This document shows positions 1 to 34,380 of a stretch of 34,380 nt of DNA, in pieces. The notes beneath the pieces were generated by a model. The model was given only the letters and a program-made list of their open reading frames with translations. It made no database searches and was not told where the DNA came from. Each line of letters begins with the position of its first letter. Positions within the stretch are counted from its first letter, which is position 1. The position numbers and the translations under genes were made by a program. Location of the stretch: assembly GCA_046050105.1 (NCBI GenBank), contig JBJOQE010000042.1:1-34380 (forward strand). The letters run 5' to 3'. The DNA is from Candidatus Parcubacteria bacterium. GTDB taxonomy: Bacteria > Patescibacteriota > Minisyncoccia > Phycocordibacterales > UBA918.

Positions 1-1
1 C

Positions 2-334
2 GACTGCGCCAGTGGCGATGATGAAGTGTATTTTACTGATGACCGTGGACAGTTTGTGCATGTATGGCACACAACCACTGCCACAGGGTCTATCATGATG
101 GAGGTCGACACCACGGGCACTGCCAATGGAGTTGTTTTCGGGTCTGCATATGCCCTCACTGCCCCAGACTTTGATGTGGAGACTCTCTTGTTTCATGTGA
201 CCGGGTCCACTATTGGGGATACTGTACAGCCAAAGACAACCATCGTCTTGAATGGTGTAACCAATGCGGGGACTGCAGAAAGTTCATCGTTGAAACTGCA
301 ATCAACCGTGGTTCAGCGTATGCTTGATCTGTAA
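2..334 (+). CDS. 3' end of a CDS truncated by the window edge (hypothetical, Thr/Gly/Val-rich, upstream of pilin-like genes)
   Basis: The frame is open from nt 2 to the TAA at 332-334. A prepilin-type gene starts 9 nt downstream. Confidence 0.45.
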   Translation, partial: DCASGDDEVYFTDDRGQFVHVWHTTTATGSIMMEVDTTGTANGVVFGSAYALTAPDFDVETLLFHVTGSTIGDTVQPKTTIVLNGVTNAGTAESSSLKLQSTVVQRMLDL

Positions 335-343
335 TGTTGGTAT

Positions 344-913
344 ATGTCGATATCTATTAAAAAGCATACGCAACCAACCAAAGGGTTTACGCTCATCGAA
401 GCGCTAGTGGCTATTTCGGTTATGTTGCTTTCCATTGGAGGACCTATGGCGATCGCACAGAAGGGTATTCAAAATACGGTATATGCGCGTGATCAGATCG
501 TGGCGTTTTATATAGCGCAGGAAGGTGTTGAGCTTATCCGGTCCATTCGCGATGACAATGCGCTTGCGGGAGTGAACTGGCGTACTAAAATTTCAGCAGC
601 AGCATGTGTCAACGCTGCGGGGTCTGGATGTGGTATTGATGTTGATAATATGAATTTCATCGATTGCGCATGGAGTGCGGGTACAGCATGCAACTTGTAC
701 TATCGTGCAGGAGGGCTCAGCATTGGTGCGGACCGCGGTATCTATGCGCATGATACGAGTGGGCAACCGACCATTTACTCACGTTCTATTAAGGTGCTCT
801 CGGTGAGTGGTAATGAAGTCTCGGTCGATGTGACCGTCCGTTGGTTGTCGCGAGGCACGACAAAGACGATTACAGTGCAGTCGCGTATGTTTGATCAATA
901 CAATAATATATGA
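344..913 (+). CDS. Type IV pilin/pseudopilin-like protein with a prepilin N-terminal cleavage/methylation motif
   Basis: The N-terminus KG|FTLIEALVAISVMLL is the classic G/FTLIE motif followed by a hydrophobic helix. The product is 189 aa. Confidence 0.8.
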   Translation: MSISIKKHTQPTKGFTLIEALVAISVMLLSIGGPMAIAQKGIQNTVYARDQIVAFYIAQEGVELIRSIRDDNALAGVNWRTKISAAACVNAAGSGCGIDVDNMNFIDCAWSAGTACNLYYRAGGLSIGADRGIYAHDTSGQPTIYSRSIKVLSVSGNEVSVDVTVRWLSRGTTKTITVQSRMFDQYNNI

Positions 914-1452
914 TGCATACGAACACAGGAGTGCATAAGCAGCACACACCACAACGCGGGTTTGCGCTCTTGGTCGCAGTACTCATCTCTTCAGTGGTGC
1001 TTGCGGTTGGGCTGTCGATGCTGAATATCACTTTAAAACAGTATATTTTTTCTGGTACTGGGCGTGAATCAGAGATTGCATTTTATGCTGCCGATGCAGG
1101 TATGGAATGCGCGCTGTACTTCGACACCTCAACCGCAGGAGGTGTCTTTGACTTGTCGGCTACAGGAGGAAGTTTTTCATGCATGGATCAGTCGACCACA
1201 GCGCCGGCGGGCGGAACGAGCGGTGTCGCCAAGACTTTTGTTTTTGAATGGAACACCAGCGGACAGACGGTGTGTACCAAGATTGCAATTACCAAGTATT
1301 ACAGTGCGACAAACCCAGTCTCTATGGGTGCGGCAGGTACCTGTGATGCGCGTGCAACATGTACCCAAGTTGAGTCACGTGGGTATAATCGTGGCTGTAA
1401 CGGACTCAGCTCAGCGCGTGTAGTGGAGCGGGCGCTCCGTGCGAGCTATTAG
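910..1452 (+). CDS. Minor pilin-like / PilX-N-like protein
   Basis: It has the N-terminal RGFALLVAVLISSVVLAVGL hydrophobic segment. Its ATG overlaps the upstream stop (ATGA), and it carries several Cys residues in the C-terminal part. Confidence 0.6.
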   Translation: MMHTNTGVHKQHTPQRGFALLVAVLISSVVLAVGLSMLNITLKQYIFSGTGRESEIAFYAADAGMECALYFDTSTAGGVFDLSATGGSFSCMDQSTTAPAGGTSGVAKTFVFEWNTSGQTVCTKIAITKYYSATNPVSMGAAGTCDARATCTQVESRGYNRGCNGLSSARVVERALRASY

Positions 1453-1518
1453 GCTTCATGCGTGGATTACGCCTCTACACGGTCGAGAGGTGGTTTTTGC
1501 GTGATTCACCAAGCGCGA

Positions 1519-3567
<2,049 letters not shown>

Positions 3568-3654
3568 GACGTGCTCCAACGTGAGGTCAAGTATGTGTAC
3601 TACACGGCGAGTCATTTTCTAGCACAGAGCAGGGGTTAGTGATATTATGCGCGT

Positions 3655-3954
3655 ATGGATATTGCTGATATACAACACCTCGCCACCCTTTCGAGGCTGT
3701 ACCTCACTGATACAGAGCAGGCATCTTTTGCTATCGAAGCAGATGCTATCTTGGGATACATCGATCATGTTAAAGGGTTGGCACTCGGTGAGCGCGAACC
3801 AGTGCTTCCCGTACACGTAAATCCGCTTCGTGATGATGCGCGGACGCACGAACCGGGTGCATATACCGAAGCGATTGTGACCGCATTCCCCAAGCGGGCT
3901 GGACAGTATGCGCTTGTTAAAAAAATTCTGAATACGACTAATGATGCCGACTAA
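3655..3954 (+). CDS. gatC: Asp/Glu-tRNA(Asn/Gln) amidotransferase subunit C
   Basis: The 99-aa product begins IQHLATLSRLYLTD.E and lies directly upstream of gatA, overlapping it. Confidence 0.85.
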   Translation: MDIADIQHLATLSRLYLTDTEQASFAIEADAILGYIDHVKGLALGEREPVLPVHVNPLRDDARTHEPGAYTEAIVTAFPKRAGQYALVKKILNTTNDAD

Positions 3955-5359
3955 TTTCGATACTATCAAAAGTCTTCGCACGCGTTTTCTTGCAGGTGAA
4001 GACACTCCTTCTTTGGCACTTGAGCGTGCGCTTGCGGTTATAGCGTCACGTGATGTTGATGTACATGCATATCTTGAAGTGTATGATGATGCGCGTAAAG
4101 CAGCACAAGCAGCGGATCTTCTCTACAAAGAAGGGAAGACGGAAAAGCCTCTTTTAGGCATCCCCGTTGCACTCAAAAATAATATTTTAGTACAAGGTAA
4201 GCGCGCTACGGCCGCATCGAAAATGCTGGAAAATTATGTTGCAACATACGACGCAACAGTCACCACGCGCTTGCGTGAAGCTGGCGCCATCATTATTGGC
4301 GCAACAAATCTAGACGAATTTGCTATGGGTTCATCGACAGAGAACTCAGCATTCGGCGCCACCAAAAACCCACTTGATACGTCACGTGTCCCTGGAGGGT
4401 CTTCAGGCGGTTCTGCAGCGGCAGTGGCTATGGGCAGTGTGCCGGCGGCGCTCGGGACCGACACTGGCGGTTCAATTCGCCTCCCCGCATCGTTTTGTGG
4501 TCTCGTGGGGATGAAGCCAACCTATGGCCGGGTGTCGCGTAGCGGTCTCATTGCTATGGGCTCTTCTCTTGATCAGGCAGGCCCTTTTGCCCATACGGTG
4601 GAAGACGCCGAAACGGTGTTCGGCGTGATACAAGGACAAGATGTGCAGGACGCGACCACCTATGCGGATGCTGAATATCCTGAAGTTCCACAAAAAGAAA
4701 CCTATCGCATCGGTATTCCGCGCGCTTTCATGAAAGGCATCGAGCCTGATGTGATGGCAGTTTTTGACGCAGCGATTGCGCGTTTGCGCAGCGCGGGGCA
4801 CGAGATTGTTGATGTGGATTTGCCTATGATGGAAGAAGGGCTTGCTGCATATTATGTGGTGGTGAATGCAGAAATTTCTTCTAATCTTGCACGGTACGAT
4901 GGCGTGCGCTACGGCCTGCATGTCGAGGGCGCAGACTTGAAAGATGAATACGAGCGTTCACGTGGTCTGGGCTTTGGCTCGGAAGTAAAGCGTCGCATAC
5001 TGCTCGGCACCTACGTCCTTTCTTCTGGTTACTACGACGCGTACTACGGCAAAGCAGAACGTGTGCGTGTGGTGATGCGCGAGGAGTTGGCGCAAGCATT
5101 TAGCACGGTGGACGTCATCCTTACCCCTACTGCACCGATGCCTGCGTTTAAGTTGGGCGAGAAGAGCGATCCACTCTCGATGTACCTCACTGATATTTTT
5201 ACCGTACCGGCTAATCTCACCGGTGTGCCTGCTATTTCGATACCCGCAGGAACTGTTGTGCGTGACGAAGTGTCACTTCCTATTGGCATTCAGTTTATGG
5301 CGCCGCATAATGGAGAGGATAGATTGTTCGACATCGGAAAAAAGTTTGAAGCCACTTAG
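3941..5359 (+). CDS. gatA: Glu-tRNA(Gln) amidotransferase subunit A (amidase signature family)
   Basis: The 472-aa product has the amidase signature GGSSGGSAAAVA...GTDTGGSIRLPASFCG. Confidence 0.95.
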   Translation: MMPTNFDTIKSLRTRFLAGEDTPSLALERALAVIASRDVDVHAYLEVYDDARKAAQAADLLYKEGKTEKPLLGIPVALKNNILVQGKRATAASKMLENYVATYDATVTTRLREAGAIIIGATNLDEFAMGSSTENSAFGATKNPLDTSRVPGGSSGGSAAAVAMGSVPAALGTDTGGSIRLPASFCGLVGMKPTYGRVSRSGLIAMGSSLDQAGPFAHTVEDAETVFGVIQGQDVQDATTYADAEYPEVPQKETYRIGIPRAFMKGIEPDVMAVFDAAIARLRSAGHEIVDVDLPMMEEGLAAYYVVVNAEISSNLARYDGVRYGLHVEGADLKDEYERSRGLGFGSEVKRRILLGTYVLSSGYYDAYYGKAERVRVVMREELAQAFSTVDVILTPTAPMPAFKLGEKSDPLSMYLTDIFTVPANLTGVPAISIPAGTVVRDEVSLPIGIQFMAPHNGEDRLFDIGKKFEAT

Positions 5360-5371
5360 TACCTCATATTC

Positions 5372-6037
5372 ATGCCTGCAGATCATCTTACCGTCGAGTA
5401 TACGCAAGTCGGCTTTTCGTTTGACGGTGTGATGGCCGCTATTCAAGCATTGTTTGCGTTTTTTGGGTTTGGACCGGCGTATGGGACCGATGCGGGGACA
5501 GGTAATTATGACGCGATTCTCACCACGCTGTACGGCTGGTGGCAGGTGTACTCAGTATTTGCATTGATACTCTCTGCAGTGTTTCTCTACGGCATCATCT
5601 ATGCGCGCATTCGCAGCAATGAACTTGGCGCTAAGCAGCACGCGCTACTCCACGCTGAGGAGATGAAATGGAAGCAGCTTAACGTGCAGCATGAGTCGCA
5701 CGGGAAGCTTGCCCTTATTGAGGGACATGCATCGTCAGATAACCCCAACGATTGGCGCCTGGCTATCATTGAGGCGGATATTATGCTTGAGGATCTGCTT
5801 GAAGAACACCATATTCCCGGCAATACCATCGGCGAGCGACTCAAGCATATGAGTCATAGTACGCTCCATTCGCTCGACGAGGCGTGGTCGGCTCATAAAG
5901 TGCGTAACGAGATTGCGCACAAGGGCGGTGACTTTATTTTGACGAAGCGTATTGCGAACGAAACTATTGCAAAGTACAAAAAAGTCTTTGAAGAATTGGC
6001 TCACGGTGGCCATGGTACTGGCGGCGGACACCACTAA
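5372..6037 (+). CDS. Hypothetical membrane-anchored protein with a His/Gly tail
   Basis: Two hydrophobic segments are followed by a helical region containing AHKVRNEIAHKG and the C-terminus HGGHGTGGGHH. The start codon is uncertain. Confidence 0.55.
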   Translation: MPADHLTVEYTQVGFSFDGVMAAIQALFAFFGFGPAYGTDAGTGNYDAILTTLYGWWQVYSVFALILSAVFLYGIIYARIRSNELGAKQHALLHAEEMKWKQLNVQHESHGKLALIEGHASSDNPNDWRLAIIEADIMLEDLLEEHHIPGNTIGERLKHMSHSTLHSLDEAWSAHKVRNEIAHKGGDFILTKRIANETIAKYKKVFEELAHGGHGTGGGHH

Positions 6038-6186
6038 GCTAGACAGCGTACTTTTTGCGTAGTATGCTGTGCAGTACACGTTCGCGTGATAGAAGAGGGT
6101 GCAGTAGTCTCTAGGACTGGTGTCCGGGAGGTTGTCTCGAGGTCTCCTCTGTCTAGCGACGATAGTGAGCTGTAGATGACCAACAT

Positions 6187-6257
6187 AGCGGGGTAGAGGA
6201 GAGGTACCTCGGGAGGCTCATAACCTCCAGACCCCGGTTCGATTCCGGGCCCCGCAA
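6187..6257 (+). tRNA. tRNA-Met (anticodon CAT) with initiator-like features
   Basis: Hand-folded cloverleaf: agcgggg/ccccgca acceptor stem with a 1:72 A.A mismatch, an A11:T24 pair in the D stem, anticodon loop ctCATaa and T arm cccgg-ttcgatt-ccggg. The 3' segment CCCCGCAA matches the E. coli tRNA-fMet 3' end as I recall it. CCA is not encoded. Confidence 0.8.
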
Positions 6258-6265
6258 CACGCAAC

Positions 6266-6292
6266 ACAAAATCCGCCTCGGGCGGATTTTGT
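6266..6292 (+). terminator. Rho-independent terminator after tRNA-Met
   Basis: The hairpin is aaaatccgcc-tcg-ggcggatttt, followed by a T-run. Confidence 0.8.
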
Positions 6293-6319
6293 TGTAGGGA
6301 TTCTTTAGAATGCTATACT
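6292..6319 (+). promoter_or_regulatory. Putative promoter with -35 TTGTAG and extended -10 TGcTATACT
   Basis: The two elements are separated by 16 nt and lie about 90 nt upstream of the thioredoxin-like gene. Confidence 0.45.
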
Positions 6320-6331
6320 TCCTCCATATGA

Positions 6332-6411
6332 ATCCCGTTAGAAATTGCATTGCAATTTCTAGGATGCATTCGGGACATACAGACTTATTGGGATCTAATT
6401 TCTAACGGGAT
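6332..6411 (+). promoter_or_regulatory. 5' leader with three mutually complementary arms; the third arm contains the start codon
   Basis: atcccgttagaaatt (6332-6346) is the perfect reverse complement of aatttctaacgggat (6397-6411). An inner perfect palindrome, tagaaattgca-t-tgcaatttcta (6339-6361), competes for the same left arm. Confidence 0.5.
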
Positions 6412-6799
6412 GAATAAAGGAACACTTGCCATTATCGGCATCACCGTACTTGTGGTTATTGGGCTTGGCTTTGTGGTGGCAAATCGAGAAACAGTCGCAG
6501 GCGAACTCGATGGCTTCGCGCAGTGCTTAGTGGAAAAAGAGGCGACCTTCTACGGTGCCTTCTGGTGCCCGCACTGCCAGAGTCAGAAGCGCATGTTTGG
6601 AAGCTCGGCAAAGCTCCTCCCGTATGTTGAGTGCTCACTCCCTGACGGAAAGACGCGTACACCTGTTTGTATCGAGAAGGGCATAGAGTCGTATCCAACC
6701 TGGATATTTAAGGATGGCACGCGCGAAAATGGAGAAGTGCCGCTCACCACTCTTGCTGAAAAGACTGGCTGCGAACTTCCCGCGGATACCGCTTCTTAA
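6410..6799 (+). CDS. Membrane-anchored thioredoxin-fold CxxC protein (VKOR-associated Trx-like type)
   Basis: The product has an N-terminal TM helix, then FYGAFWCPHCQSQKRMFG...YVEC...YPTW. This resembles the Trx-like domain fused to bacterial VKOR homologues. I chose the ATG at 6410 over the ORF-track start at 6350. Confidence 0.75.
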   Translation: MNKGTLAIIGITVLVVIGLGFVVANRETVAGELDGFAQCLVEKEATFYGAFWCPHCQSQKRMFGSSAKLLPYVECSLPDGKTRTPVCIEKGIESYPTWIFKDGTRENGEVPLTTLAEKTGCELPADTAS

Positions 6800-6814
6800 T
6801 ATTCCTTTCTTCTT

Positions 6815-7345
6815 ATGGAAATTCTCACACTCAACTGGCTCGTTTCGGTGGGGGCAGTGCTCATGCTCGCTGCCTCAGCAGTGCTGTTTGTGGTGTTGTT
6901 TTTGCAACAGACGTACCTGGTGCGTATCGTAGTACGGTATGCCTTTCTCGCTACGTCTTTTGTGGCAATCACTGGGTTGGTGATGTCACTTGTCTATTCT
7001 GAGTACTACGGCGTAGTGCCGTGTGGACTCTGTTGGATGGAACGTGTGTTTCTCTACCCCCTCGCGTTTATACTCCCGCTTGCACTGTGGCGTCGCGATG
7101 CGAATGCGGCGCTCTATGCAATGGCACTTTCTGCCATCGGTGCTCTCATTGCGCTCTACCACCACTACATTCAAATGGGTGGGGGAAGTGTACTGCCATG
7201 CCCGGCGTCAGGTGTCTCCGACTGTGCGAAGCGATTCATCTTTGAGTTTGGCTTTATGACGTTTCCGCTCATAGCGTTCTCCTCATTTGTATTCATCTTT
7301 GTCTGTATGCTCTTTGTGTGGCGAAGACGCCACGAGAGAGTGTAG
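6815..7345 (+). CDS. Disulfide bond formation protein B family (BdbC-like)
   Basis: The motif PCGLCWMERVFLYP and a second Cys pair (LPCPASGVSDC) resemble B. subtilis BdbC. The protein has multiple TM segments. Confidence 0.85.
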   Translation: MEILTLNWLVSVGAVLMLAASAVLFVVLFLQQTYLVRIVVRYAFLATSFVAITGLVMSLVYSEYYGVVPCGLCWMERVFLYPLAFILPLALWRRDANAALYAMALSAIGALIALYHHYIQMGGGSVLPCPASGVSDCAKRFIFEFGFMTFPLIAFSSFVFIFVCMLFVWRRRHERV

Positions 7346-7420
7346 TCGGTACCTTTTTGCAAGTGAGTGTGTTATAACAATCGACGTTTATACGTTTAGA
7401 AGCAATCATCTCCTCTCCAC

Positions 7421-8104
7421 ATGCAGTGCGTTATTTTAGCCGCAGGTCTTGGAACCCGCATGCGTCCACTTACCGAGACTATGCCGAAGCCGCTCGTGCC
7501 GGTGTGCGGAAAGCCGCTCCTCCAACATATTGTCGAGGCACTTCCATCATCCGTTGACGAGCTCATCATTGTTACCGGATATAAGGGCGAGATGATAGAG
7601 GCGTATTGCGGACACGAATACCTAGGCAGAAAAGTGTCGTATGTGAAGCAAGAAGAGCAAAATGGTACTGCAAAGGCGCTCTGGCTCTGCAAAGACCTCA
7701 TCAAAGGGAGGTTCCTCCTGCTCTTTGCTGACGATATTCACGGCAAGGATGACCTGGCGCGCGCCACTTCATACACGCGCTCACTCCTGGTAACTTCCGT
7801 TGAAGAAACAAAGAAGTTCGGCATCGTAGTACGTAACCCCGACGGCACGCTCGGTCTTATGATTGAAAAGCCCGAACATGCGCCCTCTAACTGTGCGTCA
7901 ACAGGCCCTATGGTTATCGACGAACACATTTTTAAATTTCCTCCAGAAAAGGCCGTGAAAAATGAGTTCTATTTACCTGAAGTCATTGAGCGCTATGCGG
8001 CGCAATATCCTATTGCTGTCGTAGAGCAAAATTTATGGATTCCTGTCGCTACGGTTGACGATATTAAGAAGGCGGAAACCATATTGGGGTGTAATAAGAC
8101 ATAA
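7421..8104 (+). CDS. Sugar-phosphate nucleotidyltransferase (NTP_transferase fold), paralog 1
   Basis: It has the N-terminal signature MQCVILAAGLGTRMRPLT..PKPLVPV and is 227 aa long. Confidence 0.85.
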   Translation: MQCVILAAGLGTRMRPLTETMPKPLVPVCGKPLLQHIVEALPSSVDELIIVTGYKGEMIEAYCGHEYLGRKVSYVKQEEQNGTAKALWLCKDLIKGRFLLLFADDIHGKDDLARATSYTRSLLVTSVEETKKFGIVVRNPDGTLGLMIEKPEHAPSNCASTGPMVIDEHIFKFPPEKAVKNEFYLPEVIERYAAQYPIAVVEQNLWIPVATVDDIKKAETILGCNKT

Positions 8105-8111
8105 TATTTTT

Positions 8112-8792
8112 ATGCAGTGCGTTATTTTAGCGGCGGGTGAAGGGACGCGCATGCGCCCACTCACCCTGACCATGCCAAAGCCACTGGTGCCTGTGTGTGG
8201 TGTACCACTTATTACACATATCGTGCAGTCACTCCCTGAACTTATTGATGAACTTATTATCGTCATTGGTTACAAAGGAGAAATGATTGAGGAGTATTGC
8301 GGCACAGAATTTTGTGGGAAACGCGTTACGTATGTCCGGCAAGAAAACCCCAAAGCTGGTACCGCGGATGCATTTATGCGAACGCGTGAATTTGTAAAGG
8401 GGAGGGTTTTGGTGATGTATGCAGATGACATACATGGAAAAAAGGCTCTCGAGGAGGTAGTGATGAATGAATCAGCGATGCTTGCCGCACGTTCAGATAC
8501 TCCAGAGAAATTCGGGGTGCTCGTCATTCGTCCTGATGGTATGCTTGAGGCGATTGTGGAGAAACCAGAATTCCCGCCATCAAATTATGTGAATATTGGG
8601 GGCTTTGTAGTGACGGATGAAATTTTCGATATTCATACCAACCTTTCAGCGAGCGGCGAATACTACCTCACTGACACTATTACCGAGTATGCAAAAAAGC
8701 ACCCCGTTACTGTAGTCGAGCAGGATATGTGGGTCCCCGTAGGGTGCCCGGACGACATTCCGAAAGCAGAGGCCATACTGTGTCCTCGTTGA
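8112..8792 (+). CDS. Sugar-phosphate nucleotidyltransferase, tandem paralog 2
   Basis: It begins MQCVILAAGEGTRMRPLT..PKPLVPV. Its first 20 nt are identical to paralog 1. I chose the ATG at 8112 by homology to paralog 1. Confidence 0.85.
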   Translation: MQCVILAAGEGTRMRPLTLTMPKPLVPVCGVPLITHIVQSLPELIDELIIVIGYKGEMIEEYCGTEFCGKRVTYVRQENPKAGTADAFMRTREFVKGRVLVMYADDIHGKKALEEVVMNESAMLAARSDTPEKFGVLVIRPDGMLEAIVEKPEFPPSNYVNIGGFVVTDEIFDIHTNLSASGEYYLTDTITEYAKKHPVTVVEQDMWVPVGCPDDIPKAEAILCPR

Positions 8793-8851
8793 AAATAATG
8801 GTGAATATGGTATCGTTTTTGAGCTTTGTGCATCCATTCGCGTAAAGTCAT

Positions 8852-8927
8852 GTCGAGGTAGCTCAGTTGGTAGAGCACGGGACTCATAAGCCCGGGGTCG
8901 TGGGTTCAATCCCCACCCTCGACACCA
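8852..8927 (+). tRNA. tRNA with anticodon CAT (elongator Met or Ile2-lysidine type), CCA encoded
   Basis: Cloverleaf: gtcgagg/cctcgac acceptor stem, D arm gctc-agttggta-gagc, anticodon loop ctCATaa, T arm gtggg-ttcaatc-cccac and a terminal acca. Positions 31:39 form an A.G mismatch. Confidence 0.8.
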
Positions 8928-8962
8928 AGCGACAATTTGTAGCTTTTTTGCTATGATGTCGC

Positions 8963-9177
8963 TCGAGCACTTGCGGACTGAGTTTGCTATCGCAAATCGA
9001 CCGCTGCGCTCGGACGGTAGAGACAAAGCACAGTACTCGTTCGAGCACTTGCGGACTGAGTTTGCTATCGCAAACCGACCGCTGCGCTCAAGCACACACA
9101 ACGCACGATGATTGTTCGAGAGGCTGCGGACTGAATTTGCTACGCATACGCTACGCAAATCGACCGCTGCGCTCGGA
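8963..9177 (+). repeat. Three tandem copies of a 52-62 nt hairpin-forming repeat
   Basis: The copies lie at 8963-9014, 9041-9092 (nearly identical to the first) and 9116-9177 (carrying a 10-nt internal duplication). They are separated by unrelated 26- and 23-nt spacers. Confidence 0.85.
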
Positions 9178-9215
9178 CAAAGAATGAAAGCGAGCTTTCA
9201 TTCTTGTCCTCGCTT

Positions 9216-9289
9216 GCGGTCGTAGCTTAGCTGGTTAAAGCGCCGCCCTGTCACGGCGGAGACCGAGGGTTCAAGTCCCTTCGACCGCG
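9216..9289 (+). tRNA. tRNA-Asp (anticodon GTC)
   Basis: Cloverleaf: gcggtcg/cgaccgc acceptor stem, anticodon arm ccgcc-ctGTCac-ggcgg and T arm gaggg-ttcaagt-ccctt. Confidence 0.9.
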
Positions 9290-9295
9290 CAAATG

Positions 9296-9325
9296 AAAAT
9301 CCCAAAGTATACCTTTGGGATTTTT
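9296..9325 (+). terminator. Rho-independent terminator after tRNA-Asp
   Basis: The hairpin is aaaatcccaaag-tatac-ctttgggatttt, followed by a T-rich tail. Confidence 0.85.
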
Positions 9326-9328
9326 CTT

Positions 9329-9355
9329 ATTTGCGACGGACGAAGGGACTTGAAC
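9329..9355 (-). repeat. Inverted copy of the tRNA-Asp T-loop-to-3'-end segment plus trailer
   Basis: The reverse complement, gttcaagtcccttcgtccgtcgcaaat, differs from 9269-9294 (gttcaagtcccttcgaccgcgcaaat) by one substitution and one indel. Confidence 0.8.
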
Positions 9356-9398
9356 GGCGGAGCCGGTATACAAGACGACCGGAGGGAGTGCTTGAGGT

Positions 9399-9487
9399 GG
9401 AGAAATAGTGGCTACCCACTATTTCTCCGACCAGCGTTCTTATGAGCGAAGCGAATGAGAAAAAGCGGGTCAAGTCTCTTCGACTGC
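9399..9487 (+). repeat. Conserved core X (copy 1) joined to a tRNA-Asp 3'-end-like fragment
   Basis: It aligns with 18437-18528. The 13-bp hairpin differs only by compensatory changes and both copies share the 11-mer gagcgaagcga. The tail at 9470-9487 matches tRNA-Asp 9271-9288 at 16 of 18 positions. Confidence 0.75.
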
Positions 9488-9500
9488 AGGTCGATATAGT

Positions 9501-9568
9501 GAACACTTAGCACGATGCGAATACTTGGAGCATGTTGCGTAATGACTCGTGACCAAGTCCATGGCATA
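9501..9568 (+). repeat. Conserved core Y (copy 1)
   Basis: The 54-nt core aligns without gaps to 12326-12379. The flanks and the 11-nt loop gaatacttgga are conserved while the stem arms covary. Confidence 0.75.
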
Positions 9569-9604
9569 GTGTGGACAGATAACTTGCCAAGAAGGACGAT
9601 ATAG

Positions 9605-9952
9605 ATGAATGAAACTTGTGGATTAGCAGAGCAGTGCTGCGCTGCGTGCACACCGAAAACACCACGCTTAACGTGGCCGCAAACTAAAAAATTTCTTACA
9701 GAAGTCCCTCTCTGGCGGTATGAGTTTAGCCGGGGGGTGGGTACGCTCGTGCGACATTTTCGTTTCAACAGATTTCCCGACGCAATTGACTTTGTAAACA
9801 GAGTGGCAATAATTGCCGAAGCGGAGCGCCATCATCCTGATATCAAAATCGAGAACTACAATCAGGTCATCTTGATCATGACAACCCATGCCATCAATGA
9901 TTTAAGTGAAAACGATTTCATAATGGCTGCTAAGATTGATGTGATTGTCTGA
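9605..9952 (+). CDS. phhB: Pterin-4a-carbinolamine dehydratase (PCD/DCoH family)
   Basis: The EAERHHPD motif, the C..C N-terminal segment and the DFIMAAKID C-terminus resemble P. aeruginosa PhhB. Confidence 0.8.
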   Translation: MNETCGLAEQCCAACTPKTPRLTWPQTKKFLTEVPLWRYEFSRGVGTLVRHFRFNRFPDAIDFVNRVAIIAEAERHHPDIKIENYNQVILIMTTHAINDLSENDFIMAAKIDVIV

Positions 9953-9959
9953 TGCCACG

Positions 9960-9989
9960 CGCACCTATTGAATAAAGAGGTGCGTTTTT
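9960..9989 (+). terminator. Rho-independent terminator after the PCD gene
   Basis: The stem is cgcacct/aggtgcg, followed by ttttt. Confidence 0.6.
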
Positions 9990-10068
9990 CATACCCACAC
10001 CTCGCTACACCTCCGATTAAGTTCCGTTGGTATACTTACTCTATCGTTTACCAGCACACCATCACACC

Positions 10069-10128
10069 ATGGCAAAAGGAATCACACACAAAAAAGAAAA
10101 AAAGAAGCCAAAAAAGGTAAAGAAATAA
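10069..10128 (+). CDS. Candidate 19-aa Lys-rich micro-ORF (MAKGITHKKEKKKPKKVKK)
   Basis: An ATG-to-TAA frame is followed 3 nt later by a strong terminator. There is no Shine-Dalgarno sequence and I recognise no homolog. Confidence 0.3.
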   Translation: MAKGITHKKEKKKPKKVKK

Positions 10129-10130
10129 CA

Positions 10131-10160
10131 AAAACCCTCCGTGAAGAACGGAGGGTTTTT
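10131..10160 (+). terminator. Rho-independent terminator
   Basis: The hairpin is aaaaccctccg-tgaagaa-cggagggtttt plus T. Confidence 0.8.
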
Positions 10161-10214
10161 CTATGCAGGATGCAGCTGTGTGCATGTCAGGAAGCTCCTG
10201 GGGATACCAAAGAA

Positions 10215-10243
10215 TTGACACAAAACTTCTTATTTGCTATAAT
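10215..10243 (+). promoter_or_regulatory. Consensus sigma70-type promoter (TTGACA, 17 nt, TATAAT) for the DEAD-box helicase
   Basis: The -35 ttgaca is at 10215-10220 and the -10 tataat at 10238-10243. An approximately 115-nt leader follows and contains the hairpin agcatccc...gggatgct. Confidence 0.7.
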
Positions 10244-10365
10244 ATTTTTATCTTACTCTACTTAGGAGCAGCTTGCGCATAAGCGCCACGCCCTCCCATG
10301 GATTCGCTCTCAAAGCATCCCCTTGAAGTACGGTGGGATGCTTTAGACGTTAAATATACGAAGTA

Positions 10366-12020
10366 ATGGAAACCCATTCTCATGGTGGTCGCGGTCATTC
10401 GCGGCGCCAAGCTTCCGGCGGGCACTCTCGCGCCGGCACAGGCCCTTCACGAGGGCGTACATCAAGCCCATCACGCCGACCATACCGCCCTCATGGTGGT
10501 AGCAGCGTTGGTGGCATTATCCAGGCAGATGACATAGGCGATACCATCATTACCGTTGGTACTGACACCTCAGATATGCCGGACATTGCTCCTGGCGCCG
10601 TGTCGAGCTATACACGCCCTACGTATGCACAAGGTGGTTCGTCTCGCACTTCGCGCGGCGGTACTTCACGTGGTGGTCAGTCGAGCTTCCGCGGTGGCTA
10701 CTCGTCACAACGAGGCGATTCGCGCACCCGTGCGTGGTCGCCCGAATCGTCTACTCGTGGCGGATCTGCACGCGGCGGTTCATTCCGTAGCGGCGGAAAT
10801 CGTTCCGCAAACGATTTTAATCGTGGTTCTCGCGGAGGAAGTCGTGGCGGTGGCCGCGGACGACGTTTCGTTGCACCCGACCTCGACATTGAGCGTTTTA
10901 TTGAAAAATCCAAACGTGAAAGCGCAGCGCATAAAGCAAATGCTTCAGCAATACCAGACCATGTAGTGACCAATAACTTTGCGTCGCTCATTTCTCATCC
11001 GAAGCTTCGTGCGCAGGTGACAGCAAAGGGGTACTCAATCCCTACACCGATTCAGGATAAGGCCATTCCGCACGTGCGAGAGAAGAAGGACATTGTAGGT
11101 ATTGCTAATACCGGTACCGGTAAAACGGCTGCGTTCCTTATTCCGCTTATTGACCGTGCGTTGGTGCATGAGCATGAAAAGACGCTCATCGTGGTACCGA
11201 CCCGTGAGCTTGCGACACAGATTTACGACGAGTACATCGGCTTTGCGCGTGGCCTCGGTGTTTCTGCGGCGGTCGTCATTGGTGGTGCGAACATTCGCCC
11301 ACAAATTGCGTCTGTGCGTAATGCACGTTTCGTCATTGGTACGCCAGGACGTCTTAAAGACCTCATCGAGCGCCGGGCGCTCGACATGAAGAGCTTCACC
11401 CAATCGTGCTCGATGAAGCCGACCGTATGCTCGACATGGGCTTTATCCCCGACATTCGTTTCCTTATGGAGCGCATGCATCACGAGCGTCACTCACTCTG
11501 TTTCTCGGCAACTATGCCGCCTGAGATTGAGCGTCTCGTTGGTGAATTTTTGAAGTCACCAATTAGCGTATCGACGAAGACAGGCACGACTGCACACTCG
11601 GTAGAGCAGGGCGTTATCCGCATTACTGAAGGTGCGTCAAAGCTCGGGCTTCTCGAAGAATTACTCCGTGACCCAGCACTCGAGAAGGTGATTGTGTTTG
11701 GCGAAACCAAGCACGGTGTGGAGCGTCTCACCAAGCAGCTTATGGCACGTGGTGTGCGCGCTGAGTCTATTCACGGTAACAAGAGTTCAAACCAGCGTAA
11801 GCGTTCACTTGATGCATTTAAGAGCGGGCGTGTGCGCGTGCTGGTGGCAACCGACGTTGCCGCACGAGGACTCGATATCAATGATGTCTCACACGTCATC
11901 AATTTCGACGTTCCTCACTCATATGAGGACTACGTACACCGCATCGGCCGAACAGGCCGTGGTGGCAAGGAAGGGAAGGCGCTCACCTTTGTTGGTGGCG
12001 ACAACCGCGACAGTCGTTAA
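10366..12020 (+). pseudogene. DEAD-box ATP-dependent RNA helicase with an N-terminal Arg/Gly/Ser-rich region, split by a 1-nt frame change near 11403
   Basis: Frame 1 (10366-11553) carries motif I (NTGTGKTAAF), Ia (PTRELA) and Ib (TPGRL). Frame 0 (from 11406) carries VLDEADRMLDMGF, SAT, the HGN...QR segment and HRIGRTGR. This could be a genuine pseudogene, a sequencing indel or a frameshift. Confidence 0.85.
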
Positions 12021-12030
12021 TACGGCCCAC

Positions 12031-12068
12031 AAAAACCCCAAGAGGACATCCGTCATCTTGGGGTTTTT
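12031..12068 (+). terminator. Rho-independent terminator after the helicase
   Basis: The stem is aaaaaccccaag...cttggggttttt. Confidence 0.75.
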
Positions 12069-12147
12069 CGTATGGAGCATCTATTTTTCTAATATCAAGC
12101 TTCGTGGTATCATCGTGTCTGCAATTGAGAAATTGCGCGCAAAATAA

Positions 12148-12220
12148 GCCAACTTAGCTCAGTCGGTAGAGCACTTCCATGGTAAGGAAGAGGTCCCCGG
12201 TTCGATCCCGGGAGTTGGCT
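12148..12220 (+). tRNA. tRNA-Thr (anticodon GGT)
   Basis: Cloverleaf: gccaact/agttggc acceptor stem, anticodon arm cttcc-atGGTaa-ggaag and T arm cccgg-ttcgatc-ccggg. Confidence 0.9.
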
Positions 12221-12240
12221 CAAGGAGCGAAGCGACGTAG

Positions 12241-12292
12241 TGACAACTCAGTGCATGCCCTGCGGCATGCACGTCCGGGATCGAAAACCGGA
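12241..12292 (-). repeat. Inverted tRNA-Thr 3'-half copy interrupted by a perfect 9-bp hairpin
   Basis: The reverse complement of 12241-12250 is gagttgtcac, compared with gagttggctc (acceptor 3' strand gagttggct plus the first trailer nt). The reverse complement of 12274-12292 is tccggttttcgatcccgga, compared with the T arm. The hairpin gtgcatgcc-ctgc-ggcatgcac (12251-12272) lies between them. Confidence 0.6.
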
Positions 12293-12325
12293 GTATGTCG
12301 CTTTGCGACTACGAGGTGTGGTCAA

Positions 12326-12395
12326 GAACACTTAGTCTTTTGTGAATACTTGGAACAAAAGAATTAGTGATTCGTGACCGACCCGGGAGTTGGCT
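12326..12395 (+). repeat. Conserved core Y (copy 2) joined to an exact 14-nt copy of the tRNA-Thr(GGT) 3' end
   Basis: 12326-12379 aligns to 9501-9554. 12382-12395 (cccgggagttggct) is identical to 12207-12220. Confidence 0.8.
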
Positions 12396-12623
12396 CCGAG
12401 GAATGAAATGACGAGAAGGCAACTTTCGGGATCGAACAGATCCAGGGAGTGAGACATGCTGGGAGCATGTCGCAAGACCATGCCAGATATTTTATTGAGT
12501 TTACGAAATAAAATATCGACATGGTGTACAGATGCCGTAGGCAGGGCTCAAGGGTCGATGGTCATAACCGATTAAAGTGTTGGCTGCGTAGTGTAAAATA
12601 TCGCTCGTAGAAAAATAAAGTTT

Positions 12624-12696
12624 GCCATCTTAGCTCAGTTGGTAGAGCGACTGCATCGTAAGCAGTAGGTCCCCAGTTCGATCCTGGGAGATGGCT
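12624..12696 (+). tRNA. tRNA-Thr (anticodon CGT)
   Basis: Cloverleaf: gccatct/agatggc acceptor stem, anticodon arm actgc-atCGTaa-gcagt and T arm cccag-ttcgatc-ctggg. Confidence 0.9.
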
Positions 12697-12703
12697 CAAC
12701 GAT

Positions 12704-12734
12704 AAAAAGCACCGGTCATTTGGCCGGTGCTTTT
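12704..12734. terminator. Bidirectional terminator hairpin between tRNA-Thr(CGT) and a convergent small ORF
   Basis: The stem gcaccgg...ccggtgc is flanked by an A-run and a T-run. Confidence 0.65.
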
Positions 12735-12913
12735 GTGTCTACAAACTCGATGACATCTTTGCATTCGCACAGCAAGTCAGGATCATCCGACTCCCAGGGC
12801 ATGCCACATCCGCGGCAGGTGCCAAGATAGCGCAGGTGGTTGTCGTTGGCGTTTGGCAAAGGGAATCGAGTAAGTGCGAGGAACTCTTCGATAGTTTCGG
12901 CCGCTATGCGCAT
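12716..12913 (-). CDS. Small hypothetical protein (65 aa) with a CxxC...CxC motif
   Basis: A strong Shine-Dalgarno sequence (AAGGAG) lies 5 nt upstream of the ATG, and an extended -10 (TGCTATAAA) lies upstream at 12938-12946 on the minus strand. The Cys pattern is C33/C36/C49/C51. Confidence 0.55.
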   Translation of the reverse strand: MRIAAETIEEFLALTRFPLPNANDNHLRYLGTCRGCGMPWESDDPDLLCECKDVIEFVDTKAPAK

Positions 12914-12949
12914 GGGGACTCCTTTCGACTACCATTGTTTATAGCATGT

Positions 12950-12988
12950 ACGAGGCAAAAGAAAAGACGCTCTGCGAAGCAGAGCGTC
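12950..12988 (-). terminator. Rho-independent terminator for the 58-aa ORF
   Basis: The 10-bp stem gacgctctgc/gcagagcgtc is followed on the minus strand by ttttctttt. Confidence 0.7.
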
Positions 12989-12991
12989 GTG

Positions 12992-13168
12992 TTAGTGCGT
13001 GTTCACAATGAGCTTTCCGCATCCATCTTGAGTGCAGGTGGTGCCCACAGGGCCCACATGGCCGTTGCCGCAGGCGCCGTCTGGTGGGGGTGCGGCGGTG
13101 GCCTGCGCGGCACCTCCCGACCATCCTGCTACGTAGACGACTCGATTGTCGTCAGTGTGGTAGTTCAT
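12992..13168 (-). CDS. Small hypothetical protein (58 aa; below the ORF-track cutoff), Gly/Thr/Cys-rich C-terminal half
   Basis: My translation is MNYHTDDNRVVYVAGWSGGAAQATAAPPPDGACGNGHVGPVGTTCTQDGCGKLIVNTH. AAGGAG lies 6 nt upstream of the ATG, and the gene has its own terminator. Confidence 0.5.
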   Translation of the reverse strand: MNYHTDDNRVVYVAGWSGGAAQATAAPPPDGACGNGHVGPVGTTCTQDGCGKLIVNTH

Positions 13169-13237
13169 GTCTTACTCCTTCTCTGTGGATGCTATGTATA
13201 CCGTGAAAAATAACTTTTAGCAAGGACGCGCGTTTGA

Positions 13238-13279
13238 CCGCACACCCATCATTCGTATATACGAATGATGGGTGTGCGG
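13238..13279. promoter_or_regulatory. Perfect 42-nt palindrome abutting the prfB -10 element
   Basis: In ccgcacacccatcattcgtat|atacgaatgatgggtgtgcgg all 21 positions pair. TATACT follows at 13281-13286. Confidence 0.6.
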
Positions 13280-13293
13280 GTATACTACTCGTC

Positions 13294-14172
13294 ATGACTA
13301 AAGAGGAAGCAGCAGCGCGCATTGCCGAAATTGACGAAGCCATGCTTCGCGCAGATTTTTGGAGTGACCCCAAAGCGGCGCAGGCACTCCTTAAAGAGCG
13401 CGAAGAGCTTAAAAGCGCTGCAGAGGGAAAAGAAAAGTATGACCGCAATGATGCCGTGATGACTATCGTTTCGGGAGCGGGGGGAGATGATGCCGAAGAC
13501 TTTGCGCGTATGCTCCGCGAGATGTATGAACGCTATGCAGCGTCACGCAACTGGTCGGTCTTACTTGTAGATGAAAACAAAAACGACCACGGAGGGTATC
13601 GCAACCTCGTGCTCGAAATAGGGGGTAAGGGAGCGTATGGCGCACTCCGCAGTGAGTCGGGCGTGCACCGTCTGGTGCGCATGTCACCATTTAATGCATC
13701 AGGGAAACGCCAAACATCCTTTGTATTAGTAGAAGTATCTCCTAAGGTAGATGCAGAAGGTGAGTTGGCACTTCCAGATACCGAACTCGAAGTCTCTTTC
13801 GCGCGTTCAGGGGGCGCTGGCGGGCAAAATGTAAACAAACGCGAGACTGCGGTGCGCATTGTGCATGTGCCAACGAATATCTCAGTCCACGTCTCTTCCG
13901 AACGCAGCCAAGAGCAAAATAAAAAACGAGGACTCTCCTTGCTTGCAGGAAAGGTGTACGCTTTTAGAGAGGCACAACGCCTGCGAGAGCTTAAAGGTTT
14001 TTCTATCGAGCGCACCATGAAGATTGAGTGGGGAAGCCAAATTCGTTCCTACGTACTCCACCCGTATCAGCTCGTGAAAGATCACCGTACGGAGGTGGAG
14101 GTGCGCGATATTCACAAGGTACTCGAGGGAGACCTCAGTGCGTTTATAGACGAGGGTCCGCGCATAGAGTAG
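13294..14172 (+). CDS. prfB: Peptide chain release factor 2, short form (292 aa), without the +1 frameshift site
   Basis: It has the SPF tripeptide (RMSPFNASGKRQTSF) and the GGQ motif (SGGAGGQNVNK). I chose the ATG at 13294, because the ORF-track start at 13234 would translate the palindrome. Confidence 0.9.
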   Translation: MTKEEAAARIAEIDEAMLRADFWSDPKAAQALLKEREELKSAAEGKEKYDRNDAVMTIVSGAGGDDAEDFARMLREMYERYAASRNWSVLLVDENKNDHGGYRNLVLEIGGKGAYGALRSESGVHRLVRMSPFNASGKRQTSFVLVEVSPKVDAEGELALPDTELEVSFARSGGAGGQNVNKRETAVRIVHVPTNISVHVSSERSQEQNKKRGLSLLAGKVYAFREAQRLRELKGFSIERTMKIEWGSQIRSYVLHPYQLVKDHRTEVEVRDIHKVLEGDLSAFIDEGPRIE

Positions 14173-14235
14173 AATAAGAGGCATTGTTCTCGTGTGGCGT
14201 CAAAGTATGTACGCTCCACAACCACGATTTATCCC

Positions 14236-14916
14236 ATGATATATTTTGATAAAGTCTCGAAGGTGTATAACGGCGATTCAGTCGCCCTTCATGACATCAC
14301 CTTCCAGGTATCACCCGGTGAATTTATCTCAATTGTTGGACACTCAGGCGCAGGAAAGACCACGCTCCTTAAAATGCTTATTGCCGAAGACCGTCCGTCA
14401 GACGGGAAGGTGTTTTTTGAGTCGCTCGATATTCACTCTATTCCGAAGAGTAGGCTCCCACAGTATCGCCGTAAGCTCGGTACCGTGTTTCAAGACTTTA
14501 AACTCCTCCCTCATAAAACTGCATTTGAAAACATCGCGTTTGCCATGGAAGCAAATGGTCGCTCCGACCACGAAATTGCTGAGAATGTACCGCAAGCGCT
14601 TGAGCTCGTCGATTTGGGCACCAAGATGTGGAACTTTCCCCACGAACTTTCAGGTGGTGAGAAGCAGCGCGTAGCGATTGCGCGGGCCATTGTGAATCAG
14701 CCCGATGTCATTATTGCCGACGAACCAACGGGCAACCTCGACCCCATTGCTACTTACGAAGTGGTGCAAATTTTAAAGAAGATAAACGACCTCGGCACGA
14801 CCGTCATCATGACCACGCACAATAAGGGAGTCATCGATGCACTCGGCCGCCGCGTGATTACGATGGATGAGGGGAAAGTAATTCGCGATGACAACGAGGG
14901 GAAGTACGTGCTGTAA
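14236..14916 (+). CDS. ftsE: Cell division ATP-binding protein FtsE
   Basis: It has Walker A (GHSGAGKTT), the ABC signature (LSGGEKQR) and Walker B (IIADEP), and lies upstream of ftsX. I set the start by homology at MIYFDKVSKVY. Confidence 0.9.
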   Translation: MIYFDKVSKVYNGDSVALHDITFQVSPGEFISIVGHSGAGKTTLLKMLIAEDRPSDGKVFFESLDIHSIPKSRLPQYRRKLGTVFQDFKLLPHKTAFENIAFAMEANGRSDHEIAENVPQALELVDLGTKMWNFPHELSGGEKQRVAIARAIVNQPDVIIADEPTGNLDPIATYEVVQILKKINDLGTTVIMTTHNKGVIDALGRRVITMDEGKVIRDDNEGKYVL

Positions 14917-14934
14917 GGTAATATACATATCATC

Positions 14935-15861
14935 ATGGGAACTTGGACAGGAATGAAGAGAATCGGTCGCGCAGGCTTTGTGGGCTTTTGGCGCAATGCC
15001 TTTGTCTCCCTTGCCGCTATCTTTGTGATGACCGTCACACTGTTCACCATCGGCGTCGCTATTTTCCTTGGACAACTCCTCGACACGTCGCTTGAACAAA
15101 TTCGTTCGAAAGTAGATATTAACGTGTACTTTGTCACGTCGGCGGCAGAACAAGATATTCTGGGACTCAAGTCATCGCTCGAAGGTCTGCAGGACGTCGC
15201 AGAGGTTACCTATATCTCACGCGAACAAGCCCTAGATGAGTTTAAGACCCGCCACGGCAATGACCAGCTCACCCTCCAGGCGCTTGATGAGCTCGGCGAC
15301 AATCCACTCGGTGCCACCCTCTCTATTCGAGCAAAGGAAACCTCACAGTATGAGGGCATTGAAGCGTTTTTGAAGGAAAAACGTGATTTAGAAGACCCTG
15401 AAAAGCCTTTTATACGTGAGACAAACTTCTATAAGAATAAAGATGCCATCGATAAGCTGACCCGCATTATCAATGGGGTTGAGAAGTTTAGCGTAGTCAC
15501 ATTGTCGATTCTCATCTTCGCATCGGTACTCATCACCTTCAACACCATCCGTCTCGCTATCTACACATCTCGTGAGGAGATCACCGTAATGCGCCTAGTA
15601 GGTGCATCGAACACCTTCATCCGCGGACCATTTATCCTCCAAGGTATTATGTATGGCGTGATTGCCGGTATGGTGACGCTGGTGATTTTCTACCCGCTCA
15701 CCATTTGGCTCGGCGGTGTGACGGCATCCTTCTTCCAGCTCAATATTTTCCACTACTACATACAAAACTTCCCCTCAATGTTCTTCACCATCGTGGGTGC
15801 TGGTGTGGCGCTCGGCGCAATATCTTCAGTTTTTGCCATCACCCGCTATCTGAAGGCATAA
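14935..15861 (+). CDS. ftsX: Cell division permease FtsX
   Basis: The 308-aa product has an N-terminal TM helix, a periplasmic domain and three C-terminal TM helices. It follows ftsE. Confidence 0.85.
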   Translation: MGTWTGMKRIGRAGFVGFWRNAFVSLAAIFVMTVTLFTIGVAIFLGQLLDTSLEQIRSKVDINVYFVTSAAEQDILGLKSSLEGLQDVAEVTYISREQALDEFKTRHGNDQLTLQALDELGDNPLGATLSIRAKETSQYEGIEAFLKEKRDLEDPEKPFIRETNFYKNKDAIDKLTRIINGVEKFSVVTLSILIFASVLITFNTIRLAIYTSREEITVMRLVGASNTFIRGPFILQGIMYGVIAGMVTLVIFYPLTIWLGGVTASFFQLNIFHYYIQNFPSMFFTIVGAGVALGAISSVFAITRYLKA

Positions 15862-15876
15862 TCAACTCACTACCGC

Positions 15877-17544
15877 ATGACAACACCACGGCAGCGCACC
15901 ACACGACAGAGAAAATACATCTTTGTCGTCGGCGGTGTGATGTCGGGTGTGGGGAAGGGCATTGCCTCTTCATCCATTGGGCTTCTCCTTAAGGCTCGCG
16001 GCCTCACCGTTACCGCACTTAAGATAGACCCGTACATCAACGTCGATGCGGGTACCATGAACCCCACAGAACACGGGGAAGTGTTTGTGCTTAAAGATGG
16101 CCGTGAGACCGACCAAGACATGGGTAACTATGAACGTTTCCTCAACATATCGCTCACTGGCGAAAACTACATGACGACCGGAAGCGTGTACCAGGAGGTG
16201 ATACGCAAAGAGCGCAATCTTGAATATAAAGGAAAAAACGTAGAGGTGGTGCCGCACATTCCGCTTGCCGTTATTGAGAAAATCACCAAGGCAGCAGAAC
16301 GGGAAGACGCCGACGTGACCCTTATCGAGATTGGTGGCACGGTGGGTGAATACCAAAACATTTTGTTCCTCGAAGCTATTCGTATGATGAAAACGGAGCT
16401 CAATGGGAACGTTGCAGTGGTGCTCGTTTCGTATCTTCCGGTGCCTGGTTCCATCGGCGAGATGAAAACAAAGCCTACGCAGTATGCGGCACGGACCCTC
16501 AACAGTGCGGGGGTGTTTGCCGATATCATCATTGCGCGAAGCCCAGTCGGGGTAGATGAGAAGCGGAAGGAGAAAATCGCACAGTTCTGCAATGTAAAAA
16601 AAGAGAACGTTATTTCGGCACCAGACGTAAAGAGTGTGTATGATGTGCCGGTCAATTTTGAAAAGGATGGCATGTCTGCAAAGCTCTGTGAGGTGCTGAA
16701 GCTTGAGTGCAAGCACCCCGCTGACCTCGCTTCATGGAAGCGGTTTGTGGCAAAAACAAAAGCACCCAAAAAGGAGGTGAAGATTGCCGTCGTGGGGAAG
16801 TATTTCTCTTCAGGCGACTTCGTACTTTCTGATGTCTATATTTCAGTACTTGAAGCTATTAAATATTCTGCCTATGCCAAGGGCGCAAAACCGGTCATCA
16901 CTTACCTCTCTTCGGTAGATTTTGAGAAAGGCACCAAGAAACTATCTGATCTTAAGAAGTTTGATGGCGTACTCATCCCGGGTGGCTTCGGCGCAACGGG
17001 CGTGGAAGGGAAAATCAAGGTTATCGAGTACGTACGCAAAAATAACATTCCATTTTTTGGTATTTGCTACGGCATGCAGCTTGCGGTGATTGAGTATGCA
17101 CGAAATGTGCTGAAGCTCACGGGCGCACACACGGCTGAAATAAACCCCAAGGCACCCCATGTGCTCATCGATATCATGCCCGAGCAAAAAGAGAAGATAG
17201 CAAAAAATGACATGGGAGGCACGATGCGTTTGGGTGAGTATGAGGCCATGATTCTCAAAGGCACTCATGCCGCAAAAGCTTATGAAAGTGCAAGGATTAC
17301 CGAGCGCCACCGCCACCGCTATGAGGTAAATCCTGAGTACATTCCAAAACTCGAAGCAGGAGGTTTGGTGTTTTCTGGAAAGTCTAAGGACGGCCGCCTC
17401 ATGGAGATTGCCGAACTACCGAAAGGCGTACATCCATTTTTCGTAGGAGTGCAATTCCACCCCGAGTTTCATGCACGCCCACTCTCACCACATCCTCTTT
17501 TTTCTGCTTTTATTGAAGCATCACTTCGCTCAGAAAGGCGCTGA
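15877..17544 (+). CDS. pyrG: CTP synthase
   Basis: The N-terminus is KYIFVVGGVMSGVGKGI. The glutamine amidotransferase domain carries GICYGMQ and the motif HRHRYEVN. Confidence 0.95.
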   Translation: MTTPRQRTTRQRKYIFVVGGVMSGVGKGIASSSIGLLLKARGLTVTALKIDPYINVDAGTMNPTEHGEVFVLKDGRETDQDMGNYERFLNISLTGENYMTTGSVYQEVIRKERNLEYKGKNVEVVPHIPLAVIEKITKAAEREDADVTLIEIGGTVGEYQNILFLEAIRMMKTELNGNVAVVLVSYLPVPGSIGEMKTKPTQYAARTLNSAGVFADIIIARSPVGVDEKRKEKIAQFCNVKKENVISAPDVKSVYDVPVNFEKDGMSAKLCEVLKLECKHPADLASWKRFVAKTKAPKKEVKIAVVGKYFSSGDFVLSDVYISVLEAIKYSAYAKGAKPVITYLSSVDFEKGTKKLSDLKKFDGVLIPGGFGATGVEGKIKVIEYVRKNNIPFFGICYGMQLAVIEYARNVLKLTGAHTAEINPKAPHVLIDIMPEQKEKIAKNDMGGTMRLGEYEAMILKGTHAAKAYESARITERHRHRYEVNPEYIPKLEAGGLVFSGKSKDGRLMEIAELPKGVHPFFVGVQFHPEFHARPLSPHPLFSAFIEASLRSERR

Positions 17545-17610
17545 CGTACTGCGGCGGTGATATGTACATAAATGTCATGTCGTGGTATAGTCCAATTTAG
17601 GAGGAGACGC

Positions 17611-17979
17611 ATGATGCAATATCTCATACGCTGCCGCACCAGAGCGGACAGCGTATACGACCCTGAACTCCGCAGGTGGGTGCCCTACCATCTCGACTGG
17701 GGATGGTCGAAGGAACACCACGGCTGGACGTACTCGCACCGCAGTGGTGCGCGGTACTCAGCGAGTGGGCAAATTGAGGAGAAACATCTCCCATGTTTGC
17801 TGCGCCACTTTGGCCTGAATGGCTATGCGCAGCTCCCTCCTTTTGAGGAGGTGCAGTGCACGCCACCTGCGGCTCTTGCAGCACTCCGGCGAAGGCGGGA
17901 GGCGGCAGAGTGTCTGACGCCGATGGTGATGCAGAGTCATCGCGTGGGTGGCGCGGTGCTTGCGGAGGAAGTGTCTTAA
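17611..17979 (+). CDS. Hypothetical protein (122 aa, Arg/Trp-rich)
   Basis: AGGAGG lies 6 nt upstream of the ATG at 17611, and a terminator follows the gene. Confidence 0.5.
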   Translation: MMQYLIRCRTRADSVYDPELRRWVPYHLDWGWSKEHHGWTYSHRSGARYSASGQIEEKHLPCLLRHFGLNGYAQLPPFEEVQCTPPAALAALRRRREAAECLTPMVMQSHRVGGAVLAEEVS

Positions 17980-17988
17980 ACCTATGAT

Positions 17989-18017
17989 GCCCTGCTATGT
18001 GCAGGGCCTCTTTTTTT
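17989..18017 (+). terminator. Rho-independent terminator
   Basis: The hairpin gccctgc-tatgt-gcagggc is followed by ctcttttttt. A second small hairpin, gcgc-gaaa-gcgc plus tttttt, follows at about 18035-18052. Confidence 0.8.
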
Positions 18018-18084
18018 ATGGTATGGTATTCACGCGCGAAAGCGCTTTTTTAGAACATCGCAGCTCGTAGTGAAGGGAAGGTAT

Positions 18085-18135
18085 ATTGCCAGATCGTCGT
18101 ATGGTGGGAATGAAACACCATCTGCATGTGGCACA
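18085..18135 (+). pseudogene. Degenerate 5' portion of a tRNA-Gln copy
   Basis: attgccagatcgtc (18085-18098) is identical to 18152-18165. The following sequence resembles the D arm and anticodon arm (caccatctgcatgtgg compared with caccctctggaggtgg) but cannot form a cloverleaf and has no T arm. Confidence 0.6.
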
Positions 18136-18154
18136 CAGATTGTAGAAGAAACAT

Positions 18155-18225
18155 TGCCAGATCGTCTAATGGTAGGACGCCACCCTCTGGAGGTGGTTAT
18201 CTTGGTTCGAGTCCAAGTCTGGCAA
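18155..18225 (+). tRNA. tRNA-Gln (anticodon CTG)
   Basis: Cloverleaf: tgccaga/tctggca acceptor stem, anticodon arm ccacc-ctCTGga-ggtgg and T arm cttgg-ttcgagt-ccaag. Confidence 0.85.
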
Positions 18226-18231
18226 CACGGA

Positions 18232-18258
18232 GCAAAATGCCCTTCGGGGCATTTTTGC
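18232..18258 (+). terminator. Rho-independent terminator after tRNA-Gln
   Basis: The hairpin is aaaatgccc-ttcg-gggcatttt plus T. Confidence 0.8.
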
Positions 18259-18376
18259 GTAGTGTTGCTAGACGGCGCAGCGTTCGCAGAACGCGTTGCG
18301 CGGACTCGAAAGGTTGTCGATAGTTTCGACCATAGGGAGAAAATATCATACAACCTGAACTGGGTTCTGTAAGAAC

Positions 18377-18393
18377 CGAGTCCAAGTCTGGCA
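18377..18393 (+). repeat. Exact 17-nt direct copy of the tRNA-Gln 3' end
   Basis: cgagtccaagtctggca is identical to 18208-18224. It is preceded by ggttc and a 9-nt insertion. Confidence 0.85.
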
Positions 18394-18436
18394 TATAGAA
18401 CCTGTACGGCGGAGACGGGGTACCCTCTGGGTCGTC

Positions 18437-18528
18437 GGAGAAACAGTGAACACTCACTGTTTCTCCGTCCAGCGTTCTTGACGAGCGAAGCGAGTTTAGA
18501 AAAAGCGGGGACGAGTCCAAGTTTGGCA
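18437..18528 (+). repeat. Conserved core X (copy 2) joined to a tRNA-Gln 3'-end-like fragment
   Basis: It aligns to 9399-9487. The tail at 18512-18528 matches 18208-18224 at 16 of 17 positions. A tRNA-Asp anticodon-arm-like piece lies upstream at 18401-18420. Confidence 0.75.
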
Positions 18529-18620
18529 GCCAACTCGTACTAGCACGATAAGCGTTAATGTAACGCTTATCTAATTTTGCATAGACTTAGCAAAGTCTCA
18601 AAAAGCGATATAATTAAGGT

Positions 18621-19181
18621 ATGGAAATTCTTTGTCTCATTACGGATTTCATTTTTGGATACGACTTCCAAGTTTCATTTTGGTCTGGAATTGCTATGTC
18701 AGCGGTTGTTGGCTTTGTTGTATACCAATATACAGATGTGTTTAAGTCGCCAAACTTAGTATTTGTTGTTAAACAAAATGGGTTATATCGAGATACTATT
18801 CAACTAACTAAAGATGGTAAAAAGTACGAAGCGCGTTTTCAGTTTGCTATTAAAAATATTGGTAACAAGGCAATAAAACATAATGAAGGATACTGGCATT
18901 TATACTTAGATGTGAAGAATCCAACAATATTTTCAGCACCAGAAGAAATAAATCATAGCAGAGGTCAGATAAATGGAACTATCTACCCCAGTTCCTTTTT
19001 TGATATAGGACTAGTATATGAACTTGAAATTAATGAGGAGAATTTAAGTAAAGCTGAAATACCATATTTCTTTAGCACTGATTATGGTCAGTTTCCGGAA
19101 ACTGCAGTAATAAATCAAGAAACTGGGGAGGTTCTGTGGAAAGATATGGGCTATATAAAGTTTGAAGTACCAAAGATTTAA
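18621..19181 (+). CDS. Hypothetical protein (186 aa) with an N-terminal TM segment, AT-rich
   Basis: TATAAT (18609-18614) lies 6 nt upstream of the ATG. I recognise no domain. Confidence 0.55.
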   Translation: MEILCLITDFIFGYDFQVSFWSGIAMSAVVGFVVYQYTDVFKSPNLVFVVKQNGLYRDTIQLTKDGKKYEARFQFAIKNIGNKAIKHNEGYWHLYLDVKNPTIFSAPEEINHSRGQINGTIYPSSFFDIGLVYELEINEENLSKAEIPYFFSTDYGQFPETAVINQETGEVLWKDMGYIKFEVPKI

Positions 19182-19296
19182 TCGAGTGCACGAGACGCGT
19201 CGAAATTGAATTCTAAAACATTGCAACTCTGTCAAGCAGGATAAGGTGTCAAGCGGTTCTAGCTCGAGTGTTGCCAGACGCGATATAATAAAGAGC

Positions 19297-19851
19297 ATGG
19301 AAGGTCACATAGAAAAGCAATCAGCGTTTAGAATAGAAACGCCTAAAGTAGGTGATGAAATTGGTTTGGCCCCAATGCATATTCAGGCTTGGAAGGAAAC
19401 TTATGTGACTCCCGAATCGGGGCTTACAGAAGATATGGTAGATGAGATGTTGGGGCACATGCTGACAAATACCGATTTCAGGAAAAATACTATAGCTGAA
19501 TCTCTGGAAAATCCGGGTAAAGTTTTGTATAGGATTGTAAGGAATAACAAAGGAGAGATAGTTGGGTTCATGCATGGTTCAAAAAATGAAGAGTCCAATC
19601 AGCTCGAAGGAATCTATCTGCTTGATGAGGTGAAGGGGTCAGGTACGGGAGGAAAGCTGATGGAAGAATTTCTGGCCTGGGTAGATAAGAATAAGCCAAG
19701 CAATCTTGAAGTCTTTTGCTTCAACGATAGAGCGCTTGGATTCTATACAAAATATGGATTTGTAAAAACAGACAAACCAAGTCAAATGTGGAGAGACAAA
19801 CTGCCTTTCATTGAAATGGTGAGACCTGCTGACATACCTAAAGAAAACTAA
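19297..19851 (+). CDS. GNAT-family N-acetyltransferase
   Basis: The acetyl-CoA motif region is LLDEVKGSGTGGKLMEEF...ALGFYTKYGF. TATAAT (19284-19289) lies 7 nt upstream of the chosen ATG. Confidence 0.75.
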   Translation: MEGHIEKQSAFRIETPKVGDEIGLAPMHIQAWKETYVTPESGLTEDMVDEMLGHMLTNTDFRKNTIAESLENPGKVLYRIVRNNKGEIVGFMHGSKNEESNQLEGIYLLDEVKGSGTGGKLMEEFLAWVDKNKPSNLEVFCFNDRALGFYTKYGFVKTDKPSQMWRDKLPFIEMVRPADIPKEN

Positions 19852-20036
19852 GCGCCTGAGACGCCTTGCTCTGAATATAGTCAGACGGAGTAAGTCGGGC
19901 TTGACCGACCACGGTTCCAGCGCCAGACGGCGCAGCGTTCGTAGAATGCTACTGTTGCGGCCGTTTGCTGTTATGACGAGAACAACTTAGCGCTTTCTCC
20001 CCACTCCAAGTACAATCAATTACTAACGTATACCCC

Positions 20037-20531
20037 ATGCCCTCGACTCTCCCCACCACACACACCCTCGAAGTCCGCACCTCCCGCAATGGCTTGGGGG
20101 TTTTTGTGAAGCGGGCTTTCAAGGCAGGGGAGGTACTCTACGTAGTTGAAGGCAAGAAAGTTACCTGTGACATAGACGACGACATGGATGAGCAAGCGCG
20201 GTCAAACACGTACCGCTTTGACGAGGAGTACTACCTAAGCCCGCAAGGAACACTTGGCGACTACTTTAACCACTCATGTCACCCGAATGCGAAGGTGGAG
20301 AAAAGAGGGCAGAAGCTCCGCATGGTGGCAATACGAAACATACCTCAAGGTAGGGAGGTATGTTTCGACTACTCGACCATTACCGCTTCAGACGATGTGT
20401 GGAAGATGCGCTGCCACTGTGGCGAGAAGATGTGCAGAAAGAGTATTCGTTCCTTTGGTACACTCCCGTCACCGCTTCAGTGTCGCTATATACGAGAGCA
20501 GATTGTTCCCCAGTACATTCTGGATATATAA
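20037..20531 (+). CDS. SET-domain protein (putative protein-lysine methyltransferase) with a post-SET Cys cluster
   Basis: It has the motifs NHSCHPN, EVCFDYS and the C-terminal cluster CHCGEKMC. Confidence 0.8.
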   Translation: MPSTLPTTHTLEVRTSRNGLGVFVKRAFKAGEVLYVVEGKKVTCDIDDDMDEQARSNTYRFDEEYYLSPQGTLGDYFNHSCHPNAKVEKRGQKLRMVAIRNIPQGREVCFDYSTITASDDVWKMRCHCGEKMCRKSIRSFGTLPSPLQCRYIREQIVPQYILDI

Positions 20532-20537
20532 ATGCAT

Positions 20538-20561
20538 AAAAGCACCCGGAAGGGTGCTTTT
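20538..20561. terminator. Bidirectional terminator between convergent genes
   Basis: The hairpin is aaaagcaccc-ggaa-gggtgctttt. Confidence 0.75.
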
Positions 20562-20579
20562 ATGTGTTGTGTGGAGTGG

Positions 20580-20810
20580 TTATTTCTTTTTCGGAGCTGC
20601 CTTTTTTGCTGGTGCTGGGGCGGTGACTGTCATGTCGGTAATCTTTTCGGTAGATGCCCATACCTTGAGTTTCTTGATGGCGTTCATTGCCGCGCGACGT
20701 TCAACGTATCCTTCACCGCCTTCAGCAACACTCTCACCATTACGTGAGACAAGCTTCCATCTGAAGTGTCCCGCTTTATCTTTGTAGAGTTCAAAACTAG
20801 TTGTGCTCAT
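20580..20810 (-). CDS. YegP/DUF1508-like small protein with a Lys/Ala/Pro tail
   Basis: The segment FELYKDKAGHFRWKLVSRNGESVAEG.GY resembles the YegP (UPF0339) repeat. Confidence 0.7.
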   Translation of the reverse strand: MSTTSFELYKDKAGHFRWKLVSRNGESVAEGGEGYVERRAAMNAIKKLKVWASTEKITDMTVTAPAPAKKAAPKKK

Positions 20811-20911
20811 AGGGGTATTTTTTGATGACTAACATGAGTATCATACACCACCCACTGAAGCTTGCTTGAGCGCGAGGTGAACAGGGGCATAATCACTGGT
20901 AGAATACTATT

Positions 20912-22162
20912 ATGCAAAGAATATTTTTGTCGATTTTACTCATGCTGGTGATACTGGTGCCCCTAGGTGCACAAGCGACTGCACCACAGCCAGGCACGGT
21001 GCAAGACCTCGAGCTCCAGCTTGGGGCGGTGCGTGCGTATATTGCGCGAACCGATGCCGCGAGGCGATATATCGCTCTCTCATCAGTTGATATGCGGGCA
21101 GTTATCAATGATGGAACGAACTGGCTCATTACGTCACAAGAACCGAGCGGCCACTTTACATATGAGTATGCGCCATTTGAAGGGGAGTATCTGCATGGAG
21201 ACAACATCGTGCGGCAAGTTGGGGCGTTGTTTGCGCTTGGTGAAGTGTATCGACTTAAGAAAGAGTACGATCCGGCGCTTGCCAAAAGTATCACGCAAGC
21301 AATTGCCTATTTCACCTCGCTCGAAGTATCAGGAAAGGAGGCAGGCGTCACATTTGTATGTATTGGCACCACTGCTAAAAAGCGAGACTGCAAACTTGGT
21401 GCGGCTGCGCTCGCACTCATTGGTCTCCTCGATTACGTGGAGCAGAATCCACGTGCTGATAAAACCTACGCACCGCTTATCCAGGGGTACACATCGTTTA
21501 TTCTCGCGGCACAAAAAGAGTCAGGAGGGTTTCGCGATCTCTACCGAGTCGAAGATGGGTTTGTGAACAGAGAATCACCCTACTCAAACGGCGAAGCACT
21601 TTTGGCATTAGTGCGCGCGTATCAGTATAAGAAAGATGAGGAGGTTAAACACGCAATTGATAGTGCGTTCACGTACCTCAAAACGACTGAGTATGTAAAT
21701 CCATTGTATCTATGGATTATGGCTGCGCTTAAAGATATGAATCGCCTATGGCCAAGCTCTGACTATGTCACCTATGCGCGTGATTTCACGACGTGGCGTA
21801 TACGAAATGCTGGATATCCAAAAAGCACGCACAACTACTGCCCATATGTGGAGGGTTTGGTGAGTGCCTACAGCGTACTTGCGGCCAACCCTGAAAAAGG
21901 GGAGCTTGAGTCGCTTCGTGCACACATTGACCCTTGGCATGCCTATCACCGTACACTGCAGCTTGCAGCGACTGAACCGTACCGTGTGATGGCGAATAGT
22001 AAAGGCACACCAATCATACAGAAGATAGCCGATACAGCACTCGCGACCGGAGGTTTTTTAACCGGGCCAAACGTACCGACACAACGTATCGACTTCACGC
22101 AACACTGTGTGAGCGCCTACCTTCAGACATTGGTTGACATCGATGGTGAAGTTTTGCGCTAA
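20912..22162 (+). CDS. Secreted protein with prenyltransferase/terpene-cyclase-like alpha/alpha-toroid repeats (tentative)
   Basis: It has a signal peptide and repeated Q..SGGF-type motifs (QEPSGHF, QKESGGF, ATGGF). TAGAAT lies 6 nt upstream of the ATG. Confidence 0.5.
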   Translation: MQRIFLSILLMLVILVPLGAQATAPQPGTVQDLELQLGAVRAYIARTDAARRYIALSSVDMRAVINDGTNWLITSQEPSGHFTYEYAPFEGEYLHGDNIVRQVGALFALGEVYRLKKEYDPALAKSITQAIAYFTSLEVSGKEAGVTFVCIGTTAKKRDCKLGAAALALIGLLDYVEQNPRADKTYAPLIQGYTSFILAAQKESGGFRDLYRVEDGFVNRESPYSNGEALLALVRAYQYKKDEEVKHAIDSAFTYLKTTEYVNPLYLWIMAALKDMNRLWPSSDYVTYARDFTTWRIRNAGYPKSTHNYCPYVEGLVSAYSVLAANPEKGELESLRAHIDPWHAYHRTLQLAATEPYRVMANSKGTPIIQKIADTALATGGFLTGPNVPTQRIDFTQHCVSAYLQTLVDIDGEVLR

Positions 22163-22203
22163 CAGCAGGTGATGTGCGTTATGAGACTCACTCACGTATA
22201 GTA

Positions 22204-22779
22204 ATGGCTCATATGCGCATGTTTTGGCAATCTGCACTTGTTGAGTTTGGTCCGGTGACGGCATTTTTCGTCGCAACGTGTTTCTTCGATTTTTTTACTG
22301 GCGTGGCGCTCCTTGTAGGTGCGACGATGTTGGCAATCTTGGTGTCACACGTATATTTAAAGCGACTACCCCTGTTCAGTATTATCGTAAGTTGTTTCGT
22401 GGTCGTCTCAGGATGCCTCACGCTCATCACCCATAACCCATACTTTGTCGCTATTGAGTACACCATTTCCAACCTCGCATTTGGTGTCGTGTTGCTATGC
22501 GGTTACTTTGCAGGGAAGGGGCTTCTGAAACCGCTCTTCGGTAGTATGTTCTCTATCACCGAACGTGGGTGGCGAGTACTGTCTCTAAGGTGGGGGATAT
22601 TCTTTGTTATTGTCGCGCTGGGTAGTGAGCTGGCATGGCGGCTCCACTCGTATGATGTGTGGGTAGTGTATCGTTTTGCAGGGATGTTCACCCTTATGAT
22701 ATTTGGCTGCTCACAGTTTTTCCTTGCACGCCGAGAACGCCTCCCTGATGCCAGCCCATGGGGTGTGCGTATGCGGTAA
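22204..22779 (+). CDS. Inner-membrane septation-associated protein YciB/IspZ-like
   Basis: The product has five hydrophobic segments and resembles YciB around GLLKPLFG...W..L.LRWG.FF. The start is ambiguous (22174, 22204 or 22213). Confidence 0.6.
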   Translation: MAHMRMFWQSALVEFGPVTAFFVATCFFDFFTGVALLVGATMLAILVSHVYLKRLPLFSIIVSCFVVVSGCLTLITHNPYFVAIEYTISNLAFGVVLLCGYFAGKGLLKPLFGSMFSITERGWRVLSLRWGIFFVIVALGSELAWRLHSYDVWVVYRFAGMFTLMIFGCSQFFLARRERLPDASPWGVRMR

Positions 22780-22792
22780 TACACTCTCTATG

Positions 22793-23017
22793 GCTCATCC
22801 ATTCGCCAAGATGTTTGATATCGCTCTGCGGAAAAGTGATCCGGACGACTTTGACAATAAGGTGCTTCTTGAAGCAGAAAAACTGAAGGCTAAAGGGTAT
22901 CGCGTGAGTGAAATACACGAGGTACTCAAGAAGTATGCTTTTGGTATCATCGACGACAACGACGCTCGTGTGGTGAGAGAGGCACTAGAAGAGTTTGAGC
23001 GATACGTAGATGAGTGA
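22793..23017 (+). CDS. Small hypothetical protein (74 aa)
   Basis: There is an internal ATG after the upstream gene's stop. The product is helical and charged. Confidence 0.45.
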   Translation, partial: AHPFAKMFDIALRKSDPDDFDNKVLLEAEKLKAKGYRVSEIHEVLKKYAFGIIDDNDARVVREALEEFERYVDE

Positions 23018-23062
23018 TGTGTACTTAAGAAATGGCAGTGATTTCAGGTTATACTTCTTACT

Positions 23063-24334
23063 ATGAATCGAAACAAGCTTCTCTTCCTTCTCTTTGCCAC
23101 ACTCCTCCTCGATATGATCGGGGTAGGCATGCTTATCCCGATCATCCCGTCACTTTTTACTGACCCTACCTCAACCTCGTTTCTCCTCACCGGGTATGGA
23201 GAAACATCCCGATATGTGATTGCTGGTCTGGTGACTGCACTCTTTGGCTTCATGCAGTTTCTGGCGGCACCTATCCTCGGTGAACTCTCGGATCTTTATG
23301 GGCGCAAGAAGCTGCTCGCCATCGGCGTAGGCACACTTGCGATTGCCAATCTGGTCTTTGCATTTGGTATCGAGATAGCGTCACTTTCGGTACTGTTATT
23401 TAGTCGTGCGATTGCCGGTGTTGCTGGTGCCAACTTCTCTATCGCACAGGCGGCAATTGCGGACGTCACGCGCCCTGAGGATCGAGCAAAAAGTTTCGGG
23501 CTCATCGGTGCAGCGTTTGGGCTTGGGTTTATCCTGGGCCCCTTGCTCGGCGGCTTTATCACCGGAGCAACTGGTAACCCGGCCATCCCATTTTTGTTCG
23601 CAGGTATGCTTGGTGTGGTGAATCTACTTATGGTGTCGTTCGTATTTCCTGAAACACATGTGGTGGCGCCACAGCGCGGTAGTCTGTCGCTCATGAAGGC
23701 GTTTCATAACATAGAGGCTGCATGGCGTGATGTTGATGTGCGCCCCGTGTACGCAGCGAGCTTTCTTTCGATGCTCGGCTTTGCATTCTTCACCTCGTTC
23801 ATCACGGTGTTTTTGGTTGAGCGTTTCGGGTTCAGCGAGACAGATACGGGTATTTATTTTGCGGTGGTAGGGTTGTGGATTATCTTCGCGCAGGTCGTCG
23901 TTGTGCGGTTTGTGAGCGCGCGGTATGGAGAACGCATCATCTTATTATGGACACTTCCTATACTTGCACTCGTCATTGCACTCCAGGGATTTGCCCCAAA
24001 TGTGATCTTTCTCTACGCACTCATGCCCATTATGGCGTCCATGTTTGGGTTAATGTCTACTGCCATTCCCGCACTCGTGTCGAAGGGAGTTTCTGCTGAG
24101 TCGCAGGGCGCCGCGCTCGGTATTAACGGTTCACTTCAGGCGCTCACCCAGGGTATTGCACCCGTTGCCGCGGGAGTAGTTTCTGGCATATTTGGGCTCA
24201 CCACAGCGTTTGTGTTTGGTGCTGCACTGGCATGCGTGAGCGCAGAAGTGATTCGCAGATCGCGTGTGGGATTAGCCAAAGAAGGGGTGCGTACATCGCC
24301 GACAGCTTCGCCTAAGCGCATGAGCGGTATATGA
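23063..24334 (+). CDS. MFS transporter (drug:H+ antiporter-like)
   Basis: It has 12 predicted TM segments and MFS motif A (GELSDLYGRKKLL). TATACT lies 7 nt upstream of the ATG. Confidence 0.85.
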   Translation: MNRNKLLFLLFATLLLDMIGVGMLIPIIPSLFTDPTSTSFLLTGYGETSRYVIAGLVTALFGFMQFLAAPILGELSDLYGRKKLLAIGVGTLAIANLVFAFGIEIASLSVLLFSRAIAGVAGANFSIAQAAIADVTRPEDRAKSFGLIGAAFGLGFILGPLLGGFITGATGNPAIPFLFAGMLGVVNLLMVSFVFPETHVVAPQRGSLSLMKAFHNIEAAWRDVDVRPVYAASFLSMLGFAFFTSFITVFLVERFGFSETDTGIYFAVVGLWIIFAQVVVVRFVSARYGERIILLWTLPILALVIALQGFAPNVIFLYALMPIMASMFGLMSTAIPALVSKGVSAESQGAALGINGSLQALTQGIAPVAAGVVSGIFGLTTAFVFGAALACVSAEVIRRSRVGLAKEGVRTSPTASPKRMSGI

Positions 24335-24687
24335 GTGAATCTTTTAAATCACAGTCGCAAAAGCCAAGGGGTCCGTGGCATGTCGAGCCAGGGAGTCCTG
24401 TTGATGCACTTGAGAGACGGCACGCATTTGAGCGTGGCACGATTGCCGATATGGTAAGCTCACTTCGTACCTTCGCAAAAAGTGAAGGGTTTACCTATGA
24501 TATTGAGGATGTTGAAGGAGGACAAGATATACAGGTGCCACCCGAATGCTTGGCTGCCACGCTCGGCCACTTAAAGCCACTTCTCAAAGACGCTAACGCT
24601 CTCCTCGAACAGCATAATCAACAGTTTCGTGTGCGTGTTCATTTGCACGGCACCCTCCTTGAACTTCGCGTCGTTTCTCACTCGTGA
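24331..24687 (+). CDS. Hypothetical protein (118 aa)
   Basis: Its start overlaps the MFS stop codon (ATGA). Confidence 0.5.
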   Translation: MSESFKSQSQKPRGPWHVEPGSPVDALERRHAFERGTIADMVSSLRTFAKSEGFTYDIEDVEGGQDIQVPPECLAATLGHLKPLLKDANALLEQHNQQFRVRVHLHGTLLELRVVSHS

Positions 24688-24733
24688 TTGCTATCCACAC
24701 TCCCTTGGTGGGGTAGGGTATACTATAGATACT

Positions 24734-25960
24734 ATGAATTACGTATCAATTTCTTTGCGTCGCTTCGGTCTGTGTGCACTCGCTCTCTCGGTTGTTTTTT
24801 GTATATACGCTACCACAGCACACGGAGCCACAGTTTGCACGCTTGATCGCGATTTGGAGTTTGGTGTCATCGGAGAAGATGTCCGTTGCTTGCAGCAATA
24901 TCTGAACACTAACGGATTTGTGATAGCCGACATTGGAGCGGGCTCACCGGGAAAGGAAACAGGAGAATATAAAGCACTCACTGAGCAGGCGGTGATGAAG
25001 TGGCAACGTGCACAGGGTATTGCGCCAGCAACAGGCTATTTCGGTACAAAATCTCGCGCTATGTACAGCACCATGGTAGGTGGTGAAGTGAAGGGGGCGG
25101 CAACCACAAATGAATCAGTACTCGAAACACAAAAGAAAGCACTTGAAGACAAAATAAAATCTCTCCAGGACATGCAACCTACGGTAGTACCCCCCAAACC
25201 GGTAAGTACACCTGCAGTTTCAAGTGACGAAAAAGAAGCGCGCGACACAATTATGGAAGCACTTGATGCTCTCGATGAAGCAGAAGATGTGGTGGATGGT
25301 GCTGACAGCGCGCCCGATATTGCGTCTGCAACTGACAACCTTAATGATGCGCGGGATGATCTGTTTGACGCCATGAAGGCCTTCTTTGCGAAGGAATACG
25401 AAGAAACTATTGAAATGGCAGAAGATGCACGAGGAAATGCAGAAGATGCTATTGATGATGCTGGTGGTTCAGAGGATGAAAATGATGCTCAAGAAAAAAT
25501 TGATGAGGTAGATAACGCTATTGATGACGCTGAAGATCGCATCGATGAGGCTGATGCAAAAGGCGACGACACTGACCGGGCAGAAGACTTGCTTGATGAG
25601 GCAAAAGACAAGCTAGATGAGGCAGAGGATGCGTTTGACGATGAAGAATACGAAGATGCAATAGACCTTGCTGATGAAGCAGATGATTTGGTCGACGATG
25701 CCATCGATAGTATCGGTGAGAGTGATGATACAGCGGACTTACTAGAAGAAGTGCAGGATGACTTGGCACGCGCACAGAAGCAAGTCAAAAATGCACAAGA
25801 TGATGATGAAGACGTGGGAGATGCAGAAGATTTACTCGACGAGGCTGAGGACGCACTTAACGATGCTGAAGATGCACTTGATAACGATGATGAAGACGAG
25901 GCTGAAGACTTTATCGACGAGGCGAAAGATCTCATCGCAGAGGCGCTCGATGAATTCTAA
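24734..25960 (+). CDS. Secreted peptidoglycan-binding-domain protein with a long Asp/Glu/Ala-rich repeat region
   Basis: A signal/anchor sequence is followed by a PG_binding_1-like segment (GEDVRCLQQYLN...AVMKWQRAQGI...GYFG). About 270 aa of acidic repeats follow (AEDLLDEAxDxL..AEDA). Confidence 0.7.
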   Translation: MNYVSISLRRFGLCALALSVVFCIYATTAHGATVCTLDRDLEFGVIGEDVRCLQQYLNTNGFVIADIGAGSPGKETGEYKALTEQAVMKWQRAQGIAPATGYFGTKSRAMYSTMVGGEVKGAATTNESVLETQKKALEDKIKSLQDMQPTVVPPKPVSTPAVSSDEKEARDTIMEALDALDEAEDVVDGADSAPDIASATDNLNDARDDLFDAMKAFFAKEYEETIEMAEDARGNAEDAIDDAGGSEDENDAQEKIDEVDNAIDDAEDRIDEADAKGDDTDRAEDLLDEAKDKLDEAEDAFDDEEYEDAIDLADEADDLVDDAIDSIGESDDTADLLEEVQDDLARAQKQVKNAQDDDEDVGDAEDLLDEAEDALNDAEDALDNDDEDEAEDFIDEAKDLIAEALDEF

Positions 25961-26039
25961 TCGTGTGTTGTGGAGGTGAAAGTTAAAGTGGGGTAGATGC
26001 GTAGTATAGTGTGTTAGCAATTTATTTTTAGGTTTTCGT

Positions 26040-26594
26040 ATGCGTCTGATTAGTATTGGTGTCCTTGGTGTTGTGGTATTTGGTCTTATGGGTTACGCGG
26101 GCATGACGCTCATGGATACTGGAGCAACCGAAGGTGCGCCAACGCAAGATACGGTGGCCGCACTACCAAGTGTGCTAAACGGAGAAGTGCCTGCTGAAGT
26201 GTCCGAAACCGCAGATACTGCTGAAGTGTCCGCTGCTCCTGAAACAGGGGTGACAGATCTCTCTCCTACTCCCTCACCCGTACCGAAACCTCAACCCTCT
26301 CCCAAGCCTATTTCTCCCACGCCCACACCGACACCAACTCCAGCACCAACCCCGAAGCCATCAGGTTACACCACGGCACAAGTGGCGCAGCATGCGGGCG
26401 CTGCAAGCTGCTGGTCGGTGGTTAATGGCAGCGTGTACGATCTGACGTCATACGTCTCTCGTCACCCAGGAGGAGAACGAAAGATTCTCAATATGTGCGG
26501 CACGGATGCCACCGCCTCGTTTGAAGGCCAGCACGGTGGAGAATCAAAGCCAGAAAATATCCTCGCAGGACTCCGTATCGGCGCAAAGATATAA
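26040..26594 (+). CDS. Membrane-anchored cytochrome b5-like heme/steroid-binding domain protein with a Pro/Thr linker
   Basis: It contains the segment CWSVVNGSVYDLTSYVSRHPGG, a linker PTPTPTPTPAPTPKP and an N-terminal TM helix. Confidence 0.7.
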   Translation: MRLISIGVLGVVVFGLMGYAGMTLMDTGATEGAPTQDTVAALPSVLNGEVPAEVSETADTAEVSAAPETGVTDLSPTPSPVPKPQPSPKPISPTPTPTPTPAPTPKPSGYTTAQVAQHAGAASCWSVVNGSVYDLTSYVSRHPGGERKILNMCGTDATASFEGQHGGESKPENILAGLRIGAKI

Positions 26595-26613
26595 AACATT
26601 TACATTAAGCCAT

Positions 26614-26650
26614 AAAAGCAAGCTATTCTTATAAAAAAGCTTGCTTTTTT
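26614..26650 (+). terminator. Rho-independent terminator
   Basis: The stem aaaagcaagct...agcttgctttt is followed by a T-run. Confidence 0.8.
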
Positions 26651-26704
26651 ATATAAAATGTGATATAGTAAAAAAAGATTTCAACAATATTCCCCGGAGG
26701 GATA

Positions 26705-27445
26705 ATGAAGCTCATTCACATCGCACTCATTTCTGCAGCTTTGCTTTTGGCTGGCTGCTCCAACACTATGCGTCAGTTTGACGCATACAGTTCCGCGCCA
26801 CCTGAAGTGCAGGCTGCACCACTTGCAGAGGAATCTCTTCTTGCCGAAGAAGAAGCCGACGATGGCTACATCTACTACGGCAACGACATGGAAGTGTTGG
26901 AGCCTGAGGAGTCAGAAGACGACTCAGTCGACACTGAAGTATCACTTTCGCCTCGCATCGTGCCGTGGCATGGTGGCGACATTCCGCACACTATCGTCAT
27001 CGCCACCTCGGAACGAGCGCTCTACGTGGTGAACGAAGGAAGTGTCACCGCAACGCGCTTCCCGATAGCGGTTGGCAAGGAAGGGTTTGCGTGGACGGGC
27101 ATTGCCGCGGTTGGGCAAAAGAAAGTGAACCCTACGTGGACACCGCCCGCGGAGATGCTTGAGCGAAAGCCTGAGCTGCGTGCATGGGAAAACGGTATGC
27201 CAGGTGGCATCCCCGAAAATCCACTCGGCACGCGTGCGCTCTACCTCTACGATACGGACGGGCATGATACGCTCTACCGCATTCATGGTACGAACGTACC
27301 TGAGAGTATCGGCACTGCTGCTTCCTCTGGCTGCATTCGCATGCTGAACGCGCATGTGGAATGGCTCTACGCACGGGTGCCAGTTGGTGCACGTGTGGTG
27401 GTTGCAGAAGAGTTTGGTCAAGACATGGCAGGGCTCATGGAGTAA
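26705..27445 (+). CDS. L,D-transpeptidase (YkuD family) lipoprotein
   Basis: It has a lipobox (LLAGCS) and the catalytic motif HGT......SSGCIRM. GGAGG lies 5 nt upstream of the ATG. Confidence 0.85.
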   Translation: MKLIHIALISAALLLAGCSNTMRQFDAYSSAPPEVQAAPLAEESLLAEEEADDGYIYYGNDMEVLEPEESEDDSVDTEVSLSPRIVPWHGGDIPHTIVIATSERALYVVNEGSVTATRFPIAVGKEGFAWTGIAAVGQKKVNPTWTPPAEMLERKPELRAWENGMPGGIPENPLGTRALYLYDTDGHDTLYRIHGTNVPESIGTAASSGCIRMLNAHVEWLYARVPVGARVVVAEEFGQDMAGLME

Positions 27446-27455
27446 GACGATAAAT

Positions 27456-27492
27456 GGACCGGATTCCCAAGTGGAATTCCGGTCCTTTCTTT
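27456..27492 (+). terminator. Rho-independent terminator
   Basis: The stem ggaccggattcc...ggaattccggtcc is followed by tttcttt. Confidence 0.75.
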
Positions 27493-27515
27493 ATATATGG
27501 ACATGTTAAGTGTGC

Positions 27516-27545
27516 TTGACTTATATATGTGAGGAACACTATGAT
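27516..27545 (+). promoter_or_regulatory. Promoter (TTGACT, 18 nt, TATGAT) giving a leaderless XRE transcript
   Basis: The -10 element ends 6 nt before the ATG at 27552. Confidence 0.55.
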
Positions 27546-27551
27546 GCATCT

Positions 27552-27755
27552 ATGACCGAACGGATAGAGAATGTCGTTTTTGAACTGCGCACCAAGAAAG
27601 GCATGACGCAAGAAGGTCTTGCGGAAGCACTCGGCGTGTCGCGCCAAACGGTGATTGCAATCGAAAAGGGGAATTACACCCCCTCGGTTCTTCTTGCACT
27701 CAAAATTGCGCACGTTTTCAATAAACGAGTTGAGGATATTTTTACTATTTCATAA
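27552..27755 (+). CDS. XRE-family helix-turn-helix transcriptional regulator (67 aa)
   Basis: It has the HTH_3 signature KGMTQEGLAEALGVSRQTVIAIEKG. Confidence 0.85.
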   Translation: MTERIENVVFELRTKKGMTQEGLAEALGVSRQTVIAIEKGNYTPSVLLALKIAHVFNKRVEDIFTIS

Positions 27756-27762
27756 ACAAGAC

Positions 27763-28122
27763 ATGAATCGACCTATACATGGTGGCACTGCAGCAGTACT
27801 TGTGTTTGTGCTTTTGGCACTCGGTGATTTTCTGCCGTTCTGGATGCCGAATATGAATGAGATGATATGGCTCACCATTGCAGCACTCCTCCTCGTGGTG
27901 TGGGCAGGGTTTGTTATGCTTGAAAACGGTGGTGATGAACGTGAGTTGGCACACCGCATGAATGCGGGACGGGTGGCGTACCTCGCGGGACTCGGCGTTC
28001 TCACGCTGGGACTTGTCGTGCAAGGTTTTGCGCACGCTATCGACCCTTGGCTTCTCTATGCACTTGGAGCGATGGTTGTTTCGAAACTGGTGGCACGGAT
28101 GTATAGCGAAAGGTATCTCTAG
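27763..28122 (+). CDS. Small multi-pass membrane protein paired with the XRE regulator
   Basis: It has four hydrophobic segments and starts 8 nt after the regulator's stop. Confidence 0.6.
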   Translation: MNRPIHGGTAAVLVFVLLALGDFLPFWMPNMNEMIWLTIAALLLVVWAGFVMLENGGDERELAHRMNAGRVAYLAGLGVLTLGLVVQGFAHAIDPWLLYALGAMVVSKLVARMYSERYL

Positions 28123-28138
28123 CCGGGGCACCGGTGAG

Positions 28139-28184
28139 AATCCCCACCACAATGTAAAGTCTACTTTACATTGTGGTGGGGATT
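28139..28184 (+). terminator. Very long perfect hairpin (22-bp stem, 2-nt centre), likely a terminator, immediately upstream of a TATACT box
   Basis: The hairpin is aatccccaccacaatgtaaagt-ct-actttacattgtggtggggatt. TATACT follows at 28188-28193. Confidence 0.55.
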
Positions 28185-28221
28185 TTCTATACTGGTCACA
28201 TATTCGAATAAACAAGAGAAC

Positions 28222-28908
28222 ATGAATTTCACAGGCATAATTATCGGCGTGGTATTGGTAGCCCTTTTGGGCGGTGGGTACATCATGAGCAAGAGTGGAG
28301 GCGATGAGAACATGACTGCCACCATGGAAATGGAAAAGATGGAGGCGGAGAAAATGGCACAAGAGAAAGCGGCCATGATGGAGGCAGAGATGAAGAAGGA
28401 AGAAGCTATGATGGCAGAAAAAGAGGCAATGATGAAAAAGGATGACGCTATGATGGAAGATACGGGCGCCATGGAAGACGGAGCTGTGATCAAAAAAGAG
28501 GAGGCGAAGGCTATGACTGATGCAGCGAAGCAAAAACCAGCGGTGACTGAGGAGACGATGATGAAAAAAGAAGAAATGGGTGATGCCATGATGATGAAAC
28601 ATGGTAGCTACGAGGCGTATGCAGCTTCAAAGCTCGCTATGGCAAACAGCGGGAAGGTAGTACTCTTCTTCCGTGCATCGTGGTGCCCTTCATGCAAGAC
28701 ACTTGATGCAAACATCAAGAATAATGCGATGAATATTCCAGCAAACCTCACTATTTTAGATGTAAACTACGACGATTCTGCAGAACTTAAGAAAAAGTAC
28801 GGTGTTACCTACCAGCACACCCTGGTGCAAGTTGATGCATCTGGTAACTTGATTACGAAGTGGTCGGGCTCACCTACGCTCGCAGACATTGTGGCGAAGG
28901 CAAAATAG
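28222..28908 (+). CDS. Membrane-anchored thioredoxin-like protein (WCPSC) with a Met/Glu/Lys/Ala-rich linker
   Basis: An N-terminal TM helix is followed by a linker of about 105 aa containing about 22 Met. A Trx fold follows (VVLFFRASWCPSCK). Confidence 0.8.
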   Translation: MNFTGIIIGVVLVALLGGGYIMSKSGGDENMTATMEMEKMEAEKMAQEKAAMMEAEMKKEEAMMAEKEAMMKKDDAMMEDTGAMEDGAVIKKEEAKAMTDAAKQKPAVTEETMMKKEEMGDAMMMKHGSYEAYAASKLAMANSGKVVLFFRASWCPSCKTLDANIKNNAMNIPANLTILDVNYDDSAELKKKYGVTYQHTLVQVDASGNLITKWSGSPTLADIVAKAK

Positions 28909-28926
28909 ATCACATAAACATATTTC

Positions 28927-30222
28927 ATGACGCTTCTCATTATCTCGGTTATTGCTGGTATGCTCACGGTCTTGGCACCGTGCATACTCCCACTTCTCCC
29001 TATGGTGATTGGTACGGGAGTAACCGGGAGGGGAAAGGCGACACCGTTTGTGGTGGTCGGTTCACTGGGTGCCTCCATCATTCTGTTCACCTTTCTCCTT
29101 AAAGCGTCGACGGCGCTCATCGAAGTGCCGCAGCAGTTTTGGCCGGGACTTTCAGGAGGTATCCTTGTGCTCTTCGGGCTCACACTAGCTTTCCCCATGC
29201 TGTGGACGCGCATGCCACTTGTGGGGCGCACCAGCAGTGGCGCCAACAAACTCTTAGGGAGTGGCGCAACGAAGAAAAGTTTTGTGGGAGATGTGATGAT
29301 TGGTGCTGCGCTCGGTCCCATTTTTTCGACCTGCTCACCAACGTACTTTGTCATCTTAGCGACGGTGCTCCCTACAAGTTTCTTGTTGGGTACCGTGTAC
29401 CTCCTGGCATATGTGGCGGGCCTTTCGATGATGTTGCTGCTTATTGCATTCTTAGGGCAGCGCTTCGCCAACCGCTTGGCGGTAGCTTCAAGTTCACATG
29501 GGTACTTGAAACGAGGTATTGGCGTTCTCTTCATTATTCTCGGGCTGATGATTGTGCTTGGGTACGAAAAGAAACTGGAGACGAAGCTGCTTGAGAGTGG
29601 TTTCTTCGATGTCACTAAAATCGAGCAGCGACTGCTTGAACGTATGGAGGGAGCGGATGGTGGTGAGCCCACCGCTGAAGCAAATGACGTCATTCAGTGT
29701 GAAATGTCTGGCGGCACTATGTGCGGAAAGATGGACCGCACAGCTGTGCGTGATGCGATTGACGATATGAAACCGAAGGTCACCTATAGGGAAATTCAAA
29801 ACCCGTCGGGTTTTCTCAATTCAGACGGTGCCCCCATTACCATAGGAGAGCATCTTGGGGCGGGGAAGGTGGTGCTCATCGATTTTCTCACGTACTCGTG
29901 CAACAATTGCCGCGCTGTTATCCCACACCTAAATGAATGGCACGAAAAGTATAAGGATGACGGGCTCGTGGTTATCGGTATTCACGCACCCGAGTTTGCC
30001 TTTGAGCATGAGCGTACAAATGTGGAGAAGGCTCTTGCATCGCTCGGTGTGACGTTTCCTGTGGTGATGGATAACGACTTCGCTACGTGGCGCGCCTACA
30101 GCAACCGCTTTTGGCCACATATGTATCTCATCAATCGCGAAGGAACTATCGTATACGACCACATCGGTGAAGGAGCCTATGAAGAAACAGAAGCAAAAAT
30201 CCGCGAGGCATTGGGATTGTAG
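28927..30222 (+). CDS. CcdA/DsbD-type transmembrane thiol-disulfide transporter fused to a TlpA/ResA-like thioredoxin domain (DipZ-like)
   Basis: The N-terminal part has LAPCILPLLP and six or more TM segments. The C-terminal part has VLIDFLTYSCNNC...FPVVMDND. Confidence 0.8.
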   Translation: MTLLIISVIAGMLTVLAPCILPLLPMVIGTGVTGRGKATPFVVVGSLGASIILFTFLLKASTALIEVPQQFWPGLSGGILVLFGLTLAFPMLWTRMPLVGRTSSGANKLLGSGATKKSFVGDVMIGAALGPIFSTCSPTYFVILATVLPTSFLLGTVYLLAYVAGLSMMLLLIAFLGQRFANRLAVASSSHGYLKRGIGVLFIILGLMIVLGYEKKLETKLLESGFFDVTKIEQRLLERMEGADGGEPTAEANDVIQCEMSGGTMCGKMDRTAVRDAIDDMKPKVTYREIQNPSGFLNSDGAPITIGEHLGAGKVVLIDFLTYSCNNCRAVIPHLNEWHEKYKDDGLVVIGIHAPEFAFEHERTNVEKALASLGVTFPVVMDNDFATWRAYSNRFWPHMYLINREGTIVYDHIGEGAYEETEAKIREALGL

Positions 30223-30312
30223 ATAGTACGAGCACGGATGCGCACCCCAAGGGCACTTGCTTTCCATAGTCGTCTATCGACTCCTTGGAAAGCTGGCGTA
30301 TACTAGTGCTCT

Positions 30313-32040
30313 ATGACACAAGACTTAGCACTTGAGATTTTGAAGACAGGTGCGAATGTGTTCCTTACCGGTGAGCCAGGGAGCGGTAAGACACATACAG
30401 TGAATCGATATATTGAGTACCTCACCGAGCGCGGCGTAGATGTCTCAGTCGCTGCTTCTACCGGCATTGCTGCAACTCACGTGGGCGGCATGACTATTCA
30501 CTCATGGAGCGGCATTGGTATTCGCTCCACGCTCTCAGAATGGGAGCTCGACCAGCTTTCTGAGAAAGAGCGCCTCGTAAAAAGACTCACTGCAGCGCGT
30601 GTACTTATCATTGACGAAATTTCAATGCTTGGGAAAGATACGCTCGATACTGTCGAAGCTGTGTGTAGGCGACTTCGTCGTTCGCATGAGCCATGGGGAG
30701 GCTTGCAGGTAGTTTTTGTCGGCGACTTCTTCCAGCTACCACCCGTTGAGCGCGCTATGGGCATGTCGAGCGCACCACAGAGTGAAGATTTGTTTGTGGA
30801 CGTTGATATGGATGCGCCGCAAACAAATTTCGCGTACCACTCGTCTTCCTGGAAGCGAGCGAAGCCTATCGTGTGCTACTTAACCGAGCAGCACCGTCAA
30901 GAAGATGAATCGTTTCTCGCTATCCTTTCTGCACTCCGCCGAGGTGAGGTGGGAGAAGAAGTGAAGGTAGTGCTTCGCGAGCGCGCGGTGGTGCCGCCTG
31001 AAGAAGTGCTTACGCGACTCTTTCCTAAAAACCAAAACGTCGACCGCATGAACGACACGGAGCTTGGGCGCCTTCCTGGCTCACCGCGCGTATTTCAAAT
31101 GTCATCGCATGGCTTCGCGCCAGTGGTTGAAGGGTTGAAGAAAAACTGTCTTTCCCCTGAGGCGCTCGCGCTCAAGGAGGGTGCAAAAGTAATGTTTACC
31201 AAAAATGCCATCGACGGAAAATATGTAAATGGCACACTTGGCGAAGTGATTAGCTTCGCGCGTCCAGGCGGGCAGCCGGTGGTACGCACGCGCGACGGCC
31301 GCACCATTGAAGTGGCACTTGCCGAGTGGACCATCGAAGACCAGGGGAAAGTAGTTGCAGGTCTTGAGCAATTTCCTCTCCGTCTCGCCTGGGCTATTAC
31401 CGTACACAAAAGCCAAGGTATGTCACTTGACGCGGCGGTGATTGATCTTCGCACCGCGTTTGAATATGGCCAGGGGTATGTGGCACTTTCGCGTGTACGC
31501 ACGCTCGACGGGCTGTTCCTCGAAGGGTTTAACGAGCGATCGCTCCAGGTGCATCCCGAAGTGCTGGAGGTTGATGCCGAGTTCCGCACGCTTGCCGAAG
31601 ATGCAGAGGTTGCCTTCGAGGGAATGGAAGACACCGAAATTAAGGATATGCAAAAGACGTTCCTTAAAGCGATTGGCGGCTCAGAAGAGGTGGTGGCGCG
31701 CACCAAGGGCGAACGTAAAGAGAAGATCTCCACCTTCATGGAAACGTGTGCACTCGTGAAAGAGGGGAAGACGCTCGAAGAAGTAGCGAAAGAACGTAAG
31801 CTTACGGTAGGCACTATCGTGGCGCATCTCGAGCGACTCATTGAAGAAGGTGACCTCGACCCCGCACTCGACATTGAGCACGTAAAGCCAAGTGAGGAAA
31901 ACCTCACCAAGATGCTTGCAGCACTCCGGAAGGTGCAAGACGAAGACGGCAAAGTGCCGCTCACTCCCGCGCGTGAACTCCTCCAGAACCGCTACTCGTT
32001 TGAAGACCTCCGGTTGGCGCGGTTGTTTTTGATAGATTGA
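30313..32040 (+). CDS. Pif1/RecD-family SF1B helicase with a C-terminal HTH domain
   Basis: It has Walker A (GEPGSGKT), LIIDEISML, VGDFFQLPPV, TVHKSQGMS and YVALSRV. The C-terminal segment LTVGTIVAHLERLIEEG is HTH-like. Confidence 0.85.
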   Translation: MTQDLALEILKTGANVFLTGEPGSGKTHTVNRYIEYLTERGVDVSVAASTGIAATHVGGMTIHSWSGIGIRSTLSEWELDQLSEKERLVKRLTAARVLIIDEISMLGKDTLDTVEAVCRRLRRSHEPWGGLQVVFVGDFFQLPPVERAMGMSSAPQSEDLFVDVDMDAPQTNFAYHSSSWKRAKPIVCYLTEQHRQEDESFLAILSALRRGEVGEEVKVVLRERAVVPPEEVLTRLFPKNQNVDRMNDTELGRLPGSPRVFQMSSHGFAPVVEGLKKNCLSPEALALKEGAKVMFTKNAIDGKYVNGTLGEVISFARPGGQPVVRTRDGRTIEVALAEWTIEDQGKVVAGLEQFPLRLAWAITVHKSQGMSLDAAVIDLRTAFEYGQGYVALSRVRTLDGLFLEGFNERSLQVHPEVLEVDAEFRTLAEDAEVAFEGMEDTEIKDMQKTFLKAIGGSEEVVARTKGERKEKISTFMETCALVKEGKTLEEVAKERKLTVGTIVAHLERLIEEGDLDPALDIEHVKPSEENLTKMLAALRKVQDEDGKVPLTPARELLQNRYSFEDLRLARLFLID

Positions 32041-32095
32041 CGACACTGCAAGACGTCTCTATATTACTCTCAGATGGAATTGAGAGGAGATTTCG

Positions 32096-32494
32096 ATGTC
32101 TGAAATCAAAATGGTGCGCATAAAGTTGGGGTTAACAAGGTCACAGGTTGCAATGGCAGCTCAGAAGACGGTGAGTACCATCCAGCGTTGGGAGGAAGCC
32201 AATAAACTTCCGCGTGGTATGTCACATACAGGGTATGTGAAATTGCTCCGTGAGGGAGTTCCCGCTGCAGCTATGGTGCGGAATAGAATACTCGGAGTAT
32301 TCACCTTAGGTATGGCACGACATATCTTAGGACTCACTCGTGAGGACTTCGCACGGCAGCTCGACGTGTCGGTGGCGTATATGCGAAAACTTGAATCTAA
32401 TGAGAGGCGATTAACTCTCGTCATGAAGCACGTAGTGGCGGCGGAGGTGAGGATGCGGCTGACTGAAATATTGAAACACAAAGACGCGCACTAG
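32096..32494 (+). CDS. Hypothetical protein with two XRE-like HTH repeats
   Basis: A GAGGAG Shine-Dalgarno sequence precedes it. The two repeats are LGLTRSQVAMAAQKTVSTIQRWE and LGLTREDFARQLDVSVAYMRKLE. Confidence 0.6.
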   Translation: MSEIKMVRIKLGLTRSQVAMAAQKTVSTIQRWEEANKLPRGMSHTGYVKLLREGVPAAAMVRNRILGVFTLGMARHILGLTREDFARQLDVSVAYMRKLESNERRLTLVMKHVVAAEVRMRLTEILKHKDAH

Positions 32495-32507
32495 CGCGTC
32501 TTCTTTA
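32481..32507. terminator. Terminator hairpin between convergent genes
   Basis: The hairpin aagacgcgc-acta-gcgcgtctt overlaps the stop codon. Confidence 0.6.
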
Positions 32508-32566
32508 GTGAGTAGTTCCTGCAAACATATCAAGGGTAGCTCTTGATATGCTCACACAACTGCGAA

Positions 32567-33277
32567 TTAGTATGCAGGCTTCTCAGCGTAGATCATGATA
32601 CTGCGGCGCTTGGCATTCTCGCCGCGGTGGCGATGTGACTTGTGCACTTTGTGAATGTGGAAGCGGCGGCCGTAGGTCTCATCAATTTCTTCTTCAGTTG
32701 AAACGTGCTCAGGTACACCAATCTCTGGGTGAATGTACGTGTTCTCCTCTTCGCCCGGGTTTTCTTTCAGCATGCGGTAGGCGTGGCGGTCTTCGTCCAG
32801 AAGAAATGTTTTGTAAAAAAGAAAACCACCTGGCTTAAGAATGCGATAACACTCTTCAATAAGTTCTGCACGCTGTGCTGCATTTAGAAAGTGCGACGAC
32901 ATCATATCGAGAATGAGATGTTGCGATGCATCGGGGAGGGGAATGGGGGGTGCGATAGAGCGCGTTTCAAACTGGAGCGGAAGCTTCTGTTCCGTTGCGC
33001 GTGCCTTTGCTTGTGAAATAGCGCTTCCTGAAATATCACACCCCCAGCCGCGCATGCCGTAGTTTTCAGAGAGCCATATGATGTTGCGGCCGTTGCCGCA
33101 GCCGAGGTCGGCCACAGAGGTGGTGACGTTCAATAGCGCACGCCCTTGCTCGCGTTCTAAAAAGCGTATGAATTTTTCCAAGTCCTCGCTTACGTTCGTC
33201 GAAAGAGCCAGGTGGCCACCGTCGCGGTACTCTGCATCCCAGAAATTTGCTCCCTTGCCGCGCTTCTTCTTTTTCAT
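32567..33277 (-). CDS. Class I SAM-dependent methyltransferase
   Basis: It has motif I (VADLGCGNGRN) and the post-I segment GCDIS. I chose the ATG at 33277 (MKKKKRGK) because the upstream part of the track ORF is antisense to rlmB. Confidence 0.75.
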   Translation of the reverse strand: MKKKKRGKGANFWDAEYRDGGHLALSTNVSEDLEKFIRFLEREQGRALLNVTTSVADLGCGNGRNIIWLSENYGMRGWGCDISGSAISQAKARATEQKLPLQFETRSIAPPIPLPDASQHLILDMMSSHFLNAAQRAELIEECYRILKPGGFLFYKTFLLDEDRHAYRMLKENPGEEENTYIHPEIGVPEHVSTEEEIDETYGRRFHIHKVHKSHRHRGENAKRRSIMIYAEKPAY

Positions 33278-33343
33278 GTACAGAAGTAGACCACGAGTAT
33301 GAAAAGATAGCAAATTTTTTCGTTTTAGGGTATGCTCCTTGCT

Positions 33344-34102
33344 ATGAATCACCCACACGATGAAATAGTCGCTATCTACGGCCGCCACGCGGTGTATGAA
33401 GCGGTAACCAAGGCACCTCATGCGGTAAAGCGCGTGCTCTATGAAGCAGGGCGACAGGATGACCAGATTAAGAACGCAGCTCGCGCTGCAGGCATACAAA
33501 TAGATGGTTTCCCCGTAGGGCAGGCCCCTCGCTCCATCCCGCATGATGCCGTACATCAAGGTTTTGTGGCGCTGGTTTCAGCTGACCGCCTGATGAAGCA
33601 GTACGACGAGTTCATGAAGACACTCGAGGTGACACCAAACACTGCACTCATTGTGCTCGGCGAGGTGCAGGACCCACATAACGTAGGGGCCGTCATACGC
33701 TCCGCGGCAGCCTTTGGCGTTGCGGCAGTCATTGTGCCCGAGCACCGCCAAGCACCGATTACGGGCACTGTGGTGAAAGTGTCTGCAGGTATGGCATTTC
33801 AGGTTCCCCTTATATCGGTAGGGAATGTCAACCAAACACTTCGCGACCTTAAGGAGCGTGGCTTCTGGACATACGGACTTGATGGGGAAGCGAAGCACAC
33901 CGTCACTGAAGAGCAATTTGAAAAGCCGTCAGTGTTTATCCTCGGCAACGAGGGAACGGGCATCCGTGAAAAGACGCTCGACCTCTGCGATATCACGCTC
34001 CGCATCCCGATGCATAAAGGCGCAGAGTCACTCAACGCTTCAGCCTCTGCTGCAGTGGCACTCTATGCATGGAGTGCTCGTCACCCTGGCGCACTCTCGT
34101 AG
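33344..34102 (+). CDS. rlmB: SpoU/TrmH-family RNA 2'-O-methyltransferase (RlmB-like)
   Basis: The motifs are GEVQDPHNVGAVIRSAAAFG, ILGNEGTGI and IPM.G..ESLNAS. TATGCT lies 7 nt upstream of the ATG at 33344; an alternative ATG is at 33332. Confidence 0.85.
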   Translation: MNHPHDEIVAIYGRHAVYEAVTKAPHAVKRVLYEAGRQDDQIKNAARAAGIQIDGFPVGQAPRSIPHDAVHQGFVALVSADRLMKQYDEFMKTLEVTPNTALIVLGEVQDPHNVGAVIRSAAAFGVAAVIVPEHRQAPITGTVVKVSAGMAFQVPLISVGNVNQTLRDLKERGFWTYGLDGEAKHTVTEEQFEKPSVFILGNEGTGIREKTLDLCDITLRIPMHKGAESLNASASAAVALYAWSARHPGALS

Positions 34103-34202
34103 AAGTACATAGTGTATAAACTCCGCGAGATGTGGGTTTTTATATATGAGAAAAGAGGTGTGCCTCTTGTCATCTCCAGCCCACAGGCATACAATCCCCA
34201 CC

Positions 34203-34380
34203 ATGAAAAATACTCTCTTTCTAGGCGGGGTACTTATGTTTTTGATGTGGGCCACCCCAACCTCCGCAGCTGTTATCTATCAGAATGACTTCTCCGCTCA
34301 ACCGACTCTCTTCACCGACGATACGAATGCATACCACTGGAACGAAGCGTCAGGCACGCTTTCTATGCGCCTGGTGCAAG
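34203..34380 (+). CDS. 5' end of a secreted hypothetical protein, truncated by the window edge
   Basis: It begins with the signal peptide MKNTLFLGGVLMFLMWATPTSAA. TACAAT lies 7 nt upstream of the ATG. Confidence 0.5.
   Translation, partial: MKNTLFLGGVLMFLMWATPTSAAVIYQNDFSAQPTLFTDDTNAYHWNEASGTLSMRLVQ

Follow-up and report, generated by a model that had tools for sequence, protein, structure and literature searches.

Behind the tRNA-Asp and tRNA-Gln genes of a Candidatus Parcubacteria bacterium stand two similar stretches of DNA, each running into a near-copy of the 3' end of the tRNA gene just upstream. The question is what kind of element they are. The window, as the whole stretch of DNA analysed is called here, spans 34,380 nucleotides. 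A sequence-only reading had aligned the two stretches and left three readings of them unranked. The alignment is reproduced here: 9399-9469 and 18437-18509 are 83.6% identical over 73 columns (E 1.2e-13; repeat family D10), both contain the 13-bp hairpin (9399-9428 and 18437-18466), and the stems differ at two pairs, each a compensatory change (T-A to C-G; G-C to A-T). As claimed, the tails that follow agree with tRNA-Asp at 16 of 18 positions (9470-9487) and with tRNA-Gln at 16 of 17 (18512-18528). Exact copies of the 11-mer GAGCGAAGCGA lie at 9444, 12225 and 18483 and nowhere else in the window; tolerating one mismatch gives 6 matches against 0.72 expected, a number reached in 0 of 100 shuffles. 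The window segments are members of a widespread and hitherto undescribed family of structured cassettes. These cassettes look like a new, integrase-less means of inserting DNA, at times including genes, at tRNA genes.

Three Arrays in the Window

The array behind tRNA-Asp (9216-9560) contains the following features.

9216..9290, + strand: tRNA-Asp(GTC), anchor and target (ARAGORN; Rfam tRNA, 72 bits)
3' part of 9216..9290, + strand: tRNA-Asp from the T-loop onward, left copy of the direct repeat
9295..9325, + strand: terminator hairpin (terminator scan), tip of the long imperfect palindrome 9269-9355
9337..9355, + strand: reverse-complement (antisense) copy of tRNA-Asp, T-loop to acceptor 3' strand (inverted repeat I18)
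9356..9469, + strand: X core copy 1 (covariance-model match at 9347-9479, 68.9 bits, E 9e-14)
9470..9487, + strand: forward (sense) copy of the tRNA-Asp 3' end, T-loop to acceptor, 16/18 identical to 9271-9288
9489..9560, + strand: 3' half of a second, Z-type core, GGTCGA to GAACACTTAG, a hairpin and TAATGACTCGTGACC (repeat D17, blastn)

The palindrome 9269-9355 passes from the tRNA-Asp 3' end through the trailer, the hairpin and the anti-trailer into the antisense copy, and blastn matches 9296-9355 to 9324-9269 of the opposite strand (82% over 60 nt). Within it, the 19 nt of I18 (9337-9355) are complementary to 9269-9287 at 18 of 19 positions (95%), and the antisense copy ends in TTGAAC, the complement of G53-T54-T55-C56 and onward. 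The forward copy 9470-9487 pairs with 9337-9355 and closes the X core with a stem in the minimum free energy fold. The core itself contains CGGCGGAG, the 5' strand of helix P1, along with a P2 hairpin at about 9364-9397, the hairpin of 13 bp at 9399-9428 and a conserved arm, P4/P3, of sequence CCAGCGTTCTTATGAGCGAAGCGAATGAGAAAAAGCGGG and tipped by GCGAAGC; its predicted fold has -69.5 kcal/mol (z -5.6). The Z-type half-core beyond the forward copy is a decayed older unit, after which comes AAGTCC, a remnant of the tRNA-Asp T-loop. Its segment 9501-9532 repeats as 12326-12357 (D17), a match that blastn extends to 9501-9554 versus 12326-12379, and its motif recurs in the Z units of two related loci, L031 and L033. 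Three 78-nt repeats between tRNA-Met and tRNA-Asp were rejected as decayed units, their similarity to tRNA ends being no better than that of shuffled sequence.

Behind tRNA-Gln (18155-19949), units of two core families stand in series.

18155..18226, + strand: tRNA-Gln(CTG), anchor of the second array (ARAGORN), 100% identical to L031 tRNA-Gln
18264..18310, + strand: antisense copy of the tRNA-Gln 3' end, GTTGCTAGAC ... GGACTCGAA (sequence, k-mer marking)
18311..18376, + strand: Y-type core, AGGTTGT, a hairpin and ACAACCTGAACTG GGTTC TGTA AGAAC
18377..18393, + strand: forward copy 1 of the tRNA-Gln 3' end, 17/17 identical to 18208-18224 (D13)
18407..18511, + strand: X core copy 2 (covariance-model match at 18429-18520, 45 bits, E 4e-8; alignment to copy 1)
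18512..18528, + strand: forward copy 2 of the tRNA-Gln 3' end, 16/17 identical to 18208-18224
19922..19949, + strand: remnant of another split tRNA-Gln antisense copy, GCCAGAC plus hairpin (D19, 89% to 18267-18294)

The antisense copy is interrupted by a hairpin at 18274-18301, and related pieces lie at 19922-19949 (D19) and at 15826-15880 of L031. The Y-core architecture, with covarying stems, is also present in the Gln and Thr units of L035, the Asp unit of L031 and the Thr unit of L033. In X core copy 2, CGGCGGAG is accompanied by a short P2 hairpin, the hairpin of 13 bp at 18437-18466 and the P4/P3 arm; an intact antisense copy is missing before it, with GAAC as the sole remainder. Forward copy 2 is the oldest, displaced tRNA end. 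A displaced terminator follows it at 18547-18571, and window 18512-18614 matches L031 14402-14505 at 85.6% as an orthologous old tail and flank. The remnant at 19922..19949 lies 1.7 kb downstream, beyond two genes that resemble cargo, one a 186-aa ORF and the other a GNAT gene; the equivalent antisense remnant in L031 lies upstream of a SET gene.

The third array, behind tRNA-Thr (12148-12437), is decayed.

12148..12221, + strand: tRNA-Thr(GGT), anchor (ARAGORN)
12225..12235, + strand: exact 11-mer GAGCGAAGCGA (sequence context)
12242..12285, + strand: antisense copy of the 3' end of tRNA-Thr with a hairpin inserted at 12250-12274 (k-mer marking)
12286-12379, + strand: Z-type core ending in TTAGTGATTCGTGACC, clustering with the L033 Gln Z unit
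12380-12397, + strand: forward copy of the tRNA-Thr 3' end, GACCCGGGAGTTGGCTCC (forward-copy match)
12417..12437, + strand: second antisense copy of the 3' end of tRNA-Thr, opening a further decayed unit (inverted repeat I20)

Here, GAGCGAAGCGA is the GCGAAGC mini-hairpin tip of a palindrome joining the tRNA-Thr end to its antisense copy. The hairpin insertion in that copy falls exactly at the acceptor/T-stem junction, and the same split design is found in L002, L005, L006, L018, L024, L025 and L035. The 21 nt of I20 (12417-12437) are complementary to 12200-12220 at 86%.

Unit Architecture and Junctions

The full order of a unit is tRNA, terminator hairpin, reverse-complement copy of the T-loop-to-acceptor segment, structured core and forward copy. 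It recurs in every copy, and the flanks fit the local tRNA at about 25 loci with 14 anticodons. Cores are about 100 nt long (~70-130 nt) and fall into the families X, Y and Z; a whole cassette measures ~180 bases, with units as small as ~130-180 nt. The sequence-only reading had placed the boundaries elsewhere: the true unit starts at the tRNA's own T-loop and includes the terminator and the inverted tRNA-end copy. The upstream reverse-complement copies and the Gln forward copy at 18377-18393 were absent from that reading.

The junctions are the same in all three core families, the forward copy starting at C56 +/-2 and the antisense copy ending at T54/G53. Among 50 tRNAs from 26 Patescibacteria sources, about 30 are followed by forward copies matching at 14 or more of 18 positions; upstream of these tRNAs, Thr paralogues excepted, no forward copy was found, against a background of 9-12 of 18. 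The tRNA-end matches obey a simple grammar, (anti sense)n. Since the antisense copy is the exact complement of the tRNA 3' strand, turning the acceptor G.U pairs of tRNA-Tyr and tRNA-Ala into Watson-Crick pairs, it was not copied from the tRNA 5' strand. A hairpin at the acceptor/T-stem junction often divides this copy, which in several units, including that of X core copy 2 in the window, has decayed or been lost.

Antisense and forward copies are 90-95% Watson-Crick over aligned positions and form the closing stem in predicted folds. There is no compensatory upkeep of these stems after insertion: mismatches are mainly transversions, and an RNA-type wobble bias is absent (G.T 6 versus A.C 10). 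The lack of upkeep and the decayed or lost antisense copies count against the insertion of cassettes. Forward copies decay as the distance from the tRNA grows. Tandem arrays are present in L029 (181-nt period), L010, L030 and L004, and arrays mix the X, Y and Z families. All 28 covariance-model matches have the orientation of the tRNA, and flip/flop behaviour of the kind expected of hairpin telomeres and parvovirus-like termini was rejected on this ground. A terminator comes before every unit and another after the last forward copy; a promoter/terminator scan found no sigma-70-like promoter between terminator and core. Archaeal-type bulge-helix-bulge or group I introns at the junctions were dismissed on inspection, with no supporting pairings and too small a unit.

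A Proposed Model for Insertion at the tRNA T-loop

We give about an even chance to the explanation that the units are non-autonomous, site-specific insertion cassettes that in Patescibacteria target tRNA genes at their T-loop and 3' end. A unit consists of four parts: a replacement tRNA copy from C56 to the acceptor end; a trailer and intrinsic terminator or, in large versions, cargo genes followed by a terminator; an exact reverse complement of the tRNA 3' strand ending at T54/G53 and often hairpin-split; and a structured core of ~70-130 nt (X, Y or Z). The original tRNA 3' end lies displaced directly downstream. An intact tRNA is thus always restored, and older units are pushed outward. On the tRNA-sense strand, the reverse copy may pair with the forward copy in a stem of ~17-20 bp that reproduces the target duplex, capped by the Y-shaped core. 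This folded antisense-core-sense structure would be the recombination site, which a recombinase or nuclease encoded elsewhere in the genome would recognise, with exchange with the tRNA at about T55|C56. In form it would be loosely akin to integron attC, which folds as a single strand, and to the CTXphi attP hairpin.

Core Fold and the Possibility of a Small RNA

Covariance-model alignment supports a Y-shaped fold of the core, with double changes in 17 of 27 pairs. In this alignment 94.5% of cells are paired, against 33-42% in slid controls, and the observed values were reached in 0 of 500 shuffles. The helices of further copies thus covary, and the two cores known from the sequence-only reading are joined by others that all abut 3' fragments matching the local tRNA. 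The 13-bp hairpin, which that reading took for the conserved core, turns out to be a lineage-specific module; about 20 other copies have GAGCCGC, the P1 3' strand, in its place. What it described as a tRNA-Asp anticodon-arm-like piece is CGGCGGAG, the 5' strand of P1, present in copies of other genomes beside Tyr, Arg, Ala, Glu, Ser, Val, Pro and Gln tRNAs. Since this piece is universal among family copies, a chimera of Asp and Gln sequences is unsupported.

Each of the 21 cores folds better as the tRNA-sense strand than as the complementary one, a bias that fits RNA or single-stranded DNA alike and is partly due to the invariant half of the core. P2 hairpins have 6 G.U pairs on the tRNA-sense strand versus 1 on the other. 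From one Patescibacteria lineage to another, the core hardly varies in its 3' half. A part conserved like a tRNA across classes counts against the insertion of cassettes and also fits a functional RNA.

Some of these features suit structured small RNA genes, an alternative that we consider unlikely. Transcription would read through past the tRNA terminator, and an RNA made of antisense copy, core and sense copy would be cut out, either by RNase P and RNase Z, the stem copying the acceptor/T-arm helix, or by RNase III acting on the ~17-20 bp duplex. The RNA would have a cellular role tied to that tRNA, and arrays would arise by local duplication and gene conversion. The strong covariation, the folding on the tRNA-sense strand and the constant tRNA orientation speak for such genes, as does the near-invariant 3' half, which a molecule in contact with a conserved partner would be expected to show. 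Lying exactly at the acceptor/T-stem junction, the optional hairpin gives a tRNA-like outline, and there is a terminator after the last forward copy. However, a terminator stands ahead of every unit and no promoter-like site precedes the core. Processing would not need the stem to match the neighbouring tRNA, yet it always does, and the closing stem decays without compensation and without G.U bias. Moreover, units are gained, lost and replaced between close relatives, some of them enclosing 1.7-6 kb of genes, and several unrelated-looking cores (X, Y and Z) have identical ends.

Known RNA families give no match to the core. At gathering thresholds, an Rfam 15 scan of the window passes only for the 6 tRNAs, and permissive matches (E up to 10) do not overlap 9356-9469 or 18407-18511; weak miRNA-precursor matches at 9266-9357 merely mirror the long palindrome. 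ARAGORN finds no tmRNA or permuted tRNA. As for a tRNA-like cloverleaf, ARAGORN and Rfam pick up genuine tRNAs only, and in predicted folds the T-loop sequence of the unit is paired with its complement and forms no loop. A protein-coding origin was also rejected: opposite-strand ORFs of 100-190 aa cluster merely as translations of conserved DNA, the lengths of P2 (22 to 50 nt) do not differ by multiples of three, and there is covariation in the helices. Searches of the full-text literature turned up no account of elements like these, which is no proof that none exists; as far as Rfam and the literature allow a test, the statement that the core belongs to no described family holds.

Distribution Across Genomes

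Pattern scans recovered the same core at about 25 loci, behind tRNAs with 14 anticodons. All taxonomically named loci are Patescibacteria metagenome-assembled genomes, and genome matches among 185,579 species searched were Patescibacteria in 7 of 7 cases. Five lineage names are represented: Saccharibacteria, Vogelbacteria, Parcubacteria, Minisyncoccia and Paceibacterota. Of the 24 true loci, about 10 are no more than ~400 nt from the end of a contig, as is usual for multi-copy repeats. Any estimate of prevalence is partly biased, since X content was the ground on which most loci were selected; in a less biased sample not chosen for X (the window, L031, L033 and L035), about 10 of 19 tRNAs have units. 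Nearly identical cores stand behind different tRNAs (Arg in L016, Ser in L028 and Ala in L030). This counts against the insertion of cassettes, as an element colonising a new tRNA would have to change its forward copy and its reverse copy together.

A phage or plasmid origin is not supported: 2.9 million viral contigs, 50,697 phage records and 72,556 plasmids yielded 0 copies. Pattern matches in IMG/VR are chance matches in a lysine/alanine-rich phage gene (L008 and L009), which is also behind the L012, L014, L019 and L026 matches.

Variable Content and the Search for a Recombinase

Unit content varies between syntenic relatives, and the boundaries are fixed. From identical tRNA-Gln to orthologous tail, the Gln locus holds Y and X units in the window (285 nt) versus two genes in L031 (1.66 kb); elsewhere it holds one Z unit (L033) or a Y, X' and Y series (L035). 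In the window a spacer of 402 nt separates two tRNA-Thr genes, against 118 nt in L031 and 12 nt in L033. The cargo in L007 is a type III restriction-modification system with a hydrolase (~6 kb), bounded by a forward copy on one side and by an end of terminator, antisense copy, Z core and forward copy on the other. Mobility is deduced from comparisons between species that are ~80-90% identical in CTP synthase; no excised circle was seen, nor an empty and filled pair within one population.

The proteins near the units give no candidate enzyme. No recombinase or transposase domain was found by Pfam in 26 larger ORFs (20 in the window and 6 in L007) or in the precomputed Pfam annotation of called genes in L031-L036, and a crude search for the tyrosine-recombinase motif found none in 160 ORFs of at least 130 aa in ~230 kb around arrays. 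All-against-all clustering of 387 ORFs from 23 loci revealed no recurrent protein family beside units, and an associated protein was rejected on the finding of housekeeping synteny only. The neighbours are housekeeping genes, such as those for MiaA, the CCA-adding enzyme, ParB and CTP synthase.

Variable gene content downstream of tRNAs would also be left by ordinary scars, that is, attL/attR remnants and arm regions of integrase islands or prophages at tRNAs with the rest deleted. Such events are classically recognised by direct repeats of the tRNA 3' end, a restored tRNA and a stack of partial tRNAs in which the oldest is the most distant (10.1101/2020.12.28.424599), and this pattern is present here. 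We nevertheless hold scars to be quite improbable. Deletion remnants would not share end nucleotides in ~30 independent units, their core would not covary as a folded single strand, and the inverted target copy has no classical att counterpart. Pfam and motif searches of the checked ORFs and called genes near arrays gave no integrase or fragment of one, and the viral contigs, phage records and plasmids searched held no copy. With a covarying core of ~100 nt, exact junctions and no integrase, a plain integrative-element scar is inadequate, and among the readings that had been left unranked the favoured one is the miniature mobile element anchored to tRNA 3' ends.

Relation to Known Systems

Several known systems share parts of the design of the proposed insertion cassettes. 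Integrons hold promoterless, recombinase-less cassettes in one orientation, inserted serially at one site. Their attC site is an imperfect palindrome at the cassette 3' end, with structure conserved above sequence and the crossover by GTT/AAC. As in attC, one strand of the unit folds better, and same-orientation arrays end in a palindrome that folds as a single strand. In contrast to integrons, insertion is at a tRNA T-loop instead of an attI beside intI. No intI with attI and Pc was found next to the arrays, which start at a tRNA, and the units lack RYYYAAC/GTTRRRY boxes; AAC/GTT triplets alone agree, for example in ACTTGAAC and GTTCAAG. In addition, the arms of the unit palindrome are target copies and its 'loop' is the conserved Y-shaped core.

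Tentatively, the units may form an integron-like cassette system of a new kind in Patescibacteria, in which all cassettes would insert at the T-loop of ordinary tRNA genes. At one extreme would be empty units of 130 nt, at the other cassettes with several cargo genes, for example restriction-modification systems. The self-made site, folded from a single strand, would consist of an inverted and a direct target copy capped by the Y-shaped core. A host-encoded enzyme would move the cassettes, or the core itself might be catalytic or a guide.

tRNA-integrating genomic islands, tycheposons and their satellites, which are tyrosine-integrase elements, are flanked by a full and a partial tRNA, and successive insertions stack with the oldest furthest away (10.1101/2020.12.28.424599). 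Like these islands, the units insert at the tRNA 3' part, bring a replacement tRNA end and carry variable cargo; they too are flanked by a full tRNA and a partial 3' copy, with the tRNA restored. Unlike the islands, they can be as short as ~130-180 nt, have an inverted target copy and place a folded core against the repeat, and no tyrosine or serine recombinase was found inside them in the window, L007 or L031-L036. The classical attP/attL/attR anatomy has neither an inverted target copy nor a conserved folded core. CTXphi and IMEX have two inverted target copies that fold into a target-like duplex, and they use host XerCD with no recombinase of their own (PMC3442271). The units share inverted target copies able to form such a duplex and, with CTXphi, a regenerated target that permits tandem arrays. 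They differ in that the target is a tRNA T-loop, not dif, and the cassettes, of 0.13-6 kb, are without phage genes. MITEs, Correia, RPE and REP/BIME elements are likewise short, multi-copy, intergenic, hairpin-forming and bounded by inverted repeats. In the units, by contrast, the inverted arms change with the local tRNA, and insertion takes place at one defined position within tRNA genes; constant terminal inverted repeats with a short target-site duplication, as in MITEs, were not found.

In TnpB omega-RNAs of IS200/IS605 elements, the 3' segment is flank. The units resemble IS200/IS605 PATEs and these omega-RNAs in being small, non-autonomous and strand-specific with structured single-strand ends, and in having a constant folded part directly beside a flank-derived segment of ~16-20 nt. 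They might encode a guide RNA of the bridge-RNA, omega-RNA or sgRNA type for an RNA-guided recombinase or nuclease encoded elsewhere, a notion with, in our judgement, a slim chance. The core would be the protein-binding scaffold, the 5' antisense or 3' forward segment a programmable guide, and insertion or cleavage would be directed to the tRNA gene beside the conserved T-loop GTT. A constant scaffold with flanking 17-20-nt segments that vary with the target would suit this role, the GTT that always stands directly 5' of the match to the forward copy could be an adjacent motif, and the 3' segment is simply flank, as in TnpB omega-RNAs. However, the two 'guides' are mutually complementary and would be locked in a stem, and the intact tRNA target persists at an occupied locus, where a nuclease guide would be self-targeting. 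No promoter was found between terminator and core, and Rfam gives no match to known omega-RNA or HEARO families. Bridge RNAs of IS110 and omega-RNAs lie at the end of an element beside a gene for TnpB, IscB or a DEDD recombinase; none of these genes, nor one for Cas, adjoins any unit. Compared with IS200/IS605, the units also have an inverted target copy and a long direct target repeat, which IS200/IS605 do not make, and there is no TnpA or TnpB near them and no Rfam or sequence similarity.

Very improbable are replication errors at terminators, by which hairpin template switching would yield inverted duplications of tRNA ends with no dedicated element: quasi-palindrome correction is a known mutational process and the palindrome is continuous from the terminator via the trailer into the tRNA, but this would not explain why different Patescibacteria lineages share conserved covarying cores, why the inverted copy has its fixed end at T54/G53 or why a forward copy lies past the core, and with the conserved core against it this process could survive only as a contributor to the renewal of the inverted copy.

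Implications for Patescibacteria

Patescibacteria make up a large share of bacterial diversity and are seemingly poor in classical mobile elements. If the units are insertion cassettes, about half of the tRNA genes in many of these genomes would be docking sites for undescribed cassettes, which would explain integrase-less variable islands beside tRNAs in reduced genomes. The recombination site or guide would then be made from the target's own sequence in both orientations. With X, Y and Z, several new conserved families of nucleic-acid structure are gained, and covariance models for them would improve the annotation of Patescibacteria genomes. The units probably break metagenome assemblies at tRNAs and may be miscalled as partial tRNAs or small ORFs. 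The system is testable in cultivated Saccharibacteria. If the integron-like reading is true, the cassettes would be a major unnoticed route of gene flux and genome plasticity.

Unit architecture in the window

The window is a whole contig, 34,380 nt long, from a 'Candidatus Parcubacteria' MAG and carries six tRNA genes. The sequence-only reading had singled out two look-alike segments, whose alignment spans 73 columns with 83.6% identity (E 1e-13; also direct-repeat family D10). Its further observations were reproduced: both segments form a 13-bp hairpin whose two stem differences are both compensatory, both cores are followed by near-copies of the upstream tRNA 3' end (Asp 16/18, Gln 16/17), and the 11-mer GAGCGAAGCGA has three occurrences. 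The Rfam check of the segments gave no match at curated or permissive thresholds. The supposed tRNA-Asp anticodon-like piece before each core is CGGCGGAG, the 5' strand of core helix P1, which is universal in the core family.

Overlooked in that reading was an antisense copy of the tRNA-Asp end 5' of core 1, as were the additional forward copy and the hairpin-split antisense copy at the Gln locus. The Thr locus likewise has a reverse-complement copy of its tRNA end (inverted-repeat family I20). The unit order is tRNA, trailer, terminator hairpin, anti-trailer, antisense copy, core, forward copy, and the tRNA end, terminator and antisense copy form a single long palindrome. At core 1, the antisense and forward copies are predicted to close the core (-69.5 kcal/mol, z -5.6).

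Unit components in the window
9337-9355: antisense tRNA-Asp copy, against 9269-9287, 18/19 (inverted-repeat family I18)
9399-9469: first look-alike segment, within core 1
9489-9554 and 12286-12379: remnants of the Z core, whose family pattern is AGGCGGAAAG-hairpin-TTGAGCCGGGGTCGAGAGCACTTAG-hairpin-CTTAGTGAYTCGTGACC
18264-18310: hairpin-split antisense copy, Gln locus
18311-18376: window example of the Y core, whose family pattern is AGGTTGT-hairpin-ACAACC TGAACTG stem-TGTA-stem
18377-18393: additional perfect forward copy, Gln locus
18437-18509: second look-alike segment

Distribution and insertion site

Exact-pattern scans covered 185,579 species genomes and a metagenome collection. The genome scan returned seven loci, all in Patescibacteria, under five lineage names (Saccharibacteria, Vogelbacteria, Parcubacteria, Minisyncoccia, and Paceibacterota). 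Of 21 loci from the metagenome scan, 17 are true copies and four are chance matches in a phage protein gene; IMG/VR matches all came from that same gene and were rejected. No unit copies were found in IMG/VR, GenBank phages, or PLSDB plasmids. A contig end lies within ~400 nt of ~10 of 24 true loci, as expected of multi-copy repeats, and in two (L003, L027) it cuts inside the core.

Wherever the fetched DNA is long enough on each side, the architecture is identical. At loci with enough flanking DNA, antisense and forward flanks both match the local tRNA, 45-70 nt upstream. The anchoring tRNAs serve Leu, Trp, Tyr, Arg, Ser, Ala, Glu, Val, Gln, Pro, and Asp and between them carry 14 anticodons. 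The forward copy begins at C56 of the T-loop (+/-2); the antisense copy runs as far as the complement of T54/G53. The antisense copy complements the 3' strand exactly, acceptor-stem G.U pairs becoming Watson-Crick, so the 3' strand rather than the tRNA 5' strand served as its template. In many units a hairpin is inserted precisely at the acceptor/T-stem junction of the antisense copy. Hairpins with a CTGGGAG loop, a small conserved module, recur in split antisense copies and Z-type P2 positions of many units (for example window 12455-12472 and loci L005, L021, L031, L033, L035).

With a forward copy scored at ≥14/18 within 700 nt (background 9-12/18), ~30 of 50 tRNAs from 26 Patescibacteria sources have a downstream copy of their own end, and none has one upstream, the paralogous Thr pair excepted. 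Hits taken in order are repeated antisense-then-forward pairs. In a less biased set picked by CTP-synthase synteny (the window and its relatives L031, L033, and L035), units stand at ~10 of 19 tRNAs. Genes for tRNA-related enzymes lie 0.1-0.7 kb from some X units, namely CCA-adding enzyme (L016 3787-5442) and MiaA (L001 3810-4709; L022 1384-2319), which may be chance in compact genomes.

Core structure

The X consensus from an alignment of 19 cores (A1) reads ..TCGAAC GGCGGAG (variable hairpin P2) GAG CCGC GTCC AGCG TTCTTAT GAGCGAAGCGA ATTAGAA AAAGCG GGAC / CGAnTCC... RNAalifold gives a Y shape, with a closing stem, P1 then P2, and P4 then P3. P1 varies as CGGC/GCCG, CGAC/GTCG, CAGC/GCTG, and CGCC/GGCG; P4 is GTCC/GGAC, and P3 has a T.T mismatch and a GCGAAGC tip. 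The covariance model R1 finds 28 copies in the fetched DNA, with diverged matches behind tRNA-Gln (L035), tRNA-Thr (L033), and tRNA-Ser (L005), and none in reverse ('flop') orientation. In the R1-based alignment, whose fit to the model makes its statistics lean toward structure, 94.5% of cells are paired and both-side changes occur in 17 of 27 pairs. None of 500 shuffles attains any of the observed measures, and sliding the partners lowers pairing to 33-42%.

In 21/21 cores the better fold is that of the tRNA-sense strand rather than its complement (mean 5.9 kcal/mol), and variable P2 hairpins have six G.U pairs on the tRNA-sense strand versus one on the other; the strand that folds is thus the tRNA-sense one. 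The GCGAAGC tips match a DNA mini-hairpin of known unusual stability, a hint at a DNA fold rather than evidence for one.

At least three recognizable cores (X, Y, and Z) lie between the same ends, plus several singletons. X, the X-like X', and Z are probably homologous because they share the P1/P4 logic and a CTTA/TTAG motif, with compensatory differences. The 13-bp hairpin of the window occupies the place of the usual P1 3' strand, resembles a hairpin module (AGAAAT...ATTTCT) of the Z family and of split antisense copies, and marks a sub-lineage common to both window copies.

Gain, loss, arrays, and cargo

Syntenic relatives of the window were fetched via the CTP synthase gene. In L031, tRNA-Gln is 100% identical to that of the window, and positions 14402-14505 are orthologous (85.6%) to the window's last Gln forward copy and its adjoining flank (18512-18614). 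What these two fixed boundaries enclose differs: Y+X units (285 nt) in the window, a 358-aa ORF plus a SET-domain gene (1.66 kb) in L031. The tRNA-Gln content is one Z unit in L033 and tandem Y, X', Y in L035. The Thr-Thr spacer is 12 nt long in L033 and 402 nt long in the window; in L031 it measures 118 nt and holds one truncated unit. Downstream of tRNA-Asp lie X, a Z remnant, and a pterin dehydratase gene in the window, and Y, Z, an MFS transporter, and a DUF2238 gene in L031, the two rejoining at the DEAD-box helicase.

Locus L007 has a type III restriction-modification system and a hydrolase (~6 kb) between a forward copy and a terminator-antisense-Z-core-forward-copy end; no integrase was found in this region. 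Locus L029 has identical units in tandem with a 181-nt period. Forward copies are best preserved beside the tRNA and decayed farther out. At L004 470-710, the second of two tandem X units takes its antisense copy and tail from another tRNA (T-stem CTGGG/CCCAG), which suggests that the T-loop-like sequence of one unit, or the DNA beside it, can receive another unit. A partial 5'-end duplicate of tRNA-Gln (18077-18109, TTGCCAGATCGTCGTATGGTGGGA, 82% to 18145-18177) lies ~45 nt upstream of the real gene, so rearrangement there is not confined to the 3' side.

Other features of the window

8945-9178: three ~78-nt tandem repeats, each with ..TCGAGCACTTGCGGACTGAGTTTGCTATCGCAAATCGACCGCTGCGCTC.., between tRNA-Met (8852-8927) and tRNA-Asp, conserved in L031; as Met/Asp 3'-end copies they score no better than shuffled sequence
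13238-13279: perfect 21+21-nt palindrome (CCGCACACCCATCATTCGTAT then ATACGAATGATGGGTGTGCGG) right at the beginning of the release-factor ORF (13234-14172; PCRF and RF-1 domains), with a 125-aa ORF just upstream
6327-6416: 30-nt inverted repeat, 80% complementary, 30-nt spacer, downstream of tRNA-Met 6187-6258 and overlapping the next ORF start; not a unit because it lacks tRNA-end copies
10366-12147: DEAD-box helicase region split into overlapping ORFs (10366-11553, 11406-12020, 11692-12147), a single 350-aa ResIII/DEAD/Helicase_C gene in L031; may be a frameshift or pseudogene
24629-25960: 443-aa protein with a peptidoglycan-binding domain and DUF4398 repeats; coding stretch highly repetitive, Asp/Glu/Ala-rich, 21-nt periodicity (direct-repeat families D1, D2)
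30313-32040: PIF1-like helicase with C-terminal HTH_40, the sole window gene loosely linked to mobile-DNA/rolling-circle machinery; it lacks an HUH domain and shows no evident link to the units

Nature of the unit

The unit is widespread, multi-copy, strand-specific, structurally constrained, and inserted at one defined tRNA-gene site. With a unit in place the tRNA is restored; units pile up in arrays, can carry genes, and vary between relatives. We infer a non-autonomous site-specific cassette. Its recombination site would be the folded antisense-core-forward-copy structure, whose stem copies the target duplex, and exchange with the tRNA sense strand would occur at about the T55-C56 junction through an enzyme encoded elsewhere. 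By analogy with integron attC sites (PMC2727003) and CTXphi (PMC3442271), we reason that a one-strand exchange involving the folded sense strand, with replication afterwards, would yield exactly the observed order and orientation. Both target copies must be renewable because near-identical cores sit behind different tRNAs, and retargeting is the weakest point of the cassette reading; insertion via the conserved T-loop and then palindrome correction could achieve it.

Alternatively, the unit may be a read-through small RNA processed like a tRNA. Folding-strand bias cannot separate RNA from single-stranded DNA, and no promoter-like site was found between terminator and core; stems formed by antisense and forward copies decay with neither a compensatory nor a wobble bias (G.T 6 vs. 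A.C 10), and we consider this explanation unlikely. Ordinary integrase scars are improbable: the footprint is like that of tRNA-integrating islands and tycheposons, but the unit has no integrase, and the 20 larger window ORFs scanned and the flanks examined contain no recombinase, transposase, reverse transcriptase, or RNA-guided nuclease domain. We give equally little credence to a guide RNA serving an unlinked enzyme; no recurrent protein family was found adjoining units. By-products of replication template-switching are very improbable for so constrained a structure.

The cassette reading finds parallels in integron and IMEX systems, which are likewise recombinase-less and palindrome-based. 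However, the unit lacks the intI/attI and R boxes of integrons, its target is not the dif of IMEX, and it has no constant terminal repeats. Nor did any Rfam family match it. No prior description of such units was found within the literature searched. The footprint belongs to a class already known in kind, site-specific insertion at tRNA genes; there is a substantial, though less than even, chance that the mechanism of the unit is new in kind.

Follow-up and report, generated by a model that had tools for sequence, protein, structure and literature searches.

The stretch of DNA analysed here, referred to as the window, comprises 34,380 nucleotides of a contig (JBJOQE010000042.1) from a Candidatus Parcubacteria bacterium. 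An Rfam search of the whole window at gathering thresholds returns just six tRNAs. Two of these genes, tRNA-Asp(GTC) and tRNA-Thr(GGT), are followed on the same strand by short structured units in which partial copies of the tRNA 3' end (tail copies), inverted copies of the same segment (antitails) and hairpins alternate. The features that concern us are the following, all on the forward strand.

9216-9290 (+): tRNA-Asp(GTC), the putative target gene of the array with X1 and Y1 (ARAGORN, Rfam)
9295-9325 (+): intrinsic-terminator-like hairpin directly 3' of tRNA-Asp, the opening part of unit D1
9332-9355 (+): antitail, an inverted copy of the tRNA-Asp 3' half (reverse complement against the tail: 27 columns, 1 mismatch, 1 gap)
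9399-9466 (+): X1 module, a long hp2-like hairpin, homologous to the hp2 hairpin of the relative L063, plus a different 3' module
9467-9488 (+): degenerate tRNA-Asp tail copy closing unit D1 (18/21 bases)
9498-9554 (+): Y1, a degenerate Y-type hairpin; loop GAAUACUUGGA at 9519-9529, arms at 9511-9518 and 9530-9537
9555-9568 (+): T-loop-like tail fragment after Y1 (CAAGTCC...); L063 and L055 have kept this flank at the equivalent position
12148-12221 (+): tRNA-Thr(GGT), the putative target gene of units T1 and T2 (ARAGORN, Rfam)
12222-12284 (+): domain A of T1, the inverted tRNA-Thr 3' half (acceptor and T-arm complements), interrupted by a 9-bp hairpin
12287-12317 (+): hp2, a three-tier helix with Pa ACC/GGU, internal loop GGA/GA, Pb GUA/UAC and Pc GUCGC-UUU-GCGAC
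12320-12379 (+): Y2, intact, with P1, bulged A, CACU/AGUG, U.U mismatch, 8-bp P2 and an 11-nt loop at 12344-12354
12380-12396 (+): tRNA-Thr(GGT) tail copy directly 3' of Y2 (15-nt identity)
12397-12612 (+): unit T2, older and decayed; it begins as T1 does, and a degenerate tail copy, GTGTTGGCT (12577-12585), lies near its end

An earlier note on this DNA had described Y1 (9501-9554) and Y2 (12326-12379) as two 54-nt segments that align without gaps, and this is what is found at these positions, with 38 of 54 bases identical. The common blocks are GAACACTTAG, TG.GAATACTTGGA.CA and TCGTGACC, the Y 3' end reading ...TTCGTGAC. The pattern GAACACTTAG-N8-GAATACTTGGA has exactly two matches in the window, where shuffled sequences lead one to expect 0.00. 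The two 8-nt arms around the loop had been noted to differ between the copies while staying complementary; direct reading confirms 6 of 8 pairs in Y1 and 8 of 8 in Y2. An exact copy of the tRNA-Thr(GGT) 3' end, reported as 14 nt, does begin 2 nt after Y2 and its identity actually runs over 15 nt (CCCGGGAGTTGGCTC). Similarly, the string said to be common to the start of Y1 and to X2, AGTGAACACT, occurs in the window at 9498 and 18445 only. Since two independent assemblies of the same organism (L053 and L054) contain the region at 99.8-99.9 % identity, it is not an assembly artefact. Individually, the two copies are of different quality. Compared with shuffled controls, the fold of Y2 is far better (z -4.3) and that of Y1 no better (z +1.5), so that Y1 is to be regarded as a degenerate copy. 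Y1 also lacks hp2, has a weak P1 helix and is the poorest member of the family described below.

What did not survive is the notion that Y constitutes a self-contained 54-nt core. When the copies are aligned, conservation continues about 40 nt upstream of Y2 and forms a further domain, hp2, so that Y is the 3' domain of a larger modular element. Together, hp2 and Y make up a two-domain structure of about 97 nt, of which Y represents the 3' hairpin. In hp2, a three-tier helix, the internal loop GNA/GA separates Pa from Pb, and an AU bulge lies between Pb and the hairpin Pc. Y is one long hairpin which, from the base upward, comprises the 8-bp helix P1 (GUCGNGAA/UUCGUGAC), a bulged A, the pairs CACU/AGUG and a U.U mismatch, above which two further pairs, the variable 8-bp helix P2 and the terminal loop follow. 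In ten elements from seven contigs, aligned with a covariance model of hp2 plus Y (R2), standard pairs occupy 91.6 % of the cells as compared to 68.4 % in column shuffles and 31-40 % with slid partners; fitting the alignment to the model favours structure, but the margin over the controls is still large. Both sides change in 25 of the 33 pairs among these ten homologues. That a hairpin and not a coding sequence is under selection, as proposed, is therefore well borne out. One G.U pair is retained in eight of the ten elements, and this points to the gene-sense strand as the strand that folds. Features such as this G.U pair, the conserved terminal loop and an internal loop of G.A type are characteristic of a functional RNA more than of a DNA site, which speaks against the reading that we favour below.

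Rfam offers no family for this structure. Permissive searches of Rfam 15 find nothing over hp2 or Y, neither at E≤10 within 8900-9620 and 12100-12720 nor at E≤1 in the related loci L060 and L061. With the structured RNAs in that collection (group I and II intron domains, omegaRNA/HEARO, tRNA-like structures) the element shares a compact multi-helix covarying fold, conserved loops and the nearness to tRNA genes, but no Rfam 15 model matches either Y region at E≤10. Neither ARAGORN nor RF00005 detects a cloverleaf over the element, which contains partial and inverted tails only. A resemblance to domains V and VI of group II introns (a GAGCCG... start of hp2 and a bulged A 8 nt from an ...AC end) was dismissed, the helix geometry being wrong and an Rfam signal absent. 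The likeness of GAGAA(A)CAC to the hairpin ribozyme is superficial and no model matches. Our confidence in the hp2-Y structure and in its placement at the junction is high: irrespective of how it works, hp2-Y is a structured element with good support that lies outside Rfam.

Further copies exist in other genomes. Scanning one genome per species with the exact pattern gave two true further copies, one located 37 nt after tRNA-Lys in a Paceibacterota MAG (L001) and one after a truncated tRNA-like fragment (L002), the latter read by eye as ARAGORN makes no call there. The same scan of metagenomes gave three more: L060, with a copy directly after tRNA-Ile, L061, with a copy directly after rplL, and L059. 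In all, five further copies carry the same loop (type a) on other Parcubacteria/Paceibacterota contigs. The R2 model scores the six complete loop-a copies at 78-111 bits and in addition picks up four weaker relatives among the first search set plus another in L063. The family thus numbers about 11 elements, obtained mainly by an exact pattern that fixes loop type a, and because of these exact-pattern scans the census is small and biased towards that loop type. Synteny walks from homologues of the pterin dehydratase led mostly to loci that were non-syntenic or had no DNA sequence.

The terminal loop is less constant than the comparison of Y1 and Y2 had suggested. The 11-nt sequence is invariant, as claimed, within one subfamily only, and it varies across the family as a whole: on the same lower stem (CACUUAG...CUUAGUGA), the second unit of L061 carries GACUGAUAAGGA and L063 carries CUUCGUACCUCA. 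In the relatives from L001 (after tRNA-Cys) and L055, hp2 is retained and the 3' hairpin is a different one. In the X modules of the window, an hp2-like hairpin precedes a 3' module that differs again. The family is thus modular and Y is one type of 3' module. The idea that the conserved loop might be complementary to a tRNA finds no support. Complementarity to tRNAs or to a fixed partner within the unit amounts to a 7-nt match in the T-arm of tRNA-Gln and a G.U-containing match in tRNA-Asp, is absent for tRNA-Thr and tRNA-Lys, and varies in position from copy to copy. Pairing of the loop with the neighbouring tRNA was rejected, as the copies display no consistent complementarity.

Turnover of these units can be seen in L063, a syntenic relative with about 73-83 % nucleotide identity over the shared genes. 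After its tRNA-Thr(GGT), domain A and the 5' half of hp2 are retained, and a single degenerate tail copy stands in place of window positions 12310-12612, that is, the 3' half of hp2, Y2 and the whole of T2. Its tRNA-Asp locus contains a complete hp2 and a Y-type hairpin with the same 3' end as Y1 (GACTCGTGACCAAGTCC) and a differing upper stem and loop. Judged against this counterpart, Y1 looks like a chimeric copy in decay. Between tRNA-Gln and the ancestral tail copy, two mini-units are found in the window and a 1.65-kb insert in L063. The latter has no hp2/Y module beside the tail copy; tail duplication at such sites thus does not by itself require hp2-Y.

The compact and strongly covarying fold raises the question whether hp2-Y could simply be a small structured RNA gene (protein-binding, regulatory, or resembling a tRNA minihelix produced by read-through), either carried as cargo by small integrating elements or retained by the host, and without any role in recombination. 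Covariation at the level of riboswitches, together with the G.U pair, the bulged A, the U.U mismatch and the GNA/GA internal loop, is what such a gene would display, and the conserved 11-nt loop could close via tandem G.A pairs. At tRNA loci, antitail plus tail would mimic an acceptor/T-arm minihelix. Moreover, Y2 lies in a spacer between two tRNA genes that is not interrupted by a terminator and is for that reason probably co-transcribed. However, promoter-like sites are absent from within the units and several copies are placed behind a terminator-like hairpin, so that expression would be uneven between loci. Y1 is located behind a called terminator, several units lie between a terminator and the promoter of the next gene, and the copies in L001 and L059 follow terminator-like hairpins (none of them called as terminators by the scan) and precede the next promoter-like site. 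In addition, no Rfam family matches, the syntenic relative lacks Y2 and has a different loop at the Y1 position, and the family uses at least three unrelated terminal loops. The closing helix, finally, is built from whichever gene lies upstream, even from the coding sequence of rplL, for which insertion is the better explanation. We thus consider a plain RNA gene unlikely, although it is the alternative to be taken most seriously.

All elements are co-oriented with the upstream gene. Among the 11 matches at E<1e-3 on which the context counts are based, seven are situated at most about 200 nt 3' of a tRNA gene (Thr, Asp in three cases, Lys, Cys, Ile), two after rplL and one after the tRNA-like fragment of L002. 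The remaining one, in L059, is about 820 nt away from tRNA-Glu, and its unit begins right after an 8-nt copy of the tRNA-Glu end. As a negative control, three related helicase-homologue loci that are free of tRNA genes (53.6 kb) were searched and gave zero matches. The placement next to tRNA genes thus recurs elsewhere, but it is not specific to tRNA, given that in L061 the end of rplL is used. An intron-split tRNA was considered for L002 and rejected, a matching 3' acceptor strand being absent downstream.

At several loci, a copy of the upstream gene's tail begins 0-4 nt after the terminal hairpin ends at its base. This copy is exact for tRNA-Thr (15 of 15 bases) and tRNA-Cys (15 of 15); at tRNA-Asp and tRNA-Ile only weaker T-loop-like fragments follow the hairpin. 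The original claim that the module ends in a copy of a tRNA 3' end consequently extends to tRNA-Cys and rplL and, in weaker form, to tRNA-Asp and tRNA-Ile, but the tail copies of tRNA-Gln (17/17) come after other modules, X2 and unit Q1. The copy at rplL encompasses the last 16 codons plus the stop codon, with 12 mismatches in 45 aligned nt. The 19-codon stretches encode the peptides AEALKAKLEEAGAKVTLK and DEALKAKLEEAGAKVTLK, which are one residue apart. Near-identical peptides combined with this many nucleotide mismatches indicate that the two rplL tails evolved as coding sequence in different lineages. Template and variable repeats of a diversity-generating retroelement (DGR) were rejected for this locus, since the differences between the rplL copies are not adenine-specific.

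Between the gene and hp2, seven of the 11 units possess a significant inverted copy of the tail. This antitail fits the functional tail upstream better than the displaced copy downstream. In the first rplL unit, it matches 13 of 14 positions upstream and has no significant match downstream; in the window, the tRNA-Asp antitail matches upstream over 27 columns (1 mismatch, 1 gap) as compared to 12 of 13 downstream. Antitails are absent from L060 and L002, and in L001-Lys and L059 there is no significant tail copy after Y, so that some members fit the reading favoured below less well. The class represented by these last two has a terminator-like hairpin, hp1 (CACGA...CGUGUG), whose stem runs into the last bases of the tRNA or the tail copy. 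Whole units fold as three-way junctions consisting of P0 (tail paired with antitail), hp2 and Y, with z -5.1 in L063. Units can also be stacked. At rplL, unit 1 is followed by tail copy 2, and unit 2 by tail copy 3, which has diverged further; at tRNA-Gln, two units with two tail copies are present, and at tRNA-Thr, T1 is followed by T2.

Tyrosine integrases are known to target the 3' ends of tRNA genes and of rplL, and small att-flanked remnants, the CIMEs, accrete in tandem (PMC5704250). The units could thus be decayed, CIME-like scars of such islands at tRNA and rplL att sites, hp2-Y being a leftover arm, terminator or regulatory hairpin. Tail duplications, a crossover in the T-loop, tandem accretion and a recoded rplL tail are textbook integrase features (PMC5704250). 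CIMEs share with the units the 3'-end sites in tRNA genes and rplL, the direct tail copies at the borders, the lack of an integrase, the tandem stacks and the replacement tail (PMC5704250). A direct repeat of the 3' segment of the target on both sides, as expected of an island, is present at Thr, Cys, rplL and Gln; kept att sites, absence of recombination and transfer genes and tandem accretion, all features of CIMEs, are likewise observed, and the definition of a CIME also includes descent from a larger parent. In the relative L055, a tyrosine integrase actually adjoins tRNA-Thr(GGT), and the 1.65-kb insert at the tRNA-Gln site of L063 points in the same direction. However, CIMEs usually measure kilobases, whereas the units here measure 130-200 bp, are free of ORFs and contain no integrase: none of the seven loop-a copies belongs to an integrase-containing unit. 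Six of these seven units are shorter than about 200 nt and have the same ordered architecture, where random decay should produce variable end-points. Moreover, compensatory pairing alongside near-invariant loops and a near-invariant lower stem across genomes would not be expected of scars. The ordered architecture, the covarying junction fold and the internal inverted tail have no equivalent in CIMEs, nor did we find a parent integrase element.

The search for such a parent extended to collections of mobile elements. Three scans of viral contigs with loosened patterns yielded 50 chance matches and then none. BLAST against phage records returned two 40-nt pieces only (22 % of the query, E 4e-3), which we take as chance, and plasmid records gave no match. 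No larger element bearing the module was thus found in the viral contigs and the phage and plasmid records searched. Overall, we regard an origin of the units as scars as rather improbable.

Neither do the neighbouring genes provide a candidate enzyme. The ORFs around the copies (about 160 kb of loci) gave no domain of a recombinase, transposase, nuclease or reverse transcriptase, and the same loci contain no Y1 HUH transposase, RAYT or TnpB. The integron integrase gene intI is missing from the window and from the loci examined. These results bear directly on single-strand transposition of the REP/REPIN or IS200/IS605 type, in which an HUH (Y1) transposase encoded elsewhere would mobilise the units and the antitail would act as a long guide. 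The order guide, hairpin, cleavage site in such elements does match that of antitail, hp2/Y and tail, and the units are likewise small, protein-less, intergenic, strand-specific and located just after genes. Strand-specific subterminal hairpins with a bulged base, an internal guide and protein-less derivatives after genes are common to both. In IS608, 4-nt guides pair with the cleavage or target site. However, pairing here involves 8-27 nt instead of 4, and elements of this kind are not known to duplicate or replace their target, while tails of 14-50 nt are duplicated in our units and rplL is even recoded. With no Y1 transposase or TnpB at the loci examined and a copy number that seems low (two Y in 34 kb and none in the 53.6 kb of tRNA-free DNA), transposition of this type appears improbable. 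The units do not qualify as MITEs either, which have terminal inverted repeats of their own and a short target-site duplication of fixed length, given that their inverted segments are copies of the target gene and that the duplications measure 8-50 nt and are non-identical at rplL.

Another arrangement with a programmable part would be an RNA-guide scaffold, similar to a TnpB omegaRNA or to the homing crRNA of CRISPR-associated transposons, with the tail copy as the guide towards the tRNA gene. Type V-K CRISPR-associated transposons are indeed known to use homing guides directed at tRNA genes, and a roughly 100-nt scaffold that runs directly into 14-17 nt of tRNA gene sequence is laid out like a 3'-guided RNA. 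However, no copy is adjoined by a nuclease or transposase gene, and neither an omegaRNA nor a CRISPR family of Rfam matches. TnpB/IscB omegaRNAs and CRISPR guides have an effector gene, which is missing here, and the supposed guide is paired with the internal antitail and varies in length from 0 to about 50 nt instead of being fixed. At rplL, it would mismatch the functional gene at 12 of 45 positions. This last alternative is thus very improbable indeed.

In its logic, the reading favoured below comes closest to IS200/IS605 ends and to the attC sites of integron cassettes, which are likewise small, stacked and non-autonomous and have a site conserved in structure over sequence. In attC, an outer helix (R''/R') encloses inner hairpins and the crossover occurs at the base of the fold, so that antitail, inner hairpins and tail parallel R''-L''/L'-R'. 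However, the RYYYAAC/GTTRRRY boxes are absent from all copies read: the base consists of GUCGNGAA/UUCGUGAC and the junction has no GTTRRRY. Furthermore, unlike in attC, the outer helix is personalised to the target, the inner hairpins show sequence conservation, and it is the gene-sense strand that the pairing favours. In contrast to integron cassettes, the units contain no ORF (with one possible exception) and use a gene tail as target instead of an attI beside intI.

On balance, we tentatively favour the view that Y forms the hairpin on the junction side of a cis-acting, folded recombination site within miniature, protein-less integration cassettes that replace the tail of their target gene. 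Tail duplications, a crossover in the T-loop, the recoded rplL tail and stacking are the hallmarks of site-specific integration at the 3' ends of genes. What argues for a folded cassette are the more unusual points, i.e., a mini-unit that itself seems to propagate, a covarying fold at the junction, the complement of its own tail and the many targets, one type of hp2-Y module being associated with many different target genes. To the conserved structure, its junction position, the tail copies, the antitails, the tandem stacking and the differences among relatives, this view adds that the fold would act as a recombination substrate, handled by a recombinase encoded elsewhere. It is a comparative reading of about 11 elements, neither the excised form nor an empty site having been seen directly, and our confidence in the mechanism is at most moderate. 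Given the discrete architecture and the lack of any parent element in our searches, it is apparently the mini-unit as such that propagates.

In its simplest version, the targets of a cassette of about 130-200 bp would be the 3' tails of conserved genes with high expression in Parcubacteria/Paceibacterota, namely tRNA genes, which it would enter in or close to the T-loop, and in one instance rplL. Such a cassette would contain, in this order, a replacement tail, a terminator-like hairpin, the antitail, hp2 and Y, and the crossover would take place at the base of Y. Upon insertion, the tail supplied by the cassette would complete the gene and the resident tail would be displaced to the far side of Y. 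Repeated insertion would stack the units, with the newest presumably beside the gene. When the cassette is free or single-stranded, its tail and antitail would form helix P0 beside hp2 and Y, and the folded molecule could be either single-stranded DNA or RNA. A circular double-stranded intermediate of about 150-200 bp is implausible and the model therefore needs a single-stranded or RNA form. The whole could be likened to personalised attC sites of integron cassettes or to the guide-plus-hairpin ends of IS200/IS605.

A bolder version of this proposal, which we consider doubtful, would be that of a previously undescribed, structure-guided integration system, in which mini-cassettes, mostly without and sometimes with an ORF, would combine a tail/antitail address with hp2-Y, depend on a recombinase encoded elsewhere that reads the fold as single-stranded DNA or RNA, and be rewritable to the 3' end of almost any conserved gene. 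If true, it would constitute an integron- or IS608-like system whose attachment site is programmable and defined by base pairing, the replacement tail keeping the gene alive.

In practical terms, hp2-Y accounts for the odd copies of tRNA ends that are scattered around tRNA genes in this group, and offers annotators a marker for insertion junctions in candidate-phyla genomes. If correct, the cassette reading would link tail-replacing integration by tyrosine recombinases with single-strand, structure-specific recombination as known from attC and IS200/IS605 and suggest that a naturally re-addressable attachment site exists. For the organisms themselves, it would imply that these very small genomes hold minimal selfish or semi-domesticated cassettes, reduced to a replacement tail, a terminator and a folded site that copies its target.

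The X modules, which end in a copy of a tRNA 3' end, seem to represent a sister form of the junction module composed of hp2 and the 3' hairpin Y. The features concerned lie in the window, in its syntenic relative L063, in a further relative (L055) and in another Parcubacteria/Paceibacterota contig with a Y copy (L059):

Window 8945-9180: three long imperfect hairpins (~78 nt each) in tandem, between tRNA-Met and tRNA-Asp
Window 9399-9488 and 18437-18528: X modules
Window 10366-12020: DEAD-box helicase gene with an RGG-rich N-terminal extension
Window 18077-18109 and 18227-18528, L063 17398-19076: tRNA-Gln site with partial copies
L059 9274-10047: 770-nt AT-rich insert between tRNA-Glu and the hp1-hp2-Y unit (hp1 being a terminator-like hairpin)
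L055 8343-9619: tyrosine integrase gene at tRNA-Thr(GGT)

Both X modules begin with a 13-bp hairpin that is a homologue of L063's hp2 hairpin, continue with CCAGCGUUCUU...GAGCGAAGCGA...GAAAAAGCGGG and end in a tRNA tail copy, which is Asp-like in the first module and Gln in the second. The element GAGCGAAGCGA is also found at 12225, at the start of T1, an insertion unit located after tRNA-Thr(GGT). As the earlier note had pointed out, the 10-mer AGTGAACACT is indeed common to the start of the first Y copy (9498-9507) and the hairpin loop of the second X module (18445-18454); it has no third occurrence in the window, and the Y hairpin of another contig (L002) likewise opens with GUGAACACU. This sharing could be due to chance or be a trace of module recombination.

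The three tandem hairpins, with fold z-scores of -1.3, -2.4 and -4.6, open with TCGAGCACTT, a sequence similar to the 5' strand in Y-type hairpins, and about four copies are present at the equivalent location in L063 (6920-7270). In the window, a frameshift at around 11400-11550, which is probably an assembly error of 1 nt, splits the DEAD-box helicase gene; the helicase is intact (350-351 aa core) in L063 and in another assembly of the same organism, L053. Elsewhere, the ORF at 24629-25960 codes for a highly acidic protein with degenerate repeats of 21-nt periodicity, belonging to repeat families D1 and D2.

The L059 insert is flanked at both boundaries by GGGTCACA and carries a 136-aa ORF without a Pfam match; it may represent an ORF-bearing cassette at this same site. 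At tRNA-Thr(GGT), a second insertion unit, T2 (12397-12612), starts like T1 (GAGGAATGAAATGACG vs GGAGCGAAGCGACG). Inside it are T-arm fragments in inverted orientation and, at 12473-12525, a long AT-rich hairpin; its end lies close to a degenerate Thr tail. L063 has nothing equivalent to T2, which is probably an old unit that has decayed. In L055, 39 nt separate tRNA-Thr(GGT) from the start of the integrase gene that follows it, and a 38-nt copy of this tRNA's 5' part that includes the anticodon loop is located 158 nt upstream. This arrangement suggests a second class of recombination events, at the anticodon loop.

In the window, tRNA-Gln is preceded by a partial 5' copy of itself, 68 nt upstream, and followed by two tail copies. 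The corresponding ancestral tail copy in L063 is 1.65 kb away from the tRNA, the interval containing a 358-aa ORF that matches nothing in Pfam, together with a truncated SET-domain gene. Since the window and L063 thus carry different inserts at tRNA-Gln, this site is a hotspot used by differing inserts.

Follow-up and report, generated by a model that had tools for sequence, protein, structure and literature searches.

Small insertions stacked behind a tRNA-Gln gene of a patescibacterial genome and their possible link to serine recombinases

What kind of process has assembled the run of repeats, gene-less segments and AT-rich genes that lies directly behind the tRNA-Gln gene of this Candidatus Parcubacteria bacterium? 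Patescibacteria (CPR bacteria) have genomes of less than 1 Mb and are generally credited with a limited ability to exchange genes, and a first-pass annotation of the window (the whole 34,380-nt stretch of DNA analysed here) had read the locus as serial capture of cassettes at a tRNA site. The repeats, ORFs and composition shifts described in that annotation all lie where it had placed them, and the repeats are above chance. The locus consists of two gene-less units, X1 and X2, each ending in a tRNA-Gln tail, followed by two gene units, and both genes are followed by a conserved, unfolded element of approximately 90-100 nt (E) that ends in an imitation of the tail. The features are as follows.

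18077-18131, + strand: decayed 5' two-thirds of a tRNA-Gln gene (acceptor 5' strand, D arm and anticodon arm, without the T arm)
18155-18226, + strand: tRNA-Gln(CTG), no encoded CCA (ARAGORN; Rfam RF00005, 62.1 bits)
18227-18393, + strand: unit X1, gene-less, matching model R1 (80 bits, E 1e-17)
18233-18257, + strand: terminator-like hairpin of X1, after the trailer
18261-18280: inverted tail copy of X1, equal to the site-like sequence AGTGTTGCTAGACG followed by GCGCAG
18275-18384, + strand: structured core of X1
18377-18393, + strand: tail copy 1, in X1
18394-18528, + strand: unit X2, gene-less, with tail copy 2 at 18512-18528 (16/17)
18436-18467, + strand: perfect 14-bp hairpin of X2
18529-18548, + strand: left half of an interrupted site, G CCAAC TCGTACTAGCACGA (a near-palindrome)
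18547-18571: hairpin at the start of the ORF1 unit
18549-19193, + strand: ORF1 unit, 645 bp, flanked by the 6-nt direct repeat GCACGA
18587-18614, + strand: promoter-like TTAGCA-16-TATAAT of ORF1 (10/12 promoter match)
18621-19181, + strand: ORF1, predicted membrane-anchored Ig-like protein
19194-19280, + strand: remainder of E element A, the CACGAGACGCGTCGAAAT head of which starts at 19189
19280-19289, + strand: box GCGATATAAT of the GNAT unit
19281-19929, + strand: GNAT unit, 649 bp, flanked by the 8-nt direct repeat GCCAGACG
19297-19851, + strand: GNAT ORF (ORF2), assigned with Pfam
19852-19929, + strand: E element B, which continues to a pseudo-tail end at 19936
19930-19965, + strand: second X1 5' hairpin segment (GCGCAGCGTTCGTAGAATGC...), no core behind it

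The intact tRNA-Gln gene, previously put at 18155-18225, was called by both ARAGORN and Rfam and extends to 18226. The degenerate 5' tRNA-Gln portion noticed upstream of it, said to share 14 nt with the real gene, was borne out as well: 18077-18109 and 18145-18177 are identical at 27 of 33 positions, including an exact 14-mer (ATTGCCAGATCGTC), and judged by eye the likeness extends through the anticodon arm to about 18131. Comparable upstream 5' tRNA fragments are found in G020, L087, G001 and contig C24 of the present genome (G000). Direct repeats of the 3' part of the tRNA gene, by which tRNA islands are recognised, are present in that the 17-nt tail CGAGTCCAAGTCTGGCA occurs three times, at 18208, at 18377 (17/17) and at 18512 (16/17), and is otherwise absent from the 810-kb assembly. 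In 300 Markov-shuffled versions of the region no exact direct repeat was longer than 15 nt. Both of the inverted copies that had been proposed were recovered; at 18261-18273, 11 of 12 positions agree with tail plus trailer read in reverse complement, and 19268-19279 is an exact 12-mer, the expectation for a given 12-mer being 1.3e-4 in 2.2 kb. A genome-wide search for further gtgttgcYagacg boundaries, suggested by the first-pass annotation, returned none outside the locus. Upstream of tRNA-Gln pyrG is conserved, and the downstream region is different in every relative examined. Gene order downstream differs even within the genus, which leaves no strictly comparable empty site: the genes that follow in the window (SET and a 416-aa protein) are elsewhere or were not found in the same-genus genomes G001 and G002. 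The stretches behind tRNA-Gln that were examined in the two same-genus genomes did not show ORF1.

The units are discrete, the gene units have duplicated flanks, and 'empty' sequences are restored when the gene units are removed in silico. Removal of the ORF1 unit brings CCAACTCGTACTAGCACGA and GACGCGTCGAAAT together, and the uninterrupted form of this sequence follows tRNA tails in L073, L080 and G015; the joined ends of the removed unit would read ..GTGCACGA followed by TAAGCG... The exact palindrome TCGTGCTAGCACGA(GACGC) occurs in many genomes either 2 nt past the CCA end of tRNA-Ser, tRNA-Trp and tRNA-Glu genes or after tail copies, including at position 3212 of contig C49 in this genome. 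Removal of the GNAT unit joins AGTGTTGCCAGACG to GCGCAGCG... at the restored site and ..GCCAGACG to CGATATAAT.. at the ends of the unit, and it yields a 34-mer that is identical at 31 of 34 positions to the start of X1 (18261-18294). This result bears on a 23/25 direct repeat that had been thought to bound the whole block. The repeat itself is real (25/28 over 18267-18294 and 19922-19949, 23/25 over the span first described), but its bounding role does not survive the removal, since what produces the repeat is the position of the 649-bp GNAT unit within a duplicate of the opening 34 nt of X1.

The ORF1 product had been annotated as a TM protein; its AF2 model (pLDDT 84) has a helix at residues 2-37 and an Ig/CARDB-like beta-sandwich. 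The homologues of ORF1 form 18 clusters, all of about 186 aa and all from Paceibacterota, and the gene lies directly behind tRNA-Gln(CTG or TTG) in G020, G027 and L084-L088, flanked in L085 by a perfect 23-nt tail repeat. It is AT-richer than the host in six of six contigs checked. ORF1 has diverged to 61-74% amino-acid identity and the neighbourhood prfB-ftsEX-...-tRNA-Gln-ORF1 recurs; this divergence and recurrence would also fit old vertical inheritance with losses. The assignment of ORF2 as a GNAT acetyltransferase holds, with three Pfam families above their cut-offs (PF13508, 37.4 bits against 27; PF00583, 35.2 against 20.7; PF13673, 34.8 against 23.6), and no NCBIfam equivalog reaches its cut-off for this protein. 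GNAT homologues form 91 clusters of up to 86% identity, in which every source name given is a Patescibacteria-group MAG, and the gene is AT-richer than the host in three of four contigs checked. In L124 the same GNAT gene, with a GGCGATATAAT box, follows tRNA-Glu, a module and a tail copy, and in L126 and L127 it follows a pseudo-tail ending in ..AGACAGCCAGC. The homologue in G006 lacks E-element or pseudo-tail flanks and is of no help in placing the junctions.

E element A ends in a tail-like GGTTCTAGCTCGAG that runs into AGTGTTGCCAGACG (19267-19280). The E pattern was found in 16 of the 81 genomes of the family, with 23 occurrences in total and none for a reversed-pattern control, and its last 7-8 nt follow the acceptor end of the tRNA that heads the array (..GCCCGCC for Trp, ..GGCCAGC for Gln). 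Neither copy folds better than shuffles do (z +1.2 for A and -0.7 for B), and an element that is conserved in sequence and yet unfolded is as expected for a putative protein-binding site in duplex DNA. Each gene is preceded by its own promoter-like sequence. The shared gcgatataat box that had been seen 6-7 nt ahead of both ATGs is the 10-mer GCGATATAAT, which has just two occurrences in the whole genome (18605 and 19280), lying 6 and 7 nt ahead of the respective start codons. Strict -10 variants lie at -16 to -5 of 13% of ORFs, compared with 2.8% at a control position; a -10 box directly before the ATG is thus a genome-wide habit, and in an otherwise ordinary layout only the shared 10-mer is special. 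The AT-rich block that had been pointed out is likewise evident, GC being 0.31-0.43 across 18600-19800 and 0.50 for the genome.

The gene-less units form a separate layer. The DNA of X1 folds at -34.3 kcal/mol (z -6.2) into an acceptor-like outer stem and stems P2, P3, P4 and P5, and X1-type (R1) modules number 1389 copies in 79 of the 81 family genomes, mostly directly 3' of tRNA genes, with up to 45 per genome. In the present genome at least 13 of 20 lie directly 3' of a tRNA gene on the same strand. Across the R1 family 26 of 27 pairs covary, and 93.8% of cells are paired, compared with 65% in shuffles and about 40% in slid controls; the excess of G:T over A:C (35 to 13) suggests that one strand folds. 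X2 contains the motif GAGCGAAGCGAG, folds more weakly overall than X1 (z -2.7), is 84% identical to 9399-9469 of the window, behind tRNA-Asp, and has matches in many relatives. X1 and X2, rather than being debris left by captured cassettes, are members of very abundant structured module families that sit behind many tRNAs; the modules are a ubiquitous family under selection for its fold, with flanks tailored to each tRNA. They stack in tandem, their number and type differ between same-genus genomes at the same tRNA, and one X module carries an unoccupied copy of the insertion site. Some lie upstream of tRNAs, inside pseudo-tRNA copies or without a nearby tRNA. Over 17000-21000, the covariance models of Rfam 15 matched the tRNA but not X1, X2 or E at E-values up to 1, and nothing in Rfam matched the conserved tRNA-Gln trailer in L076 and L081. 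Two candidate mobilisers of the modules were rejected. Large serine recombinases (LSRs) were set aside because module number and LSR presence are uncorrelated in the family genomes (rho -0.06), 13 genomes having at least 20 X1-type modules and no LSR; since the counts do not track LSRs, at least half of the locus needs another explanation. RAYT/Y1 transposases do not co-occur with the modules, Y1 genes being found in only 45 of the 81 family genomes and in none of many module-rich ones.

If the gene units were inserted, which enzyme might have moved them? In agreement with the earlier statement that no integrase is visible in the window, the genome search found no recombinase on this contig, the only hits of the genome lying on contigs C3, C24 and C63; tblastn with four LSRs matched only antisense tRNA in the window, which holds no LSR gene or remnant. 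Comparison with relatives nonetheless points to a credible recombinase outside the window, since LSRs appear at tRNA 3' ends throughout the family and at this same site in a same-genus genome. LSR homologues, with the architecture Resolvase, Recombinase and Zn_ribbon, occur in 52 of the 81 family genomes. At about 18 of 30 loci the gene is convergent with a tRNA gene and meets its 3' end; for at least 15 of these, the LSR reading frame covers 13-72 nt of the tRNA on the antisense strand. Eleven types of tRNA are concerned. Immediately behind tRNA-Gln there is an LSR island in G001 (same genus), in G013 and in G078. The G013 island separates ..CAGC from a trailer found conserved in G002 and G006, and has a pseudo-tail as its right end. 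Islands with a 440-aa LSR in G015, G023 and G092 end in an E element, and the G015 island begins with the TCGTGCTAGCACGA motif, as does the cassette in the window, so that the cassette, with its left motif TCGTACTAGCACGA and right E element, has both ends in common with that island. Recombinase-less units that share both ends with LSR islands and stand in tandem at the same target are therefore present, and the LSR domains, absent from the window, are found in G001, G013, G078, G015, G023, G092 and contig C24 of this genome. The C24 enzyme, the one LSR assembled here, lies at tRNA-Glu and is of a type whose islands end in a different pseudo-tail; contig C50 holds the right end of an E-closed island of the 440-aa-LSR type. 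Three of the 16 genomes that bear E have no LSR hit.

The locus is best explained as a tRNA-anchored stack of small insertions of a kind common in Patescibacteria, and we lean, by a modest degree, towards LSR-driven accretion of cassettes at tRNA-tail sites. In this bacterial family an LSR would insert DNA either exactly at the 3' end of a tRNA gene or a few bases beyond it, and the inserted DNA would bear tail-like or site-like sequence at its far end, so that each insertion would recreate the target and units would accumulate. The ORF1 and GNAT units, which are AT-rich, self-promoted and about 650 bp long, would have been inserted at short sites of the ..GAGACG/CAGACG type as recombinase-less relatives of LSR-moved islands, with the LSR supplied in trans or since lost. 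Comparison of the sequences indicates that the cargo has moved between contexts, that LSRs are associated with tRNAs and that LSR islands with shared ends occupy the same site; we infer that an LSR moved these two particular units, as we infer the exact crossover positions and the order of events. Serial capture, as first proposed, accordingly stands in part: the gene units have the discrete ends, duplicated flanks and other contexts that it calls for, and it fails for X1 and X2 and for the bounds of the whole block. LSR crossovers need only 2 bp of identity and flanking repeats of 6-23 nt are more typical of tyrosine integrases, which speaks against the LSR reading, and such repeats must otherwise be explained by arm mimicry. 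The closest known systems are the SCC/SCCmec composite islands, in which CcrAB or CcrC acts at the 3' end of rlmH, and elements of other LSRs such as the phiC31, Bxb1 and A118 integrases. As in those, an LSR with Resolvase, Recombinase and Zn-ribbon domains inserts at the 3' end of a conserved gene, and recombinase-less elements with common ends stack in tandem at one site. In contrast, many different tRNA genes serve as targets here, each at its 3' end, and the frame of the recombinase continues antisense into the tRNA; a unit can consist of one gene of about 650 bp under its own promoter, the tail of the tRNA is imitated at the far end, and the window is without an LSR.

A rather unlikely alternative is that the X modules, perhaps together with E, serve host functions as appendages of tRNA genes and that ORF1 is an old, vertically inherited neighbour of tRNA-Gln. 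The modules might then act as structured RNAs or, at the DNA level, as sites at which transcripts are processed or terminated, or they could be a switch of three segments whose antisense tail segment pairs with either the tRNA tail or the module's own copy; the appearance of accretion would then result mostly from duplication and divergence of such elements. The near-universal presence of R1 modules (79 of 81 genomes, up to 45 in each) and their position behind tRNAs would agree with this, as would the covariation, the bias towards G:T over A:C, the independence of copy number from LSRs and Y1 transposases and the recurring ORF1 neighbourhood. The variation of tandem modules at the same tRNA within a genus is harder to accommodate, as are the modules that lie upstream of tRNAs, in pseudo-tRNA copies or away from tRNAs, the lack of Rfam matches, and the fact that both gene units have duplicated flanks and other contexts elsewhere.

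Very unlikely, in our estimation, is that the locus is one or more decayed classical tyrosine-integrase islands, with crossover in the T loop, the tRNA 3' end serving as attL/attR and the integrase deleted. The direct repeats, of 17 nt in the window and 23 nt in L085, do start in the T loop and the inserted genes are AT-rich, and like tRNA islands, CIMEs and tycheposon-type satellites, the locus has tandem units delimited by tRNA 3'-end repeats, and non-autonomous, recombinase-less units accreted at a tRNA gene. However, no tyrosine integrase lies on the contig, and the sole tyrosine recombinase gene of the genome (PF00589) is on contig C3 and encodes a XerD/XerA-like protein (248.6 bits, where the XerA cut-off is 220, and far short of the cut-offs for integron integrases). 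Among the loci of LSR homologues examined, the relatives having been searched for LSRs, the recombinase adjoining the tail is a serine enzyme, including in the sister islands at tRNA-Gln. Moreover, the segments of 135-170 nt between tails are members of conserved structured families with an inverted tail copy rather than products of decay, and the borders of the gene units are formed by other short repeats instead of the tail. We likewise give little credence to a structure-guided, single-strand process comparable with integron attC, CTX-phage attP(+) or IS200/IS605-like recombination, in which a Xer or HUH/Y1 enzyme would act on a folded module strand that mimics the double-stranded end of the tRNA gene. 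The inverted and direct tail copies of X1 can form acceptor-like and T-like stems, the genome has a single RAYT-like Y1 gene, and the G001 island appears, by eye, to contain a Rep-type initiator-like motif. Set against these are the many module-rich genomes without Y1, the unfolded E elements that close the gene units, the lack of attC-type core sites evident by eye and the lack of an integron integrase.

An integron reading was rejected. The array resembles integrons and CALINs in that small, mostly single-gene units run in one direction, each closed by a conserved element of about 100 nt, without a recombinase in the array. It differs in that there is no IntI beside it (which a CALIN does not require), the E copies are not attC hairpins and show by eye no conserved GTTRRRY/RYYYAAC pair among those listed, and the cassettes, rather than being promoterless behind a shared Pc, each have their own -10 box in an array that is anchored on a tRNA gene. 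It is possible, and we offer this tentatively, that Patescibacteria have a tRNA-3'-anchored serine-recombinase counterpart of the integron, in which the X1-type modules (about 1400 in 81 genomes) would supply and multiply sites, LSRs acting in trans would shuffle self-promoted cassettes, closed by tail-imitating E elements, from one tRNA gene or genome to another, and the modules would spread by a fold- or pairing-guided mechanism that rewrites their flanks to suit each tRNA. Limited full-text searching of the literature turned up no account of arrays in CPR bacteria that are built by serine recombinases or made of tail modules. If the proposal is true, a widespread platform that stacks small self-expressed genes behind tRNAs would explain variation in accessory, surface and defence genes, it would represent a third enzyme chemistry for cassette-type gene capture, and it would add a serine integrase family with natural and diverse tRNA-gene targets.

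The X modules are a very abundant and strongly covarying structured element without an Rfam family. They resemble REP/BIME elements and RAYTs in being high-copy, gene-less intergenic hairpin modules in a genome with one RAYT-like gene, and differ from them in being tied to tRNA 3' ends, in having flanks matched to each tRNA and in their abundance in many genomes where RAYT/Y1 was not found; we know of no repeat family with flanks so matched. As a separate observation, the motif that by eye resembles a Rep-type initiator in the G001 island reads CFTIHNY. Finally, the hexamer NAGACG occurs seven times on the + strand where 1.5 are expected (P ~0.001), and three of these occurrences are at unit junctions.

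The tRNA-Gln locus (18085-19946) lies between pyrG and a SET-domain gene on contig C42 (the window) of a genome assembled to 810 kb (81 contigs, 50% GC), and all of the features that the first-pass annotation listed there (repeats, ORFs, tRNA and composition) are present. The label of an accretion hotspot is a fair one. The locus comprises the following parts:

18155-18226, tRNA-Gln(CTG)
18227-18393, X1, a gene-less unit
18394-18528, X2, a second gene-less unit
18549-19193, ORF1 unit
19281-19929, unit carrying a GNAT acetyltransferase gene

The proposed tRNA-Gln 5' portion upstream of the gene is a 27/33 match that includes an exact 14-mer. The 17-nt tail of the tRNA, CGAGTCCAAGTCTGGCA, occurs at 18208 and, as claimed, in direct copies at 18377 (17/17) and 18512 (16/17), with no other site in the genome; the longest exact repeat in 300 shuffles was 15 nt, so the repeat exceeds chance. 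Inverted tail copies were likewise found at 18261 and 19268, the latter an exact 12-mer with an expectation of 1.3e-4. GC drops to 0.31-0.43 over ORF1 and the GNAT ORF, in agreement with an AT-rich islet.

The ORF1 and GNAT units are discrete insertions. In-silico excision of the ORF1 unit (645 bp, GCACGA flanks) joins CCAACTCGTACTAGCACGA to GACGCGTCGAAAT. The uninterrupted site, a tRNA tail followed by TCGTGCTAGCACGAGACGC, occurs in many genomes (C49 of the window genome is one example), placed either behind tail copies or 2 nt past the CCA of tRNA-Ser, Trp and Glu genes. Within the genus, downstream synteny is not kept, which leaves the locus without a true comparator for an empty site. Excision of the GNAT unit (649 bp, GCCAGACG flanks) restores a 34-mer that matches the first 34 nt of X1 at 31 positions. 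This accounts for the 23/25 repeat that was thought to bound the whole block (25/28 over 18267-18294 and 19922-19949): the beginning of X1 is present a second time in truncated form, and the GNAT unit sits within that copy. The motif NAGACG occurs seven times on the plus strand against 1.5 expected, with three occurrences at unit junctions. In many genomes a 14-nt palindrome without mismatches, TCGTGCTAGCACGA, is found at a distance of exactly 2 nt from the CCA encoded by tRNA-Ser, Trp and Glu genes, and GACGC usually comes next (C49:3212-3225 in the window genome; fetched loci L135, L137, L148, L151, L152, L154 and L157), and at some Ser loci it lies inside a hairpin, CTAGCACGAGAC-GCTT-GTCTCGCGCTAG.

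The second ORF is a GNAT acetyltransferase as annotated. The first, annotated as a TM protein, has no Pfam or NCBIfam match, and its AlphaFold model (pLDDT 84) combines a membrane helix at the N-terminus with an Ig/CARDB-like beta-sandwich; fold matches were weak. ORF1 homologues form only 18 clusters among 5.8 billion and GNAT homologues form 91, at identities of up to 86%; the source names of the homologues point to Paceibacterota within the Patescibacteria. ORF1 also lies behind tRNA-Gln (CTG or TTG) in two relatives (G020 and G027) and at loci L084-L088. In the G020 cassette (L012:4381-4953) ORF1 is accompanied by another gene, whose HEPN domain scores 52.5 bits and which is possibly defence or toxin cargo. 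At L124 a GNAT copy 82% identical to that of the window shares its GGCGATATAAT box and is preceded by tRNA-Glu, then a module, then a tail copy, and two others (L126 and L127) follow imitations of the tail, or pseudo-tails, ending in AGACAGCCAGC. In relative G006 the GNAT gene is 5.5 kb from tRNA-Gln and has no flanks of these kinds. The divergence of ORF1 and its recurrent gene neighbourhood are also compatible with old vertical descent with losses. In neither of the two same-genus genomes did the stretch examined behind tRNA-Gln contain ORF1; G002 has three gene-less modules there, and G001 an AT-rich island with a large serine recombinase (LSR). With respect to native composition, ORF1 is AT-richer than its host contig in 6/6 contigs and GNAT in 3/4.

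Each of the two genes is followed by an E element, a closer of approximately 90-100 nt with the pattern CACGAGACGCGTCGAWWT ... TCAAGCAGGGCTTGRCCGT ... GGTTCYAGC..AGACGGC.AGC, which occurs 23 times in 16 of the 81 family genomes (reversed-pattern control, 0). In G020 it follows the HEPN gene. The E element has no fold. Its 3' end mimics a tRNA tail, with the likeness starting at the T loop, and the final bases track the tRNA at the head of the cassette: GGCCCGCC behind tRNA-Trp (ending CGCCCGCCA) and GGCCAGC behind tRNA-Gln (ending CGGCAGC). At L085 the element ends in 23 nt that reproduce the tRNA-Gln tail without a mismatch.

The window contains no recombinase, as reported by the first-pass annotation, and tblastn with four LSRs found no LSR remnant in the islet, so the closers here are not ends of LSR genes. 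Elsewhere the genome has one tyrosine recombinase, Xer-like, on C3, and one LSR on C24 (13581-15064) with a reading frame that enters tRNA-Glu(CTC) in antisense. LSR homologues are present in 52 of 81 family genomes. Of 30 loci that were fetched (L023-L052), about 18 have the LSR gene and a tRNA in convergent orientation, the remainder being mostly cut by contig ends. In at least 15 of these 18 the frame ends 13-72 nt inside the tRNA, so that the final ~20 codons of the LSR come from the complement of the tRNA gene. Eleven tRNA types are adjoined (Glu, Ser, His, Leu, Arg, Ile, Ala, Gln, Asn and Tyr among them). AT-rich LSR islands of a 6-kb class occupy tRNA-Gln in G001, G013 and G078. The G013 island lies between GGCAGC and the trailer ACGAGARTTAAAAGCGCC, which directly follows the tRNA in G002 and G006. 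Like the island of G078, it has the pseudo-tail AAAAGTTCGAACATCGTCMMAGACAGCCAGC at its end. A 325-aa protein in the G001 island (L018, reverse complement of G001:C81:1-8000; 2835-5352) has by eye a Rep-like motif, RRYCFTIHNY, a hint that a small rolling-circle replicon has integrated here. A second island type, which encodes a ParB-like DNA methylase besides an LSR of 440 aa (G015, G023 and G092; right end on C50 of the window genome), terminates in an E element, and the G015 island starts with TCGTGCTAGCACGAGACGC 2 nt past tRNA-Trp, the left motif of the window ORF1 cassette. Thus, the window cassettes share their ends with LSR-bearing elements and lack the enzyme. The gene cassettes were most likely built by an LSR acting at tail-associated sites, a reading we hold with moderate confidence; flanking repeats of 6, 8, 11, 17 and 23 nt exceed what LSR chemistry requires, which limits it. 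A limited search of full-text literature found no published description of serine-recombinase or tail-module arrays in CPR bacteria.

X1 is a member of a structured family rather than cassette debris. When relatives were searched with the locus by BLAST, each genome tended to give several short matches to 18302-18384, many in all, at 80-93% identity. The X1-type copies of the window genome follow tRNA-Gln(TTG), Glu, Ser and further tRNAs. Their parts keep an identical order in each copy: trailer and terminator of the tRNA, inverted copy of the acceptor 3' strand, variable hairpin P2, reverse complement of the T-loop/T-stem, conserved long hairpin P4, short hairpin P5 (loop CTGTAAG) and a direct copy of the tail of their own tRNA. 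A covariance model of the core gave 1389 matches in 79/81 family genomes, with up to 45 per genome; at least 13 of the 20 in the window genome are directly 3' of a same-strand tRNA. Compensatory changes were found in 26/27 pairs (54 aligned copies), and 93.8% of cells pair, compared with 65% when shuffled and about 40% with partners slid. G:T mismatches outnumber A:C (35 vs 13), which mildly favours folding of a single strand. As ssDNA, X1 folds with a z of -6.2 and an acceptor-like outer stem enclosing P2-P5. The overall fold of X2 is weaker; a related unit follows tRNA-Asp in the window, and others occur in further genomes. No Rfam family matched the modules.

Counts of X1-type modules do not track LSRs (rho -0.06; at least 20 modules but no LSR match in 13 genomes) or Y1 genes (45/81 genomes), and the modules therefore require a separate explanation. 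Their tail copies are arranged direct-inverted-direct around two hairpins, a layout that could be a substrate for folded-strand recombination, a transcript-level switch or a product of template switching in replication. The single Y1 gene of the window genome is RAYT-like (REP-associated tyrosine transposase-like; C63:6151-6489, minus strand; 70 bits against a cut-off of 80). Many relatives have a single RAYT-like gene of ~225 aa, and G023 and G078 have 10-16 IS200/IS605-type copies. On C34 (2925-3004, minus strand), a tRNA-like 3' half ending in GGTTCGAGTCCTGGTCGCGGAGCA, followed by a terminator and two X1-type modules, received no ARAGORN call and may be a pseudo-tRNA or an atypical tRNA.

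The box noted before both ATGs, GCGATATAAT, has only two sites in the genome, 6 and 7 nt upstream of the start codons, although the layout itself is ordinary: strict -10 hexamers occur at -16 to -5 in 13% of long ORFs genome-wide (e.g., 18605-18620 and 19280-19296), compared with 2.8% at a control position. Shine-Dalgarno-like motifs precede only 8% of long ORFs, which points to widespread leaderless or very-short-leader mRNAs. At four metagenome loci the ATG of the ORF1 homologue immediately follows the tRNA-Gln 3' end (GCAGC, then ATG), and tRNA 3' processing is predicted to be able to release a leaderless mRNA. These loci and two further sets of tRNA observations are as follows:

L085:421-495, L086:3929-4003, L087:1168-1242 and L088:80-154, tRNA-Gln abutting the ORF1 ATG
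L081, L061, L076 and L082 (G007, G047, G093 and G092), conserved sequence of ~95 nt and terminator directly 3' of tRNA-Gln in two genera (CCAACTCGAGGTAGGTTATCGCGCACGAGACGCGTCGAAAC...GCTGAGAGCAGTA), with no Rfam match
G000 (window genome):C30:12403-12476, L027:924-1011, L036:2937-3010 and L157, unusual-anticodon tRNAs called by ARAGORN, being tRNA-Ile(TAT) in the window genome and G014 and tRNA-Ser(ACT) in two relatives
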